A stretch of DNA of 63,076 nt, taken from the IMG/VR virus record IMGVR_UViG_3300025141_015636. One strand, 5' to 3'. Below the pieces are notes generated by a model. That model made no database searches. It was given only the letters and a program-made list of their open reading frames with translations, and was not told where the DNA came from. Of the stretch, positions 1-63,076 are shown piece after piece (positions within the stretch are counted from its first letter, which is position 1; the number at the start of each line of letters is the position of its first letter). Origin of the DNA: an uncultured virus (IMG/VR IMGVR_UViG_3300025141_015636) (taxonomy: Duplodnaviria; Heunggongvirae; Uroviricota; Caudoviricetes). The translations under genes and the position numbers were made by a program.

Positions 1-2
1 AG

Positions 3-488
3 AAGACAATAATATATTCACCTACATGGAAAAAATTTGTCAGCTTCAAACAAGTAAAAGAAAAATTTGGAATATCTTCAAAAAATTTCTGTCTTGCAAA
101 ATGTTTATGCGGTGATCCGTCAGATAATATTCCGGGTGCAAAGGGAGCAGGATTCAAAACAATTTCTAAAAGATTCACGTTTTTAGATTCAGATGATGAA
201 TATTTAATTGATGATATCTTACAAGCTTGCAATGATAAAATATTGTCTGGATCGAAAGTAAAAGTTTTTAGATCAATACTTGATTCTGAGTCACAAATTA
301 GAAAAAACTGGAAGTTAATAATGCTAGATACAAATAACTTATCAGCATCACAAATTAAAAAAATAGAAAATTCTATTGATACTTTTAAGCCCGTTAGAAA
401 TAAAATGAAAGCAATTAAAACATTAAGAGATTTATCAATTACAAGTATTAATATTGATAGAGCTTTTATATCAATGAGAAACCTTTAA
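3..488 (+). CDS. 5'-3' exonuclease / flap endonuclease (Pol I N-terminal or T4 RNase H family), 5'-truncated by window edge
   Basis: The frame of the 243..488 ORF is open from base 3 and reads LAKCLCGDPSDNIPGAKGAGFKT, the H3TH signature; it lies next to a helicase. Confidence 0.85.
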   Translation, partial: KTIIYSPTWKKFVSFKQVKEKFGISSKNFCLAKCLCGDPSDNIPGAKGAGFKTISKRFTFLDSDDEYLIDDILQACNDKILSGSKVKVFRSILDSESQIRKNWKLIMLDTNNLSASQIKKIENSIDTFKPVRNKMKAIKTLRDLSITSINIDRAFISMRNL

Positions 489-503
489 TGGTAGAGATAA
501 TAA

Positions 504-1880
504 ATGAATGAAGTAGCTTACTTTGGACAGTATGGAAAATCTTTTCAAGAGAAAATTTTCCAAGCCTTTATAACAGATACAAATTGGGCAGCCCAAATGA
601 TAGAGGTTATGACTCCAACTTATTTTGAGCAAGGATATTTACAATACTTGACAAAGAAATATTTCGCATATTATGAAAAGTATAAATGCTTTCCAACTAT
701 GCCATTATTGATAACAATAGTAAGGGATTCGCTGAGAGAAGGAAGCGATATAATACTCAGGGATCAGGTTGTTGAATTTTTGCATAGGGTTAAGACAAAT
801 CCTGATATGGGTGATCTTCACTTTGTAAAAGAGAAGTCATTAGACTTTTGCAAAAAGCAAGCACTAAAAGGCGCTCTCGGATCAGCAGTTGACCTTATAG
901 AGACTGAAGAGTATGAATCTATAGTTACTCTTATGAAGGATGCGATTGCAAAAGGAACGCCATCAACTCTTGGTCATGACTTCTTTAATGACTATGAGCA
1001 TAGGTTTACGACAATAAGTAGATTAACCTGTCCAACGGGACTTAGGCAGCTTGACCAAAAAGATGTCTTAAACGGAGGTTTAGGAAGAGGGGAAATAGGT
1101 GTAATTACAGCACCGACTGGTTGCGGAAAATCTCATTTTCTTGTTCACGTTGGATCTGAAGCACTAAAGGTTGGAAAAAACGTTATACACTATACGTTTG
1201 AGCTATCTGAGAGAGCTGTCGGATTGCGATATGATAGCAATTTATGTAATATTCCTAGTAACGAAATAGTCGATAGAAAAGAAGAGGTCATAAAAATTTA
1301 TGATGAATCTGAGCATGGTAGGCTTATTATAAAAGAGTACCCGACAGGATCTGCAACATCACTAACAATAAGAAATCATATTGAAAAGCTTCTTCTAAAA
1401 GGATTTGTTCCAAGTCTAATAGTGATAGACTACGCTGATATCATGCGATCAACAAGAAAAATGGATTCGCTTAGACATGAATTGAAATTAATATACGAAG
1501 AGTTGCGAAATCTTGCAATGGATATGAATATACCTATCTGGACAGCATCTCAAGCAAATAGAGATGCGTCTAATGCAGATGTAGTAGGTCTTGAAAATAT
1601 GTCAGAAGCATACGGAAAAGCAATGGTCGCTGATGTAGTAATATCTTTGTCAAGAAAACCTTTGGAAAAATCAACAGGGTCAGGAAGATTGTTTGTTGCA
1701 AAAAATAGAGCAGGCCGAGATGGTATTTTATTTCCAATACATTTAGATACAGCAAAATCAATCCTTATGATAGCAGACAATGCAAATGATATATCTTTAA
1801 ACGACGCAGTTGATTTTGATAATAACAGTATGAAAAAACTTTTACTTGAAAAATGGAAACAAGTTAATTCTAGTGTGTAA
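504..1880 (+). CDS. dnaB: Replicative DNA helicase, DnaB / T4 gp41-like
   Basis: Walker A APTGCGKS, Walker B VIDYAD, TASQANR and KNRAG motifs. Confidence 0.9.
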   Translation: MNEVAYFGQYGKSFQEKIFQAFITDTNWAAQMIEVMTPTYFEQGYLQYLTKKYFAYYEKYKCFPTMPLLITIVRDSLREGSDIILRDQVVEFLHRVKTNPDMGDLHFVKEKSLDFCKKQALKGALGSAVDLIETEEYESIVTLMKDAIAKGTPSTLGHDFFNDYEHRFTTISRLTCPTGLRQLDQKDVLNGGLGRGEIGVITAPTGCGKSHFLVHVGSEALKVGKNVIHYTFELSERAVGLRYDSNLCNIPSNEIVDRKEEVIKIYDESEHGRLIIKEYPTGSATSLTIRNHIEKLLLKGFVPSLIVIDYADIMRSTRKMDSLRHELKLIYEELRNLAMDMNIPIWTASQANRDASNADVVGLENMSEAYGKAMVADVVISLSRKPLEKSTGSGRLFVAKNRAGRDGILFPIHLDTAKSILMIADNANDISLNDAVDFDNNSMKKLLLEKWKQVNSSV

Positions 1881-1903
1881 TGTAGAACTACAGGAGGGAA
1901 TCG

Positions 1904-4432
1904 GTGTTCGAGTATAGCGAAGTATTTAATTCAAGCATGGAGTATTTTAAAAATGATGAGCTTTCCGCAAGTGTATTTTCAGGAAAATATGCTTTGTGTG
2001 ATAAAGATGGAAAATTTCACGAGCTAAACCCCGATGAAATGCATAGAAGATTATCAAAAGAATTTGCAAGAATTGAATCAAAATATCCAAATCCAATGTC
2101 AGAAGACGAAATTTTTGAATTATTTAGAAATTTTTCTCAAGTAATACCTCAGGGAAGCCCAATGGCAGCAATAGGCAATAATTTTCAAACCCAGAGTACA
2201 TCAAATTGCTTTGTAATAGAGTCTCCATATGATTCATATGGAGGAATACTTAAGACTGACCAGGAGCTAGTTCAGATTGCAAAGAGGAGAGGGGGAGTAG
2301 GATTTGATATAAGTACAATTAGACCAAAAGGATTGTCAACAGGAAACGCTGCTCGAACAACAGATGGAATAGAAGTCTTTATGGATAGATTTTCAAATTC
2401 ATGTAGAGAAGTAGCACAGGGTGGAAGAAGAGGAGCACTTATGCTAACAATCTCAATACACCATCCGCAAGTAGAAGACTTTATAAAAATAAAAAAAGAT
2501 CTTTCAAGAGTTACTGGAGCAAATATATCTGTAAGAGTTTCAGATGAATTTATGAATGCAGTTACAAAAAATAAAACCTACGAACAAAGATTTCCAGTAG
2601 ATTCAAAAACTCCTGATATTTCAAATATGGCAAACGCCACAGATATATGGAATATGATAATAGAGTCTGCGCATAGTGCATCAGAGCCTGGAGTTTTGTT
2701 TTGGGATACTTCAAAGCGTCTAACTCCATCGGATGCATATTCTGAGTTTGGATTTTCATCTATCTCAACAAATCCGTGCGGAGAAATAATACTGTCACAG
2801 TATGATAGTTGCAGACTTATGCTTATAAATCTTGCTAGCTTTGTATCAAATCCGTTTTCAGATAAATCATTTTTTGATTTTAAAAGATTTGAAGATACTG
2901 TCTTTAAGACACAAAGACTTATGGACGATATGATTGATCTTGAAATAGAGCAGATAGACAAAATTCTAGAAAAGGTTAGTTTAGATCCAGAGCCAGATCA
3001 TGTTAAAAAAATAGAGCTTGATCTTTGGAATTCTGTAAAGAGGCAAGCACTTGCAGGTAGAAGGACTGGCCTCGGAATAACCGGACTGGGGGACGCACTG
3101 GCATATGTTGGAATACGATACGGAAGTGAAAAATCAGTTGAAATGGTTGAGAAGATATATAAGTCACTTTGTTTAAATTCGTATAGATCTTCATCCTTTC
3201 TAGCAAAAGAGAGAGGGTCATTCCCAATTCATGATTCAGAAAGAGAAGAGTCTCACCCATTTTTATCAAGAATATGGAGAGAAGATCCAGATCTCTTAGA
3301 TATGAATAGAAAATGGGGAAGAAGAAATATTGCTATTACAACGACAGCACCAGCTGGATCTGTTTCAACATTAACACAAACAACTTCTGGAATTGAGCCA
3401 GTATTTATGCTTAATTACACTAGAAGAAAAAAGATAACAGAGCAAGATTCAGATTCAAGAGTTGATTTTATAGATGATAGTGGCGACAAATGGAAAGAGT
3501 ATACTGTCTATCATCATGGATTTAAAAGATGGATGCAGTACAAAAATGAAATGGACCCCGACTCAATTGCTGGCCTCACGGACGAAGAGCTTGTCGCTAT
3601 GAGTCCGTATGCTGGCGCAACAGCAAGTGAAATTGACTGGGTTGCAAAAGTTAAAATGCAAGCTGCAGCTCAAAAATGGGTTTGTCATGCAATATCAAAT
3701 ACAACAAATTTGCCAGCCGACACAGACGTAGAGACAGTAAAACAAGTTTATATGACCGGTTGGGAGCTTGGCTGTAAGGGCATAACAGTTTATAGGGATG
3801 GAAGTCGAGCTGGTGTATTAATATCAAATAATGATTTAAATACTAAAAATATTGACCATAGGGAATCAGATGATATAATTTGTAGCTCAGCGCCTAGAAG
3901 GCCAGAAATACTTGAATGCGATATACATCAGGCAAATATAAAAGGTGAAGCATGGACAATTCTAGTTGGCCATTTAAACGGATCACCTTACGAGGTTTTT
4001 GGAGGTCTGTCAGAATATGTTGAAATACCTAAAAAATATAATATGGGATTAATTAGAAAAAGATCAAGAAAGACAGTTGCATCTAAGTATGATTTGATAA
4101 TAGGGAAAAATGGTGATGAGTTTATTATAAAAGATATAGTATCTGTTTTTGATAATCCGAATCATACATCGTTTACAAGAACAATATCATTAGCACTTAG
4201 ACATGGTGCACCTGTTCAATATGTAGTTGAACAATTGCAAAAGGATAAGGACGCAGACCTATTCAGCTTTTCAAAAGTAACTGCAAGGTGTCTTAAGAAG
4301 TATATTGAAGATGGAACAAAACCGGGCAACGGCGTTATAAATTGCAATTGTGAAAGTTTGGAGCACTGTAACGTAGTGTACCAAGAAGGATGTGCTACAT
4401 GTTTAACATGCGGTTACGCAAAATGTGGATAA
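1904..4432 (+). CDS. nrdJ: Class II (adenosylcobalamin-dependent) ribonucleotide reductase
   Basis: SNCFV, RRGGVG, TNPCGE catalytic motif, APAGS, GCKGITVYRDGSR, and a C-terminal NrdJb-like region ending in EGCATCLTCGYAKC; no beta subunit adjacent. Confidence 0.92.
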   Translation: MFEYSEVFNSSMEYFKNDELSASVFSGKYALCDKDGKFHELNPDEMHRRLSKEFARIESKYPNPMSEDEIFELFRNFSQVIPQGSPMAAIGNNFQTQSTSNCFVIESPYDSYGGILKTDQELVQIAKRRGGVGFDISTIRPKGLSTGNAARTTDGIEVFMDRFSNSCREVAQGGRRGALMLTISIHHPQVEDFIKIKKDLSRVTGANISVRVSDEFMNAVTKNKTYEQRFPVDSKTPDISNMANATDIWNMIIESAHSASEPGVLFWDTSKRLTPSDAYSEFGFSSISTNPCGEIILSQYDSCRLMLINLASFVSNPFSDKSFFDFKRFEDTVFKTQRLMDDMIDLEIEQIDKILEKVSLDPEPDHVKKIELDLWNSVKRQALAGRRTGLGITGLGDALAYVGIRYGSEKSVEMVEKIYKSLCLNSYRSSSFLAKERGSFPIHDSEREESHPFLSRIWREDPDLLDMNRKWGRRNIAITTTAPAGSVSTLTQTTSGIEPVFMLNYTRRKKITEQDSDSRVDFIDDSGDKWKEYTVYHHGFKRWMQYKNEMDPDSIAGLTDEELVAMSPYAGATASEIDWVAKVKMQAAAQKWVCHAISNTTNLPADTDVETVKQVYMTGWELGCKGITVYRDGSRAGVLISNNDLNTKNIDHRESDDIICSSAPRRPEILECDIHQANIKGEAWTILVGHLNGSPYEVFGGLSEYVEIPKKYNMGLIRKRSRKTVASKYDLIIGKNGDEFIIKDIVSVFDNPNHTSFTRTISLALRHGAPVQYVVEQLQKDKDADLFSFSKVTARCLKKYIEDGTKPGNGVINCNCESLEHCNVVYQEGCATCLTCGYAKCG

Positions 4433-4442
4433 AGGATCACAA

Positions 4443-5045
4443 ATGAAATGGACAACTAAAATATCACCCTTAATCAAAGAGATTGAGCTAAGAAAATCTC
4501 CTGTAATAGTAACAGTAAATAAGTTTGACGAAAAGTCTGCTAAAGATTTTCAGCAACAAATATCACTAGCACACAATACGGGTCAAAAAATAATACCCGT
4601 TGTTATAGACTCGTATGGTGGACAAGTATATTCATTAATGTCGATGATAAGTGCAATAAAACATGCTGAGATACCAGTGGCTACAATAGTAGAAGGCAAG
4701 GCAATGTCTTGCGGTGCAATATTGTTCTCATTTGGAGAGCAGGGATTAAGATTTATAGATCCAGATGCAACAGTTATGATACATGATGTCTCATCTATGG
4801 AGTACGGAAAAGTAGAAGAAATAAAAGCATCTGCTGATGAAACTGAAAGGCTTAACCAGAAAGTATATACTATGATGGCTAGAAATTGTGGAAAAAAAGA
4901 CGATTATTTTCTCAAAATAGTTCATAAAAAAGGACATGCAGACTGGTTTTTAGATGCAGAAGAGGCAAAGAGACATGGAATGGCAAATCAAATAAGGGTG
5001 CCAAAATTCAATATCGGCGTTAATGTAGATATTGAATTTGAGTAA
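4443..5045 (+). CDS. clpP: ClpP-like serine protease
   Basis: IDSYGG, AMSCG (Ser), VMIHD (His), DWFLDAEEA; start moved to ATG 4443 after an AAAGGA RBS. Confidence 0.85.
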   Translation: MKWTTKISPLIKEIELRKSPVIVTVNKFDEKSAKDFQQQISLAHNTGQKIIPVVIDSYGGQVYSLMSMISAIKHAEIPVATIVEGKAMSCGAILFSFGEQGLRFIDPDATVMIHDVSSMEYGKVEEIKASADETERLNQKVYTMMARNCGKKDDYFLKIVHKKGHADWFLDAEEAKRHGMANQIRVPKFNIGVNVDIEFE

Positions 5046-5053
5046 TATGTAAG

Positions 5054-5992
5054 ATGGATAAACTTTTCTACAATCTAAGCTCTGAGGCAAAGCTAGGATG
5101 GTCTCCTTCCTGGTTTGGACACAAATATAATGACGAAGAGCTTATATCTCATGTTAAAAAATGGCAAACTAGTATGGGTCTTAAGTCTGATGGTCTAGTT
5201 GGACCAATGACGTATAGAAGAATATGGACTGAAAGACAGGCTAAAATAGATAGTTATAGACCGTATTCGCATAGGGCGAAAGACAAGAATTATATTGTTC
5301 ATAATTCTAAATTTATTCCAATAGAGTGGAACAAGGTAGTTTTATGGTCTGAAGACGGCGGTCTTAAGATGAAGCCTGGCACATACACAGACCTTTCTGG
5401 AAAAGAAGATAGATCTCCAACAATGTTTGTAAATCACTGGGATGTATGTCTTAGTGCAGAGTCATGTGCAAAAGTTTTAAATAGAAGGGGAATATCTGTT
5501 CATTTTTGTATTGATAACGATGGTACAATATATCAGCTTTTAGATACACAGCACAAAGCATGGCATGCAGGAATTAACAGCGGTGCGGGAGGAAATCCAA
5601 AAGGAATAGGCGTCGAAATTTCAAATGCTTATTACTTAAAATATCAGGATTGGTATGTTAAAAATGGATTTGGGGAAAGACCAGTTCAAGAACATGGATA
5701 TGTTCATGGTAAAACACTAGATCCATTTACAGACTTTTATCCTGCACAAATTGAAGCTCTTAAGGCTCTCTGGAAAGCATGCCATATTGGAATTGGAATA
5801 CCTCTTGAGTATCCAAAAAATTCTGATGGGTATATTGAAACAGGCGTTCATAAAGATTGCGAAAAGGGAAAATTTTATGGAATTTGTAATCACTATAATT
5901 TTACTAGAACTAAAATTGACTGTGCAGGGCTTGATCTTCCCAGACTTATAGAAGAGGTAAAGAACACTCCCATGTACTGTCTGGACAAATAA
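5054..5992 (+). CDS. N-acetylmuramoyl-L-alanine amidase with N-terminal peptidoglycan-binding domain (endolysin-like)
   Basis: WQTSMGLKSDGLVGPMT (PG-binding), SVHFCIDNDGTIYQ, AWHAG, GVEI, and KIDC motifs. Confidence 0.85.
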   Translation: MDKLFYNLSSEAKLGWSPSWFGHKYNDEELISHVKKWQTSMGLKSDGLVGPMTYRRIWTERQAKIDSYRPYSHRAKDKNYIVHNSKFIPIEWNKVVLWSEDGGLKMKPGTYTDLSGKEDRSPTMFVNHWDVCLSAESCAKVLNRRGISVHFCIDNDGTIYQLLDTQHKAWHAGINSGAGGNPKGIGVEISNAYYLKYQDWYVKNGFGERPVQEHGYVHGKTLDPFTDFYPAQIEALKALWKACHIGIGIPLEYPKNSDGYIETGVHKDCEKGKFYGICNHYNFTRTKIDCAGLDLPRLIEEVKNTPMYCLDK

Positions 5993-6447
5993 TGAATAGA
6001 GCTTGGAAAGAAATGAATCTTTTATCAACACATCTATGCAAAACTAGCGATATTGGTTTTCATGGAAATTTATTTGGAGGACAGTTGCTAGCATGGCTGG
6101 ATGAAGCGGGTGCAGCTATGTCAGCAGAGTTTGCTGAAACTGGAAGAATTGTAACAAAGCATATCTCTGAGGTTAATTTTCAAAGTCCAGTAAGGCCTGG
6201 CCAATTGATAAAAATTTATGGTAAAATTTTAAAGGTTGGAAACACATCTTTGACAATTGAAGTAGAAGCTAGGAGGCATAGTATATACAATGGTACACAG
6301 AAACCAGTTTGCAAATGTCAAATGATATTTGTTAGAATTGATGGTGATGGAGAACCTGTTCCAATTCCGCCCCATATACACTATAAATTTAAGCAAGAAG
6401 AAAATGAAACAGTTGAAAAAAAATATGAAGAAAAGAGAAAGAAATAG
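5992..6447 (+). CDS. Hotdog-fold acyl-CoA thioesterase (YciA-like)
   Basis: HGNLFGGQLLAWLDEA, VNFQSPV, VGNTSL, FVRID motifs. Confidence 0.85.
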   Translation: MNRAWKEMNLLSTHLCKTSDIGFHGNLFGGQLLAWLDEAGAAMSAEFAETGRIVTKHISEVNFQSPVRPGQLIKIYGKILKVGNTSLTIEVEARRHSIYNGTQKPVCKCQMIFVRIDGDGEPVPIPPHIHYKFKQEENETVEKKYEEKRKK

Positions 6448-6629
6448 ACAAACTCTAGAATTGTCTAGAAATCATCTGGTTGTTTTGTTTTAGAATGCCC
6501 AATTATCACATCAATAAAAGCTACAAAGATCATCCAGACACTCTCTGAAATATTAGAAAGTATATACACCAACAGTTAGTACAAATTTTATCAAGCATAG
6601 AGCAAGAAGAATAAATACTTATTATAGAA

Positions 6630-7400
6630 ATGAATTTTAAAAATTTTAAAATAATCAAAGAGAATATAATAAATGAAATAGAAGTGTCAGACGTAGTTGT
6701 AGCCGGATTTAAATTAAAGGACGAGCTTGATAATAATGTTTGGGATAGTGAAAATATATTAAAGGGAAACATTAGAAGAAATCTAATTGAGATAGCCAGC
6801 GACTTTATAGAGAGTCTTGATATAGAAGTTGATGTACTAGATGTTAATATAACTGGATCACTTGCAAACTACAACTGGTCCAAGTATTCAGATATTGATC
6901 TTCATATAGTAGTAGATTTTAAGCAAGTTGATGACAATTATGATCTTGTAAAAGGATATTTTGATCACAAGAGAATTGTATGGAATCTTACTCATGATAT
7001 AAAAATGGAAGGTTATGAAGTTGAAATATACGTCGAGGATAAGAATGAAGAGCATATATCAACTGGAATATATTCTGTGCTTAGAGATGAATGGATAATT
7101 GAACCAGAAGTAATAGAAGAAATAGAAATAGATGTCCCAAACGTTAAAAAGAAAGCAGCGTCTGTAATGAATCAAATAGAATATGTTGAAGAGATTATAA
7201 AGGAAGATCCTAAAAAATCGCTAGATATGTCAGATAAGATAAAGAAAAAGATTAGAACAATGAGAAAGGCCGGCCTAGAATCTGATGAAGGTCAATACTC
7301 TATAGAGAATATTGCATTTAAAGTTCTAAGAAGAAACGGGTATCTAAAGAGATTAAGCGATGTAAAAAATATGTCTTATGACATATCATTATCAATTTAG
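6630..7400 (+). CDS. Pol-beta-superfamily nucleotidyltransferase-like phage protein
   Basis: ITGSLANYNWSKYSDIDLH (GS...DxD) and a downstream EVEIY strand. Confidence 0.7.
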   Translation: MNFKNFKIIKENIINEIEVSDVVVAGFKLKDELDNNVWDSENILKGNIRRNLIEIASDFIESLDIEVDVLDVNITGSLANYNWSKYSDIDLHIVVDFKQVDDNYDLVKGYFDHKRIVWNLTHDIKMEGYEVEIYVEDKNEEHISTGIYSVLRDEWIIEPEVIEEIEIDVPNVKKKAASVMNQIEYVEEIIKEDPKKSLDMSDKIKKKIRTMRKAGLESDEGQYSIENIAFKVLRRNGYLKRLSDVKNMSYDISLSI

Positions 7401-8224
7401 TTAACTGTATAGACTGTTATATTTTTTTCTCTAGCACGTCTTTCAATTATTGTTCTCTCTGATGAAGTGAGGGGAAAGTTCGAATCAAAGTCAGATATAA
7501 TAAGAAGTGTTTCTCCAGGATTCATATATTCTAAAACTTTCCAGTATGAGTACCATATCTCTGTTCCTGATTGAGGTCTTATAGCATCTATTCTTTGACC
7601 ATTTCGGCATCCTGACATCATTGATACATATATTTTACTGTCTGGCTTAAGTGATGCATTTATAACATCAGACCAGCTTCTAAAGCTGTTCCACATAGAT
7701 CCTGATCCGTCTATTAGATAAACATCGGCAGGAATTCTCTCTATTCTAGTAACAAGATCGTTGCTTGTATGAACTATAATATCAACTCTTCTAGATTCAG
7801 GAGAGTGACCCTGAACTCTTTCACCAATAATCCTTGTTGAAATTCTCACGTTTGAAACAGATTTTCTTATTTCTCTAGATGTACTTTCAACTCTAGCTCT
7901 TGCAAGAGAGGAATTATAACTTGATGATCCACATCCGTCTGTATATCCTATTATTGTTATTGAAACTCTGTTTGATTCATCGATTGACTCAGCCCATTGT
8001 GTAAGACTAGATAGTTGTACGCTACCTATGTCAGAGCTGTCTTCTTCAAAGTAAGTATTATGACTTCTATTACTATTTGAACCCATAATGTTTATAGGTG
8101 AATATGAGCCTCTATAGACTCTACATGTACAATCACTAACATCACATCTATCAGAAGCACTTCCGGCATTTGACTCTAGTGTGCATATAAAAAGAAGCAT
8201 TAGAAATAGTAAAAATCTTTGCAT
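7397..8224 (-). CDS. Exported OmpA-like peptidoglycan-binding protein with C-terminal vWA-like domain
   Basis: Signal peptide; GYTD..GSSSYN..LA.AR and RRVDI (OmpA C-domain); LIDGSGSM (MIDAS-like DxSxS). Confidence 0.7.
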   Translation of the reverse strand: MQRFLLFLMLLFICTLESNAGSASDRCDVSDCTCRVYRGSYSPINIMGSNSNRSHNTYFEEDSSDIGSVQLSSLTQWAESIDESNRVSITIIGYTDGCGSSSYNSSLARARVESTSREIRKSVSNVRISTRIIGERVQGHSPESRRVDIIVHTSNDLVTRIERIPADVYLIDGSGSMWNSFRSWSDVINASLKPDSKIYVSMMSGCRNGQRIDAIRPQSGTEIWYSYWKVLEYMNPGETLLIISDFDSNFPLTSSERTIIERRAREKNITVYTVN

Positions 8225-8327
8225 TTCATAATTTAATTAGACTAAATCAAATTATTGCAGGTTTAATATAAAAAAAATTACTTTTTTGTTACTTTATATT
8301 TATGTGAAATTTGTAATATTTATTACT

Positions 8328-9065
8328 ATGCGAATAACAAGGTCACGATTGCGGCAGATTATAGCAGAAGAACTTCTACTTGAAGAGAGAACCCACACCG
8401 TTCAACCTGGGGAGTCTCTATCTGCGATCGCAGCACAGTATGAAGATAGTATTACGGCTCTTACGATAGCAAGTGCGAATGGAAACCCTAGGATTATAAA
8501 CCCAGGAGATAGATTAATTATTCCAGAGCCGCCGCAGCGGCTCAATGCGAATACTGTTCCAAGCGACCAGCTAAAAGAATGGATGAGATATGAAGAGGGA
8601 AAAATGGATTCAATGGGAGAAGGTCTTGGAACACATCATGAGTCTCCCTATGATGACGGTGCTGGTAATTGGACCATCGGCTATGGTCACAAGTTTGAAT
8701 CCTACCCGGGAGACATAACGTGGACGCGGGAGCAAGCTAATCAACAGTTGCATAGGGATTTAATGGAGAAATCCCAAGCTCTAAGAGATTCAACAGTAGA
8801 AAATATGCCAGAGCCTTTGCACATTCCTATTTCACTAACACAAAATCAGTTTGATGCACTGTCAAGCTTAATGTTTCATGCAGGTTCACGAGGTTATGCA
8901 ACTAGTACTCTGCACCCGTTTATAAAAAGGGCGGACATTACATCACCAGAGTTCCAAAATGCTTTTCTTAACTTTAGGACGGTCGACGGATTTGGTGGAA
9001 TACAACGTAGAAGGCAAAGAGAGCTTGAAATTTTCAAGGGAGCAAATCCCTATCCTAAAAAATAG
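8328..9065 (+). CDS. LysM + GH24 phage lysozyme with N-terminal MRITRSRLRQIIAEE leader
   Basis: HTVQPGESLSAIA...INPGDRLIIP (LysM); YEEG...YDDGAGNWTIGYGH, LTQNQFDALSSL, GIQRRRQRE (GH24); start reassigned to ATG 8328. Confidence 0.85.
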   Translation: MRITRSRLRQIIAEELLLEERTHTVQPGESLSAIAAQYEDSITALTIASANGNPRIINPGDRLIIPEPPQRLNANTVPSDQLKEWMRYEEGKMDSMGEGLGTHHESPYDDGAGNWTIGYGHKFESYPGDITWTREQANQQLHRDLMEKSQALRDSTVENMPEPLHIPISLTQNQFDALSSLMFHAGSRGYATSTLHPFIKRADITSPEFQNAFLNFRTVDGFGGIQRRRQRELEIFKGANPYPKK

Positions 9066-9077
9066 GGGTCTAAGGCC

Positions 9078-10022
9078 ATGTCAATTTATGAACACATAAT
9101 ACGCTGGAATCAAGAATTTATAGATTCATACAAGCCAGGTACACAAAATTCTATAAATGTTGCCTCTCGTATATGGCCGCGTGAAACTGAGGACGATGCA
9201 GCTGAGAAATATCGCCGCGAGTGGGAATACGGAGAGATCAAGAGTAGAATGACAATAAACCTTCCTGATCATGGACAGGAAGGAAGAATATGTTTTAGGT
9301 TTCAAAGAATTCCCGCCGGAAGACTAGCGCAGTTTGAATTTGGGTCTGGTCAGTGGAGCATGACTGTGAGCCCGTCTGGGTGGAGAGATTCGAGCCTTTC
9401 ACAGAAAAGAAAAGCTCTAGAGCATGAACTTGAGCATGCAGTTGACTTTATACGTGCCCAAAATTATAATGAAGACCCAGAACCATGTGAGACAACTGAT
9501 TGGGATGGAACAAACCTTGGTAGAAGGCTTCACGGTGGAAAGAGACAAGAGCAATATTACATAGCTATGTTTGGAGAAGGAGAGCATGTTCCACAATGGG
9601 CAAATGATTTGGCCGATTCTAGTAATAAAGAATTTTGGTCAAGGATAATTGACTGGGGAGCAGATCGCGCAGAGCAGCGGGCAGAGATAAAGAGGTTTCT
9701 AAAGGACAAGCCGAATCAGGAAATGACAGAATCACTGTGGACAAGACTTTGCAACGCCAAGGCTCGTGCCGGGAATATTGAATGGAGTTTAAGCCCTAAT
9801 ACCGATAGATTTCCAATACACCTGGGAGTTCTTCTTCATTTAAATTGCACAGCAATCGACGATAATGCAATTGAAGCAGCAAACTCTATTGCAAAGATTG
9901 ATACTGGGGAAAAGATGAATCGAAGAGAATTGAGATCGATAGTTTCAGAAAGCAGAGTGATAAAAATTAGCCAAAAAAACCTCATTAGAATAATCAGAGA
10001 GGAGCTCGCGTCTTTCCTCTAA
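9078..10022 (+). CDS. Hypothetical protein with HExxH motif (zincin-like) and C-terminal leader-like helices
   Basis: LEHELEHAVD; C-terminal MNRRELRSIVSES and KISQKNLIRIIREEL. Confidence 0.55.
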   Translation: MSIYEHIIRWNQEFIDSYKPGTQNSINVASRIWPRETEDDAAEKYRREWEYGEIKSRMTINLPDHGQEGRICFRFQRIPAGRLAQFEFGSGQWSMTVSPSGWRDSSLSQKRKALEHELEHAVDFIRAQNYNEDPEPCETTDWDGTNLGRRLHGGKRQEQYYIAMFGEGEHVPQWANDLADSSNKEFWSRIIDWGADRAEQRAEIKRFLKDKPNQEMTESLWTRLCNAKARAGNIEWSLSPNTDRFPIHLGVLLHLNCTAIDDNAIEAANSIAKIDTGEKMNRRELRSIVSESRVIKISQKNLIRIIREELASFL

Positions 10023-10023
10023 C

Positions 10024-10692
10024 TTATTGATTTTCAAACTTTCTCAATCTAGCAACACCCTCAGTCACAGTAACATATGTCTGATGTGTGACCCAGTCTC
10101 CTGAGTTAATATAAGTCTTTATATTTTGATCTTCATCTACCCAGATAAGAGCCTCTGGTATGTGTGTGTGACCCATAATGAAGACGTCAACCTTTGGATG
10201 ATGCCGAAGAATGTGAATTATGGATCTTAGCTTGTGCTTCTTAATCTGTATTTCTGTCCACCAAGTTGTAAAATCAAAGTTAAAAGTAAACTCAAGCATA
10301 TTTTGGATTACAGATAAAAATTTAACAAACACCCTATTTGCAAATGCACCCTTATCATATTCGTCACCATGCTCTACCCTGAATATTCTACCGTCCTCTT
10401 CAAACTCGTATCTCTTGACAAATTCAACACCAAGTACTTTCTTTCCTACTAGACCAAGAAGACCTTCATCATGATTACCTACGACATAGATTACCTTTTT
10501 CGCCTGCTTCATCTTTCCTATTATCTGGAGACATCTTTCTGTAAAGACAGGAATCTTTATAAAGTCTATAATGTCACCTGCAAGAATCAATTCATCGCAT
10601 TCAGTATTTTCAAGAAAGCTTAGTAGCTCACAAGACTTATAGAATTTTGTACCAATATGCGTATCAGAAATTATTACTCTTTTCACGTGCAA
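10024..10692 (-). CDS. Calcineurin-like metallophosphoesterase (LpxH / UDP-2,3-diacylglucosamine hydrolase-like)
   Basis: ISDTH, AGDIID, GNHD, EHGD, MGHTH, NSGDW motifs. Confidence 0.85.
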   Translation of the reverse strand: MHVKRVIISDTHIGTKFYKSCELLSFLENTECDELILAGDIIDFIKIPVFTERCLQIIGKMKQAKKVIYVVGNHDEGLLGLVGKKVLGVEFVKRYEFEEDGRIFRVEHGDEYDKGAFANRVFVKFLSVIQNMLEFTFNFDFTTWWTEIQIKKHKLRSIIHILRHHPKVDVFIMGHTHIPEALIWVDEDQNIKTYINSGDWVTHQTYVTVTEGVARLRKFENQ

Positions 10693-10835
10693 ACCTTTGA
10701 CAAGTTATGATATAATTTTATACCATAGATTAATAAAATTACATATTAAAAATGTGAATAAACAAAAGAATTTATAATACAGTTTATCTATCTTTGAATA
10801 TAATAAAGCTAATAATTCACATAAGGAATATTATT

Positions 10836-11099
10836 ATGAGTAAACAAGAAGAAACGATGCTTGGAGATGATGTAATATCTGAAATTGCAAAGGTTGTTCA
10901 GATAGCAATAATTACAGGCACTGATGTTGTAGACAATCTAAGACTTATTAGAATACAGAAAAATAGTGCTATGAATACAATGAATTTAACAAGTGAATAC
11001 AGAGAATCTTCAGAGGCAAATATTCAAAAGCTAATGGAAGAAATGGAGTCATCTTTAAATTCTCAAAAAACTGAAACTGTTGAGCTGTTTCAAGACTAG
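10836..11099 (+). CDS. Hypothetical protein
   Basis: ORF with AAGGA RBS before ATG 10836. Confidence 0.6.
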   Translation: MSKQEETMLGDDVISEIAKVVQIAIITGTDVVDNLRLIRIQKNSAMNTMNLTSEYRESSEANIQKLMEEMESSLNSQKTETVELFQD

Positions 11100-11107
11100 G
11101 GGGAAAT

Positions 11108-11482
11108 ATGGAAGACAGGCTTTTTGAAATTTTCAATAGAAGAGAGGTGTTTATGAGAAGACTAAGAGAGTCTACGCCTGAGGGAAATCCAGAATGGCCG
11201 CTCGACCTATCAGAAAAATCTAGTCAACAGTATATAAGAGATATTGCGCTTAGGGGTGTCGAAGAGATGTTTGAAGCATTACAGCATCTTAAAAACTGGA
11301 AACCACACAGGAAGACAGAGATTAAAGATTTCAATAGGGAAGAATTCCTAGAAGAAATAGTTGATGCATTTAATTATTTTTTATCAATATTAATTCTCAC
11401 TGGGTTCGATGATTCAGATTTGATAAATGCATATAGAAGAAAAGATTTAATTATCAATAAAAGGTTGGATTCTGGATACTGA
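11108..11482 (+). CDS. All-alpha NTP pyrophosphohydrolase (dimeric dUTPase / dCTPase / MazG-like)
   Basis: EEMFE...WKPH...EEIVDAFNYF...Y..K pattern. Confidence 0.75.
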   Translation: MEDRLFEIFNRREVFMRRLRESTPEGNPEWPLDLSEKSSQQYIRDIALRGVEEMFEALQHLKNWKPHRKTEIKDFNREEFLEEIVDAFNYFLSILILTGFDDSDLINAYRRKDLIINKRLDSGY

Positions 11483-11484
11483 AA

Positions 11485-11715
11485 ATGGTCATTTTTGTGA
11501 TCAGAATTTTAGGATTTGATGATGCAACATTTTCATCGTCTGAAAAGAAGAAGATAAAGAAATTTTTTAAAAGTATAAATGTAGAAAAAATAACAGGCCA
11601 CATTCAAATATCTTCTAGAAATAATAATATTGGAACATCAAGCTTCGTGTTTCATGATGTAAACAAAAAAGAAGTTTTCTCATCTATAAAAGAGGTAATA
11701 AAAAATGAGACTTAA
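11485..11715 (+). CDS. Hypothetical protein
   Basis: Short ORF filling the gap between tightly coupled genes. Confidence 0.4.
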   Translation: MVIFVIRILGFDDATFSSSEKKKIKKFFKSINVEKITGHIQISSRNNNIGTSSFVFHDVNKKEVFSSIKEVIKNET

Positions 11716-12619
11716 AAACCTTTTCAACTCTCAGACAAAGTTTTCAGAAATGATTGGGAGAGATGAAGAAAAATTAAATCCAGAAGAGATGACAAAGATT
11801 CTTTCTCTTGCGCTTCACGCAGAGGTTAGTGATTTAATATCCACTACGAACTACAAGTCCCATAAAACAAAAGTTGATAATGTTGATATTGATAAAATTT
11901 TGTTTGAGTCAGTAGATATTGTAAGATATACAATTGCAATAATGAATGAGTGGAAAATTTCTCCAGACCAATTTTTTTCAGCGTGGCAATTAAAAGATAA
12001 ATATCTAAACATGTCTTATGAATGTGAAAATAATAGATGGAATGGAAGTGATAAGGTTGCAATAGTTGATATAGATGATGTTCTAGGAGAGTTTAGACTT
12101 GCTTTTTCAAAATGGCTATTAACCTCAAAATCTATATCTGCTGATGTAGAATCTAGTGAGTATTACTTTATAGATGCGCTTGAAAAAAGTGGTGAAAACC
12201 CAGAGAAGGTTTTTGAAGACTTTATAAAAGACGATGGATTTTTACTTTTAGATATTGAAAAAGGCGCAAATGAGTTCCTCCAGTCTCTAAAGGATAGGGG
12301 ATACTATATTCACCTCCTGACAGCAAGACCAAGCGACAATCTTAGGTGTTTCTATAATACTTTTACGTGGCTAGACAAGTTTGATGTAACATTTGACAGG
12401 CTTAGCTTCTCATCAGAAAAGCTTAGGTGGTGTATGAAATCTGAGTATTGGGAGTCAGGATCTATTGAATTCGCAATTGATGACTCTCCAAAGCATGTGG
12501 CAGAATATGCTAAACATGGAATAAATGTTCTAGTTCCAAAGAAGCCCTATAATACAGAAGTTCATGACATGGATAATGTCACACTTTATGAAAAATTTGA
12601 AGAAATAAAAATAAACTAG
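11705..12619 (+). CDS. MazG-like domain fused to HAD 5'(3')-deoxyribonucleotidase
   Basis: N-terminal HAEVSDL...ESVDIVRY; C-terminal VDIDDVL, LTAR, IDDSP, PYN motifs. Confidence 0.75.
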   Translation: MRLKNLFNSQTKFSEMIGRDEEKLNPEEMTKILSLALHAEVSDLISTTNYKSHKTKVDNVDIDKILFESVDIVRYTIAIMNEWKISPDQFFSAWQLKDKYLNMSYECENNRWNGSDKVAIVDIDDVLGEFRLAFSKWLLTSKSISADVESSEYYFIDALEKSGENPEKVFEDFIKDDGFLLLDIEKGANEFLQSLKDRGYYIHLLTARPSDNLRCFYNTFTWLDKFDVTFDRLSFSSEKLRWCMKSEYWESGSIEFAIDDSPKHVAEYAKHGINVLVPKKPYNTEVHDMDNVTLYEKFEEIKIN

Positions 12620-12670
12620 GCTTGTACACAAATTTAAAATCCTGTATTGTTTATCTAAGGAGAGCAAAAA

Positions 12671-13657
12671 ATGCCAAAAAACACAGAGTTAGATCCAGTA
12701 ACATTTCCAATGACACTAAGGTTTGGAGAAAAGCCTGAGACAGAGTTTAAGAATGATCTTGAATCAATTAATGTTGTCTTGCTTGATCACCCAAATCCGC
12801 AACGTGCGAGAAGAATGGTTTATCAATTTATTAATGCAACATGGGAAGATGAACCGGGTCTCCATAATCCAGATGATGTTTCTGACTGGAAACTATTTCA
12901 AGCACTTGAAGCAGCATTGCAATTTAAGGCACTTCCAACTGTTCTTGAAACTTTAGACTTTACGTTTAGAATTGAAGGAATAGATGTTCAGACTGTGACA
13001 CACTTGATAAGGCATAGAACAGGATCTTTCTCTGCGCAGTGTACGGGAGACAGATGGCAAACAATGGCAAACGCTCTTGTTCCAGGTCCAATTGAAAACA
13101 GCCCAGAACTTTATGAAAGATGGAAGAAGCTTGTCAATGAATCAAAGCAACTTTATTGTGATATGATTGATACAAAGAAGATATCAATTATGGATGCTCG
13201 TACAATTTTGCCCAAGTGTCTTGAGACACATTATTATGCAAGATTTAATCTTAAAGACTTGTTAAATTTTATCAGACAGCGAATGGATAAGCAGATACAA
13301 CCTACAACAGATAATGTTATTGCATACCAAATGTACTTTGCTGTTGCAAGACTTTTTCCGGAAATCACGACAGTTGTCAATATGCATAGTCCTTCACGAC
13401 ACTATGTTGCAACTGCAAGAACTGGAAAGGCGACAAATCTCTACTGGCCCGATGAAGACTCAGATAAGTTTGAATGGCATCCAGAAGATTTCATCTATCA
13501 AGGGTATCGTGATGAGGTAAACGGAACTGATCCTGATTTAGGCAATAGAGAGAATTTTAAATTTTCACATATTGCAACTGAATATGATGAAAAGATAGCT
13601 GCAATTATTGAAAATTATTCTGCCTGGAAGGAAAAGGTTGGATTCGAATTACCGTAA
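12671..13657 (+). CDS. thyX: Flavin-dependent thymidylate synthase
   Basis: TVLETLDFTFRIEG, HLIRHRTGSFSAQ (RHR motif), DARTILP, LNFIRQR. Confidence 0.8.
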   Translation: MPKNTELDPVTFPMTLRFGEKPETEFKNDLESINVVLLDHPNPQRARRMVYQFINATWEDEPGLHNPDDVSDWKLFQALEAALQFKALPTVLETLDFTFRIEGIDVQTVTHLIRHRTGSFSAQCTGDRWQTMANALVPGPIENSPELYERWKKLVNESKQLYCDMIDTKKISIMDARTILPKCLETHYYARFNLKDLLNFIRQRMDKQIQPTTDNVIAYQMYFAVARLFPEITTVVNMHSPSRHYVATARTGKATNLYWPDEDSDKFEWHPEDFIYQGYRDEVNGTDPDLGNRENFKFSHIATEYDEKIAAIIENYSAWKEKVGFELP

Positions 13658-14081
13658 AAATAGTTGCAAACTTTCTAGAGATTTTGAAATAGTTGAATCT
13701 TGGGTTTTTGATAAGGGTTACAACGTTTCTCTGGAGACCGATGGTCAAGATGCTGTTTACTTTAGTTGTAATCAGATTGTAATTAACAGTAGAAATCATA
13801 TTGAAAAAAGACTATATATTCTTCTTCATGAGTGTGGTCACATTCTAATAAATAATAGCCCTTCTGATAGGGTATTATCTCTAAGCATGGAGACAGAAGC
13901 CATTATGGGCGGAAGAAGAGTATCAAGAAAGAGAAGGATCGCAAAAATAGCTGAGGAGCTCGAAGCCTGGAAGAGAGGCGAAAAACTAGCAAGACGGCTA
14001 GGTATTCAGATAAATGAAGATAGATTTGATAAGATTAGAGCTGATGCTATTATGAGCTATATTGAGTGGGCAAGAGATTAG
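13608..14081 (+). CDS. HExxH metallopeptidase-like protein (ImmA/IrrE-like); true start probably downstream of 13608
   Basis: LLHECGH and EELEAW motifs. Confidence 0.6.
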   Translation: MKIILPGRKRLDSNYRKNSCKLSRDFEIVESWVFDKGYNVSLETDGQDAVYFSCNQIVINSRNHIEKRLYILLHECGHILINNSPSDRVLSLSMETEAIMGGRRVSRKRRIAKIAEELEAWKRGEKLARRLGIQINEDRFDKIRADAIMSYIEWARD

Positions 14082-14893
14082 TATTCTTTCATATTTTCAA
14101 TATTGCTGTATACTACAGATAGAAACTTTTTAAATTCTTTGCTATCTCTTTTAAGGTGTTTTCTATATTCACCAACAATTCCTTCCAAGTCTGAGTCACC
14201 ACGTTTAAGAAGATCTAGTGCTTGTTCCGGACTGTACATGTCTAAAAGTTGTTCTGCAGCTTCGTGTGCAAATGCATCAATTTCATTATGAAGAGATATA
14301 TAGTCGCCGTAGTTGGAAGATTTTGTCAATTGCTTGGGATCTTCCATAAGCTCTTCCCATGCTTCTTCTTCGCTAATATTTTTGCTAACTGCTTGTTTTT
14401 TTAATTGATTATAGTGAACTAGTTCATGATTTATAGTTCTTGAGATTATCCTTACAAGCTCTTTTGCATTCAATGCAGACATATCATAGTCGTCTGCGAC
14501 AGGTCTAAACTCTAGCCAGATAATATGTTTTCCTTTTTCTGGACCTCTATACTGACCTCGCATCATCCAGTTGTTAGGATATCCTCCAAATTCATCATCC
14601 TCTGATAGAGTATAAAGTTCATTATCTGTAACACTAAGAATGAAATACAGATCAGTTCCAAGATCTATAGCAGTATTATTTAATGCATCCATTAGTGTTT
14701 CAATTGCAGGAGTTGACCATGTTGCCTTATCTACAAGATCAACATTATCTTCTCTGTGAGGCATTTCCCAAAATAGAGAGTCAGCAATTGACTGATGTAT
14801 TGTACTAGAAATATCTCTGTCAATCATTGTTGCTTCGTATAGTAAAAGCTCTTGATTAACAAGCATTCTAAGCTGTCTATGAGTAATTTTCAT
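14078..14893 (-). CDS. HExxH protein with MKITHRQLRMLVNQE leader
   Basis: INHELVHYNQ and NEIDAFA motifs; N-terminal leader. Confidence 0.6.
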   Translation of the reverse strand: MKITHRQLRMLVNQELLLYEATMIDRDISSTIHQSIADSLFWEMPHREDNVDLVDKATWSTPAIETLMDALNNTAIDLGTDLYFILSVTDNELYTLSEDDEFGGYPNNWMMRGQYRGPEKGKHIIWLEFRPVADDYDMSALNAKELVRIISRTINHELVHYNQLKKQAVSKNISEEEAWEELMEDPKQLTKSSNYGDYISLHNEIDAFAHEAAEQLLDMYSPEQALDLLKRGDSDLEGIVGEYRKHLKRDSKEFKKFLSVVYSNIENMKEY

Positions 14894-14999
14894 TATAGAT
14901 TCCTGATATGTAATAATTATTTGTTTTTTTCTAATTTATTTTAAAAACTAGCTATTGTAAAGTTATAATCATTCATACTATAAACAAGGAGAAATAGTA

Positions 15000-15440
15000 G
15001 TGAAAGCGTATTTAGCTAGTTCCTGGTTTAATCCAGTCGCAAATCAAGAGGTTGATGATATTATTAGCACACTTGAAACAAATAATTTTGAAGTATTTTC
15101 GCCAAGGGACTTTTTTGTATGTCCGCCAACAGCAGACTTGGCAACTCAAAAATCTACATATGAGGGAAATCTTGAACATCTTCACAAGTGTGACTTTATG
15201 ATCTGTAATACACACGGTAAAGATATGGGGTCTATCTTTGAGGCGGGATATTTTAAAGCACTTGAGAAGCCGATTGTCTATTTTTGTGCAGGTCTTCCGG
15301 AGGGTGCAGCTTTCAATCTTATGCTTGCACAGAGTGGTGTAAAAGTCTGTACTTCAGCAGAAGAGCTTAGTGACTATCTAGGCAGGTGTGAATCAGAAGG
15401 AAAGCTTCTCTTTGAGCCGTATTACGGAAATATTGAGTAG
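15000..15440 (+). CDS. Nucleoside 2-deoxyribosyltransferase / nucleotide N-glycosidase family
   Basis: YLASSWF, VFSP, DMGSIFEAGY, KPIV, NLML motifs. Confidence 0.85.
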   Translation: MKAYLASSWFNPVANQEVDDIISTLETNNFEVFSPRDFFVCPPTADLATQKSTYEGNLEHLHKCDFMICNTHGKDMGSIFEAGYFKALEKPIVYFCAGLPEGAAFNLMLAQSGVKVCTSAEELSDYLGRCESEGKLLFEPYYGNIE

Positions 15441-15459
15441 CTAAAAATCATATAGTTGC

Positions 15460-15488
15460 GTGTAAATTAGTGCGGTTTATTTTATAAT
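15460..15488 (+). promoter_or_regulatory. Sigma-70-like promoter for dnaE
   Basis: GTGTAA-17 bp-TATAAT. Confidence 0.7.
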
Positions 15489-15504
15489 AAATTGAGGAAT
15501 ATAA

Positions 15505-18500
15505 ATGTCATCTATTATTAAACCCAGGAAGTTTGTCGGTCTACATGCACATTGCGGAACAGGCAGTCCGTATGACGGTCTTGGATATCCAAACCAACAT
15601 ATTGACTTTGTCTTGTCAAATGAAATGAATGCATGGGCATTGACCGATCACGGAAATGGTAACGGTCTTGCCCATGCACACACTTATGCAAAGAAGCTTA
15701 AGAAGAAGGGTCAAGAGTACCGACAGGTTTATGGTGTTGAGTTTTACTTTGTTCCATCACTCTTAGAGTGGCGTGCTTCTTACGAGGCGCATAGAGAAGA
15801 GGTGCGTGCAGCAAGATCTGAGAAGAAGGCAAAGGAGTCTACAGATATAAACTCTGAAGATGAAGTATCTGGCGGCCTAGTAATTGAAAATGAAGATGAA
15901 ACAAAGTCAGACTACAATCACGAAAGCAATAACTGGAAGCGAAGGTACCATCTAGTCGTCCTTGCAAAGACGCAGAAAGGACTTGAAAATCTTTTTACTC
16001 TAGTTAAAAAATCTTATACAGATGGATTCTATAGATTTCCTCGAATCGATTACAATATGCTTAAGCTTCATGGCGAAGGGCTTGTTGTTAGTACGGCATG
16101 TATTGGCGGGTATCCCGCATCTTTAATTGCTAAGGGGGAAGCGACTGGAAAGTCTGATAGCGATATTCTTCTTGATCTTGAAAATATGTCTGATCGGTTT
16201 ATTGATGCTGTAGGTAGAGAAAACTTTAATCTTGAGATTCAATTTAATGCTCTTTCAATGCAGCATAAAACAAATAAGCACCTTATTGCACTTCATGAAA
16301 AGACAAACATTCCACTAATTGCAACTGCTGATAGTCATTACTACAGCCGAAATATGTGGGAGGCTAGAGAATTATACCGCAAGCTTGGTCGAATGGGTGC
16401 AAGAGGTGATGCAATGCCCAAGCTTCCTGCTTTTGAAGACTTGAAATGCGAACTTTACCCTAAGAATGCCGAGCAAATGTGGGAGGAGTATAAGCTTCAT
16501 GTTCCTGAATATGATTTCTACAAAGGAAAAGATCGGCTAGTCGCTGATGCAATTGAAAGGTCTTATGATATTGCATGGGATCAGTGCGAAGAAGTTTGGT
16601 TTGATGATGAGGCAAAGCTTCCGAGATTTGGCACACCTACAGACTCAGCATTTAATCAGCTAGCACGTCGTGTCAAGAAAGCTCTTACTAATGAAAATCT
16701 TCATACAGACCCAGTGTATGTTGAGCGTGCTAAGATGGAGCTAGATGATATCAAGTACTTGGGCTTTGAAAACTACTTTTTGACTATGACTAAGGTCTTC
16801 GATCTAGCTTGCAAAAGTACCATTATCGGTCCAGGTCGAGGCTCAGGTGCAGGCTCTCTTGTTAATTACCTACTAGGTATTACAACTACAGATCCGATTA
16901 AGTACGGACTTCTATGGGAAAGGTTTTTACATAGGACAAAAGCAGGATGGCCTGATATTGATACAGATGCAGGTGACAGAGATGTTCTTATCAATGCTTC
17001 TCGCGAGCTATTTGGTGAAGAGTCTGTTGTACCAGTTTCAAACTTTAACACACTTAAGCTTAAATCCCTTGTCAAGGACGTTTCTAAGTTTTATGGCATT
17101 GATTTCGGTGAGGTCAATGCAATGACTAACACTCTTGAAAAGGATGTTATGCATAAGGCAATGGGTGATCATGAGGAAAGATCAACCTATGTTCTTACAC
17201 ATGAAGATTGCATGAAGTACTCACAGAAGTATGCTGATTTTATGGAAGAGTATCCAAAGGTAAGTGAGCACGTTCAGAACTTATTCATGGAGTCTAGATC
17301 GATTGGTCGACATGCAGGCGGTGTTCTAATCTGTCCGGATCTTGAAAAATATATGCCTGTCATTAAGGTTCGAGGCGAGCTACAAACACCCTGGTCTGAA
17401 GGGATGAACTTTAGGCATCTCGAGACTCATGGCTTTCTTAAGTTTGACTTTCTCGGGCTGACAACACTCAAGATGGTTGAGGACTGTACCAGGCTTATTC
17501 TTAGAAAGCAGGGTAACGAGTCACCTACATTTGCTGATATTCAAAAATTCTTTGATGAAACAATGAATTGTCGCTATAACACACTCGATGACCAGAAGGT
17601 ATGGGAGCATGTCTATCACAAGGGTCGATTTGTTCAGGTTTTCCAGTTTACACAGCAGGGTGCAAGAAACTTCTGCATGTCTGCGAAGCCTAGAACTATC
17701 GAAGAGTTGGCAACCATCACGGCAATTTATCGCCCTGGACCGCTTTCTGCGGGTGTCCATCGGAAGTATGTGAAAGCCAAGAAGTCCGTTGAAGACGGTA
17801 ATCCTATCGAATATGATCACCCTGTTATCGAAGAGATTCTAAGCGAAACTTACGGCTTTATCTCGTTCCAAGAGCAGTTCATGCTCTTAGCACAGAAGCT
17901 AGCTAATTTTGACAAGGGTGCATCAGATAAGATGCGCAAGACATTAGTTAAGAAATCACTCGATTCAAATGCTGCAAAGGTTCAAGAAAGAATTGACCTT
18001 CGTAAGAAGTTTGTCAACGGTGCAGTTGAGATATCTGGGATGGATAGGGACAAGGCTGAGAAGCTCTATGAGACAATTGAATTCTTCTCTGGGTATGGTT
18101 TCAACAAGTCGCACGCAGTGTCTTACGCTATTGATTCCTACTACTCTGCATGGCTTCACACATACTATGAGAAGGAGTGGCTTGCAACATGCTTGCAAAC
18201 ACAAAATGGCTCTAGTAAGTTTGGAAAGGTCATCTCTGAGATTAAATCACTAGGATATACAATTTTACCGCCTGACATCAATGCCTCTTCTGATGTCTGG
18301 GTTTACAGCGATGAGCGGGGAGGTTTTGTCCCACCTCTAACGGCAATCAAAGGTGTTGGCGACGCTGCTGTTGCAGAGATTATGGAAAGGAGACCATTCT
18401 CCAGTCTTGATGAGATGATGTTTACTGAGGATGGCAAGTGGCGCCCATCAAAGATGAACAAGACATGCTTTAGCTCACTTTCTCTGGTAGAGGCATTTGG

Positions 18501-19068
18501 AAGCCTAGATGAGTTCAAAACTGGAAAGGTTTTAAATCACAGGCAGCTACACACTGTTATTATTGATAACTATGATCTTCTCAAGAAGGGTAGACATGGA
18601 ATGACAAAGACAGCTGTTAAGAAACTCTTAAAGGAGCAGGACTATATTCCCAACTTTATCGATGTAAAGCTTAATGAAGTTGATGGAATGCCTGATTGGA
18701 ACAGGGCTGAGAAGATTGGAAATAGTGTTGAACTCATGGCAAGCGCAGACGAGACACTAGTGTTCCCTCCGAGAATCATGGCAAAGATCGATAAAGCAAA
18801 TGTCAGACCTGTTACTGCTCTCTCAGGAAAAGAAAAAGATATTGTTTGGTTCTGTATTCAAACAATGGAAGAGCGCACAACAAAGAACAACAAGAAGTTC
18901 TATCGCATGAAGGTCATGGATAATAACTCTGAGAGCTGCTGGCTCCGTGTCTGGGGTAGGTTTGATGATCCCCCTGACCTATATACCATGTGGCTTGCTG
19001 AAGTAGCTTCTACAGAGTCCTGGGGTTGTTCTACATCATCATATAAGATGAAGAAGCTAGAGGTTTAG
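15505..19068 (+). CDS. dnaE: DNA polymerase III alpha subunit (family C)
   Basis: PHP domain (LHAH, LTDHG, TADSHY), GRGSGAGSLV, PDIDTD, GRHAGG, KFDFLGL, GYGFNKSHA. Confidence 0.95.
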   Translation: MSSIIKPRKFVGLHAHCGTGSPYDGLGYPNQHIDFVLSNEMNAWALTDHGNGNGLAHAHTYAKKLKKKGQEYRQVYGVEFYFVPSLLEWRASYEAHREEVRAARSEKKAKESTDINSEDEVSGGLVIENEDETKSDYNHESNNWKRRYHLVVLAKTQKGLENLFTLVKKSYTDGFYRFPRIDYNMLKLHGEGLVVSTACIGGYPASLIAKGEATGKSDSDILLDLENMSDRFIDAVGRENFNLEIQFNALSMQHKTNKHLIALHEKTNIPLIATADSHYYSRNMWEARELYRKLGRMGARGDAMPKLPAFEDLKCELYPKNAEQMWEEYKLHVPEYDFYKGKDRLVADAIERSYDIAWDQCEEVWFDDEAKLPRFGTPTDSAFNQLARRVKKALTNENLHTDPVYVERAKMELDDIKYLGFENYFLTMTKVFDLACKSTIIGPGRGSGAGSLVNYLLGITTTDPIKYGLLWERFLHRTKAGWPDIDTDAGDRDVLINASRELFGEESVVPVSNFNTLKLKSLVKDVSKFYGIDFGEVNAMTNTLEKDVMHKAMGDHEERSTYVLTHEDCMKYSQKYADFMEEYPKVSEHVQNLFMESRSIGRHAGGVLICPDLEKYMPVIKVRGELQTPWSEGMNFRHLETHGFLKFDFLGLTTLKMVEDCTRLILRKQGNESPTFADIQKFFDETMNCRYNTLDDQKVWEHVYHKGRFVQVFQFTQQGARNFCMSAKPRTIEELATITAIYRPGPLSAGVHRKYVKAKKSVEDGNPIEYDHPVIEEILSETYGFISFQEQFMLLAQKLANFDKGASDKMRKTLVKKSLDSNAAKVQERIDLRKKFVNGAVEISGMDRDKAEKLYETIEFFSGYGFNKSHAVSYAIDSYYSAWLHTYYEKEWLATCLQTQNGSSKFGKVISEIKSLGYTILPPDINASSDVWVYSDERGGFVPPLTAIKGVGDAAVAEIMERRPFSSLDEMMFTEDGKWRPSKMNKTCFSSLSLVEAFGSLDEFKTGKVLNHRQLHTVIIDNYDLLKKGRHGMTKTAVKKLLKEQDYIPNFIDVKLNEVDGMPDWNRAEKIGNSVELMASADETLVFPPRIMAKIDKANVRPVTALSGKEKDIVWFCIQTMEERTTKNNKKFYRMKVMDNNSESCWLRVWGRFDDPPDLYTMWLAEVASTESWGCSTSSYKMKKLEV

Positions 19069-19099
19069 CGAAATATATATTATCGGAGTGTGCTCAAAC

Positions 19100-19126
19100 A
19101 TGAAGATAACAAGAAAACAAACCTAA
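19100..19126 (+). pseudogene. Leader-only gene stub MKITRKQT*
   Basis: GGAG RBS at 19085-19088, ATG at 19100, eight codons matching the recurrent N-terminal leader, then TAA. Confidence 0.55.
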
Positions 19127-19166
19127 TAGTAGTTTTAAAAACTTAATTCTTTCGTGTTATAATAAC

Positions 19167-20069
19167 ATGATGTTAAGCTTTCCTACAAGTAATTTATTTA
19201 TTGAAGGTCCCGATTGCTCTGGTAAGACAACAATGGTGTATGAGATACACAAGATATCAGGGTACAGGTGGCATATTCACGACAGATCACAGGTTTCAAG
19301 AAAAATATTTTGTGAAATGTATGGTAGAAATTTGCCAACAGTAAGAGATGATTTTCACATGGAAATATCAAATCTTAATAACAGGTTTATATTTTTACTT
19401 CCTGAATTTGAAGTAATTGAGAAAAGATTTAGATCAAGGGGTGACGAGATACATAAAAGTGTCGAAGCTATTAGGGACGTCTACAGTGCTTTTACAAATC
19501 AACTAGACGAAATTAGATTTTATCCAAATGTAATTCCATGCTTTTCTGAGGACATATCATATAGCGATTTTGCTGTATACCTTGACGTGGTTGAAAGATG
19601 CATGATAAAAGAAGTTTCAGACCAGGTTTTAAGATTTGTTAATTTAAACGGAGGTGAATCTTATCCTTTGCAGTTTACTCTCTACGATGACGGTAAATTT
19701 GAAGAGGCTACACAAGATTCAATGAACTATGAGCCAGAATCAGAGTATTATGAAAAAATATATAAGAGATTTCACAAAAAGATTAATGATGAGCTTGAAG
19801 GTAAGAATGAGTATGGTCGCAGAGAAGGTCCAGAGTCTAGGAGATTTGTGTATGCAGACGATAGTTGTATATCATTTATTCAACTTGCTATTAGAGACAG
19901 GGTGATGGATTTTCATGTTGTAATAAGGTCTTCAAACACAGAAAATACATTTGAACATGATCTTAAATTTTTGTATTATTTATCATCTACGTGCTTTGAA
20001 ATGTTTAAAGAGCACTGCGATAAAGCCAGATTAAGATTCAACTTAAATTCTGCACACATAATTAGATGA
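19167..20069 (+). CDS. dNMP kinase fused to a truncated thymidylate-synthase-fold domain
   Basis: IEGPDCSGKTT and HDRS (dTMP-kinase-like); SRRFV...CISFIQ...IRSSN...HD...NSAHI (ThyA / dCMP hydroxymethylase pattern). Confidence 0.7.
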   Translation: MMLSFPTSNLFIEGPDCSGKTTMVYEIHKISGYRWHIHDRSQVSRKIFCEMYGRNLPTVRDDFHMEISNLNNRFIFLLPEFEVIEKRFRSRGDEIHKSVEAIRDVYSAFTNQLDEIRFYPNVIPCFSEDISYSDFAVYLDVVERCMIKEVSDQVLRFVNLNGGESYPLQFTLYDDGKFEEATQDSMNYEPESEYYEKIYKRFHKKINDELEGKNEYGRREGPESRRFVYADDSCISFIQLAIRDRVMDFHVVIRSSNTENTFEHDLKFLYYLSSTCFEMFKEHCDKARLRFNLNSAHIIR

Positions 20070-20082
20070 ACGGAGATAAAAA

Positions 20083-21069
20083 ATGAAAGCTTTAGTTACC
20101 GGAGGTTGTGGATTTATAGGCTCACACCTTACGAGAAGATTAATTGCTGATGGCCACTCAGTAGACGTAGTTGATGATCTTTCTTCAGGCGAGCTAGCAA
20201 GTCTTACTGGGTTAAAAATGAGAGTAACACTTGCAGACCTTGCAGAAGAATTTTTCAGCTCAATTGAAAATGATCCCAGCCTTACTGTAATACAAGGAGA
20301 TTTTTCGCATAGCTTTATACTCAATAGAATTGAATCAAAAGAGTACGATGTAGTTTTTCACCAGGCAGCAATACCAAGAGTTTTATATTCAGTGGAAAAT
20401 CCTGTAGAAACTTCAGATGTAAATTTACTATCTACTGTAAAGCTAATGGAGGCATGTGCTGGAAATACTGACAGGCTTGTTTTTGCAAGTTCTTCTTCTG
20501 TTTACGGTGGTGCAACAAATCTCCCGACTAGCGAGTCAACTTCAAAAAATCCTCTTTCTCCTTATGCCTGGCAAAAGTCATGTATAGAAGATCTTGCAAA
20601 AATATTTTCAAACTTATACGATCTTGATGTTGTCTGTCTAAGATATTTTAATGCATTTGGACCTGGTCAGCTAGGATCTTCGCCGTATTCAACTGCCATA
20701 GCTGCGTGGTGTAATGCAGTAAGGGATGAAAAGCCACTAAGGAGTGATGGGGACGGAGAACAGTCAAGAGATCTTTGTTATATAGACAATATAGTTGAAG
20801 CAAATATACTCGTATCAAATTCAAAAAAGAAGTTTTCAGGTGAATGCTATAATATTGCATGCGGAGATAGAACATCAAACAATGAGATACTTGAGTGGTT
20901 TTCAAATAATTTTAAAAATATTGAAATTATTAGTGCTCCAGAGAGACAAGGAGATGTAAAGCATACACAGGCAGATATCTCTCTTGCAAAAAAAGATTTT
21001 GGCTATGAACCTATCGTTAGATTTTGGGATGGTCTTGAAAAAACAATTGAATGGTGGGATATAAATTGA
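20083..21069 (+). CDS. NAD-dependent nucleotide-sugar epimerase/dehydratase (GalE/WbpP-like)
   Basis: TGGCGFIGSH, ASSSSVYG, YAWQK (YxxxK), LRYFN, GDGEQSRD. Confidence 0.9.
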   Translation: MKALVTGGCGFIGSHLTRRLIADGHSVDVVDDLSSGELASLTGLKMRVTLADLAEEFFSSIENDPSLTVIQGDFSHSFILNRIESKEYDVVFHQAAIPRVLYSVENPVETSDVNLLSTVKLMEACAGNTDRLVFASSSSVYGGATNLPTSESTSKNPLSPYAWQKSCIEDLAKIFSNLYDLDVVCLRYFNAFGPGQLGSSPYSTAIAAWCNAVRDEKPLRSDGDGEQSRDLCYIDNIVEANILVSNSKKKFSGECYNIACGDRTSNNEILEWFSNNFKNIEIISAPERQGDVKHTQADISLAKKDFGYEPIVRFWDGLEKTIEWWDIN

Positions 21070-21494
21070 GTGCATACAAAGACGTGAAACATGTTAAGTC
21101 AGCTTGGATTTCAAAGAGTAAAAAAATAACTACTGAAAAACCGTGGGGCCTTGAAACATCGTGGTCTAGTTTCGATGGAATACATGGAAAAACACTTTTT
21201 ATAAGAGAGGGTTTTAGAACAAGTTTGAAATATCACAAGATGAAATCAGAAGTTTTGACAGTAAGAATTGGAAAGATAGAAGTTGAGTTTGGAGACGAGC
21301 TATCACTAGTAGATACAATAGGTCATCCGATGAATAAAGAAATACTTGAACAAGGTGATGTTCTCTTTGTTCAATCAGGATCACCATATAGAATTAAAGC
21401 ACTAGAAAATTCTGAGATAATAGAGATTGGAAATCATGGCTCTGATATGCCAATTAGAGTTGAAGATGATTACGGGAGACAAAGTGATAAATAG
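21051..21494 (+). CDS. Cupin (mannose-6-phosphate isomerase type II C-terminal-like)
   Basis: EKPWG, TSLKYHKMKSE, RVEDDYGR motifs. Confidence 0.75.
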   Translation: MVGYKLSAYKDVKHVKSAWISKSKKITTEKPWGLETSWSSFDGIHGKTLFIREGFRTSLKYHKMKSEVLTVRIGKIEVEFGDELSLVDTIGHPMNKEILEQGDVLFVQSGSPYRIKALENSEIIEIGNHGSDMPIRVEDDYGRQSDK

Positions 21495-21495
21495 A

Positions 21496-22053
21496 ATGCC
21501 AGAATTTATAATCTTTACAGGTCCAATGTTCGGATCAAAAACAAGTCGACTTATATCTGCAATCGATAGATATAGATACCAAAATAGAAAAATTACAGCT
21601 TTTAAGCCAAAACTTGATAGAAGATATTCAGAGGTAGAAATTACAACTCATAACGGTGCATCTCTTCCTGCAGTAACAGTTGGATCTGGAGAAGATATTC
21701 TTAATCACATAAAATCACTAGATTATGAAACTAGTGTTGTAGCTGTTGATGAAGCATTTATGATCGAAGGATCAGCAGAGGCTCTATTGACTTTATTTAG
21801 GCTAGGAAAGACAATAGTTGTTTCTTCTTTGCAAATATCAGCTGCTGGAAACGTATTTACTGAGATTCGAGATATGATGCCCTGGGCTACTAAAATAGAA
21901 GTATGTCCTGCCGTATGTCCTATAACAGGATATGACGCATATTATACTCATAAAAAATTTAAAGATATAGCAGAAATAACAGTAGGCGGATCTGAGCTAT
22001 ATGAACCTAGATGCTGGAGTCATCATCCGTTTATGAATCAAAAGGAGGTATAG
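21496..22053 (+). CDS. tdk: Thymidine kinase
   Basis: GPMFGSKTS, FKPKLDRRY, VDEAF, VGGSELYEPRC. Confidence 0.9.
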   Translation: MPEFIIFTGPMFGSKTSRLISAIDRYRYQNRKITAFKPKLDRRYSEVEITTHNGASLPAVTVGSGEDILNHIKSLDYETSVVAVDEAFMIEGSAEALLTLFRLGKTIVVSSLQISAAGNVFTEIRDMMPWATKIEVCPAVCPITGYDAYYTHKKFKDIAEITVGGSELYEPRCWSHHPFMNQKEV

Positions 22054-22058
22054 TTAAT

Positions 22059-22970
22059 ATGATAGAACCAGCAAGTGTAAATTGTGTAATTTATCATGCA
22101 GATTGTACTGATGGCTTTGGTGCGGCATATTCTGCTTGGAAACAATTAGGAAATAGAGCAGAATATCACGCATGCAAACATGGAACACCCCCACCAGATG
22201 TAAAAGGCAAAAACGTTGTTATACTTGATTTTTCCTTTGATAATGCGACTACAAAAAGAATGATAGAAGATTCAAATGGATTACTTGTAATAGATCATCA
22301 TAAATCTGCAATGGTTGAGTTGCATGATATATCAAATACTAAATTTGATATGAACAAGTCAGGTGCAATGCTAGCATGGGAATTCTTTCACCCGGGCAAA
22401 GATCCACCAAAATTTATCAAGTATATTCAAGATAGAGATTTGTGGACATGGGAACTAGAATACTCAAAAGAGTTTAGTGCTGCTTTCGACATGGTACCAT
22501 TCGAGTTTGAAGAGTTTGAGAAATTCGAAGATGATTCGGTCTTTGATGATGCGAGAAAGAGAGGATCGTTTATACTTGCGTATTCAAAAACTGTTGTTAA
22601 GAAGGTATGCGAAAAAGCATCACCTCGAAAAATGGACGGAATGGATGCAATGGTAGTAAATGCCTCTCACTGGATGTCTGAAATTGGCGCACGGCTAGCA
22701 CCTGACTGTGATTTTGCAATGATTTGGTATTGGGATCACGAAGATCAAATGACAAAAGTAAGCCTAAGAGCTTTCCATGAAACAGTAGATGTATCTGAAA
22801 TAGCTAAGAAGTTTGGTGGGGGTGGCCATAAAAAGGCAGCGGGTTTTCAGCTTCCCAAAAACAAGCATGTTGAAGATTTGTTTGATAAACCGAAACAAGT
22901 AAGAAAACGAAGACAAACAAGACAGAAAAAAGAAAAACCTAAAGAAAAGTCTAAAGAGTCTGAGGAGTAG
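22059..22970 (+). CDS. DHH/DHHA1 phosphoesterase (oligoribonuclease / cyclic-dinucleotide phosphodiesterase family)
   Basis: YHADCTDG, LDF, IDHH, SLR, GGGGHKKAAG; AGGAGG RBS before 22059. Confidence 0.88.
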   Translation: MIEPASVNCVIYHADCTDGFGAAYSAWKQLGNRAEYHACKHGTPPPDVKGKNVVILDFSFDNATTKRMIEDSNGLLVIDHHKSAMVELHDISNTKFDMNKSGAMLAWEFFHPGKDPPKFIKYIQDRDLWTWELEYSKEFSAAFDMVPFEFEEFEKFEDDSVFDDARKRGSFILAYSKTVVKKVCEKASPRKMDGMDAMVVNASHWMSEIGARLAPDCDFAMIWYWDHEDQMTKVSLRAFHETVDVSEIAKKFGGGGHKKAAGFQLPKNKHVEDLFDKPKQVRKRRQTRQKKEKPKEKSKESEE

Positions 22971-22975
22971 AAATA

Positions 22976-23698
22976 ATGTCTTATCTTGGATTTGTAAAGA
23001 TGATTACAAGAGATTATTTATCTGGGATAGATCACCCAAAAGTTCTTGAGATAGGTGTTCACTACGGACAGTCGTGTATTCCTATGATTTATAATTTATC
23101 GCTATCATCGAAAAATTTTCTATATTCGGGAGTTGATATACTAATTAGAAAACAACTTTGTGAACAGCTTTCACAATTAGAGGGAGTCGCGATAGTCCCA
23201 TTTGATAAACCGACTGGAAGAGATGTTATGCTTTTTCAAGAAAATAGTCTCGCGTGGCTTGATAAAATTGATATACCTGAAATAAAATATGATCTTGTAA
23301 TGATAGACGGGGATCACAATTATTATACTGTTTCAAATGAGCTAAGGCTAGTTCAGAAAATGATCAAGCCCGAATCTTTGATAATATGTGATGATTTTTT
23401 TGGAAAATACTCACAAAAAGATATGTTCTATTCTGATAGATTGTCACATAGGGATGTTGATATTTCAACTGACAAAGTAGAAAATAAAAAAGAAGGTGTT
23501 ATGAATGCTGTATGTGATTTTATAAATGAATATCCATCCTGGTCAGGAAGAGGCTTGGATGGTGTTGATCCTATTATTTTATATAGAAACGATATTTGGA
23601 ATCCAATAGAAATAGTATCTGAAGAAAATCCAGGTGAAGAATCAAAAGGTTTTGCAAGATCTGGATCTTTGCAAATGAGCAAAAAAGAGAAAAAATGA
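22976..23698 (+). CDS. Class I SAM-dependent methyltransferase (Methyltransf_24-like)
   Basis: VLEIGVHYGQS, DLVMIDGDHNY, IICDD. Confidence 0.75.
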   Translation: MSYLGFVKMITRDYLSGIDHPKVLEIGVHYGQSCIPMIYNLSLSSKNFLYSGVDILIRKQLCEQLSQLEGVAIVPFDKPTGRDVMLFQENSLAWLDKIDIPEIKYDLVMIDGDHNYYTVSNELRLVQKMIKPESLIICDDFFGKYSQKDMFYSDRLSHRDVDISTDKVENKKEGVMNAVCDFINEYPSWSGRGLDGVDPIILYRNDIWNPIEIVSEENPGEESKGFARSGSLQMSKKEKK

Positions 23699-24102
23699 GA
23701 CCATCGTGGGATAAAATTTGGATGGATTTTGCATATTCAATATCAAGAAGATCTTATGATCCCAGATTTCAAGTAGGCGCTGTCGTTGTAACAAATGATA
23801 ATACACAGGTGCTTGCTGTTGGATATAATGGTAATTATTCCGGTGGTCCAAATGAAGTTGAATCAAAAATACCCGGACAATCTGGAATGCTTCATGCTGA
23901 AATTAATGCTCTTCTAAAAATGGATTATAACAATCCAAAAGATAAAAAGATGTATCTAACGCTATCTCCGTGTAGGATGTGTGCAAAGGCTATTGTGAAT
24001 TCTGGGATAGGAGAAGTCTTTTATTCAGAGCTGTATAGAGACGATTCTTCTATAAAAATACTTGAAGATGCTGGAATTAAGCATAAACTATTACAAGTTT
24101 AA
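23695..24102 (+). CDS. dCMP deaminase
   Basis: RPSWD, VGAVVV, GYNG, HAEINA, SPCRMC. Confidence 0.9.
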   Translation: MRPSWDKIWMDFAYSISRRSYDPRFQVGAVVVTNDNTQVLAVGYNGNYSGGPNEVESKIPGQSGMLHAEINALLKMDYNNPKDKKMYLTLSPCRMCAKAIVNSGIGEVFYSELYRDDSSIKILEDAGIKHKLLQV

Positions 24103-24123
24103 CAATAATTAGGTATAGAAGCC

Positions 24124-24372
24124 ATGAATGTAATTACAAAAAACGACATCGAAAATCTTATTAAGTTTATATCAGAATCATTTGCTATAAGTGCAGACGA
24201 TAGAATTTTAATAGCGCCTGGTCTAAAAATAAGGCATCCGGTTAGTAATTTAAACTACGAAGTAACAGAGGTAATGCCTGGTGAAAAGGGAATACTTGTA
24301 AGGTGTGTGAACGGAGCAGGAGATGAAATTGTAATTACAGGAAAAGATCTTCAAGATTATCGGAGTCCATAA
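24124..24372 (+). CDS. Hypothetical protein
   Basis: ORF preceded by the ATAATTA motif and coupled to the next gene. Confidence 0.55.
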   Translation: MNVITKNDIENLIKFISESFAISADDRILIAPGLKIRHPVSNLNYEVTEVMPGEKGILVRCVNGAGDEIVITGKDLQDYRSP

Positions 24373-25061
24373 TGGATAAGTTTAAAAAAGATATAATAGA
24401 AGGAATCAAAAGAGATTTAAATATTTCTGAGAGAAGCCTTAATGAATCGCTAGTTGCACAAGTGAAAACTTTTAATTTACCTACTGAGCTTTTAAGCAAG
24501 GCAAATAAAGAAAATCATGTAGAGCTATATCATCAGTATGTTAAAGATTTTAATAAGATTAGTGCAGAGCTAGATACAGCAAGCAGAGATGCTTCAAATT
24601 CAAATGATAGTGATTTTAGATCTTTAAAAATTGATGAAACGTATAATATGAATGCTTCATATCTTCATGAGCTTTATTTTAACAATATAAGTGATTTAAA
24701 TAGTCAAATTGGAATGGATACACTTGCATATATGAGACTTGCAAGAGATTTTGGCTCATTCGACGCCTGGCAATCTGACTTTATAGCATGCTGTTTAAGC
24801 TCTAGATGCGGCTGGGCAATGACTTATTATAATACTTTTACAAGAACATATATGAATTGTGCAATTGATTTGCATAGCTTGAATGTTCCTGTTGGGTCAT
24901 ATCCCGTAGTAGTCATGGATGTATGGCAACATGCTTATTACAGAGATTATTTAAAAGATGTCAAGACCTATGTATATGCAATGATGAAACAATTAAACTG
25001 GCAAGTAATAAGCAATAGAATTGAAAAGGCTGATAAAATAGCAGAGGTTCTAAGGAGTTAA
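24372..25061 (+). CDS. Fe/Mn superoxide dismutase-like protein with N-terminal extension
   Basis: LHELYF, FGSFDAW, GWA, MDVWQHAYY, NW motifs. Confidence 0.8.
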   Translation: MDKFKKDIIEGIKRDLNISERSLNESLVAQVKTFNLPTELLSKANKENHVELYHQYVKDFNKISAELDTASRDASNSNDSDFRSLKIDETYNMNASYLHELYFNNISDLNSQIGMDTLAYMRLARDFGSFDAWQSDFIACCLSSRCGWAMTYYNTFTRTYMNCAIDLHSLNVPVGSYPVVVMDVWQHAYYRDYLKDVKTYVYAMMKQLNWQVISNRIEKADKIAEVLRS

Positions 25062-25062
25062 T

Positions 25063-25662
25063 ATGAAAAGATTACAAGAAATATCTACGTTTCTCAAAGA
25101 GGCAGTTGAAGAATTGTACTCTGAAATTGAAGTAGATAATCCAAATAGAAAGCATGAAAGTTCTGTTGATGATCAGATAGATGCATTTTTAATAAAGTTC
25201 GAGTCAGATTCTGTCCTTTCAGAAGAAGAAAAAATCTTCGAGTCATTTAAAAAACTTTCACTCTCAATGCTTATGGAGCAACCAGATGATGAAGATAGTG
25301 AAGATACCGATGCTGCTGACGAAGACGAAGATGAAAGTGATACTCCCGATCCAGCACTAAGTGATAGGCAAAAAACAGATCAACCGCTAGATACACCAAA
25401 AATGCCTCTAGATGTTGAATCATTTACAAATAGGGTTGCAAGGCTAGCTTTAAATGCAGAAACACTCTTGAATGTTAGAAACGTTATTATAAACAGGGCA
25501 CTAAACTATCTTGAAAATAATTACGACCCCGAACATGCAAATGAAATGAAGAATATTCTTGATATGCAGTTTGATTTAGAAATTGATCCTTCAAACGAAC
25601 CAAAGGAAGTTCCATATGCTGTCGGAGCTTATGCAGGCGGAACAAGTAGCGGAGGAGCATAA
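25063..25662 (+). CDS. Acidic hypothetical protein, probably virion-associated
   Basis: 199-aa ORF with an acidic linker, co-oriented and tightly packed. Confidence 0.6.
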   Translation: MKRLQEISTFLKEAVEELYSEIEVDNPNRKHESSVDDQIDAFLIKFESDSVLSEEEKIFESFKKLSLSMLMEQPDDEDSEDTDAADEDEDESDTPDPALSDRQKTDQPLDTPKMPLDVESFTNRVARLALNAETLLNVRNVIINRALNYLENNYDPEHANEMKNILDMQFDLEIDPSNEPKEVPYAVGAYAGGTSSGGA

Positions 25663-25664
25663 TA

Positions 25665-25946
25665 TTGTCAAAGCTTTCTAAGGAACTAGAAGGAAGAAAA
25701 TCACTTCACTTTAATATTAGGGCAAATGCACACAGTGCACTTAGAATAGCATGCTTCAAAAATAAGATAACTATGCAAGATTTTTTTAATGAGATATCAC
25801 AGCTCGTAGAGATAGAAGACCAGCATATGATTTCAATAATAAAAGATCTATCAGATAGAAAGAGAAGCAAAGCAATAGAAAAAATTTCTGTGTCTGATAC
25901 AGATGATTTGTACGATATAATAGAGAAATCTGTTGGCAAAGAGTAG
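25665..25946 (+). CDS. Hypothetical protein, possibly ribbon-helix-helix
   Basis: RKSLHFNI strand followed by two helices. Confidence 0.5.
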   Translation: MSKLSKELEGRKSLHFNIRANAHSALRIACFKNKITMQDFFNEISQLVEIEDQHMISIIKDLSDRKRSKAIEKISVSDTDDLYDIIEKSVGKE

Positions 25947-25949
25947 ATT

Positions 25950-26219
25950 ATGAAAATTTTAAAAAATATAGTAGAAAAGATTTTTCTATCATTTGGTAAA
26001 AAAAAATCTCCAATAGAGCTTAGAGTCTTAGATCTTGAGAGAAGAATTGATCTCGCTGCAGCAATTATAACAGAGCAAAGTAAGCTAATATCATCACTTG
26101 CAATAATACAAAATGATCTAGCAATTCAAGTTAGAGATCTTGGAATTGTCAATAGTGCGAGTGATGAAAAATCTTATTTGGAGCTTTTAAGTATTGATGA
26201 TGATGAGTTTATAAACTAG
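25950..26219 (+). CDS. Hypothetical coiled-coil protein
   Basis: 89-aa ORF within the operon. Confidence 0.55.
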   Translation: MKILKNIVEKIFLSFGKKKSPIELRVLDLERRIDLAAAIITEQSKLISSLAIIQNDLAIQVRDLGIVNSASDEKSYLELLSIDDDEFIN

Positions 26220-26226
26220 GAAAAAA

Positions 26227-26466
26227 ATGATAGATAATGAAATTGATATAAAAGAGGCCAATGCGATTATTGAAGGTCAAAAATTAGGAATCGTAGATAG
26301 AATAGTTGGAAGACTTATTTCTCGTAAGTTTTTTGTATTTTTAACAGCAACAGGACTATTGGCATATAATTTTTTAGATGCTGATACCTGGGGAATGATT
26401 GCCATGATTTATATCGGTGGTCAAACAGTTATCGATGCAGCAATATCCTGGAAGCATGGAAAATGA
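26227..26466 (+). CDS. Small two-TM membrane protein, holin-like
   Basis: SRKFFVFLTATGLL and WGMIAMIYIGGQ..ID, resembling SRK-type phage holins. Confidence 0.55.
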   Translation: MIDNEIDIKEANAIIEGQKLGIVDRIVGRLISRKFFVFLTATGLLAYNFLDADTWGMIAMIYIGGQTVIDAAISWKHGK

Positions 26467-26876
26467 TTCAAGCATTAACATGGGCATCAGTTAAGCTATT
26501 TTTTAAAAAAGTGCTAGTCTGGTGTAAGCACAACTGGAAGATACTGGCAATATCGCTATGGACACTTTTTATATGGATTGTAGCTAGAAAAAATGTCGAA
26601 TCATATAAGAAAGTACTTGACACGTCGATACAAAGCTATAAAGATGAACTGGCAGCAGTAGAAAAAACTCACAAAGATGAAATAGAAAAAAGAGATCTAG
26701 CTGTAAAGAAGTATGCAGATGTAATAAAATCAATAGAAGATTCTTATATACAAGATAGAGAAAGTCTATCAGACGAAAAAAGAAAGAAAATTAAAGAAAT
26801 GGTAGATGATTATTATAATGATCAAGAATCTTTAAATCAAGAACTTGAAAAGTTAGGATTTAAAAATGTTAAATAG
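26463..26876 (+). CDS. Membrane-anchored coiled-coil protein, i-spanin-like
   Basis: N-terminal TM segment followed by a charged coiled coil. Confidence 0.45.
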   Translation: MIQALTWASVKLFFKKVLVWCKHNWKILAISLWTLFIWIVARKNVESYKKVLDTSIQSYKDELAAVEKTHKDEIEKRDLAVKKYADVIKSIEDSYIQDRESLSDEKRKKIKEMVDDYYNDQESLNQELEKLGFKNVK

Positions 26877-27333
26877 AATAATATCTTTAGTTTTATGTAC
26901 ATCACTTATTTTCCCATCAGCATTATTTGCACAAGACGTAGAGTCTCCTTCTGAGGTGCCAATGTATACTCATTTAGAAGAAGGAGAAGCTGCACCATTT
27001 GATGGCACACTTTTTAACCCTATAGCTCTAGGGACGCTTTTATCTGAAAATCAGTATTCTCTAAGCGAATGTGATCTAAGGATCGAATTTGAATTAAATA
27101 GAAGAAGTGCAGAATGTCAGCTTAGATACGATATCTTACAAGCAAGTTATGATTCTCTAAATGATAGATACGATCTTATATTAGAAATAAAAAATAATGA
27201 AATTCAAACCTATAGAGAGTTAGCGCTAGAGAGACCAAACAAAAATAGTCAATGGTGGCTGGCTGGGGGCTTTGTAATAGGTTCCTTGACTTCTATAGCA
27301 ATTTTCTATGCTTCTACAGAAATATCTAAGTAA
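26866..27333 (+). CDS. Exported coiled-coil protein with C-terminal TM segment
   Basis: Signal peptide, APFDGTL motif, coiled coil, WWLAGGFVIG TM segment. Confidence 0.5.
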   Translation: MLNRIISLVLCTSLIFPSALFAQDVESPSEVPMYTHLEEGEAAPFDGTLFNPIALGTLLSENQYSLSECDLRIEFELNRRSAECQLRYDILQASYDSLNDRYDLILEIKNNEIQTYRELALERPNKNSQWWLAGGFVIGSLTSIAIFYASTEISK

Positions 27334-27432
27334 TTTTATTTTTCAATAGTTTGTATTAGAATTAAATTGATTGTAGAGATTTAAAATATCTTTGCGCTTA
27401 GGGAATATTTAGATTCAGGGAGAGCATAACAA

Positions 27433-29814
27433 ATGCAGATTATAGTTAATAGAAATGCTCTAGTTCAGGCGATACTAGAGTCGATGAACAATAATGAAGA
27501 AGAGTACGATCCAGAATTCGAGAGAATAAACGTTTTTGAAGATGAGCCGATCAAGCCAGTTGAGATGATGTCAACACAGCTTGCAGAAGAGCTTCCGCCA
27601 GTTGATGATCCTGATTATATACCGGGATCTCTTGATCAGCTTGCAAGATCTGCTTACGCAATTTCCAAAGAAGTTCCTGAATCTCAAGTTGAATTCTTTT
27701 ATAGAAAACTACATAAACTACTAGACATAGTTCTTGATAGAGAAGAAGAAAAGAACATGAAGCAAGAGTCTGTAAGATCAATAATAAAAGCTCTTGTAGA
27801 GTCAAATAGTAGACAGTCAGAACTTTTAAAAGTCTCTGCCCAAAAGATAAATCAAGGATTGTCAGACTGGAACAAAGAAGCAGAAGATCTTTTGTCACAA
27901 GATGCATTTACGGATGTAACATCTGATGAAATATTATCGATGCTAGCATCTTTTGTAACTGGAATTGGAGACAACGATGAAGAATCGACAGCAGATCTTT
28001 CACATGATGAACCCTATGTTTCTCCTCATGAAGATATTGAGTCTGATATGAATGATGAAGAAGATTCTAAAGATGACTCAGAAGAAGATGATGATTTTGA
28101 TGACTCAGAAGAAGATGACGATTTTGATGATACTGGAGAGATGGCAGATGATCATGGCGAAGAATGGTATAGAAGTATTGCACTAGACAGTGTTATAGAC
28201 TCAATTTTATCAAAAGGGAAGCATCTCGTACATCTAAGAGATGATAATGGAAAAGTTCAAACAGCTCCAACACTAAAAATGGATGATCAAGGAAATATCA
28301 CACTAAGAGATGAACCGATGAAAGTTCTTGCATCACAATCAGCAACAGTTGATATAGTTTCAAGTGCTTTAGATGATCAGGACGTTCGAGATTCATTCAA
28401 CAATCTTGTATCATTGATAAGTAAGTCAGGCGATCCAAATGACTCACATGCAAAGAAAATATCTTATTTTTTCCTAATTGATGGATTTCGTGAATACCTT
28501 GGAAGTGACGATGATCCTGTTGATGAAGAAACTGCAGCAATTATGGCAGCAAATAATATGGCAGACAATATTTCAAAATCTTTGGGAATACCAAAGTTTG
28601 GACAGGAAATATCAGATGAGATGATAAAGGCAGCTGATGATTTATCATCATCAGACGAAGAAACAGTTCAAGCTTCTTCTGGAGCCGGGTCTGATATTCT
28701 TACAAGAGAAGTTTCAAAATCTGCTATGGTTGATGCTTTAAGAATCGTTAGTGATGAAAGAAAGGTTAAGCCTAGCAGGGCAAAGAAGCAAATGTATGAT
28801 ATGGATTATGTTCCTACACCCGAGGAGCTAGCTGGGATAGAGTCTGCAAGAGAACTAGCCCAGATAGAAAAGAATATGAAAAGCTTGACTGCAAATGCAG
28901 ATGCGTTCGGATACAGTGCTGCTGGTGGGCTGAGACAGTGGATAAATAAGTTTCCGCTAATGGCTTATACAGTTTTAATGGGTGAAGAAAAAGGAGGCAA
29001 AGCATTTCAAGGATATCAATCTTTACTAAGTGACTATATGCTAACTCTTTTAGATAACTTTGTTGATAAAGTAATACCTGCAATAAAACAAGGTATAGAA
29101 GAAGATAATACAACATCTGATGATAACAAGCTAGAAATTAATTCCCTTCTTGACGAGATATCTAGTGACTTTGAAAAAATGAGGGAATCATCACTTATGA
29201 GTGATGAGGAGGAAATAGATCCTGATTTACTTATGGGTGATTTTGCAGATGGTCAAATTAGCGGAGCAGTTCTACGAAATGCGCTTAACGATCTTTTTAG
29301 AAAAGAAGATCTTATGCAGGTTTCAAAATATATAGAAAAAGAAATGATACCATTTCTCGAGCAGTCTGGTTTATCAAAAAAAGCAGCAACAAAACTTGCT
29401 CATATGTTTAATGGAAGAGTTAAAATGGTTCTTGCAACCGATCTTAAAAAGGCTGCTGCAGGTGAAAATGTTTCGAAATCAGTATCAAATGTTTATAATC
29501 TTGGAATTGGCTATGATGAAATGGCATCTGCACAAAAGAAAGCAGCTGAGATTCTAGAGACGTGGTTTAATGAAGACGAAGCAAAGAAGAGAAGAAAGGC
29601 AGCCTCTTCAAGAGGAGAGTCAAGTAAGTTTAGCAGGGATAAAATTAAAAAATCCGCAGAAGATAAGCTTAAGTCACTTTCAGATAGCAACAAAGAAGAT
29701 GAAAGAATAATGTATCTTGCAGATCTTTTAGACGGTGCAATCTCGTCTGCTGAATCAGATGCATCTCTAGAAGTAGAGCTTGAAAAAATGAAATTACCAA
29801 AATCTGAGAGATAG
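27433..29814 (+). CDS. Large acidic hypothetical protein, probable virion internal protein
   Basis: 793 aa; leader ending ILES, internal SIIKALVES; upstream ATATTTA. Confidence 0.6.
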   Translation: MQIIVNRNALVQAILESMNNNEEEYDPEFERINVFEDEPIKPVEMMSTQLAEELPPVDDPDYIPGSLDQLARSAYAISKEVPESQVEFFYRKLHKLLDIVLDREEEKNMKQESVRSIIKALVESNSRQSELLKVSAQKINQGLSDWNKEAEDLLSQDAFTDVTSDEILSMLASFVTGIGDNDEESTADLSHDEPYVSPHEDIESDMNDEEDSKDDSEEDDDFDDSEEDDDFDDTGEMADDHGEEWYRSIALDSVIDSILSKGKHLVHLRDDNGKVQTAPTLKMDDQGNITLRDEPMKVLASQSATVDIVSSALDDQDVRDSFNNLVSLISKSGDPNDSHAKKISYFFLIDGFREYLGSDDDPVDEETAAIMAANNMADNISKSLGIPKFGQEISDEMIKAADDLSSSDEETVQASSGAGSDILTREVSKSAMVDALRIVSDERKVKPSRAKKQMYDMDYVPTPEELAGIESARELAQIEKNMKSLTANADAFGYSAAGGLRQWINKFPLMAYTVLMGEEKGGKAFQGYQSLLSDYMLTLLDNFVDKVIPAIKQGIEEDNTTSDDNKLEINSLLDEISSDFEKMRESSLMSDEEEIDPDLLMGDFADGQISGAVLRNALNDLFRKEDLMQVSKYIEKEMIPFLEQSGLSKKAATKLAHMFNGRVKMVLATDLKKAAAGENVSKSVSNVYNLGIGYDEMASAQKKAAEILETWFNEDEAKKRRKAASSRGESSKFSRDKIKKSAEDKLKSLSDSNKEDERIMYLADLLDGAISSAESDASLEVELEKMKLPKSER
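28072..28125 (+). repeat. 27-bp tandem duplication (DDSEEDDDF x2)
   Basis: gatgactcagaagaagatga(t/c)gatttt occurs twice with one mismatch. Confidence 0.85.
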
Positions 29815-29815
29815 A

Positions 29816-30205
29816 ATGAAAGTTTCTGATCTAATAGTTGAAAGTACCAAAAAACAACTGACGGGATCAAAGTCTCTTGATAGACTATTTGGCGGGTTAT
29901 CAGATGGGATGCCAGCATCTTCGTTATCTTTACCAGTTGATGTTAGCGCACCATCGTGGGAAACATTGCAAAATCCAGAAAGAATATCTAAGACATTTTC
30001 TTTTTCGTCCCTTGAAAAGCAAAGATATTTTTTAAATGAGCTTTTAACTTATCAGGAAGAGGTTCAACATCATGCATTGGTTATTATTGATGCTGAAAAT
30101 GTTACTATTGAAACTTATACACATGATATTAACTCTGTTACTGAAATTGACAAAGAGCTTGCAGATTTTTGTGATGAAGTATACGAGGATACAAGATTCT
30201 TCTAA
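29816..30205 (+). CDS. Pterin-4-alpha-carbinolamine dehydratase-like protein with N-terminal extension
   Basis: W...ISKTFSF...QHH...TYTHD...VTEIDKELA pattern. Confidence 0.75.
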   Translation: MKVSDLIVESTKKQLTGSKSLDRLFGGLSDGMPASSLSLPVDVSAPSWETLQNPERISKTFSFSSLEKQRYFLNELLTYQEEVQHHALVIIDAENVTIETYTHDINSVTEIDKELADFCDEVYEDTRFF

Positions 30206-30570
30206 TGACTAATACAGAAAAAGTAATTTTTAGCAAAGAGCTCGAAGAGGTAATAAATCCTGAAAATGTTTTCGGAAGAGATAATGATGGAAAAATACCG
30301 ATAGTAATATGGTCCCATGGTGCTTCTATATATACAGAAGTTATCTCTGCAAACATTGGAAGTAATAAAGCAAAGCTTTCTTTTAGGGTAAAGCCAAACT
30401 TGGCAAATTTGCTACTTATAAATAAAGATATTAGTAGAATCATAATTGGATACGATTCACCTGGGCAGTCTAGAAAATTTGATAATTGTAAAATTAAATC
30501 TTTAACTGTTGCAGCTGAAGGTGATATGTATCTTTGTAGATTAATAGTTGAAACAGGGCAATCCTTGTAA
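30205..30570 (+). CDS. Hypothetical protein
   Basis: Translationally coupled ORF. Confidence 0.55.
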   Translation: MTNTEKVIFSKELEEVINPENVFGRDNDGKIPIVIWSHGASIYTEVISANIGSNKAKLSFRVKPNLANLLLINKDISRIIIGYDSPGQSRKFDNCKIKSLTVAAEGDMYLCRLIVETGQSL

Positions 30571-30581
30571 GGGAGATTGAT

Positions 30582-30758
30582 ATGAAAAAAAGAGACTTCA
30601 CTTTTGATAAGTTTATAAAAGACATTGAAAAAAGAGAAATTGAATCAAAGAATAAAATACAAGAGCACCAGAGTGGTCAAGAGGAGCATCCTTGTAGAAA
30701 ATATAACAGACTCTATAGAGAGCACTGGCAAAACAGTACGAGATTTCGGAGAAAATAA
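30582..30758 (+). CDS. Small hypothetical protein (58 aa, absent from the ORF track)
   Basis: GGGAG RBS, MKKRDFTFDKFIKDIEKRE...; stop overlaps the next ATG. Confidence 0.55.
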   Translation: MKKRDFTFDKFIKDIEKREIESKNKIQEHQSGQEEHPCRKYNRLYREHWQNSTRFRRK

Positions 30759-31453
30759 TGTCGAGCGTAATACTTGATACAAAGAAAGAAATTTTTAACT
30801 TTTTTAAGATACTTGCAGAGGAAAGTGTAAAGGAGGCCAAGTCCGATCTTGAGCAATCTCCAACTGCAAGGAGACTTGAAAAAATGAGAAAGGAAGATAA
30901 AGGCGCATATTCTGATATAAAAGAAGCTGAAGATGATATTGATGCAAACGTTGAAGTAGAGGAAAACCCGGGAAGTGAAGATAGGCCTGAAAGAAAAGAG
31001 TTTAGAACTCCTGAGCAGGATGATATTGATATAGAAGAAGTTTCACTCGATTCAATAGCAGAAAAAATTAAGATAATGAGAAGCGGAAGATCAGTTGACG
31101 ATAGCTCTGTAAAAGACCAGTCAAGGGTTTATTTTGATATTCTCTCAGAGCCAGAAAGAAGAGCTCTGTACATATTTCTAGATGCACTTGCAGGTATAAT
31201 GACAGGAGCAGTTGATGGACAGCATGCACCTGACCCAAGCGATCATAATGTTTCGATAAGCAGAAAAAGAGAAGAGCAAGAGGTTTCGCAGGATCAAGAA
31301 GTAGAATTGAAATCTAAAGTTAAATTAGATAGTGAAGAAGAAGAGTCGGAAGAGGAAGAGTCAGAAGACACTAGTCCACCAATACAAGTTGGAAAACCTC
31401 AAGATCTATCTGAAATAAGAAAAAAAGTTATAAAACTTCTTGGAAAAAATTAA
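30758..31453 (+). CDS. Acidic hypothetical protein, probably virion-associated
   Basis: 231 aa; ILAEE near the N-terminus, C-terminal LSEIRKKVIKLL. Confidence 0.6.
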   Translation: MSSVILDTKKEIFNFFKILAEESVKEAKSDLEQSPTARRLEKMRKEDKGAYSDIKEAEDDIDANVEVEENPGSEDRPERKEFRTPEQDDIDIEEVSLDSIAEKIKIMRSGRSVDDSSVKDQSRVYFDILSEPERRALYIFLDALAGIMTGAVDGQHAPDPSDHNVSISRKREEQEVSQDQEVELKSKVKLDSEEEESEEEESEDTSPPIQVGKPQDLSEIRKKVIKLLGKN

Positions 31454-31484
31454 ACTTTAATTATTGTCAATATACTATTATCTT

Positions 31485-31661
31485 ATGAAAGATAGAAAAA
31501 TAAAGCTTGACAAGAAGTCAGAAATGAGTGTTTCAATTTTATCAAATGAACTTATTGAAAAAATAAAAAAAGAGTACAACGTTTCTTCTATAACTGATGA
31601 TATTGTTATAAAATTTTTTGAAGATGTTCTTAGAGAAGCAGCAATAAAATCTAAAAAATAA
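31485..31661 (+). CDS. Small hypothetical protein
   Basis: Short ORF; ATG 31485 preferred as start. Confidence 0.45.
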   Translation: MKDRKIKLDKKSEMSVSILSNELIEKIKKEYNVSSITDDIVIKFFEDVLREAAIKSKK

Positions 31662-31704
31662 ACTCTAATTATGCAGAATAATTATCTCTGTAGAGAGACT
31701 TAAG

Positions 31705-32976
31705 ATGCAATTAACAAGATCAAAGCTTAGAAAGCTTATTTTAAATGAGATAAGCTTTATGTATGAGACTGAAACTGAAGAACATATAAACGAGCTTGAA
31801 GAGCTAATTGATAGTATAACAAATCTTAAGAAAACCTTGCGAAAGGGAAAAGATAGAATTGGCCATAGAAAAGAATCTGCTAGATTGCAATCAGCAATCG
31901 AGGCTATCAGATATCTTAAGAGAAAATCTGAAAGAGGGTTAACAAAGAATCAAATACTTTCTGAGGGAGGTAGAAAAGTACCCGATAGTCAAAGAGCAAA
32001 GCTTACACCAGAAGTTGTAACGCAAGCAGTCTCTCTCTATAATGATCTTATAGAATTGTTTAATTCCTACTTAGCTGGGCTTGGAAAGGATCCGGTTAAT
32101 CCTATAAGACCAGTTGGTTCGACTTATTATTATCAAGAAGATCTTGAATCAAACTCTGATATAATCTACGGTGATGTAGATTACCTTGTAAGCTTACCTG
32201 CACCTCAATCTGATATTAACCTTGGGGAGTTTAGAAAAGAACAATCCAGGATTGAGAGAGAGTATACAGAGTTATTTCTTAACTTTCTTAGAGATACACC
32301 ACCTAGCTATGTAGATGTTAAGCTTACAGGTGATGTTTCACCTACTATGGTAATAGTTAAACTTTCAGATGGTAAGAAAATACAGATAGATTTAATAGCT
32401 ACTTCTCCAAGGTATGAAGATTGGATGCAAACAAGATGGGTTCCGGAAAAAGGCATAAAGGGATATGTTGGTGGAAATCTTTATAAGTCATTTGGCGATA
32501 CACTTCTATTGACAATAGGTGACCAGGGAGTTCTCGCTAGAATAAAAGATGGTGAAAGAGTTTCATCTAGAAAAAGAGGAAAAGATGTCCAGTTTATTCA
32601 AATTTCATCGAATCCTTCAACACTATTTAAAGACATAGCATTATATTTAATAGGAGATAATGCAACCCTTTCTGAAGACTTACTATCATTTCCAGGAATG
32701 AATCGGGAAAATATTTTAACATCTGATATTGCAAAGGGAATTAGAAGGGTTGCTGAAAATCTTGAATCAAATTCATCGCTTCCGGACAGATTTGTCAATA
32801 GTGTAGAGATGTTAGAAGAAGTACTTGCAAGATTCAAAATTGCGCTTGATAAGACAATTGAGAAAAAATCAAAACCAAGCTCAGCAGGTGAAACTATTCC
32901 AGAAGAAAAGATTAACAAGCTGGTAAAAATGAATGAAGGACAGTATAATAGTGTTAGAAATGAATTTGGATTATAA
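31705..32976 (+). CDS. Pol-beta-type nucleotidyltransferase-like protein with MQLTRSKLRKLILNE leader
   Basis: PVGSTYY...YGDVDYLV...IQIDLI (GS, DxD, third Asp); ILSE-GG precedes the domain. Confidence 0.65.
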   Translation: MQLTRSKLRKLILNEISFMYETETEEHINELEELIDSITNLKKTLRKGKDRIGHRKESARLQSAIEAIRYLKRKSERGLTKNQILSEGGRKVPDSQRAKLTPEVVTQAVSLYNDLIELFNSYLAGLGKDPVNPIRPVGSTYYYQEDLESNSDIIYGDVDYLVSLPAPQSDINLGEFRKEQSRIEREYTELFLNFLRDTPPSYVDVKLTGDVSPTMVIVKLSDGKKIQIDLIATSPRYEDWMQTRWVPEKGIKGYVGGNLYKSFGDTLLLTIGDQGVLARIKDGERVSSRKRGKDVQFIQISSNPSTLFKDIALYLIGDNATLSEDLLSFPGMNRENILTSDIAKGIRRVAENLESNSSLPDRFVNSVEMLEEVLARFKIALDKTIEKKSKPSSAGETIPEEKINKLVKMNEGQYNSVRNEFGL

Positions 32977-33635
32977 TGGACTTCTTTATATCAGACACAC
33001 ACTTTGGACATAAAAACGCTATAAGGTATTGCAATAGACCGTTTAGAACTGTTGATGAGATGAACGAGTCAATGATTGAAAGGTGGAATAGCACTGTAAC
33101 AGATAGAGATAGAGTTTTTGTCTTAGGGGATGTATTTATTATGGACCCTGCTGAAGCATCTAAAATTATAAAAAGTCTAAATGGCTATAAGATACTCATA
33201 GCAGGAAATCATGATAGGTCAGAAAAAACAATGCTTGAGTGTGGTTTTGATGAATATCATAGAAAATATGAATACAATATAAGCGGTCTTGGATCATGTC
33301 TTCTTATTCATTATCCTGTGCCAGATTTAATTATTGAGTCACTTGGTTATGACTTTTCAATACATGGCCACATACACAATGAACCAAAAAAATACGGCCT
33401 AAAGCTTAACGTAGCAGTAGATCTGATAGAATTTACACCAATATCACTTGACGACGTAATAGAAGATTTTACTAGCAGGCGTAGAAATAGTCAATCAACA
33501 AATGAGAAATTTTCAGCAAGTATCAACAATGGAATCTTAGAAGCTAGCATGAAAATAAGAATGGAAGATTTTTCAGGTGCTGTAGACCATATTTATAGCC
33601 TGATGAGAGGTCACTGGCCAGAGAGGAAAAAATGA
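32976..33635 (+). CDS. Calcineurin-like metallophosphoesterase
   Basis: ISDTHFGH, LGD, GNHD, IHYP, HGHIH, NVAVD. Confidence 0.9.
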   Translation: MDFFISDTHFGHKNAIRYCNRPFRTVDEMNESMIERWNSTVTDRDRVFVLGDVFIMDPAEASKIIKSLNGYKILIAGNHDRSEKTMLECGFDEYHRKYEYNISGLGSCLLIHYPVPDLIIESLGYDFSIHGHIHNEPKKYGLKLNVAVDLIEFTPISLDDVIEDFTSRRRNSQSTNEKFSASINNGILEASMKIRMEDFSGAVDHIYSLMRGHWPERKK

Positions 33636-36600
33636 AATTAGGATTATACGGTGGCGGTTTTAAACCGTTCACAACAGGCCACTTTGCAAAACTTGCCGAT
33701 GCAATTAGAGATAATGACAAAGTTATTTTGTTTTACGGTATTCAGCAACAAGAGCCACCAGAGTTCTATAAAAGGTCCAATAAAAAGAAAGGGATAAAAG
33801 CGGGAGATCGACGACCCCCTAGGCAAGATTTTAGAAAAATTGGAGATACTGGGAGAGAGTATAATGAAAATATAGGAAGTAAAGTATTTAAGGTCTATGA
33901 AAAAGCATTTGAAAGAATACCTGAGATAGAAATTATTCCAGTATACAGCCAAGATATTGATCAAGATTTTGATAAAAAGATGACTCCGCTTAATCAAATC
34001 TTTAAAGTTCTTGATAAATTTGCAGCTAACCCAGCATTATATGAAAAAGTTAGTATTTATGGAGATAGGGAATCTCTTCCTCGTTTTATTAATTATTCTC
34101 CGATTCAAAGCCTGAAAGATTCTGGTAAAATACAATTCGGAGGTGCTATCCCTTCCTCACCTTCTGACTATGAAGGGGAGGCGTTTGAGGCTTTGATGGC
34201 GGCAGGAGAAAAAGAAGCCCAGTCTGCTCTTAGAGATTATTATCTAAAAATGGATCAAGATATTTCTGATGAAGAATTGTCTGGTCGACAGGCTATAAGA
34301 GGTACTGACGTAAGGATGCATGCGTCAACAGAAGCAGGTGCAGAAGAAGCTATGAGATTTCTACCCCCTTTCCTTTCACAAGATGAAAAAATGGAAATAA
34401 TTAGAATCTTACAGGGCGAAGTAGAAAGAGAAGTAGAAAATGTTCAAGAGACTTTTATTTTACCCATTATTACTGATAGTACAATATTAAGAGCAGCAGC
34501 AAGATTTGAAGTTCAAAAGAGCAGAAAGAGTCGACTTGTAGAATCTTCTTCCACAAAGAAAGGTGAAGATCATATTCTTGGATTTACAGAAGATATGAAT
34601 TTAACTTTTGAAAACCTTAGGTCAATTATAAACGACGTGTTTTGGGGAAGGATTGAACATATCGAAGAAAAGATGGACGGGCAGAATTTTACATTTACAG
34701 TTAATGATAATGGAGAATTAAGAGTTTTTGGGAAGGGTGTTTCAGCAACAACACTTGATAAAGGCGGCAAAAATCTATCCGACATAGAGTCCGCATATTC
34801 AGGAAAGGAAAATCTCCTCGATGCTTTTTCATCTGCCTATTCAGTTGTTGAAAAATATATTTTAGGAAAGGATATTGACACTATTAGAAGACTTTTTAAA
34901 AATGGAAGGGTTGTTGTAGAAGGTCAAATTATGACACCGATAAATCCTAATACAATACCATATACTGAAAATCACGTAAGATTTGTTAGACCCTTTACAC
35001 CGGACAATATCGATATTGATCAAGAAGCCTACAGCGATATTTTTGAAGATACTGATATTGAAATACAAGATAAAAAAGGTAGATCATGGTCTTTTGGACC
35101 AGTCCCAAAGCTCGAACAAACACAAGTAGACGCAGAGGAAATTTCTTCAAAGATATCAGAGCTAGAGTCTGATATTGAAAATTTAATTAGCGGAATATCT
35201 CCTCCACCAAAAACTGTCGGAGACTATGCTTCGTATGCAATGGAGTCCTATATTGAAAATGTTGCGCCTGAAATTTCTTTAGAAATGCTAACACCTGATC
35301 AAAAGAGGCGAGCACTTGAAAGGCTTGCAACGGGAAATAAGAGCCTAATAGGAAAAAGAGAGATAGGCGATTCATGGAGTGAATTTCAGAAATTTGAAAA
35401 GCTAAGAACTGCACATGTAGCAGCAGCAATAGCTGATCTTGAGAAAATAATTCAAAAATTAGGAACATACTTTTTTGATACACTTGAGTTCGCACTCGCA
35501 ACAAACGAAGATGTAGTTTCAGATCTTGCAGCAGAAGTTGAAAAAATAAAAAGGGCAAGAGAGGCGGATCAAATTGTTATAAAGAATGCTGACTCTGGAG
35601 ATATATCTGATCTAATTGATACATCATGGGCAACAAAGCTAGATTCATCTTTGGCAAGAGTTGAACAAATGGACATGTTTAAAAAAGCAGTTGAAGGTGT
35701 AGTTCTTAGAATGCCCGATGAAAACGGACAGCAGATAGTTAGAAAACTGACTGGAATGTTTACACCTATTCACAGGCTAGTTTCACTTTTTAAGTATCCA
35801 GATAGATACAGTAGACAAGTTCTTTCAATAGAGGATGAACAACAAGACTTGACACAAGATGAGAGAGCTGCAATAAACGAAATCCTTTCTTCAGTTTTAA
35901 GAAAGATTAACGAAGGAGGCAATGCATTCAAAGATTCTGAGGGAAATATTGTAACATCATCTGAAAAGATTCCAAGGGATGTTGCAAATAGAATTCTTTC
36001 TGATTTAAAGGTAAATCTTCTAGATCCGCTTGGTTTAAAATTTGAGCCTGTTGGAAGCACAGATGATAGTCGCGAAGGAAGGCCAGAGGCATGGCAACCT
36101 TCTAGAATGCTTGGTGATATTGATATTCTTGTTGAGCTTCCTGATACACTTGTTGGCGAAACAGAGGATCAGAGACAGCAATATAGAGACCCTAGCTTAC
36201 AAGGTCTAGACAAGAAGGAGAGACAAAAGAGAAAATCAAGACAGCGAAAAATTGAAAGAGGGTTAGCTTCTGATACTCATAGAAAAGATGCATTATACGT
36301 TGCACTTAGAAACCACTCGTATCTTAGCGATGAGATAGTTAAGGGTGTTCCAAGAGTAATTGACTCATCTGACGGATCAAGAATACTGGTTCAAGATAAA
36401 GATACTGGAGAACTATACCAAGTTGATGTTGACCTAAAGGATTCGGATAGATCTTTTGATGATGAGAGGTGGGAAAGGTCTGGCGGCGGACACGGAACTG
36501 CAAAGGGACTGTATAGAAATCTTCTACTTTCATTTATAGCAAAGCTTAAGAGTCAAGAGGAGACAGCAGACTTAGGAAAAAATGTTAAAATAACTCTTGC

Positions 36601-38365
36601 TATTGGAAAAGGTTTAAGAAAGCAAGTCAGTGGTGAAGATGATATAACTGTCACAGATCCAGACGAATATCTTCCAATTCTTGGAATAGATGCGAGAAAA
36701 AACGAAGTTAGATCATTTGAGCAGCTTGTCGACTACATGATTAAAAATCCAAATGATGTATTTTTAAAAGCACTTGCTATTAGTCCACAAGGCGGCCAGA
36801 TAATGCCTGATACATTTGACAGATATGTTGGTAGACCACAAATGTCTGATCAAAATGAAATCGCATTTTCGTATATTAGAAATGCAATTGGGGATTCAAG
36901 CCTGCAAAAAGAGAACTATAAGAAATCAATTAGAAATATAGTAAGAAGAATTCTTTCAGAGGGCACAGATTCGCCTTCTGACTTTCCCTTTGTTAAAATT
37001 GTGTGGTCAGAAAAGCTAAAAATATTCTCTTCTGGAAAATGGAATCTCTGGAATGAAAGAGCATCTGCAACTGCTGACGGGGGGAAAGATCCCGAAGGCG
37101 CAGAGAAAGCAGTTGCAGCTATGGAAAATCTAATATATCTAGGTCATGAAGGATACGCGGTTGCATCCCAGGAAGATGGCGGTGTCCTTATCCAGGGAAA
37201 GGGAATAAATGCAAAGCTTGATCCCGATGAGGCAGTAGAATATATTATAGGAATTAGAACATCTTCAGAGTCTGAAGATCAAAGATTGCCAGACGTAAGA
37301 ATTAGACACGTTGCAGGTACAAAACCCTATGATCTTGAGCTTGCTTCAACAGGTGAAGCACTTGAGGTTAAGAAGATGGGAAGTAGAAATAAGCTTTCAA
37401 AGCTAGGCTCTGCAACTGGAAGGCTTTTTGACAGGCATGTCAAGATCATAAGACCTTTAAGATCTGCTGGGCAAATTGCACAAAGGTTCATAGAAGAAGG
37501 ATCAGTAGTAGACGAAGATGGTGTCGCTATAATTAGGCAAATAAATTCTGCTCCGGATAGCTTCGAAATAAACGATGTTGCAGACGCTGTTGAAATAATA
37601 GATTATTTTTTCAATAAGATACGATTTGGAAATTCTGCAAAAGAACTTCCAGGTGTTATGATTAAAGTTGAAGGCGGTCAGATAGGTGCTGGAATGGCAA
37701 GAAGGATTAAAATGGGAGATCTTTTGAACATTGAAGATCACGGAAATTTATTTGAAATTTGCAAGAAAGCTCTAAATAGTACACTCGGAGAATATTCACC
37801 TGCAAAAGAAAGATCGAAAGATAGATCTTCTGATAGTGTAGACGTTAAAGCATTTGCTGGTCCAGTTGATTATGAGGGAAAAGTTTCACTAGATTATTTT
37901 TATGATGAATTGATTTATAAACTATTTGACAGTGATTCTGATTCAAGCGAAATAGACGAAGATCTAATAACTTCTTACACAAAATCTGTTGAGCTCATTG
38001 CAGATATTTTCGGGCATCTTATAAAAATAAATGAAAGTCAGGGTTCTGATGTCTTTGATGATTTCATATCAGATCTTCACTATGGAGGTTTTTATGGTGT
38101 TGCACAAGACCATTACTATTCTGTACCGTGTGATTCTAAGCACCTTGATGTATACGGAACGACGCAAGGGTTCAGGGCAGTTCTTGAAATGAGAGAGATG
38201 CCCCCAGCTGGCCCTTCAATTCCAGATGTAAAGATTAAAAATGTACCCGAAGAAGAAGAGGTGGATCTTGAGATAGATCTGGAAAATGAAGATCCTGACG
38301 ACACAACACAGGACAAGGGCGAAGATGATAGGTTAGAAATAGAGGATCAACAAGGTGATACCTGA
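33632..38365 (+). CDS. 1577-aa multidomain protein: cytidylyltransferase-like + ligase-like (KxDG) + Pol-beta NTase + PD-(D/E)xK-like
   Basis: GGFKPFTTGH; EEKMDGQN, VEGVVLR, RKLTG; PVGS...GDIDILV...YQVDV; PYDLELASTGEALEVKK. Confidence 0.65.
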   Translation: MKLGLYGGGFKPFTTGHFAKLADAIRDNDKVILFYGIQQQEPPEFYKRSNKKKGIKAGDRRPPRQDFRKIGDTGREYNENIGSKVFKVYEKAFERIPEIEIIPVYSQDIDQDFDKKMTPLNQIFKVLDKFAANPALYEKVSIYGDRESLPRFINYSPIQSLKDSGKIQFGGAIPSSPSDYEGEAFEALMAAGEKEAQSALRDYYLKMDQDISDEELSGRQAIRGTDVRMHASTEAGAEEAMRFLPPFLSQDEKMEIIRILQGEVEREVENVQETFILPIITDSTILRAAARFEVQKSRKSRLVESSSTKKGEDHILGFTEDMNLTFENLRSIINDVFWGRIEHIEEKMDGQNFTFTVNDNGELRVFGKGVSATTLDKGGKNLSDIESAYSGKENLLDAFSSAYSVVEKYILGKDIDTIRRLFKNGRVVVEGQIMTPINPNTIPYTENHVRFVRPFTPDNIDIDQEAYSDIFEDTDIEIQDKKGRSWSFGPVPKLEQTQVDAEEISSKISELESDIENLISGISPPPKTVGDYASYAMESYIENVAPEISLEMLTPDQKRRALERLATGNKSLIGKREIGDSWSEFQKFEKLRTAHVAAAIADLEKIIQKLGTYFFDTLEFALATNEDVVSDLAAEVEKIKRAREADQIVIKNADSGDISDLIDTSWATKLDSSLARVEQMDMFKKAVEGVVLRMPDENGQQIVRKLTGMFTPIHRLVSLFKYPDRYSRQVLSIEDEQQDLTQDERAAINEILSSVLRKINEGGNAFKDSEGNIVTSSEKIPRDVANRILSDLKVNLLDPLGLKFEPVGSTDDSREGRPEAWQPSRMLGDIDILVELPDTLVGETEDQRQQYRDPSLQGLDKKERQKRKSRQRKIERGLASDTHRKDALYVALRNHSYLSDEIVKGVPRVIDSSDGSRILVQDKDTGELYQVDVDLKDSDRSFDDERWERSGGGHGTAKGLYRNLLLSFIAKLKSQEETADLGKNVKITLAIGKGLRKQVSGEDDITVTDPDEYLPILGIDARKNEVRSFEQLVDYMIKNPNDVFLKALAISPQGGQIMPDTFDRYVGRPQMSDQNEIAFSYIRNAIGDSSLQKENYKKSIRNIVRRILSEGTDSPSDFPFVKIVWSEKLKIFSSGKWNLWNERASATADGGKDPEGAEKAVAAMENLIYLGHEGYAVASQEDGGVLIQGKGINAKLDPDEAVEYIIGIRTSSESEDQRLPDVRIRHVAGTKPYDLELASTGEALEVKKMGSRNKLSKLGSATGRLFDRHVKIIRPLRSAGQIAQRFIEEGSVVDEDGVAIIRQINSAPDSFEINDVADAVEIIDYFFNKIRFGNSAKELPGVMIKVEGGQIGAGMARRIKMGDLLNIEDHGNLFEICKKALNSTLGEYSPAKERSKDRSSDSVDVKAFAGPVDYEGKVSLDYFYDELIYKLFDSDSDSSEIDEDLITSYTKSVELIADIFGHLIKINESQGSDVFDDFISDLHYGGFYGVAQDHYYSVPCDSKHLDVYGTTQGFRAVLEMREMPPAGPSIPDVKIKNVPEEEEVDLEIDLENEDPDDTTQDKGEDDRLEIEDQQGDT

Positions 38366-38621
38366 TAGAATAATAGCTGAAATAAAAAATATATCAGAAT
38401 ATACAGAAGACTGCGACGACTGGGTTGAAATCAAAAAAGAGATAATGAAAAGAATACCCTCAAATCTAAGAAAAAATTTTTCAAGAAGAGACCCCATAAC
38501 AAAAGAGCAAATTCCAAATGAATTTGACATGAACGTTATTAATTATTATTATAGCTTAACAGGTATAAAGTTGAAGATATTAACTCTCTCAGAGAGGAGG
38601 AAAAGAGATGATAAAGAATAA
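38355..38621 (+). CDS. Hypothetical protein
   Basis: Overlap-coupled ORF. Confidence 0.55.
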   Translation: MIPDRIIAEIKNISEYTEDCDDWVEIKKEIMKRIPSNLRKNFSRRDPITKEQIPNEFDMNVINYYYSLTGIKLKILTLSERRKRDDKE

Positions 38622-39531
38622 GAGAAGTAGAAGCAGTGAATCTAATTTAAGAAAATATAGCAAAGAGTTTCTTACAGAAAAGATCACAGGGAGAGAGAGG
38701 GGCGGAGAGACAAAGGGTCTTGCAACTGGTGGTCATTCTTATGAAGAATATTTTGGAGGACCAAGAGCATCAAATATTATCCTTGCACTACTTGGTTTGC
38801 CACAATCATTCCAGGATCTTATATCTAGTGGTATTAATTTTATAATGAGTATATTTTCTATTGCAGGCGCAATCTTTCCAGAACTTGGAAATGCCGGATC
38901 TCTTCTTCAAAATTTTCTAGGCAGAATATTTACAGCTGATACAGATAGAATAGCAAAAAATGCATTTGAAAGATCATGGAGAATGAAGCCTGGAAACCTT
39001 AGAGAATCTCAAGGTGAACAAACAAATATTACACAGCCGTTAAATATTAATGATACACTTAGTAATATGTTCGCTACTAATGATGAAGAAAGTGAAATAA
39101 TACCCATGGGTCATGTTGATCCTGAAGATATGTTTGATGACGAAGATATTCCAGAAACAGAGGCAGAAATAGAAGTATTCATTGGAAATCTTTTTTTGTG
39201 GATGACAGAGGTGAGTCAAAAAAGCGATGAGCTAGAAAGAATGGAGATAGGCGACCTAGTTGAGGAATTTATCAAATATATGAAAGGGATCAATCAATTG
39301 CCTTCTCATGAAAAAGAAGAGCTTGAAGAAATAGTTGCCCAAATCCCAATAGCAAAATATTCTCTTGCACCAGATACATTTATGAGAAGAGCTGGAAATC
39401 CTGTTCTCTATAGAACTGTTGATGTTGTTGTTGAAGGGTATCTTGTAAATGCAAAGAACCTAACTCAAGATCAAAGAGATGAAATAGCAACTAGAAGGCA
39501 ACAGCTTAGATCTGATCTTCGTGTTTTTTAG
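38608..39531 (+). CDS. Hypothetical protein
   Basis: 307-aa ORF; LRKYSKEFLTE near the N-terminus. Confidence 0.6.
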   Translation: MIKNKRSRSSESNLRKYSKEFLTEKITGRERGGETKGLATGGHSYEEYFGGPRASNIILALLGLPQSFQDLISSGINFIMSIFSIAGAIFPELGNAGSLLQNFLGRIFTADTDRIAKNAFERSWRMKPGNLRESQGEQTNITQPLNINDTLSNMFATNDEESEIIPMGHVDPEDMFDDEDIPETEAEIEVFIGNLFLWMTEVSQKSDELERMEIGDLVEEFIKYMKGINQLPSHEKEELEEIVAQIPIAKYSLAPDTFMRRAGNPVLYRTVDVVVEGYLVNAKNLTQDQRDEIATRRQQLRSDLRVF

Positions 39532-39576
39532 TTAACCAATTCTTTTATAAATGTATAATCAACTCAGGAGTTAAAA

Positions 39577-39945
39577 ATGACAACTAAGCGATGGATTCCA
39601 GAGATTATGTATGAAGAAGGTCAAGACGGTGAATCTTCATCAATTCCATTTATAATGGTTCCAAAAGATGAAGAGATGCCAAGTCTTTTGTATGTTTTTG
39701 AAAGCAGAGAGACAGAATCAGTTGAACCGGGAATGGAAGGAGAAGAGGTTCCGATTGTTGAATGGGATCTTCATCAGTATGCTGATATGGCTATTTTAAA
39801 ATCAAATCTTGATATGAATACATATGATAAAGTTAGAATTGCGCTAAATCTTGAACCAATGTCAGTTGCTATTAGAAAGGGTAACAAGATATCAAATACT
39901 ATAATTGGCAATATAGATAAAGAAAAATCTGTTCGAGCTGAATAA
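39577..39945 (+). CDS. Hypothetical protein
   Basis: AGGAG RBS and upstream TATAAT. Confidence 0.65.
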   Translation: MTTKRWIPEIMYEEGQDGESSSIPFIMVPKDEEMPSLLYVFESRETESVEPGMEGEEVPIVEWDLHQYADMAILKSNLDMNTYDKVRIALNLEPMSVAIRKGNKISNTIIGNIDKEKSVRAE

Positions 39946-39971
39946 TTAACTTTGAGCGGAGGCTTTTAACA

Positions 39972-40505
39972 ATGAAATTTAATGCTGATAGACTATCACA
40001 GCTTGCTGGACTTCCAGCTAGAAAAGGAAATCTTTTAAGCGAGGCAGGAAACAGAAGCCTTCACGATGATGCTAGCGTTTCTGATGAGTCAGACTTTAGA
40101 CATGGCAAGGGACAACTTGCAGAGAAGTGGGGAGATTCAAAGGGCGACAAAATCGGACCAGATGAAGGTGCTGGATGGGGTGAAAAACCCGGAGATAAAG
40201 CATACGTAAATGAGAGAGATCCGCTTGCGCAGTATGAAGGTGACGACGATCCCCAGAAGGACGATGACGGCGACGGCGAAGTTTTAGAGATTGACGAGAG
40301 AATGTTAGCTCAAGAAATTAGAAGAATGAGAAAAGAAAGACTTCAGGAAAATGAACTTCGCAAGGCAATAAGAGGAGAAATTAGATCAGTCCTAAAAAAT
40401 CTAAAAGGATCAAGAAAATCATCAACTAGTGGTCAGTCACGCCAGAGACGACGTAGTACACAAGGTGTAACAGGCGGATTTTTAGGGCCAGGGTTTCATA
40501 GATAA
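39972..40505 (+). CDS. Hypothetical protein, probable head/scaffold-associated
   Basis: RLSQLAGL, LLSE, and ELRKAIRGEIRSVL helix; upstream ATAATTA. Confidence 0.6.
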   Translation: MKFNADRLSQLAGLPARKGNLLSEAGNRSLHDDASVSDESDFRHGKGQLAEKWGDSKGDKIGPDEGAGWGEKPGDKAYVNERDPLAQYEGDDDPQKDDDGDGEVLEIDERMLAQEIRRMRKERLQENELRKAIRGEIRSVLKNLKGSRKSSTSGQSRQRRRSTQGVTGGFLGPGFHR

Positions 40506-40529
40506 TAAATAAGTCTATAATTTATTTTT

Positions 40530-40560
40530 AAAAAGGTCGGTTTTTAACCGACCTTTTTTT
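40530..40560 (+). terminator. Intrinsic terminator, potentially bidirectional
   Basis: aaaaaggtcggtt-ttt-aaccgacctttttt hairpin with T tract. Confidence 0.85.
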
Positions 40561-40604
40561 ATATACTTTTTTCAATAAAATGTATAATTGATATGGAGGC
40601 TTTA

Positions 40605-41042
40605 ATGAATTATGACTTAAGTGTAGGGCAGGTAATATATCTTCTTGCTAATAATGAGCCAAAAGTATATCCTGCCCTGATAACAGAGCAGATAGATAAA
40701 AAAACATTGACAGGAAAAGAAACTAGCTACGTTGTTAGGTTGCCAACAGAGGAAAACGTAGAAGTAGTTTTAGAAAAGCTTGAGGCTGAAGTTTTTACCA
40801 GCATTGAAGAAATAAGATCTTCTATGTTAAAAAGGGCAATGGCACAGATAGATAAAATACTTGAGTCTTCTTCTTCGCTGGCCAAAAAATTTGATGAGTA
40901 TGCAGTGGAAATTGAAAACTCAGTCGAGGATGTAGAAGAAGATAGTAATGAAAGTTCAGAATATGCACTTGTTGATCTTGGCGATGGAACAAAGGGAAGA
41001 ATAAGAGTAAGTGATATTCCATCTTCGCAAGGTGCAAAATGA
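40605..41042 (+). CDS. Hypothetical protein
   Basis: GGAGG RBS before ATG 40605. Confidence 0.6.
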   Translation: MNYDLSVGQVIYLLANNEPKVYPALITEQIDKKTLTGKETSYVVRLPTEENVEVVLEKLEAEVFTSIEEIRSSMLKRAMAQIDKILESSSSLAKKFDEYAVEIENSVEDVEEDSNESSEYALVDLGDGTKGRIRVSDIPSSQGAK

Positions 41043-41236
41043 ATAAAGATAATAAAAATGAAATATCACACAATCTATTGATTGAATGGAGAAAGCTTGG
41101 AATATTAAGCAATGAAGAGATAGCATATCAAATGGGTGATTTGTTTGTTGCAGAAAATGTTGTAAGTCGAGATAGAAGAGTTATAAATGTTTCTTCAATA
41201 GAAAGAAGCAAAGAAAAAAGAATTTTAAAAGGATAG
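41039..41236 (+). CDS. Hypothetical protein
   Basis: ATGA-coupled ORF. Confidence 0.55.
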   Translation: MNKDNKNEISHNLLIEWRKLGILSNEEIAYQMGDLFVAENVVSRDRRVINVSSIERSKEKRILKG

Positions 41237-41241
41237 CAGAG

Positions 41242-42825
41242 TTGGAATCAAAAATTATAAACTTTGATACAAGCTCGAGGAAAGAGCTTCTCGAGGGAGT
41301 TAAAATTTTATCTGATGCAGTATCAGTAACAATGGGTCCGAAAGGAATGAATGTTGTTATAGAAAATCCTGGATCACACCCGATTATTACAAAAGACGGA
41401 GTTACAGTTGCAAAAGCAATCTCCCTAAAGGATGGATTTAAAAATTTGGGAGTTGAAATAGTCAAAGAGGCAGCATCAAGAACCGCAGAAACTGCTGGAG
41501 ATGGAACAACAACAGCAACTGTTCTTGCGCATTCAATATTTTCAGAAGGGTTAAAAATGATGTCTGCTGGTCATACATCAAGAGATATAATAAATGGAAT
41601 AAAATCTTGCGAAAGAGATCTTATTGAAAACATACTTTCTTTTTCAAAAGAAGTCTCAAGTGCTTCTGACATTATGCAAGTTGCAACTATATCAGCAAAC
41701 GGAGAGGAAAAGATAGGAAATCTTATAACAGAAGCGATTAGCGAGCTTGGTATCAACGGAGTTGTAACTGTAGAAGATGCAAAAGGATTTGAAAGTGATT
41801 TAGTAGTAGTAAAGGGAATGCAATTAAACAGAGGTTATCTTTCACCATACTTTGTTAATAATAGTGAAAAAATGATAGCTGAGCTTGACAATCCTAGAAT
41901 CTTTATTTGTAATAAAAAGATTAACAGTATTCACGAAATATCATCAGTTCTAGAAGAATCGCTTCAGTCATCACAACCAGTTTTAATAATTTCAAATGAT
42001 ATAGATAACGAGGCAATGCAAGGTTTAGTTATAAACTCTACAAAGGGAAATCTAAAAGTTTGTGCAATAAAATCACCCGGATTTGGAAATGCAAGAGTTG
42101 GAATGATGGAAGATTTGTCTATGATCGTTGGGACAAAAATATATTCAAGCGGAGATGAAGAGGAGATAAGAAATATTACAATGTCAGATCTTGGTACATG
42201 CTCTAGGGTAATAGTAACTAGATCTGATACAACTTTTATAGGAAGCAGTGTTCCAAAAGATGAGATAGAAAAAAGATCCAAAAGTATAGAAGAAGCACTT
42301 TCAAATCCAAGATTGTCAGATGATGAAAGACAGGTTCTTAGAGTTAGATTATCAAGACTTGCCGGAGGTGTTGGAATTATAAGAGTCGGCGGGGCAACAG
42401 AGGGTGAAGTAATAGAGCGAAAGGATAGGGTTGATGATGCTTTAAATGCAACACAAGCTGCAATTGAAGAGGGCGTTGTGCCAGGAGGTGGGGTTACACT
42501 TCTTAGAGCATCAAAGAAAATATTGCTAAAAAACTATCCAGAGCTACAAAGAGCAGGTGTAACAGCACTTAAGAATTCCTGTCAATTTCCAATAAGAAAT
42601 ATTGTAAAGAACTCAGGTGGAATTCCAGATTTGGTTATTTCAAATATTCTAAAAAATAGATCAGATTCGTATGGATTCAACGCTTCCATTGGTATATATT
42701 GTGATATGTTTGAGTCTGGAATTATTGATCCTGCAAAGGTTACAAGACAGGCAGTTGAAAATGCTGTTTCATGTGCATGCACACTGCTTTCTGCTGGATG
42801 TGCAATGATTAATGAAGTTGATTGA
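41242..42825 (+). CDS. groEL: Chaperonin GroEL
   Basis: TMGPKG, ITKDGVTVAK, AGDGTTTATV, RGYLSPYF, EEGVVPGGG, GIIDPAKV. Confidence 0.95.
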   Translation: MESKIINFDTSSRKELLEGVKILSDAVSVTMGPKGMNVVIENPGSHPIITKDGVTVAKAISLKDGFKNLGVEIVKEAASRTAETAGDGTTTATVLAHSIFSEGLKMMSAGHTSRDIINGIKSCERDLIENILSFSKEVSSASDIMQVATISANGEEKIGNLITEAISELGINGVVTVEDAKGFESDLVVVKGMQLNRGYLSPYFVNNSEKMIAELDNPRIFICNKKINSIHEISSVLEESLQSSQPVLIISNDIDNEAMQGLVINSTKGNLKVCAIKSPGFGNARVGMMEDLSMIVGTKIYSSGDEEEIRNITMSDLGTCSRVIVTRSDTTFIGSSVPKDEIEKRSKSIEEALSNPRLSDDERQVLRVRLSRLAGGVGIIRVGGATEGEVIERKDRVDDALNATQAAIEEGVVPGGGVTLLRASKKILLKNYPELQRAGVTALKNSCQFPIRNIVKNSGGIPDLVISNILKNRSDSYGFNASIGIYCDMFESGIIDPAKVTRQAVENAVSCACTLLSAGCAMINEVD

Positions 42826-42869
42826 ATAAATACTATTTTCTTCAATATTTATTATTGCACGGTGCGGAA

Positions 42870-43253
42870 ATGGATAAATTTTTAAAATTAAGAAATATTG
42901 TAAAAAGCCAGGTTATAAAAGAGTACGAAGAGACACGACTTGATAAGCAGCTTATAAATGTAACAATGAGACTTGTAATGAATACTGATACACACGTCCC
43001 AGATACGCTTACGAGAATTAGAATTCTTCCAACAGTCTCAGTTGTTGGCCAAAGTAACCCAGTAAATAGAGACAAGCCGGGTGTTGCTATTGTTGATGTA
43101 TATATTAAGTTTATGCCAAATAGCTCTGAAACTTACAAAAATCTAAAGGGAATAGCAAAGCTTTGCAAGTCTCTCCCGGGAATAAAGATTGTAAAAATTC
43201 TAACACTTGGTGGAAGATCTGTTCTCTATAAGGGAAAGCCAATAGTAGTTTAG
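42870..43253 (+). CDS. Hypothetical protein
   Basis: ATG 42870 after ATATTTA; LRNIVKSQVIKE leader-like start. Confidence 0.6.
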   Translation: MDKFLKLRNIVKSQVIKEYEETRLDKQLINVTMRLVMNTDTHVPDTLTRIRILPTVSVVGQSNPVNRDKPGVAIVDVYIKFMPNSSETYKNLKGIAKLCKSLPGIKIVKILTLGGRSVLYKGKPIVV

Positions 43254-43261
43254 AAACTCAC

Positions 43262-43290
43262 GTGTAAATTTTTAAAAATAAGCTTATAAT
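43262..43290 (+). promoter_or_regulatory. Sigma-70-like promoter
   Basis: GTGTAA-17 bp-TATAAT. Confidence 0.7.
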
Positions 43291-43317
43291 AATTATGCCA
43301 ACCAAGGAGGCATATAA

Positions 43318-43581
43318 ATGGCTGTTAGTTATAGTAAGGATAATCTCTCATACATGTCTGACTATGAAGTAAACTCTGCTTTGTGGAAGCTTAAGAAAGA
43401 TCTTAGACATACAAATGACACTATCTTTAAAAATTCTAGAAAAAAGGTTTTTGATAATAGCTTAAAGTTGCTTGTCAATGATTTAGAAATTGATATCTGC
43501 TATGTTCAAAGAGAAGCAGAGACAAGAGAAAATAGACAAAAGTTCCATAAGGAATACTTAAAGCAATTAAGAGGAAACTAG
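43318..43581 (+). CDS. Hypothetical protein
   Basis: Own promoter (43262-43290) and AAGGAGG RBS. Confidence 0.65.
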   Translation: MAVSYSKDNLSYMSDYEVNSALWKLKKDLRHTNDTIFKNSRKKVFDNSLKLLVNDLEIDICYVQREAETRENRQKFHKEYLKQLRGN

Positions 43582-43591
43582 TTCCTTTCCT

Positions 43592-43615
43592 ATATAGACA
43601 TGGTGTCTATATTTT
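43592..43615 (+). terminator. Candidate intrinsic terminator
   Basis: atatagaca-tgg-tgtctatat followed by a short T run. Confidence 0.5.
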
Positions 43616-43646
43616 GGGTAAATAACAAATAGTATTTATAACTTGC

Positions 43647-43675
43647 GTGCAAATTTACGCACAATGGTTTAAAAT
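43647..43675 (+). promoter_or_regulatory. Sigma-70-like promoter for the sigma gene
   Basis: GTGCAA-17 bp-TAAAAT. Confidence 0.6.
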
Positions 43676-43693
43676 ATAAATACAGGAGAAAAA

Positions 43694-44443
43694 ATGGCAA
43701 GTTCGTTAGACGTATACATGAAAGATGCAGGTCGTAGAAAACTTTTAACAAGAGAGGAGGAGGTTATACTTTCAAAGAAAATTGAAAGTGGAGATAAAAA
43801 TGCTCGAGATATAATGATTGAGTCAAATCTTCGTCTAGCTATTAGTATAGCAAAGATGTATTACAAGAGTGGCTGTAGTATGCAAGATCTTATTCAAGAA
43901 TCAAATATTGGATTGATGAAAGCAGTTGATCGATTTGACTGGCGAAGGGGTTTTAAATTTAGTACATACGCAAGCTGGTGGATTAGACAGTCTGTAAGTA
44001 GATATGTCTCAATGCATAAGACAACTGTTCGTGTACCATCTCATGCAGCAGCACTAGGCTGGAAAATTAAAAAGCTAATTGGTGAATATGAGCAGGAGAT
44101 GGGTGCAAGACCTACAAATGAAGAAATAGCAGAAGTATTAAATGTTACTCTTTCTCAGGTTGAATCTAGTATTGATGCAATGAGATTTAATAATATTCTA
44201 AGTATAGATGGTGGGTATGGAGATGATGACTCTGACAGAAGTCTTCTTGAATCAATTGAAGATGATAGAGGAAAACCAATTGACGATGAGCTTGACTTGC
44301 AAACAATAAGATGTGCAATTATAAACTCACTATCAAGACTTTCAAAGAGAGAGGAACAGGTAATTAGACTAAGATTTGGAATTTCAGAAGTTGATTCTGA
44401 AGAAGATTTTGAAATTGAAAATAAAAAGGAGAAAATCAAATGA
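43694..44443 (+). CDS. RNA polymerase sigma-70 factor (RpoD/RpoS-like regions 1.2-4)
   Basis: LLTREEE, ESNLRLAISIAK, GLMKAVDRFD, GFKFSTYASWWIRQ, LSKREEQVIRLRFG. Confidence 0.92.
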   Translation: MASSLDVYMKDAGRRKLLTREEEVILSKKIESGDKNARDIMIESNLRLAISIAKMYYKSGCSMQDLIQESNIGLMKAVDRFDWRRGFKFSTYASWWIRQSVSRYVSMHKTTVRVPSHAAALGWKIKKLIGEYEQEMGARPTNEEIAEVLNVTLSQVESSIDAMRFNNILSIDGGYGDDDSDRSLLESIEDDRGKPIDDELDLQTIRCAIINSLSRLSKREEQVIRLRFGISEVDSEEDFEIENKKEKIK

Positions 44444-44733
44444 CAATGCCAGCAGGTTATAAATCAGAAAATGGCTACGCTACAGTTATTTCATCAGGCG
44501 GATTGGGATACAGGGAGATAGCAGAAAAGATGACAGAGGATGGTGATTCTATGAATCACTCAACTGCAAGAAATGTTTTTATTAGAGCGATGAAAAAAAT
44601 TGCAAGAGATGCATGCAAGGTTTCTGGTACAAGATTAACAGATAAAAATATCGAAAGAATCGCTTCTGACCCAAGATTTCAATCGGGCCTAATAGATATT
44701 ATTACAGATGAACTCACTCCAATACATATTTAG
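44440..44733 (+). CDS. Helix-turn-helix protein
   Basis: LGYREIAEKM...NHSTARNVFIRAMKK resembles a sigma region 4.2 HTH. Confidence 0.55.
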   Translation: MTMPAGYKSENGYATVISSGGLGYREIAEKMTEDGDSMNHSTARNVFIRAMKKIARDACKVSGTRLTDKNIERIASDPRFQSGLIDIITDELTPIHI

Positions 44734-45007
44734 CGTAATTCATAATATAAAATACGAGACAGCACTCGCTGAGGCGTGTGACTGGGATTATGAACGTGCC
44801 GAAGATGTAAAGAAAATATTGTCAGAATGCTTTCACGGAATACATGAAAAAAGTAATCCGGGTCAATTTGCAAGTATAAATGATGCAATATCATTTGCAT
44901 TGTCTGATAAGCTTACAGATAGTGAGATATCAGCTGTACTAGAAATATCAAGTGAAATATCAAATGATATTATCATAAAAGGGGGCCTAGAAAGTTATGA
45001 CAATTAG
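44708..45007 (+). CDS. Hypothetical protein
   Basis: Overlap-coupled ORF. Confidence 0.5.
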   Translation: MNSLQYIFSVIHNIKYETALAEACDWDYERAEDVKKILSECFHGIHEKSNPGQFASINDAISFALSDKLTDSEISAVLEISSEISNDIIIKGGLESYDN

Positions 45008-45311
45008 CTTAAGATTCTTTCTTTCAAAAAGAAGAATTAAATTAAAGTCATTTTGCTTAGCAAACAATGTTAAATCTTATCAGTCACTAGTTGATATATT
45101 AAAAGCACAAGGTGTAGATCCTCCAACTAAAGATGAATATGAGCATGCAGTTAAAGACTTAGAAAAGTATAAAAAGAAACCAGCTGCAAAGAAACAAGAG
45201 CACAAAAATATCGAAGATAACAAAGAGCCTACTAAAAAACCTACAAGGCGAAAAAGAAGAAGGCAGCCGGCTAGAAAAAAATCTAAATCTTCTAAAGTCG
45301 TAAAAGAATAA
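44997..45311 (+). CDS. Basic hypothetical protein
   Basis: Lys/Arg-rich C-terminal tail. Confidence 0.55.
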   Translation: MTISLRFFLSKRRIKLKSFCLANNVKSYQSLVDILKAQGVDPPTKDEYEHAVKDLEKYKKKPAAKKQEHKNIEDNKEPTKKPTRRKRRRQPARKKSKSSKVVKE

Positions 45312-45565
45312 TGGAATCCGATGGAATTTCCTATTTAGGGTCTTTAGCAACCCTTGATGAGTCATCTCATATAGTTTATATTCACTTTGATAGAGTTTCA
45401 GTAAGCTTTGAAATAGAAGAGTTTTTGGATTTTTATAGAAATATTAAAGATATAAAGGATGTTTTAATAAGTCATCCAGGATATGTAGTAGGTACAACAG
45501 AACACGACGGTGTAGAGACAGCCATTCTAGTTCCAAAGATTGGTAAAGATGAGGAGATAAATTGA
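45311..45565 (+). CDS. Hypothetical protein
   Basis: TAATG-coupled ORF. Confidence 0.55.
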   Translation: MESDGISYLGSLATLDESSHIVYIHFDRVSVSFEIEEFLDFYRNIKDIKDVLISHPGYVVGTTEHDGVETAILVPKIGKDEEIN

Positions 45566-45885
45566 GCTTTTCAATACTTAAAAAAAATGAAAGTTTAATT
45601 TTTGAAAAACAAAAAGGTTCAGAAAGAATTATTCTAAGAAACCCGAAAATCATAGACGGATTTGGTGAAAGAATAGCATTGTCAAAATGTAAAAAGTGCA
45701 ATAGCAATGATTACTTTGTAAGTATATGTGAAATGGTAGAGGTAGAATTTCTAGACTCTCGTGGAAGAGTTAGAAATATTCATTTTGCCGGAAGGGATGG
45801 ATATGAAATTCAATTTTTAATTGACTCTCTGATGGACGGAAGCATAAGCGGTATGTGTAATGAATGTAGATCATATAGCAGTTAA
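45562..45885 (+). CDS. Hypothetical protein with two CxxC pairs
   Basis: CKKC and CNEC. Confidence 0.5.
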   Translation: MSFSILKKNESLIFEKQKGSERIILRNPKIIDGFGERIALSKCKKCNSNDYFVSICEMVEVEFLDSRGRVRNIHFAGRDGYEIQFLIDSLMDGSISGMCNECRSYSS

Positions 45886-46171
45886 AGTTTCAGATATTAA
45901 TGACTCTTGTGAGTGGTATAAGAAAAATCTTCAAGGAGAAATTATTCACAAAGATGATACATGGGCGATGATTCAATGCTCTGGAATTAAAATAGCTCTA
46001 GTAGCTAGCGATAATCATGAAAGCCACATAGGATTTTCTTTAAGTAACATATCTGATATGCCCTGTACAAAAGATAAAATAAAGGTACACAGGGACGGAT
46101 CTTCGTATTATTATGGATCAGATCCAGACGGAAATATTATTGAATGGGTAGTATACCCAGAAGCAGAATAA
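45860..46171 (+). CDS. VOC / glyoxalase family protein
   Basis: VDHIAVKVSD, HIGF, DPDGNIIE. Confidence 0.85.
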   Translation: MNVDHIAVKVSDINDSCEWYKKNLQGEIIHKDDTWAMIQCSGIKIALVASDNHESHIGFSLSNISDMPCTKDKIKVHRDGSSYYYGSDPDGNIIEWVVYPEAE

Positions 46172-46193
46172 TTAAGCTTGTAGGAGTTAAACA

Positions 46194-46643
46194 ATGGCAT
46201 TAAAAAGTCTTCAAGGGCAGGGCATAAACCTAGTAGGTTCTTATCAACTTTCAGGTGTCCCTTTTGTAACATCATCTGCAACAACTGAGGTTGCTGGGGC
46301 AAGTGTAGTATCTGTTAAGTTTCCATATGTTACAAGATGGGTAGAGGTGACAAATATCGGAGATCAAGCGCTTCGTGTAGGTTTTTCAGAAAATGGAGTC
46401 TTGGGAAAAGGAAGTTCAATTTCTGGATCAAAAGAAGAAAGACTTCAGGGGCATAAAAACTATTATGTTCTTGGAACTTCGGGAAGCCATCAGCCTGCAA
46501 GGTGGGAGCTAAGGTGTTCAGAGATGTTCTTTTCAACTCCGGGCGGCACAACAGGTTTTTCTCTAATTGCAGGATTAACAGGAATTAAGGCGGGCGCAAT
46601 GCCCAATCTAACTGGAAGTAATGGCTTCATAGGCGTCGGGTAA
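46194..46643 (+). CDS. Probable virion structural protein
   Basis: Beta/Gly-rich sequence (YQLSGVPFVTSS, LRVGFSENG, LTGSNG); upstream ATAATTA. Confidence 0.55.
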   Translation: MALKSLQGQGINLVGSYQLSGVPFVTSSATTEVAGASVVSVKFPYVTRWVEVTNIGDQALRVGFSENGVLGKGSSISGSKEERLQGHKNYYVLGTSGSHQPARWELRCSEMFFSTPGGTTGFSLIAGLTGIKAGAMPNLTGSNGFIGVG

Positions 46644-46858
46644 TGGTAAAAGAACACTTAAAAGAGCTAGTAGAAAGACTAACAGTTATAGAAAACGAAA
46701 TAAAGCTTCTTCAAGATGATAGAAAAAATTTAATATCTGATTTTGGTGACAAGCTTGACGTAAAAGCTTTTAGAGCAGCATGGTCAATATTGAAAACAAA
46801 GAAGCGTGTTGATGAAGGTGCTTTAGAGCAAATACTTAATGAGATCGACAGAGCCTAA
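46643..46858 (+). CDS. GapR / DUF2312 / T4 DsbA-like DNA-binding protein
   Basis: LKELVERL..IENEIKLLQDDRK...LDVKAFR pattern, 71 aa. Confidence 0.6.
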   Translation: MVKEHLKELVERLTVIENEIKLLQDDRKNLISDFGDKLDVKAFRAAWSILKTKKRVDEGALEQILNEIDRA

Positions 46859-47078
46859 TATAGGTACAGGATCTCTTGTTCTTCTAGACTCTGCTGCTTT
46901 TGTGTCTGCTGCTCTTGAATGGGATGGTAGCGAAAGTAGAACGGGTATTGTATTGGGTCTTTACAGCGCAAGAAAGATTTTTAATCTTGACACAGATGAT
47001 ACACTTTGTGAAGTTCTTCTAGATACAGGCGATATTGAGCTTCTTTACAAAGAAGATATGGAGATTATAAATGAGTAA
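46839..47078 (+). CDS. Hypothetical SH3/KOW-like protein
   Basis: GSLV...TGIVL...CEVL beta-barrel pattern. Confidence 0.45.
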   Translation: MRSTEPNIGTGSLVLLDSAAFVSAALEWDGSESRTGIVLGLYSARKIFNLDTDDTLCEVLLDTGDIELLYKEDMEIINE

Positions 47079-47517
47079 TAAAAGAAAGACCATAGTTGTG
47101 AGCGGTGGATTTGATCCTGTGCATGTTGGTCATCTAAGGATGATAAACGAAGCAGCTAGCTTTGGTGATGTTATAGTTGTTTTAAATACAGATGCGTGGC
47201 TAGTGAGAAAAAAGGGGTATGTGTTTATGAAATGGAATGACAGGGCAGAGATTCTCAAAAACTTTATGAACGTAACAGAAGTAATTCCCGCAAGAGACCA
47301 TGATAACACTGTGTGTGAATCACTAATAGATCTCAAAGAAGTTTTAGATTTGGACTACTTTGCAAACGGCGGAGATAGAAAGATTTCAAATACTCCTGAG
47401 ATGAAAGTATGTGAATCAATTGGCATAGAGATGGTGTGGAATATTGGTGGCGGAAAGATTAGAAGCAGTAGTGATCTTGTTTCTGCTTCTGAAAAAGCAA
47501 AGAGGACTGATGGATAA
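47071..47517 (+). CDS. Cytidylyltransferase-family nucleotidyltransferase (HxGH)
   Basis: SGGFDPVHVGH, FANGGDR, KIRSSS. Confidence 0.88.
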   Translation: MSNKRKTIVVSGGFDPVHVGHLRMINEAASFGDVIVVLNTDAWLVRKKGYVFMKWNDRAEILKNFMNVTEVIPARDHDNTVCESLIDLKEVLDLDYFANGGDRKISNTPEMKVCESIGIEMVWNIGGGKIRSSSDLVSASEKAKRTDG

Positions 47518-47734
47518 AATCAGATCTTCATTGTTAAAAAATAGATTTGTTAAAGTTATATCGTGGAGAGTTATCTCTGTATCCATTACAATGATTATTA
47601 TGTGGATATTTACGGGAAATGTAAGAGAAGCAACTAGCTTCACACTTTTTCTACACGCAATTTTGACAATTGCAAATTATTTTTTTGAAACTTTATGGGA
47701 AGAATTTTTAAAAAAATACAAGATTGATCGTTGA
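47510..47734 (+). CDS. DUF2061-like small membrane protein
   Basis: KVISWRVIS...YFFETLW. Confidence 0.65.
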   Translation: MDKIRSSLLKNRFVKVISWRVISVSITMIIMWIFTGNVREATSFTLFLHAILTIANYFFETLWEEFLKKYKIDR

Positions 47735-47786
47735 AATCCTATAGGTACTTATATAGCTAGAAAATTATGTAAGTACAAGGGGAGCA

Positions 47787-47945
47787 ATGAGGATCATAAA
47801 AACACGAAAGGCATTGACAATTCTTTCAGCTATAAGCTCTTTCTCTCTTTGTATGTGTATATTTTCAGGATTTCTAGTGGGCTCGTATATCTCATTTCTC
47901 TCACTTTTTCTTTGTGCACTTTCATTTGCAATTATTGATAGATAG
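47787..47945 (+). CDS. Small hydrophobic protein (absent from the ORF track)
   Basis: GGGGAG RBS; 52 aa with two hydrophobic stretches. Confidence 0.45.
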   Translation: MRIIKTRKALTILSAISSFSLCMCIFSGFLVGSYISFLSLFLCALSFAIIDR

Positions 47946-48091
47946 TTTGAAAAATAAAATTATAGAAGCATACACTAAAATAAGACAAATTCTTTCAATA
48001 GAAAGTCCGGAAATTTTTGCACTGTCTTTTTTAATTGCACTTTACATATGGTGGTGGGTAAAGGTGAATGGATAAAATATTTTTAAAAGAG

Positions 48092-48120
48092 TTGAACAAT
48101 TAATTTTTAAAAGTTATATT
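48092..48120 (+). promoter_or_regulatory. Sigma-70-type promoter for the noncoding RNA
   Basis: TTGAAC-17 bp-TATATT. Confidence 0.7.
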
Positions 48121-48131
48121 AGCTATAACTT

Positions 48132-48143
48132 CGCTCTTTAACA
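48132..48143 (+). promoter_or_regulatory. boxA antitermination element (NusB/NusE site)
   Basis: CGCTCTTTAACA, the boxA consensus, just after the predicted transcription start. Confidence 0.8.
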
Positions 48144-48144
48144 T

Positions 48145-48789
48145 TACAAATTGACCCTAGTTCTCGGGTCTATAAACTCAAATGGAATTACCGACCTTTG
48201 AGCACAATCAGCGAAAGCTGGTGATAGAGAAAACCTAGCTTAGGAGACGGGTGTTCTTACACCTCAAGGGCGACCTAACTAAGAGAGGGGATGAGTTAAG
48301 GAACGTGGTAGTTCTGAATATCATCCAGTGATTCGATGCATGAGCTTTCATACCGCTGGAAGAATACTGCTGAGAGTATCCGCGGACTTGTAGATTCATC
48401 GTGGAAACGGGATAAGGCCCACCAAGACGAAAGGCTTGGGAAGGGGGGATAAACGCCTCCAGAATCTAACTGTCGGTGATAGAAGTCTCTCTGGCGGAAT
48501 CGGAAACGAGACCGTCGTCCTGAAAGGGGCTATATGGACATCCTCCCAAGGTTTGGAAATATGGCGCGCAACTAAGAAGTGAAGTGTACAGCTCATTCAA
48601 TGGAACGCAGAATATCATAAGTCGACAGTAAGGCGTGCTGTTCCGTAGTCTTACGGCTAAGAACAGGGAGAAAGCTCGTGAACGGTGTTACTTACCGGTG
48701 TGCTTACATCTAACCCAAAGGGGACAGGCTCAAAAGGCTTGATGGTCATGAGCAGAGAGAATAGAAGTGCTAAATCTCTCTCATTTTTT
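48145..48789 (+). ncRNA. Large structured noncoding RNA (~640 nt), family unassigned; size class of ROOL/GOLLD/OLE
   Basis: No + strand ORF in the track; GC visibly higher than flanks; many hairpins, several GAAA tetraloops, long-range helices; promoter and boxA upstream, hairpin plus T tract downstream. Confidence 0.8.
48754..48789 (+). terminator. Terminator-like hairpin closing the ncRNA
   Basis: agagaga...tctctct stem followed by ca and six T. Confidence 0.6.
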
Positions 48790-48848
48790 AAATTAACATT
48801 GATATAAAATATCTCTTTCGAAAATATATATTTTACATAGGAGGGCAA

Positions 48849-49319
48849 ATGAGTCCTTGCTGGTTTACAGGTTCAGGAGAATCGATATCTCTAAAAGAGA
48901 TATTTCAAAATATTGATGAATATGCCGCGCGCGGCGGAAAAATTTTTATAGGTACAGATAGCCAGCTAAAAAATGAAGCATGTGTCTTTGCCACAGCAAT
49001 ATGTTTACATGGAGCGAAAGGAGAGGGCGGCGGAAAATACTTTGTTAAAAGGTTTTCAGATACATGCAATTCAAATTCAGTCCTAAGATTAAGAATGATG
49101 AAAGAGGTTCAGCACTCAGTCGATATAGGCTTGAGAGTTCTTGAAAGAAATCAGGATGCAGAGATAGAGTTACATATAGATGTAGGTTCAAGCCCAAGAT
49201 CAAAGACAAGAGGCTATGTTGATTATCTAAAAGGATGGGCAACAGCTGTTGGATTTCCGTGTAAAATAAAGCCCAATGCTTGGGCTTCTGCTTCGGTAGC
49301 AGATAAACATACAAAGTAG
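48849..49319 (+). CDS. RNase H-like YkuK (DUF458) family protein
   Basis: IFIGTDSQ, EVQHS, ELHIDVG, KIKPNAWASASVADKH. Confidence 0.85.
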   Translation: MSPCWFTGSGESISLKEIFQNIDEYAARGGKIFIGTDSQLKNEACVFATAICLHGAKGEGGGKYFVKRFSDTCNSNSVLRLRMMKEVQHSVDIGLRVLERNQDAEIELHIDVGSSPRSKTRGYVDYLKGWATAVGFPCKIKPNAWASASVADKHTK

Positions 49320-49439
49320 GCGTTATTATACCCCTAGATAGCTTCACGTCAGCTCTGGTTAAAAGGTAACAGTAATAATGATAATATACATTGGTAATGA
49401 TTTCATGTACCCTGGTGTTAAAAAATCAGATTTAAATAC

Positions 49440-49468
49440 GTGTAAATTGAGAATTAATGTTTTATATT
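49440..49468 (+). promoter_or_regulatory. Sigma-70-like promoter for tilS-guaB
   Basis: GTGTAA-17 bp-TATATT. Confidence 0.6.
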
Positions 49469-49482
49469 AATACCATATAGAA

Positions 49483-50088
49483 ATGATTAAGCTAATTGGC
49501 AAAGTTCCCAGCGATATTTATGTAGCCTGCAGTGGCGGTGCAGATTCAATGGCAGCACTTGATTTTCTCTCAAATAGTAAAAGAAAGATCACCGTTATCC
49601 ACTTTGATCATGGCACAGAGTATGGATCAATTGCAAGAAAAGTTGTTAGAAGCTATTGCGAAAGTTCAAAAATTGATATGGTTGTACATGAAATAAAAGG
49701 ATCTCCAGGAAAAAATGAATCACTTGAAGCGTGGTGGCGAGATCAGAGATATGAGGTTCTTAATAGTCTAGACAAGACTGTTGTGACTGGTCACAATCTA
49801 AATGATGTTGCAGAATGGTGGATTTTTACGTCACTTAGGGGAAACCCAAGATTAATGCCTCAATCAACTTTAAATGTTATCAAGCCATTTCTACTCACAG
49901 AGAAGAAAAGCTTGGAACTCTGGTGTGATAGAAATGATATTCAATATGCAATTGATCCATCAAATTTCGGAAATAGATTTTCACGATCTAAAATTAGACA
50001 GAAAATTATGCCGGAAGCTTTATCTATTAATCCAGGATTTTTAACTGTAATGTCAAAGAAAATTAAGGAGAGATTCTGTGAGACTTAA
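49483..50088 (+). CDS. tilS: tRNA(Ile)-lysidine synthase, catalytic PP-loop domain only
   Basis: VACSGGADS, HFDHG, RY, TGHNLND, DPSN, RSKIR. Confidence 0.8.
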   Translation: MIKLIGKVPSDIYVACSGGADSMAALDFLSNSKRKITVIHFDHGTEYGSIARKVVRSYCESSKIDMVVHEIKGSPGKNESLEAWWRDQRYEVLNSLDKTVVTGHNLNDVAEWWIFTSLRGNPRLMPQSTLNVIKPFLLTEKKSLELWCDRNDIQYAIDPSNFGNRFSRSKIRQKIMPEALSINPGFLTVMSKKIKERFCET

Positions 50089-51094
50089 AGATTGCATTTC
50101 ATTTGACGACGTTCTTCTTGTGCCAAAATATAGCGAGATAATGTCTAGAAGAGAGATAAGCCTAAATTCAAAACTTGATAACAAAATAGAATTAAATTTA
50201 CCAATTATATCTTCACCTATGGATACCGTAACAGAGGATAAGATGGTAAATTCAATGAGTAATCATGGTGGATTAGGGATAATTCATAGGTATAATTCAA
50301 TTGAAAAACAGGTTGATATAGTATCTTCTTGCAACGAATCTTCAAATATTGGTGCAGCTATAGGTGTAACTGGTGACTATCTAGATCGAGCAATTAAGTT
50401 AAGAAATGCAGGAGCAAATATTATATGTGTTGATATAGCTCACGGACATCATGCAATGATGAGGCATGCATTGCAAGTATTGCGAAATACGTTTGGAAAT
50501 GATTTACACATAATGGCTGGCAATGTTGCTACTCTTGAAGCATTCAATGATTTAGCAGACTGGGGAGCTACATCAATTAGGGTTGGAATTGGAGGCGGAT
50601 CTATTTGCTCTACGAGAATACAAACAGGCCACGGAATGCCTACACTTCAATCAGTCATAGAATGCTCCATGTCAGATAGAAGCGCAGCATTAATTGCAGA
50701 CGGTGGTATAAAAAATAGCGGAGATATTGTTAAGTGTCTTGCAGTAGGTGCAGACTTTGTTATGCTAGGATCAATACTCTCAGGAACAAGTCAATCACCA
50801 GGAGATGTAATTTTTGAAAGCGATGGCTCAAAATCAAAGGTTTATAGGGGTATGGCTAGTAAAGATGCACAAATGAACTGGAGAGGACATACATCTTCAG
50901 TAGAAGGTGTAACATCAAAAGTTGGATTCAAGGGTGATATTGACAATATAATGAAAGACTTAAAGACAAATATACGTAGTGGATTATCATATACAGGTGC
51001 AACAACTATCACAGAGCTTCAATCAAAATCTACTTTTATAAGACAGACAACTGCAGGCGCAATTGAAAGTAGCACACATATTTTTAAGGTATAA
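50078..51094 (+). CDS. guaB: IMP dehydrogenase / GMP reductase family, no CBS domains
   Basis: FDDVLLVP, SPMDTVT, AGNVAT, GIGGGSICSTR, IADGGI, YRGMAS. Confidence 0.85.
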   Translation: MRLKDCISFDDVLLVPKYSEIMSRREISLNSKLDNKIELNLPIISSPMDTVTEDKMVNSMSNHGGLGIIHRYNSIEKQVDIVSSCNESSNIGAAIGVTGDYLDRAIKLRNAGANIICVDIAHGHHAMMRHALQVLRNTFGNDLHIMAGNVATLEAFNDLADWGATSIRVGIGGGSICSTRIQTGHGMPTLQSVIECSMSDRSAALIADGGIKNSGDIVKCLAVGADFVMLGSILSGTSQSPGDVIFESDGSKSKVYRGMASKDAQMNWRGHTSSVEGVTSKVGFKGDIDNIMKDLKTNIRSGLSYTGATTITELQSKSTFIRQTTAGAIESSTHIFKV

Positions 51095-51096
51095 AG

Positions 51097-51264
51097 ATGT
51101 TTGACATTAGTTCAAAAACAATTAAATGTATTCTACTTGTAATTGCAGTTTCATGCTCACTGGCAGCAGTTGTGCTAGATGATATTTTAATTTGTATATT
51201 CTGTCAGGCAGCTGTTGTAACTTGTTCGTACCTTTTAGGATGTGTAGAATCACAAAGTTTTTAA
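51097..51264 (+). CDS. Small hydrophobic Cys-rich protein (absent from the ORF track)
   Basis: 55-aa ORF directly after guaB. Confidence 0.4.
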   Translation: MFDISSKTIKCILLVIAVSCSLAAVVLDDILICIFCQAAVVTCSYLLGCVESQSF

Positions 51265-51378
51265 AAAAAATAAAAAAAAGGGTGTTCAATTTCAAAAATG
51301 TGATTATCTTTAATGCGTAGCTAGATCAAATATGAATAGCTACAGCGCTTAGACTGATAATCAGATAAGGAGAAAAAA

Positions 51379-51861
51379 ATGAGTGCAATTATTAGACGTT
51401 CTTTTCCTGCGAGAACATTAACAAAGCAGGAATTTCTAACACCATTCGATCGTATCTTTGATGATATGATTAATAATATGTTTCCAACATTTGCAAATGA
51501 TCTTGGAGAAGATTTTTTTGCCAGGGGATCTTATCCCAAGGTTAACGTAATTAACCATGACGATAAGATCACCATCGATGCGGCAATCCCGGGAATGAAG
51601 AGAAGTGATATCGATATACATGTGACTGATAGCGTTCTTACTATACAAGGGAATAGCAATCAAAGTAGCAATATTGAAGACAGTCAATATGTTAAGAGAG
51701 AGATTAAGCGATCCGGATTTAGACGATCATTTAAACTAGGGGATAATCTTGATGAAGATCAAGTAACTGCAAAGTTTGATAGCGGAATTTTAACACTTGA
51801 AATTCCAAAGGTGAAACCAGATAATATCGAACCAACAGTTAGAAAGATCGAGATCAAGTAA
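51379..51861 (+). CDS. Small heat-shock protein Hsp20
   Basis: YPKVNV, AIPG, FRRSF.L, AKFDSGILTLEIPK, RKIEI. Confidence 0.92.
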   Translation: MSAIIRRSFPARTLTKQEFLTPFDRIFDDMINNMFPTFANDLGEDFFARGSYPKVNVINHDDKITIDAAIPGMKRSDIDIHVTDSVLTIQGNSNQSSNIEDSQYVKREIKRSGFRRSFKLGDNLDEDQVTAKFDSGILTLEIPKVKPDNIEPTVRKIEIK

Positions 51862-51869
51862 CTATTTTC

Positions 51870-51892
51870 GGCCACCTCTAAATGAGGTGGCC
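51870..51892 (+). other. Strong intergenic hairpin between hsp20 and dnaK
   Basis: ggccacctc-taaat-gaggtggcc; no T tract on the + strand. Confidence 0.7.
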
Positions 51893-51926
51893 ATAACTGT
51901 ATGAACATAAAAGGAGATTTTAAAAA

Positions 51927-53798
51927 ATGGGAAAAGTTATAGGAATAGATTTAGGAACAACGAACTCAGCAGTTGCTGTAATCGAAGGAAAGGAGCCAAA
52001 GGTTCTGACAAACGAAGAGGGCACACGAACGACTCCTTCAATTGTCGGATACACTAGCGACGGAGACAGGCTTGTAGGTGCGTCTGCACGGAGACAGGCT
52101 GTTACAAACCCTGAGAATACAATTTATTCTGCAAAGAGATTTATGGGAATGAAGTTCAACGAAGTAAAGTCAGAGCTTGAAAAAGTTCCATATAAAATAA
52201 TCAAGGGTGACGGGGGATCGTGTAAAATAGAAGCCGGCGGAAAGAAGCTATCGCCTCAAGAAATCAGCGCACAAGTTCTAATTAAACTAAAGAGATCTGC
52301 TGAGAGGTATCTTGGTCATGAGGTAACTGAGGCTGTAATTACAGTTCCTGCATACTTCAATGATAGTCAGAGGCAAGCAACAAAAGATGCGGGTAAAATT
52401 GCAGGACTTGATGTTAAGAGAATTATAAACGAGCCAACGGCGGCTGCTCTTGCTTACGGGCTTGACAAACAGGGCGAGAGAAACGTAGCTGTTTATGATC
52501 TTGGTGGTGGCACATTCGATATATCAATACTTGATATTTCTGACGGAGTTGTCGAAGTTTTAAGTACAAACGGAGATACACACCTTGGTGGAGATGATGT
52601 TGATCAGATACTCATAGATTGGATTCTGGGATCATTCAAATCAGATACTGGTATTGACCTATTCTCTGATAACATGGTGCTACAGAGGGTAAGAGAGGCA
52701 GCAGAGAAAGCAAAGATAGAGCTTTCAAGCGCTCAAAAGACAGATATCAACCTTCCATTCCTAACTGCTAATTCGACAGGGCCAAAGCATCTTGTTACAT
52801 CACTAACACGAGCTGATTTTGAAAAGATGATAGATGAATTTGTATCAAAGACAATGGTTCCAGTTAAGAAAGCTTTGAAGGACGCAAGTCTTAAAGTAGG
52901 CGATATTGATGAGGTTATACTTGTAGGTGGGTCTACGAGAATTCCGCAGGTTCGAGCAACAGTTGAAAAGTTCTTCAAAAAATCTGCAAACTCATCAGTG
53001 AATCCAGATGAAGTAGTTGCAATGGGTGCTGCTGTTCAGGGTGGTGTATTTTCGGGAGATGTTAACGATATACTGTTATTAGATGTTACACCTCTATCGC
53101 TAGGAATTGAGACACTTGGCGGTGTGATGACAAGACTAATAGACAGAAATACGACAATTCCTTGCTCTAAGAGTGAGACGTTTAGTACTGCTACTGATAA
53201 TCAACCTGCTGTTGATATCAATGTTTTACAAGGTGAGAGAGATTTTGCATCTGATAATAGAACACTTGGAAACTTTAAGCTAGACGGAATCCCACCTTCA
53301 CCGAGAGGTTTGCCACAGATTGAGGTTACCTTTGATATTGATGCAAATGGAATTGTTAGTGTTTCTGCAAAGGATAAGGCTACGGGCAAAGAGCAGTCAA
53401 TTACTATCACAGGCGGAGAATCTCTTAGCGATGAAGAGGTTGAATCAATGATTCACGATGCAGAAGCTAATGAGGAGGCTGATAAGATGAGGCGAGAGAT
53501 TATCGAGTCTCGAAATAAGCTTGATAGCCTTGTATATCAATCTGAAAAATTTGTAAGTGAGAATAGTGAAAAGGTATCGCCCGAATCAATTGAAAGTATT
53601 AATTCGCTCCTTCAGACAGCAAAAGAATCTTTGGATTCAGATGATGTAGACTCAATTAACTCATCTTTTGAATCTTTGCAAACTGCTCTACATGCTGCTG
53701 GATCTGAGTTGTATAGTCAAGCTTCACAGTCTCAAGATGATGTAGGTAAACAGACCGGCGATGAAGAAGTCGTAGATGTTGACCTTGACGAACAGTGA
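51927..53798 (+). CDS. dnaK: Chaperone DnaK (Hsp70)
   Basis: [44 protein letters not shown]. Confidence 0.97.
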
Positions 53799-53799
53799 T

Positions 53800-55065
53800 T
53801 TAGCTTCCTATTTCATACCAGCTATTTGCCCCGTCTGATATAAGCTTTTTCCAGCTTGCAGGCGTGGGCAAGTTCATTGATGTTGTCAATGGGTTTCCGT
53901 CTATATTGTCACCTGAAGATACAGTGATAGTTATTGCATTGACGTCACAGTAGCCAGCTGCGTCTTTGATTGTCAATACCATTCCTGGGTTGTCACTTGC
54001 ATCCGGAAGCGTTAGTGTTATTGCACTATCAATACCTCCTTGTGCTGTTTGTCGTGTGTTTATAAGAATAACGCAGTCTGTTACTGCTATGGAGTATGTC
54101 GACCCTGGATCGTTAGCAGCATTAATACTTAAGACGCTCAGTGCTATTGAGCCAACAACAGACAGCGTAGATTTTGGTGAAGTTGTTCCAATTCCCACCT
54201 TTCCATCCTGACCTATAGACATTCTTGTAGAACTGCTTTTGAAGTTTAGATTATCATTAGTGTAATCGTTGTAGACAATCCATTTTCGAGTACCGTTCTC
54301 ATAAAGTTCTAACCCCGGATGACTGTCAACATCTCCATCGATCTTAATTCTGGGATCCTCTCCGACAACTTTAACATCGCCATCAACATGCAATTCACAA
54401 TCAGGAGATCCTACACCATTGATCCCCACTCTGTTATTCGATGCATCAAAGAAAAACCCGGGATTTCCTTCGTTGGAACCGTTACCCTTGACAACAAAGT
54501 CAATATTGTTTCCTCCATCGTTAAGCGTAATTTCGTGGGGTGCAGAACCTTTTTCCTCCAGGGTGACCATCGCTTTGTTACCCGCCTTCAGGGTTATCTT
54601 ATCATTTGCAAAATCTAAATACGTGTCGGCATCTCCAAGATGTTGAAGTCTTTTGGAAATCGCGATATCTGCCGTGTGAGATGAATTATCGATTCCCACC
54701 ACAAAAGTACCGGCACCCATGCTATCGACACCGTCAGGGCCAAAGCCAAACCTACCATCAGCCCTGGCTCTAAAGATAATATCTCCATCACCGTCTTCCA
54801 TTTCTAGTATTCGTGTTCCAGATCCGTTTCCGTCTGTGGATAATTTTAAAACATGTCCTGCTGAACTTGCGTCATTGTCGATCGTAGCAACATATTGATT
54901 TGCAATACTAGAGTAAACTCCCAAAGCAGTTATTGACTCTGAGCCAGATATTGCAATACTTCCTGTAACAACAAATGCTTTATTATCTACACCTGCACTC
55001 CCTGAAACTATAAGACCTTCTGAAAATCTCATTGTTCCTGTTCCCATATTTTTTATTTTCGGCAT
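53800..55065 (-). CDS. Tail-fibre / receptor-binding-like structural protein
   Basis: Gly/Asn/Ser-rich beta repeats (RVGING, KVGIGTTSP, LHVDG), ITLTLPDA...IKD C-terminal module. Confidence 0.65.
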   Translation of the reverse strand: MPKIKNMGTGTMRFSEGLIVSGSAGVDNKAFVVTGSIAISGSESITALGVYSSIANQYVATIDNDASSAGHVLKLSTDGNGSGTRILEMEDGDGDIIFRARADGRFGFGPDGVDSMGAGTFVVGIDNSSHTADIAISKRLQHLGDADTYLDFANDKITLKAGNKAMVTLEEKGSAPHEITLNDGGNNIDFVVKGNGSNEGNPGFFFDASNNRVGINGVGSPDCELHVDGDVKVVGEDPRIKIDGDVDSHPGLELYENGTRKWIVYNDYTNDNLNFKSSSTRMSIGQDGKVGIGTTSPKSTLSVVGSIALSVLSINAANDPGSTYSIAVTDCVILINTRQTAQGGIDSAITLTLPDASDNPGMVLTIKDAAGYCDVNAITITVSSGDNIDGNPLTTSMNLPTPASWKKLISDGANSWYEIGS

Positions 55066-55077
55066 TAAAATCTCCTA

Positions 55078-55106
55078 TTGTAAACGAAGTCAGTGTGTTG
55101 TATAAT
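55078..55106 (+). promoter_or_regulatory. Sigma-70-like promoter for the DinG helicase
   Basis: TTGTAA-17 bp-TATAAT. Confidence 0.7.
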
Positions 55107-55138
55107 TTAATTATCTCTGAGGAATTATAGAAACATAG

Positions 55139-56761
55139 ATGAATAGATTTTTATATGATAACTTTTTTCCATATGACGCAATTAGAGAGTCTCAGCGAGC
55201 TGCAATAGATTTCTCTCTTAATGCAATAATAAATAATAAAAAGAAATTTGTTATAATTGAAGCCGGAACAGGTGTGGGAAAATCAGCAATAGGATTAACT
55301 ATTGCAAGATATATCTCAAGAAATAGTTTGTCATCAGAAGACTATGCGCCGGGATCTTATTTTATAACAACACAGAAGCTTTTGCAAGATCAGTATATTC
55401 ATGACTTTAATACAATGGTTTCACTCAAGTCTTCTTCCAATTATAAGTGTTCATATCATAAAAGAAATAATTGCTCAGAAAGCCAAAACTTATTAAAGAC
55501 TGCTGAAAGATCATCTAGATTTTTTAAGTCATGTTCTTTCAATTGCAACTATAAAAATCAAAAGACAAAATTTCTTGAATCAAAAGAAAGTGTGACAAAT
55601 TTTCCATACTTTCTAACAGAGGCAAACTATAGTGGAAAGATAACACCACGAAAAGTTCTTGTTGTTGATGAGGGACACAATATTGAATCAGAGCTATCAA
55701 GATTTGTAGAAATATCAGTTTCAAGTTATTTTGCAAAATCACTTCTTGGACTAAAGTTTCCCACTAATCCGACACAGTTTAAAGTTTTTTCGTGGATAAA
55801 AGATGAATATCTTCCCGCAATTACAAAAAAGATAAGATTCTTTGAGAGATCAATTGAAAAATTTGGCGGAGAGAAGTTTAGAGAAAAGCTGAATCAGTTT
55901 AAAAAAATAGTGAAACAACATGACATGTTAAAAAGTCATGTATCAAAGATAGAATCATTTGTTAAGATATATCAAAGAGATAATTGGGTTTTTGATATAT
56001 CAAAAACTGATGTAAGAGGATCGCCAAAAGCTACATTCAAACCCATAGATGTTTCTCCATATGCATATGATTCTCTATTCTATCTTGGGGAAAAGATTAT
56101 AATTATGAGTGCAACAATCATGAATAGGAATGTTTTTTGCCAGACTCTTGGAATTCCAGAATCTGATTGTGACTTTGTAAGCATTCCTTCACCATTCAAG
56201 CCAGAGAATAGGCCGGTTATGGCTTGCCCAGTTGGAAGCATGAGTGCAAAAAATATAGACGATACTTTACCAAGGCTAGCAAAAGCTGTTCATGAGATTC
56301 TTAGCACACACAAGTTAGACAAAGGAATTATACATTGCAAAACATTTAAAATTGCAAACTATCTAAAGTACAATCTAAAAGATAGCAGGCTTCTTATTCA
56401 CGACTCATCAAATAGGGATGAGATTTTAAATAAACATATTAGATCAAAAAAGCCTACTGTTTTGTTATCACCGTCAATGACTGAGGGTGTAGATTTAAAA
56501 GATGATAGCAGTAGATTCCAAATAATATGCAAGGTTCCATACCCATATTTAGGCGACAAGCTTGTTAGAAAGAGAATGAATAAGTTTGATGGCTGGTATG
56601 ATTTGCAAACTGCAAAGACAATAGTTCAGTCAGCAGGAAGAAGTATAAGAAATAATGATGATTATGCAGTAACATATATTCTAGATTCTGATTTTGAAAG
56701 ATTTTTTAAAAGATCTAGAAAGATGTTTCCAAAAGATTTTATTGACTGTTTGAAATCTTAA
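55139..56761 (+). CDS. DinG/XPD-family SF2 helicase
   Basis: EAGTGVGKS, four-Cys cluster region, VDEGH, MSAT, EGVD, KVPYP, QSAGRSIR. Confidence 0.88.
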   Translation: MNRFLYDNFFPYDAIRESQRAAIDFSLNAIINNKKKFVIIEAGTGVGKSAIGLTIARYISRNSLSSEDYAPGSYFITTQKLLQDQYIHDFNTMVSLKSSSNYKCSYHKRNNCSESQNLLKTAERSSRFFKSCSFNCNYKNQKTKFLESKESVTNFPYFLTEANYSGKITPRKVLVVDEGHNIESELSRFVEISVSSYFAKSLLGLKFPTNPTQFKVFSWIKDEYLPAITKKIRFFERSIEKFGGEKFREKLNQFKKIVKQHDMLKSHVSKIESFVKIYQRDNWVFDISKTDVRGSPKATFKPIDVSPYAYDSLFYLGEKIIIMSATIMNRNVFCQTLGIPESDCDFVSIPSPFKPENRPVMACPVGSMSAKNIDDTLPRLAKAVHEILSTHKLDKGIIHCKTFKIANYLKYNLKDSRLLIHDSSNRDEILNKHIRSKKPTVLLSPSMTEGVDLKDDSSRFQIICKVPYPYLGDKLVRKRMNKFDGWYDLQTAKTIVQSAGRSIRNNDDYAVTYILDSDFERFFKRSRKMFPKDFIDCLKS

Positions 56762-56762
56762 G

Positions 56763-56791
56763 TTGTACAATAAGAAATTAAAATTTATAAT
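56763..56791 (+). promoter_or_regulatory. Sigma-70-like promoter for GIY-YIG
   Basis: TTGTAC-17 bp-TATAAT. Confidence 0.65.
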
Positions 56792-56806
56792 TTAAATGTA
56801 ATATAG

Positions 56807-57070
56807 ATGAAACTTTCTTCTAAAAACTGGTTCGTATATCTTGTTGAGTGTAATGATAGCACTTATTATTGCGGAATAACGACAGATATCAATAGACGGA
56901 TTTTAGAACACAATGAATCAAAAAGAGGATCTAAGTATACAAGAAGCAGGCGGCCAGTAAGGTTGTTAGGATTTAAGAGTTGCAAAAGCAGATCCGAAGC
57001 TTCAGTATTAGAAATTAAGATTAAAAAAATGAAGCGCACAGAAAAGCTATTATTTTTCTCTTCTCTTTAG
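56807..57070 (+). CDS. Small GIY-YIG nuclease
   Basis: FVYLVEC...YYCGIT.D..RR..EHN...KYTR. Confidence 0.88.
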   Translation: MKLSSKNWFVYLVECNDSTYYCGITTDINRRILEHNESKRGSKYTRSRRPVRLLGFKSCKSRSEASVLEIKIKKMKRTEKLLFFSSL

Positions 57071-57083
57071 ATAATTATCTAGT

Positions 57084-57743
57084 ATGACTACTTACAAACA
57101 AATATTCAACGAATGGAAACGTCTCCTATCTGAAGAAAATGAAGTTGAAAGTCTAAGAATACTTGACTTCGATGAGACAATAGCGTGGACGGGTGAGTCT
57201 GTATTTATTAGAGATGCAGATGGTAATATTGCTGAAGAGCTAGATTCAAGTGAATTTAAAGATCATGATCTAACTCCTGAACAAATAGATCTAGGCTACT
57301 ACTATGACTTTTCAGAGTTTGATGATGTTGATATAGAAAAGGCTGTTGCAAACAATTATGTTACTTCAATACTTAGAAATTTTATATCTGCTGACAATCC
57401 AGAAAAGAGAATAATACTAATCTTGACTGCAAGAAGTCAAGAAGCTGAATCTGGAATACGAAATCTTCTTGGTTATCTTGGTTTAGAAAGCCCTAATATA
57501 GATATTGTAGGTGTCGGAACTTCAAGAGCTGAGAAGAAAGTTGACAAAGTTCGTGAATATCTTGAGCTAAATCCACAAATAGAAAGAGTGAGCTTCTTTG
57601 ATGATTCTGGCGAAAATGTATATGCTATGGCTTCTTTTCTACAAGATTATAAAAACGTTCGACCAGGGTTGAAGTATGATGTAGCTGTTGTCAATGAAGA
57701 CGGAACACTTACAAGAATAAAAGAAGAAGGAATTATTTTATGA
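57084..57743 (+). CDS. HAD-superfamily phosphatase with leader (PNKP 3'-phosphatase-like)
   Basis: LDFDETI, ILTARS, K, FFDDS; N-terminal IFNEWKRLLSEE. Confidence 0.7.
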   Translation: MTTYKQIFNEWKRLLSEENEVESLRILDFDETIAWTGESVFIRDADGNIAEELDSSEFKDHDLTPEQIDLGYYYDFSEFDDVDIEKAVANNYVTSILRNFISADNPEKRIILILTARSQEAESGIRNLLGYLGLESPNIDIVGVGTSRAEKKVDKVREYLELNPQIERVSFFDDSGENVYAMASFLQDYKNVRPGLKYDVAVVNEDGTLTRIKEEGIIL

Positions 57744-57937
57744 TAAAAGTAGGAGACAGGGTATTTCCAGTACACCTTATGGGAAATAAAGGAACTGTTA
57801 TAAAAGAAGAATTTGAAAAGTCAAAACAATGGTTTGTTGGAGGGGTTTCTTCAATGATAAGATTCTTGACAGTTAAGCACGATAGTGGTGATGTAAAGAA
57901 ATATTATGTTGAAGATTTGATGAGGTTTGATGAATAG
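57740..57937 (+). CDS. Small SH3/KOW-like hypothetical protein
   Basis: IKVGDRV...GTV pattern. Confidence 0.55.
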   Translation: MIKVGDRVFPVHLMGNKGTVIKEEFEKSKQWFVGGVSSMIRFLTVKHDSGDVKKYYVEDLMRFDE

Positions 57938-58307
57938 CGTGCAAACAGGTATTATAAAAAAAATTATAAAAGATTCGATACCCGAGCTTAGATCTGCTAT
58001 GGAAGAGATCAATAAAATCAAAGAAGATATCAGTGGTATTAAAGAATCTCTATCTAGAATAGAAAGAAGCCTTTCGATATCTTGTGAAAAATATGACAGT
58101 GATATTGTGCAAAACAATATAACAAAAGAAGAGATTGAAGATTTTTTACTAGTTGAAAAGAGTATAGCTCATAGTATAGAAAAACCAGGAATTCTAAAGA
58201 CTATTTTTTCAAAAATATTTAATAGGGACAATATTGAGCTTTTTCTATCTATTTCTAGCTTAGTTGTATCTGTATCAGTTGCAATACTTGTCATTATGTG
58301 GATATAG
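57927..58307 (+). CDS. Coiled-coil protein with C-terminal TM segment
   Basis: Heptad pattern and hydrophobic C-terminus. Confidence 0.55.
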   Translation: MMNSVQTGIIKKIIKDSIPELRSAMEEINKIKEDISGIKESLSRIERSLSISCEKYDSDIVQNNITKEEIEDFLLVEKSIAHSIEKPGILKTIFSKIFNRDNIELFLSISSLVVSVSVAILVIMWI

Positions 58308-58358
58308 CTTACATGTAAAATAGCACTTCTTATGTTAAAATAATAGAAGGAAGCTGTT

Positions 58359-58622
58359 GTGAAAATTCCAAAGAGTGTTAAGAAAGACCTAAAGAAAAAA
58401 ATAAAAAATAGTGATAGGTCTAAGAAGATAGTAAAGTGGAATGTTGAAGTCGGTGATCTTGTAAGATGCAATGACTCGACTGTTGGAATTGTTATTGAGA
58501 AAAGATGCTCTAAAAATCAAACAAGCCTTCTTGTTTTTGGATCGAAGGGAAAGTTCTGGATAGATGCAGCTAAGGCAAGAAATGTATCAGAAAACATACC
58601 CGTGCAAAATGATTTAAAATAG
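58359..58622 (+). CDS. Small SH3/KOW-like hypothetical protein
   Basis: VGDLV...GIVIE; own promoter at 58313-58341. Confidence 0.55.
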   Translation: MKIPKSVKKDLKKKIKNSDRSKKIVKWNVEVGDLVRCNDSTVGIVIEKRCSKNQTSLLVFGSKGKFWIDAAKARNVSENIPVQNDLK

Positions 58623-58630
58623 TATAAAAT
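58602..58630 (+). promoter_or_regulatory. Sigma-70-like promoter for the RadA-like gene
   Basis: GTGCAA-17 bp-TAAAAT. Confidence 0.6.
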
Positions 58631-58660
58631 ATAAATGAAATCAGGCACGAAAGGAACAAA

Positions 58661-59407
58661 ATGAAGCTAAATACAAAGACAAATACTATTGCTACTGGGA
58701 CAAATATTCTTGACGTCAAAATTCCAAAAAGGCTTCGAGAGAGACATAAGTGTGGAGTAAAATATTTTGATGATGCACTTGGGGGAAGAGGGTTTACACC
58801 GTCTATGGTAACATTATTTACTGGAACCCCGGGTGCAGGAAAAACAACAATGATGCTTGAAATAGCAAATAGCCTGACAAGAACAGGTGCATCAGTTCTT
58901 TTTAATACAGCAGAAGAATCTCTATTTCAACTAAAACTCACAGTTGAAAGACTTAATTTGAGAAATGGATTTTTTGCAGGAGAGGAGTCTTATGTTCCCG
59001 AGCTTATTAAAAATTGTGATAAAATTAGAGAGGAAAATCCCAAGAAACCATTCTTTTTAATTGTTGATAGTCTACAGACTTTAAATGATGGAAAGTACGG
59101 AAATAATACTAATAGCAAAACTGCAGAACGATCACTTCAGATAATTACAGAATACTGCAAAGAGAACTTTTGTAATGCAATTATTATTGGGCAAGTTACA
59201 AAGTCCGGAAAGATGGCAGGGGCAAATGTATTAAAGCATATGGTTGATTCTTTAATTACATTAGATGTTGAGAGAAAAGATGAAGATCTAATGGGATGCA
59301 GAATTCTCTGCGTTGAAAAAAATAGATTTGGTGGGGCAGGGCATATATTCTTTCTCTCCTTGCAGCAAAAAGGATTTACAGAAGTAAGCAGGGTTAGTCT
59401 TTCATAA
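58661..59407 (+). CDS. RadA/Sms-like RecA-fold ATPase (core domain only)
   Basis: GTPGAGKTT, AEES, VDSLQ, QVTKSG.MAG...LKHMVD, KNRFG. Confidence 0.85.
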   Translation: MKLNTKTNTIATGTNILDVKIPKRLRERHKCGVKYFDDALGGRGFTPSMVTLFTGTPGAGKTTMMLEIANSLTRTGASVLFNTAEESLFQLKLTVERLNLRNGFFAGEESYVPELIKNCDKIREENPKKPFFLIVDSLQTLNDGKYGNNTNSKTAERSLQIITEYCKENFCNAIIIGQVTKSGKMAGANVLKHMVDSLITLDVERKDEDLMGCRILCVEKNRFGGAGHIFFLSLQQKGFTEVSRVSLS

Positions 59408-59443
59408 GTTAACGAATATACATTATATGTGTAATATTTCTTT

Positions 59444-59668
59444 ATGGAAAACTACATGTATACAATGGATCAAGAAGAGCTTTCTGATATTGCCGGGATA
59501 ATAATTTCGCTTAACAATCTAGATCTCTACGAGATGTGGATAAAGATTCAGCATGAATTTTCATCAGAAAATGTTATTGATATATTTTTCTTTCTATGCG
59601 AAAATAATAAGATAGATGATCTAATTAAATCTAAGAGATTTTATGATGATAAGTTTAGAGATATTTGA
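59444..59668 (+). CDS. Hypothetical protein
   Basis: 74-aa ORF. Confidence 0.45.
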   Translation: MENYMYTMDQEELSDIAGIIISLNNLDLYEMWIKIQHEFSSENVIDIFFFLCENNKIDDLIKSKRFYDDKFRDI

Positions 59669-59695
59669 CTATGTATTATATGGGAGGCATTTAAA

Positions 59696-59953
59696 ATGAA
59701 TGACCCGTTGCTAGATAACATTCTTAATAGTTCGTCTGAATTTATTTCACATGAGCCCACATATATCCTTAGTGGGTCTGGATGGTCATGGTTTTATGAC
59801 CCCGATGAGAGAACTATGGTTCCAGTACTTCGAGGAATCGAATGTTTTATAGACGATCTTCCAAAAGAAGAAGATTCAAAGATAACAATATACACATCAA
59901 AGAGAAGAATAGTTGTTAAAAAAGAAGATGTCATAGAGGTCGGCTGGAATTAA
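59696..59953 (+). CDS. Hypothetical protein
   Basis: GGGAGG RBS. Confidence 0.6.
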   Translation: MNDPLLDNILNSSSEFISHEPTYILSGSGWSWFYDPDERTMVPVLRGIECFIDDLPKEEDSKITIYTSKRRIVVKKEDVIEVGWN

Positions 59954-60055
59954 GTTGTATTTTTTTATATCTTAGTGTTCACAGTGGCTGAGTTTTATTA
60001 AGAGCGATAATTTTGATTCATTTTTTCCATATGTAATATTATGGAGGTTTGAATT

Positions 60056-60751
60056 ATGTCTATATTTGCTATGTTATCTTTTCTTTTTTTTGCATCACCG
60101 GCTGCCTTAGCTGAACCTACTATTTCTGCTGTAGATCTGAGGCAAGAACCTATTCATAATGTTTTTGAAAGAACATTTCGAAATGTAAGTGAATCAGTTG
60201 TTGAAGTAAGGCGAAGCGATATATCAGGATATGGTACAGGGACACTGTTTAAAGTTGATGGAAATAGCTTTGCGCTCACAGCTGCACATGTTGTTAGAGG
60301 TACGAGCTCAGCCCTTATAGTAAAAGATGGAATATCTGTAGAGGGTCAAGTTGTATACTATAGCGAAGAAACTGATATTGCTGTGATATCTGTTCCCGAG
60401 GGTCCTGTTTCAAGTTCATCAATGAGATTAAGAATAAGATCTAGTTCAATATCTACAGGTGAAAGAACAGGATATTGCGGATTTCCAAATAGAACTGATT
60501 TGGCATGTTATTCAGGAAGAGTATCAAGAGTTGCTGAAGGAGTGATTAATATTCATTCATATGCATGGATGGGAGCATCGGGATCACTCGTTCTTGATTC
60601 AAGAGGTAGAGCTGTTGGAATATTAAGTGCAGTAGAAACAGGATTTGTATTTGGTCTACCACAACTTATAGAGGATGTTGTATGGGCCAGGCCTTTTGAT
60701 GAAAGCTTCATGCAGGCATACAGAGATGGATTTCAGCAATCAACAAATTAG
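60056..60751 (+). CDS. Exported trypsin-like serine protease
   Basis: Signal peptide; GTG, LTAAHV, DIAV, GASGS triad motifs. Confidence 0.88.
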   Translation: MSIFAMLSFLFFASPAALAEPTISAVDLRQEPIHNVFERTFRNVSESVVEVRRSDISGYGTGTLFKVDGNSFALTAAHVVRGTSSALIVKDGISVEGQVVYYSEETDIAVISVPEGPVSSSSMRLRIRSSSISTGERTGYCGFPNRTDLACYSGRVSRVAEGVINIHSYAWMGASGSLVLDSRGRAVGILSAVETGFVFGLPQLIEDVVWARPFDESFMQAYRDGFQQSTN

Positions 60752-60761
60752 AAAATTATAC

Positions 60762-60790
60762 ATGTAAAATACTTCTTAATATTTTATAAT
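60762..60790 (+). promoter_or_regulatory. Sigma-70-like promoter for the PD-(D/E)xK gene
   Basis: ATGTAA-17 bp-TATAAT. Confidence 0.65.
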
Positions 60791-60807
60791 TTTATTAAGG
60801 AGATAAT

Positions 60808-61566
60808 ATGAAATATTTTCACAGAGATGGTGTTGTTGAAACGCTCAAAAAAATGTCTGAATTTGAGCTAATGTTAAAGAATCTATTCGATAAGTTTAAT
60901 CTTTCGCTAAGGGAAAATACTGGTAGAAGAAATAATCTTATGTCACAAGCACACGAAAAGTTCTTCACTGATTTGCTTGTTTCATCGGGGTATGATGCAA
61001 TTTGTTCAGGTCGGACAGGTGAGCCAGATATATACATAAGAGATATTGATAGAGAGCTAGAATGTAAGCTATCATCTTCATCATCTCACTCATGGCCCTT
61101 GCAATGCGACTATTCAACATTGACAAGAAAGGGGAGCCTTGATTTTCTATACGTCCTATGCGATAAAAACTTTAATAAGTTTGCAGTACTATTATTTGAT
61201 AGCTTATCAATAGATGATTTTCACTATCCTGCACCAGGATCTAGACAAAAGTCAAGAATGAACAAGAGCCGTGCAATGGAAAAATGTACACCAATAATCG
61301 GAAATATTGAAAATATAAATGATAAGCTTATTGAAAAGTACGAAACAGATTATAGTCTAGTAGTTGAAAAAATGAATTTAAGAATTGATGAAATAAAATC
61401 TAGAATTGCTTCTTCAAAGTCTCTAGTATCAATTGAGAAAGACAGAAAGCTTCTCAAGAGAGAGTCTGATAGATTTTTAAATAGACAAGGGAAGATACAG
61501 AGTAAGATAAAAATGTGGAGCAATAAGCCCGCTCAATATAAGATACACCTAGAAGATATATCATAA
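60808..61566 (+). CDS. PD-(D/E)xK nuclease-like protein
   Basis: HE...GEPDIYI....ELECK; C-terminal coiled coil. Confidence 0.55.
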   Translation: MKYFHRDGVVETLKKMSEFELMLKNLFDKFNLSLRENTGRRNNLMSQAHEKFFTDLLVSSGYDAICSGRTGEPDIYIRDIDRELECKLSSSSSHSWPLQCDYSTLTRKGSLDFLYVLCDKNFNKFAVLLFDSLSIDDFHYPAPGSRQKSRMNKSRAMEKCTPIIGNIENINDKLIEKYETDYSLVVEKMNLRIDEIKSRIASSKSLVSIEKDRKLLKRESDRFLNRQGKIQSKIKMWSNKPAQYKIHLEDIS

Positions 61567-61712
61567 TGAATCAGGAGTATGAAAGTAGAAAATTTAGTAC
61601 AATGGAAAAGATTTCCACTATAGCATTCTCATTAACTCTTGCAGTAGCGATTGTACTTAGATCTATGATTAATTCTAGAAATGAAAAAAAGAAGAGCTCG
61701 AAAAAATATTAA
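61566..61712 (+). CDS. Small single-TM protein (absent from the ORF track)
   Basis: TAATG-coupled 48-aa ORF. Confidence 0.4.
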   Translation: MNQEYESRKFSTMEKISTIAFSLTLAVAIVLRSMINSRNEKKKSSKKY

Positions 61713-61714
61713 AC

Positions 61715-62287
61715 TTATTGAGACATTGTATCTTCTATGAGATAATCTATTGAAGATGCACTGTATCCTCTGAGAACTTCATGTATTATCATATCACTCG
61801 TAATAAAATAAAACGTCGGCCAGCCTGTAACGCTCCACCCATCGTTTGCCTCAGAGGCTATAAGCGATCTATTTCCAGAAAGAACGGGTGCATCAATTAT
61901 TCCAAAATTATCTGCCCATCTTTTTAAATCATCTTGCGTGGGCTCTGACCCTGACATTGTTTCAATTATAATTGTAATATATACAAAATTCTCTTTATCA
62001 TATTCACTAGATATCCTTTGAATATCGGAAGCAGCAACTTGGCAATATCCACACCACTCTGTGCTAAAATCTATTACAATTACTTTTCCATAGTTTTCGT
62101 ATAGAGACATGGTATCTCCATTTTGATCGACTAGGTCAAAATCACAAGGATGATCTCCTGTTTCATAAGAACACTCTGTCCATGGAACGCTGTTAGATTC
62201 ATCTGTTTCAGATATAAGTTCACCGCTCTTGCATCCACTGCATACAACAGTCAGTGATAATAAAGATGAAATAAAAAACTTATACAT
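61715..62287 (-). CDS. TlpA-like thioredoxin / redoxin, probable lipoprotein
   Basis: Signal with Cys, DFDLVDQNG, GKVIVIDFSTEWCGYC, GWPTFYFI. Confidence 0.85.
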   Translation of the reverse strand: MYKFFISSLLSLTVVCSGCKSGELISETDESNSVPWTECSYETGDHPCDFDLVDQNGDTMSLYENYGKVIVIDFSTEWCGYCQVAASDIQRISSEYDKENFVYITIIIETMSGSEPTQDDLKRWADNFGIIDAPVLSGNRSLIASEANDGWSVTGWPTFYFITSDMIIHEVLRGYSASSIDYLIEDTMSQ

Positions 62288-62301
62288 AAATAACTCCTAT
62301 A

Positions 62302-62517
62302 TTATAAAACTATCATTAAAATACTTACTAGACAGCCTACTATTAAACCGACTGAAAATGAAATAAGAATTTTTGCTCGTATTGTTGACTTGTCATAATC
62401 AACGCTGTATCGCTCTCTTTCAATTACATATTTTTGAATTGCAAGATCATTCTCAATCTTATTCAATTCTCTCTCTTTTTCAAAAACCCAGTTGGGAAAG
62501 TTTATTAAATCACCCAA
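62302..62517 (-). CDS. Small protein with C-terminal TM segment
   Basis: Hydrophobic C-terminus; GGAG RBS. Confidence 0.5.
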   Translation of the reverse strand: MGDLINFPNWVFEKERELNKIENDLAIQKYVIERERYSVDYDKSTIRAKILISFSVGLIVGCLVSILMIVL

Positions 62518-62531
62518 TTTTTTTCTCCACT

Positions 62532-63074
62532 TTAGTTACAAGACCATATTCCATACTCTATATCTATTGTACTACCGTCATCCGGTGCAGTTGTAAAAAT
62601 TATAGAATTAGATGAAATATCATATAACCATCCAGAAGATACAGAACCATCGATAGAAACAACAATTGTTTCCTCTATGGGTGTATCTGAAAGAGCAAAC
62701 CCCATTTGTGCTAGCGAATCCCTTGCTAGAGTATCCATTGTTGCGCTCCAGTCAGATGCGCATATTGACATAAATGTACCGCCCAAATCATTTACAACTT
62801 CATAGTACCCTTCGCCAAATTGCGCCCCACCATTTGCGCTGCAGCCCGATGGATAGTCGCCTGCAATCGCATGTGCAATAACAAGTGAAGAAGAAGACTT
62901 CAAAGATAAGAGAGATGCAGAATAATCTGAAAATACCATGGTAGCAGAGCCTCCACCTCCATATGCATAATCAGAAAAGTCGGGCTCATCAGAAACATAT
63001 ACCACGACTAGTCTAGCATCTGACCTTTGGAATCCAGTTGAACTTCCTAGCGATGCGTCACCAGTTGTTGTAGA
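62532..63074 (-). CDS. vWA-domain exported protein, 5'-truncated by window edge
   Basis: Frame open to the edge: GFQRSDARLVVVYVSDEPD, GG...SICASDW, FALSDTP, W.YD..SNSI.F...P..G..I.I.Y. Confidence 0.7.
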   Translation of the reverse strand, partial: STTTGDASLGSSTGFQRSDARLVVVYVSDEPDFSDYAYGGGGSATMVFSDYSASLLSLKSSSSLVIAHAIAGDYPSGCSANGGAQFGEGYYEVVNDLGGTFMSICASDWSATMDTLARDSLAQMGFALSDTPIEETIVVSIDGSVSSGWLYDISSNSIIFTTAPDDGSTIDIEYGIWSCN

Positions 63075-63076
63075 TT

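What the first reader, a model, noticed from the sequence alone, without database searches (positions are those of the whole stretch)
48092..48789. Stand-alone ~640-nt ornate noncoding RNA gene in an otherwise wall-to-wall coding phage genome
Seen: this is the only long gap without a credible ORF, and it is clearly more GC-rich than its flanks. It is bracketed by TTGAAC-17-TATATT (48092-48120) and a hairpin plus T tract (48754-48789). Hairpins found by eye: gaccc/gggtc 48153-48170; ctcaaa/tttgag 48177-48202; atcagc-GAAA-gctggt 48207-48222; ggtgt/acacc 48250-48263; tccagtg/cgctgga 48324-48360; tcg-GAAA-cga inside ggcgg/ccgtc 48493-48516; gtcct-GAAA-ggggc 48517-48530; ctgttc/gaacag 48638-48666. 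Long-range helices close multiloop domains: tagattc 48391-48397 with gaatcta 48462-48468, and ctgtcg-g-tgata 48470-48481 with tatca...cgacag 48613-48628. G-U pairs and GAAA loops on the + strand indicate the sense. Known: phages carry large structured RNAs of unknown function (GOLLD, ROOL). Inference: this is a member of such a class or a new one. I cannot assign the family by eye.
Basis: partly seen in the sequence, partly recalled or inferred. Interest (0 to 1): 0.9.

Follow-up and report, generated by a model that had tools for sequence, protein, structure and literature searches.

The report
New giant structured phage RNA gene
This gap holds a real gene for a roughly 660-base, intricately folded noncoding RNA of a family not in the public RNA catalogue, shared by very large marine phages, where it usually sits among their transfer-RNA genes.

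Summary
Window 48132-48789 (+) is a GC-rich (0.49 against 0.28-0.36 in the flanks), ORF-poor stretch encoding a structured RNA. I collected homologs from IMG/VR, JGI metagenome and GTDB contigs. On 27 sequences (65-98% pairwise identity) a 183-pair, 33-helix structure is 97.3% paired. 98 pairs carry compensatory double changes, against 52.9 in shuffles (0 of 500 reach the observed value) and 23-35 in slid controls. Three long-range pairings are supported: two pseudoknots and one kissing loop. No Rfam 15 family matches, including GOLLD, ROOL, OLE, RNase P, tmRNA and introns, neither in the window nor in 19 homolog loci. Carriers include phage contigs of 185-293 kb, one copy each. tRNA genes lie in the held flank of 20 of 38 loci, and all 57 are on the RNA's strand; a tRNA(CAT) directly precedes the RNA in 7 loci. 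The window's copy stands alone, with a promoter-like site and a hairpin plus U tract. Contigs from three marine metatranscriptome studies cover it. Best reading: a new family of large ornate phage RNA, occupying the same genomic niche as GOLLD and ROOL but not homologous to either. Its biochemical role is inferred, not shown.

The parts
48092..48120 (+). Promoter-like site TTGAAC-17-TATATT. The inferred transcript start lies a few bases before 48132.
   Evidence: Scores 9 of 12 consensus positions, which is not exceptional in this AT-rich stretch. In 12 other loci that lack a directly adjacent upstream tRNA, TATAAT-like boxes lie about 7-14 nt before the conserved 5' block, and TTGAAC recurs in L010, L009, L020 and L049 (A4). 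The transcript start itself is inferred.
48132..48789 (+). The RNA gene, about 660 nt. This is the span homologous to all full-length relatives.
   Evidence: Homology runs 48132-48791 against L010 and over similar spans in 21 full-length loci. The structure has 183 pairs, 97.3% paired, with 98 pairs showing double changes.
48135..48230 (+). 5' domain. P1 (48135-48139 with 48226-48230) encloses P2 (48153-48170), P3 (48177-48202) and P4/P5 (48203-48223, GAAA loop).
   Evidence: P3 has double changes in 8 of 8 pairs. P1 and P2 are conserved with little variation, so P1 is tentative.
48234..48288 (+). P6/P7/P8 domain. The P8 loop UCUU is invariant.
   Evidence: helices 6-8: 11 of 15 pairs have double changes. 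Loop UCUU is present in 27 of 27 sequences.
48289..48326 (+). P9/P10 hairpin. The P10 loop is GUGGUA (48305-48310).
   Evidence: helices 9-10: 8 of 11 pairs have double changes.
48331..48377 (+). P11/P12/P13 arm. The P13 loop is UACCGC (48351-48356).
   Evidence: helices 11-13: 9 of 14 pairs have double changes.
48305..48356 (+). Kissing loop between the P10 loop (48305-48310) and the P13 loop (48351-48356).
   Evidence: Five pairs are standard in 27 of 27 sequences. One pair switches U-A to A-U in 4 of 27 (L041, L045, L053, L058). The sixth pair is kept in 23 of 27.
48379..48468 (+). P14 (48379-48385 with 48399-48405), pseudoknot PK1 (48391-48397 with 48462-48468), variable arm P16 (48408-48438) and P17 (48443-48460).
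   Evidence: Helix 14 has 4 of 7 pairs with double changes. Helix 15 (PK1) is 99.5% paired with 2 of 7 covarying. Helix 17 has 4 of 4. P16 carries inserts in L020, L059, L041, L045 and L053. Variant contigs diverge at 48417-48456 (table 7).
48469..48629 (+). Central multi-stem domain, closed by P18/P19 (48469-48481 with 48613-48629). It holds P20 (GAAA loop), P21 (GAAA loop), P22-P24 and P25-P26.
   Evidence: helices 18-26: 27 of 50 pairs have double changes. This is the most conserved part; the 22-nt anchor at 48496-48517 lies here.
48585..48590 (+). Tip of P26: the self-complementary hexamer UGUACA.
   Evidence: GUAC is present in 27 of 27 sequences and UGUACA in 26 of 27. Reading it as a symmetric intermolecular contact is inference only.
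48634..48670 (+). P27, a long hairpin. The outer stem is invariant and the tip covaries.
   Evidence: helix 27: 8 pairs never vary and 4 have double changes.
48674..48753 (+). 3' junction domain, closed by P28 (48674-48683 with 48744-48753). It holds P29, P31 and P32.
   Evidence: helices 28, 29, 31 and 32: 7 of 21 pairs have double changes.
48700..48770 (+). Pseudoknot PK2: GUGCUU (48700-48705) pairs with AAGUGC (48765-48770), which lies in the loop of the terminal hairpin.
   Evidence: helix 30. All 6 pairs are standard in 27 of 27 sequences. Three pairs show double changes, in three different sequence combinations (L041/L045/L053, L058 and L046).
48755..48789 (+). Terminal hairpin P33 (48755-48759 with 48776-48780), with a conserved 16-nt loop, followed by the U tract at 48784-48789.
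   Evidence: helix 33: 4 of 5 pairs have double changes. The loop is conserved. A T run follows in most homologs. A terminator role is inferred.

Best explanation
SHOWN. Window 48132-48789 (+) is a gene for a noncoding RNA of about 660 nt. It folds into some 33 helices around several multi-stem junctions, locked by two pseudoknots and a kissing loop. It belongs to a family that no Rfam 15 model detects. The family occurs once per genome in large marine phage contigs (185-293 kb, one of them complete). There it is typically embedded, co-oriented, in tRNA gene arrays, often starting 2-10 nt after the encoded CCA of a tRNA with anticodon CAT and sometimes ending 5-16 nt before the next tRNA. In this window the array is absent, and the gene has its own promoter-like site and a hairpin with a U tract.

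INFERRED. In arrays the RNA is made as part of the tRNA precursor and released by the tRNA-processing enzymes. Here it is made as its own transcript. It acts in trans as a stable, compact RNA particle during infection, in the manner of GOLLD and ROOL, the two known giant phage RNAs of tRNA islands. My odds, given that it is a real trans-acting RNA:
- about 45%: it forms an RNA-only higher-order assembly like theirs;
- about 25%: it binds or shields a component of the host or phage translation or tRNA machinery;
- about 15%: it is catalytic;
- the rest: something else.
For: Homologs:
- A 22-nt anchor gave 3 IMG/VR loci and 27 metagenome loci.
- A second anchor gave 19 IMG/VR loci, of which 8 are true homologs by nhmmer.
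- A gapped pattern gave 2 GTDB contigs, both true homologs.

Structure on A3 (27 sequences, aligned by MAFFT and not fitted to any structure):
- 183 pairs, 97.3% paired against 89.9% in shuffles.
- 98 pairs with double changes against 52.9 in shuffles (0 of 500 shuffles reach the observed value) and 23-35 with partners slid by 1-3 columns.
- Covariation score 0.345 against at most 0.089 in the slid controls (the first version is; RNAalifold on 22 sequences is).

Tertiary pairings.

Strand:
- 13.5% of paired cells are G-U. Pairing falls to 84.4% if the pairs are read on the - strand.
- 57 of 57 flanking tRNAs are on the RNA's strand.

Not coding:
- Variable columns show no 3-base period (0.62, 0.62, 0.64).
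- 6 of the 7 validly tested window ORFs stay open in only 1-5 of 27 sequences.

Not a known family.

Conservation: RNA identity to carriers is 73-85% at the nucleotide level with one copy each. The GroEL protein of the same genomes is 46-54% identical.

RNA libraries: contigs of 3 metatranscriptome runs from 3 studies lie on 48150-48790, with 102, 127 and 121 contigs laid at 80% likeness or more. By word share, 8 RNA runs of 4 studies hold part of it.

Analogy: GOLLD and ROOL lie near tRNAs in phages and prophages and form nanocages. Some of their covarying 'tertiary' kissing loops turned out to be bridges between subunits, and some symmetric bridges are palindromic loops (passages). Here an invariant palindromic loop, UGUACA, exists.
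Against: - No transcript ends, strand or abundance were measured. All laid runs are contigs, and DNA can be present in RNA libraries.
- The oligomer idea rests on analogy and on one invariant palindromic loop. A 6-nt palindrome among about 17 loops is not very improbable by chance, and because it never varies it cannot covary.
- The three long-range pairings can all be drawn within one molecule.
- There is no sequence or model similarity to GOLLD or ROOL.
- No tRNA was found in 18 of 38 loci, including the window's whole 63 kb. Many of those loci hold very little flank.
- The compensatory changes in PK1, PK2 and the kissing loop come mostly from one divergent subclade, so they represent few independent events.
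- One minus-strand ORF (48466-48618) stays open in 20 of 27 sequences. It lies in the most conserved, strongly covarying part.
- The single-sequence folding z-score is only -2.34.
Confidence: 0.7

Rival explanations
1. It binds or shields translation components, acting as a decoy or sponge. It would sequester a host factor (ribosome, RNase, RNA chaperone) or protect phage tRNAs from host tRNA-cutting defences, as part of the phage's tRNA island.
For: Placement on the same strand inside tRNA arrays. A PP-loop (TilS-like) gene lies within 0.7-5 kb of the RNA in the window, G003, G004, G005 and L059. Passages of the cryo-EM preprint mention GOLLD binding ribosomes in pull-downs. Many loops are invariant.
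Against: No partner has been identified. I looked for no complementarity to tRNA or rRNA beyond the idea that the UGGU of the P10 loop might bind a CCA end, and that loop is instead explained by the kissing loop. Clustering with tRNA-related genes may only reflect a shared expression module.
Confidence: 0.15
2. It is a ribozyme, for example one that processes or modifies tRNA precursors or processes itself out of the array.
For: Size, several multi-stem junctions, pseudoknots and many invariant unpaired nucleotides. It directly abuts tRNAs.
Against: No match to RNase P, to group I or II introns, or to any self-cleaving class in Rfam 15. Host RNase P and RNase Z would suffice for release. ROOL, GOLLD and OLE have similar complexity, and in the passages I read their function is described as unknown, with no catalysis reported.
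Confidence: 0.08
3. It is a very divergent member of GOLLD or ROOL that the Rfam models miss.
For: Same niche: phage, tRNA islands. The GOLLD env-38 RNA came from a marine sample and lies downstream of a Met-tRNA (passage). Size is comparable to ROOL, which averages 581 nt (passage).
Against: There is no hit even at E up to 10 on the window or at E up to 5 and 1 on 19 homolog loci. The GOLLD model's only hit in 3 carrier genomes is a 17-nt, 5.7-bit match elsewhere in the genome. ROOL gave no hit in 5 carriers, though no positive control rang for ROOL. GOLLD has a conserved 3' half and a variable 5' half; this RNA is conserved along its whole length.
Confidence: 0.04
4. It is a cis-acting leader, a degraded or short protein-coding gene, or a mobile intron-like element.
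For: An RNase H-like gene (PF04308) starts 58 nt downstream in the window, and a homolog lies next to the RNA in G005 and L059. ORF 48466-48618 (-) is open in 20 of 27 sequences.
Against: The neighbours differ between loci: asparagine synthase and FKBP in L010, tRNAs in most others. In G005 and L059 the PF04308 gene is upstream of the RNA, not downstream. There is no codon periodicity, and the other ORFs are broken. No intron or retroelement model matches. The flanking tRNAs are intact.
Confidence: 0.03

Closest known systems
GOLLD RNA (Rfam RF02032)
   Same: A large ornate RNA of phages and prophages, often next to tRNA genes. One studied member is marine and lies downstream of a Met-tRNA (passages). 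Long-range pairings supported by covariation. High structural complexity.
   Different: No match to the covariance model. About 660 nt rather than often more than 800. Conserved along its whole length rather than only in the 3' half. Quaternary structure is unknown here.
ROOL RNA (Rfam RF03087)
   Same: Similar size (ROOL averages 581 nt). Several multi-stem junctions and pseudoknots. Found in phages and prophages near tRNAs (passages).
   Different: No match to the covariance model. This family was found only in marine metagenome and viral contigs here, whereas ROOL was first found in cow rumen data (passage). Two pseudoknots plus one kissing loop were detected so far, against three pseudoknots and six junctions described for ROOL.
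OLE RNA (Rfam RF01071; accession recalled, not checked here)
   Same: An ornate RNA of about 600 nt with a highly conserved structure. It forms an RNA-only dimer (passages).
   Different: OLE is a chromosomal RNA of Bacillota with protein partners (abstract listing of PMC12054373), not a phage RNA of tRNA islands. It gave no Rfam match here.

Membership tests
GOLLD (RF02032) | Match to the Rfam covariance model at or above 150 bits | tested here: not met
   No GOLLD row in the window at the gathering threshold or at E up to 10, nor in 12 + 7 homolog loci. In 3 carrier genomes the only hit is 5.7 bits over 17 nt, elsewhere in the genome.
GOLLD (RF02032) | Conserved 3' region with a less conserved 5' region; many members over 800 nt (passage) | tested here: not met
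   About 660 nt. Conserved blocks are spread along the whole length.
GOLLD (RF02032) | Encoded in phages or prophages, often near tRNA islands | tested here: met
   Carrier contigs of 185-293 kb are classed as viral. 20 of 38 loci hold tRNAs, and 57 of 57 tRNAs are co-oriented with the RNA.
GOLLD / ROOL | Self-assembly into an RNA-only nanocage (14-mer for GOLLD, 8-mer for ROOL) | not testable with these tools
   No RNA 3D or assembly predictor is available. The only hint is the invariant palindromic loop UGUACA.
ROOL (RF03087) | Match to the Rfam covariance model at or above 99.1 bits | tested here: not met
   No ROOL row. No hit in 5 carrier genomes at E up to 10. No control genome rang in that call, so the search had no positive control.
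ROOL (RF03087) | About 580 nt, six multi-stem junctions, three pseudoknots (passage) | tested here: inconclusive
   Comparable complexity: 33 helices, several junctions, two pseudoknots plus one kissing loop. The topologies were not compared, because I did not see the ROOL consensus drawing.
Bacterial RNase P RNA | Match to the RNase P models with the conserved P4 core | tested here: not met
   No RNase P row at E up to 10 or in the homolog loci.
tmRNA | tRNA-like domain plus tag reading frame | tested here: not met
   ARAGORN finds no tmRNA in the window or in 38 loci. No Rfam tmRNA row.
Group I / group II introns | Match to the intron models; interrupted host gene; reverse transcriptase or homing endonuclease often present | tested here: not met
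   No intron rows. group-II-D1D4-1 (RF01998) gave no hit in 3 carrier genomes. The adjacent tRNAs are complete.

The most novel reading that the evidence does not exclude
This is a third, marine class of phage-encoded giant RNA that assembles without protein into a symmetric multimer or cage. On this reading the invariant palindromic loop UGUACA (48585-48590) and one or more of the covarying long-range pairings (PK1, PK2, or the P10-P13 loop pairing) act as bridges between subunits. The RNA would be made together with phage tRNAs and would be among the abundant viral RNAs in seawater.
Probability: 0.3. Interest if true: 0.9.

Novelty: new variant of a known kind. Interest (0 to 1): 0.8.

Why it matters
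Only two families of giant ornate phage RNAs of tRNA islands are known, GOLLD and ROOL. Their function is still unknown even though both were recently shown to form RNA-only nanocages. An unrelated third family with the same genomic habit would show that this habit arose repeatedly. That points to a general phage need linked to tRNA expression.

It would also give a fresh target, with strong covariation support, for cryo-EM and for functional work. The family has many natural variants in marine metagenomes, and contigs from marine RNA libraries cover it. Expression, ends and ecology can therefore be studied directly in existing data. It also breaks metagenome assemblies of large phages, which matters for recovering viral genomes.

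Tried and rejected
**Routes that found no homolog**
- Neighbour-protein route. Relatives of the RNase H-like and PP-loop proteins in IMG/VR are only 38-45% identical (1 and 4 loci). They carry no homolog of the RNA by nhmmer on the loci or by BLAST on their whole records. All 5 of those records are incomplete (3-71%), so absence is not shown.
- An exact 38-nt scan of IMG/VR found nothing. It included positions that vary in the family.
- GenBank phages (INPHARED): no match to the window's RNA, to 20 kb around it, or to two divergent homologs.

**Errors of mine**
- I recalled a wrong Rfam number for GOLLD. RF01998 is group-II-D1D4-1. I corrected this.
- My first all-against-all covariation filter was far too loose (4637 pairs) and I discarded it. 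A stem-based scan replaced it.
- In one search the row for 48657-48790 (-) is invalid, because I cut the ORF out of frame.

**Structural ideas dropped**
- The small hairpin at 48697-48710, the pair between alignment columns 10 and 723, and three other weak pair sets were removed from the structure. Pair 704-712 was removed by hand.
- The idea that UGGU in the P10 loop binds tRNA CCA ends was dropped once that loop was found to pair with the P13 loop.

**Read-laying results that cannot be used as evidence**
- The three RNA runs have almost no cover on the flanks. X8 has none. X9 and X18 have depth 0.24-3.2 in 2-3 bins near 47000-47504.
Most of the contigs also come from other variants with different flanks.

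**Literature**
- PMC10690425 reports candidate structured RNAs from IMG/VR that are only 29-151 nt long (passages).
- Its searchable supplements hold neither the 22-nt anchor nor six carrier sample numbers. Two large files could not be searched, so pieces of this RNA may be listed there.
- One search was rejected for term syntax and rerun.
Full report
**What is at the site**

Window 48100-48800 is the GC peak of its neighbourhood. GC is 0.490-0.497 in 300-nt windows over 48200-48649, against 0.283-0.300 just upstream and 0.357 downstream. No ORF longer than 66 aa overlaps it.

It lies in the longest stretch of the window free of ORFs of 90 aa or more (47734-48849). A second such stretch at 59407-60056 is filled by + strand ORFs of 74 and 85 aa.

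The surrounding 63 kb looks like a large phage. It encodes a head maturation protease, endolysins, DnaB, ribonucleotide reductase, Pol III alpha, GroEL, a sigma-70 factor, Hsp20 and DnaK.

The promoter-like TTGAAC-17-TATATT (48092-48120) exists but is a weak, common kind of match. The 3' hairpin and T tract exist. Folding the single sequence gives z = -2.34 on + and -1.39 on -, which is suggestive only.

**Known families**

- Rfam 15 gives nothing in the whole window at gathering thresholds.
- It gives nothing relevant at E up to 10 in 47900-49000.
- ARAGORN finds no tRNA or tmRNA in the window.

**Finding relatives**

- GenBank phages hold nothing similar.
- Relatives of the neighbouring proteins in IMG/VR are distant and carry no such RNA.
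- The sequencing-run index listed 20 runs of 16 studies, all marine or seawater by label, that hold part of the stretch. Eight of them are RNA runs.
- Laying four runs (three RNA, one DNA) showed 102, 127, 121 and 195 contigs on 48150-48790 at 80-100% likeness. Many variant letters, small indels and variants skip or replace single arms.
- In the DNA run, two long contigs identical to the window stop at 48203 and resume at 48723. Only shorter variant contigs lie between them. The element therefore exists in many versions in one community.
- That table showed which stretches stay constant. From it I took a 22-nt anchor (48496-48517), which gave 3 IMG/VR loci on contigs of 236, 242 and 293 kb, 27 metagenome loci (L028 is identical to the window) and no GTDB contig.
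- A second anchor gave 19 IMG/VR loci, of which 8 are true homologs by nhmmer.
- A gapped pattern gave 2 GTDB contigs, both true homologs: a 306-kb contig in a MAG labelled Methylococcaceae and a 14-kb contig in a Flavobacteriales MAG.
- Homology to the window spans 48132-48791.

**Structure**

Alignment A3 holds 27 sequences, with pairwise identity of 0.65 minimum and 0.79 median. I left out:
- the identical or near-identical rows L015, L016, L018, L028, L052 and L055;
- the eight partial loci L008, L009, L011, L025, L029, L032, L035 and L042.

The alignment was made by MAFFT without reference to any structure.

- The RNAalifold consensus gave 185 pairs, 97.2% paired, with 93 pairs showing double changes.
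- I removed a few weak pairs and added two pseudoknots. The refined structure has 183 pairs in 33 helices and is 97.3% paired, against 89.9% in shuffles.
- 98 pairs have changes on both sides, against 52.9 +/- 3.5 in shuffles (0 of 500 shuffles reach the observed value) and 23-35 when partners are slid by 1-3 columns.
- The covariation score is 0.345, against at most 0.089 in the slid controls. An earlier run on 22 sequences gave 57 of 163 pairs with compensatory changes.

Helices in window coordinates are listed. Three long-range pairings are supported:
- PK1, 48391-48397 with 48462-48468. It is 99.5% paired, and 2 pairs covary.
- PK2, 48700-48705 with 48765-48770. It joins the loop of the terminal hairpin to the 3' junction. 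All 6 pairs are standard in 27 of 27 sequences, and 3 pairs covary in three different combinations.
- A kissing loop between the P10 loop and the P13 loop. Five pairs are standard in 27 of 27 sequences, and one U-A to A-U switch occurs in 4 sequences.

Most compensatory changes in these three come from one divergent subclade, so they count as few independent events.

**Sense and coding**

- 13.5% of paired cells are G-U. The same pairs read on the minus strand would be only 84.4% standard.
- All 57 tRNAs found beside the RNA are on its strand.
- Variable columns show no three-base period (0.62, 0.62, 0.64).
- Of the 7 validly tested window ORFs, 6 stay open in only 1-5 of 27 sequences. The exception, 48466-48618 (-), is open in 20 of 27 and lies in the most conserved, strongly covarying part.

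**Context**

- Of 38 loci scanned, 20 hold at least one tRNA in the held flank (17 of 29, 3 of 9). Rfam adds a cut-off tRNA at the end of L049.
- In 7 loci a tRNA with anticodon CAT and an encoded CCA ends 2-10 nt before the conserved 5' block: L013, L015, L027, L024, L026, L031 and L037. L015 and L027 are identical in the RNA.
- In L015/L027, L024, L034 and L037 another tRNA starts 5-16 nt after the RNA.
- Loci without an adjacent upstream tRNA, including the window, carry TATAAT-like boxes 7-14 nt upstream. Several also carry TTGAAC (A4).
- Each of 5 carrier records holds one copy, 73-85% identical to the window. Their GroEL proteins are 46-54% identical to the window's. The RNA is therefore far better conserved than the proteins.
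- Protein neighbours vary: asparagine synthase and FKBP in L010. An RNase H-like PF04308 gene is adjacent in the window, G005 and L059. A PP-loop (TilS-like) gene lies within 0.7-5 kb in the window, G003, G004, G005 and L059.

**Comparison with what is known**

- No Rfam family matches the RNA in 12 homolog loci at E up to 5, or in 7 more divergent ones at E up to 1. Only the flanking tRNAs and sub-threshold noise appear.
- The GOLLD model finds nothing relevant in 3 carrier genomes.
- The ROOL model finds nothing in 5 carrier genomes, but no control rang for it.
- Passages of PMC5737381 and of the cryo-EM preprint 10.1101/2024.12.08.627333 describe both GOLLD and ROOL as large RNAs of phages and prophages, often near tRNAs and of unknown function, that form RNA-only nanocages.
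- The same passages report that one GOLLD came from a marine sample and lies downstream of a Met-tRNA. They also report that several covarying 'tertiary' kissing loops proved to be bridges between subunits, and that some symmetric bridges are palindromic loops.
- The present RNA shares the niche and the complexity but not the sequence or the model. It also has an invariant self-complementary loop, UGUACA (26 of 27 sequences; GUAC in 27 of 27).
- I therefore file it as a new family of the same kind, not as a member of either.

**Literature**

Seven full-text searches turned up no description of a roughly 650-nt RNA of marine large phages. I read passages of:
- PMC10690425;
- PMC12619734;
- PMC9123017;
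- 10.64898/2026.09.22.753630.

PMC10690425 lists candidates of only 29-151 nt from IMG/VR. Two of its supplementary files could not be searched, so fragments of this RNA might be listed there. Subscription papers are outside the library.

**How it most likely works**

Shown:
- a conserved, highly structured + strand RNA gene;
- one copy per genome in large marine phage contigs;
- co-orientation with tRNA genes, which it often abuts;
- presence in contigs of RNA libraries from three studies.

Inferred:
- co-transcription with tRNAs, and release by RNase P and the 3' tRNA-processing enzymes;
- an own promoter and terminator in this window;
- a trans-acting role as a compact particle.

Whether it multimerises like GOLLD and ROOL (my leading guess, about 45% given a trans-acting RNA), binds translation or tRNA factors, or is catalytic cannot be decided with these tools.

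Noticed in passing
L013, L015/L027, L024, L026, L031, L037 (tRNA just upstream of the RNA); window 49483-50088: The tRNA that directly precedes the RNA has anticodon CAT and is not initiator-like in its first base pair. Every carrier genome checked encodes a PP-loop (TilS-like) protein, often within 5 kb of the RNA. The tRNA may be the lysidine-modified tRNA-Ile2 rather than tRNA-Met, which would fit an AT-rich phage.
   Followed up: partly
window 48203 and 48723; L008 and L009 contig ends: Assemblies break at this RNA. In the DNA run, the window's own contigs stop at 48203 and restart at 48723. Two IMG/VR contigs of 236 and 242 kb end inside the RNA. Co-occurring variants of a conserved element seem to tangle the assembly graph.
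   Followed up: partly
L058 (306-kb contig) and L059 (14-kb contig): The only two GTDB contigs with the RNA sit in MAGs labelled Methylococcaceae and Flavobacteriales. They carry phage-like content: a GroEL 47% identical to the window's on the 306-kb contig, and PF04308, PP-loop and tRNA genes on the 14-kb one. They may be phage contigs binned with cells.
   Followed up: partly
window 48849-49319; G005 37796-38254; L059 3957-4427: An RNase H-like protein (PF04308) lies next to the RNA in three genomes, downstream in the window and upstream in the other two. In three other carriers it lies 7-200 kb away, so the link is loose.
   Followed up: partly
window 47787-47945 and 47914-48075: Two overlapping small + strand ORFs (52 and 53 aa), without Pfam hits, fill the AT-rich stretch just upstream of the RNA's promoter-like site. 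Whether they are genes is unknown.
   Followed up: no
window 41242-42825, 43694-44443, 51379-51861, 51927-53798: The phage carries its own GroEL, a sigma-70 family factor, Hsp20 and DnaK. A 2025 paper (PMC12619734, passages) describes freshwater 'moraphages' with DnaK, DnaJ and Hsp20 and predicted Bacteroidota hosts. Any relation to this phage was not tested.
   Followed up: no
window 48408-48438 (arm P16): This arm is the family's variable site. Some relatives carry an extra GC-rich hairpin of about 15-20 nt there (L020, L059, L041, L045, L053). Variant contigs in all four laid runs diverge at 48417 and rejoin near 48456.
   Followed up: partly
window 48254-48259, 48648-48654, 48687-48693: Three hairpin tips share a similar motif: UCUUAC, UCUUAC and ACUUAC. 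The UCUU loop of P8 is invariant in 27 of 27 sequences. This may be a repeated recognition element, but the reason is unknown.
   Followed up: no
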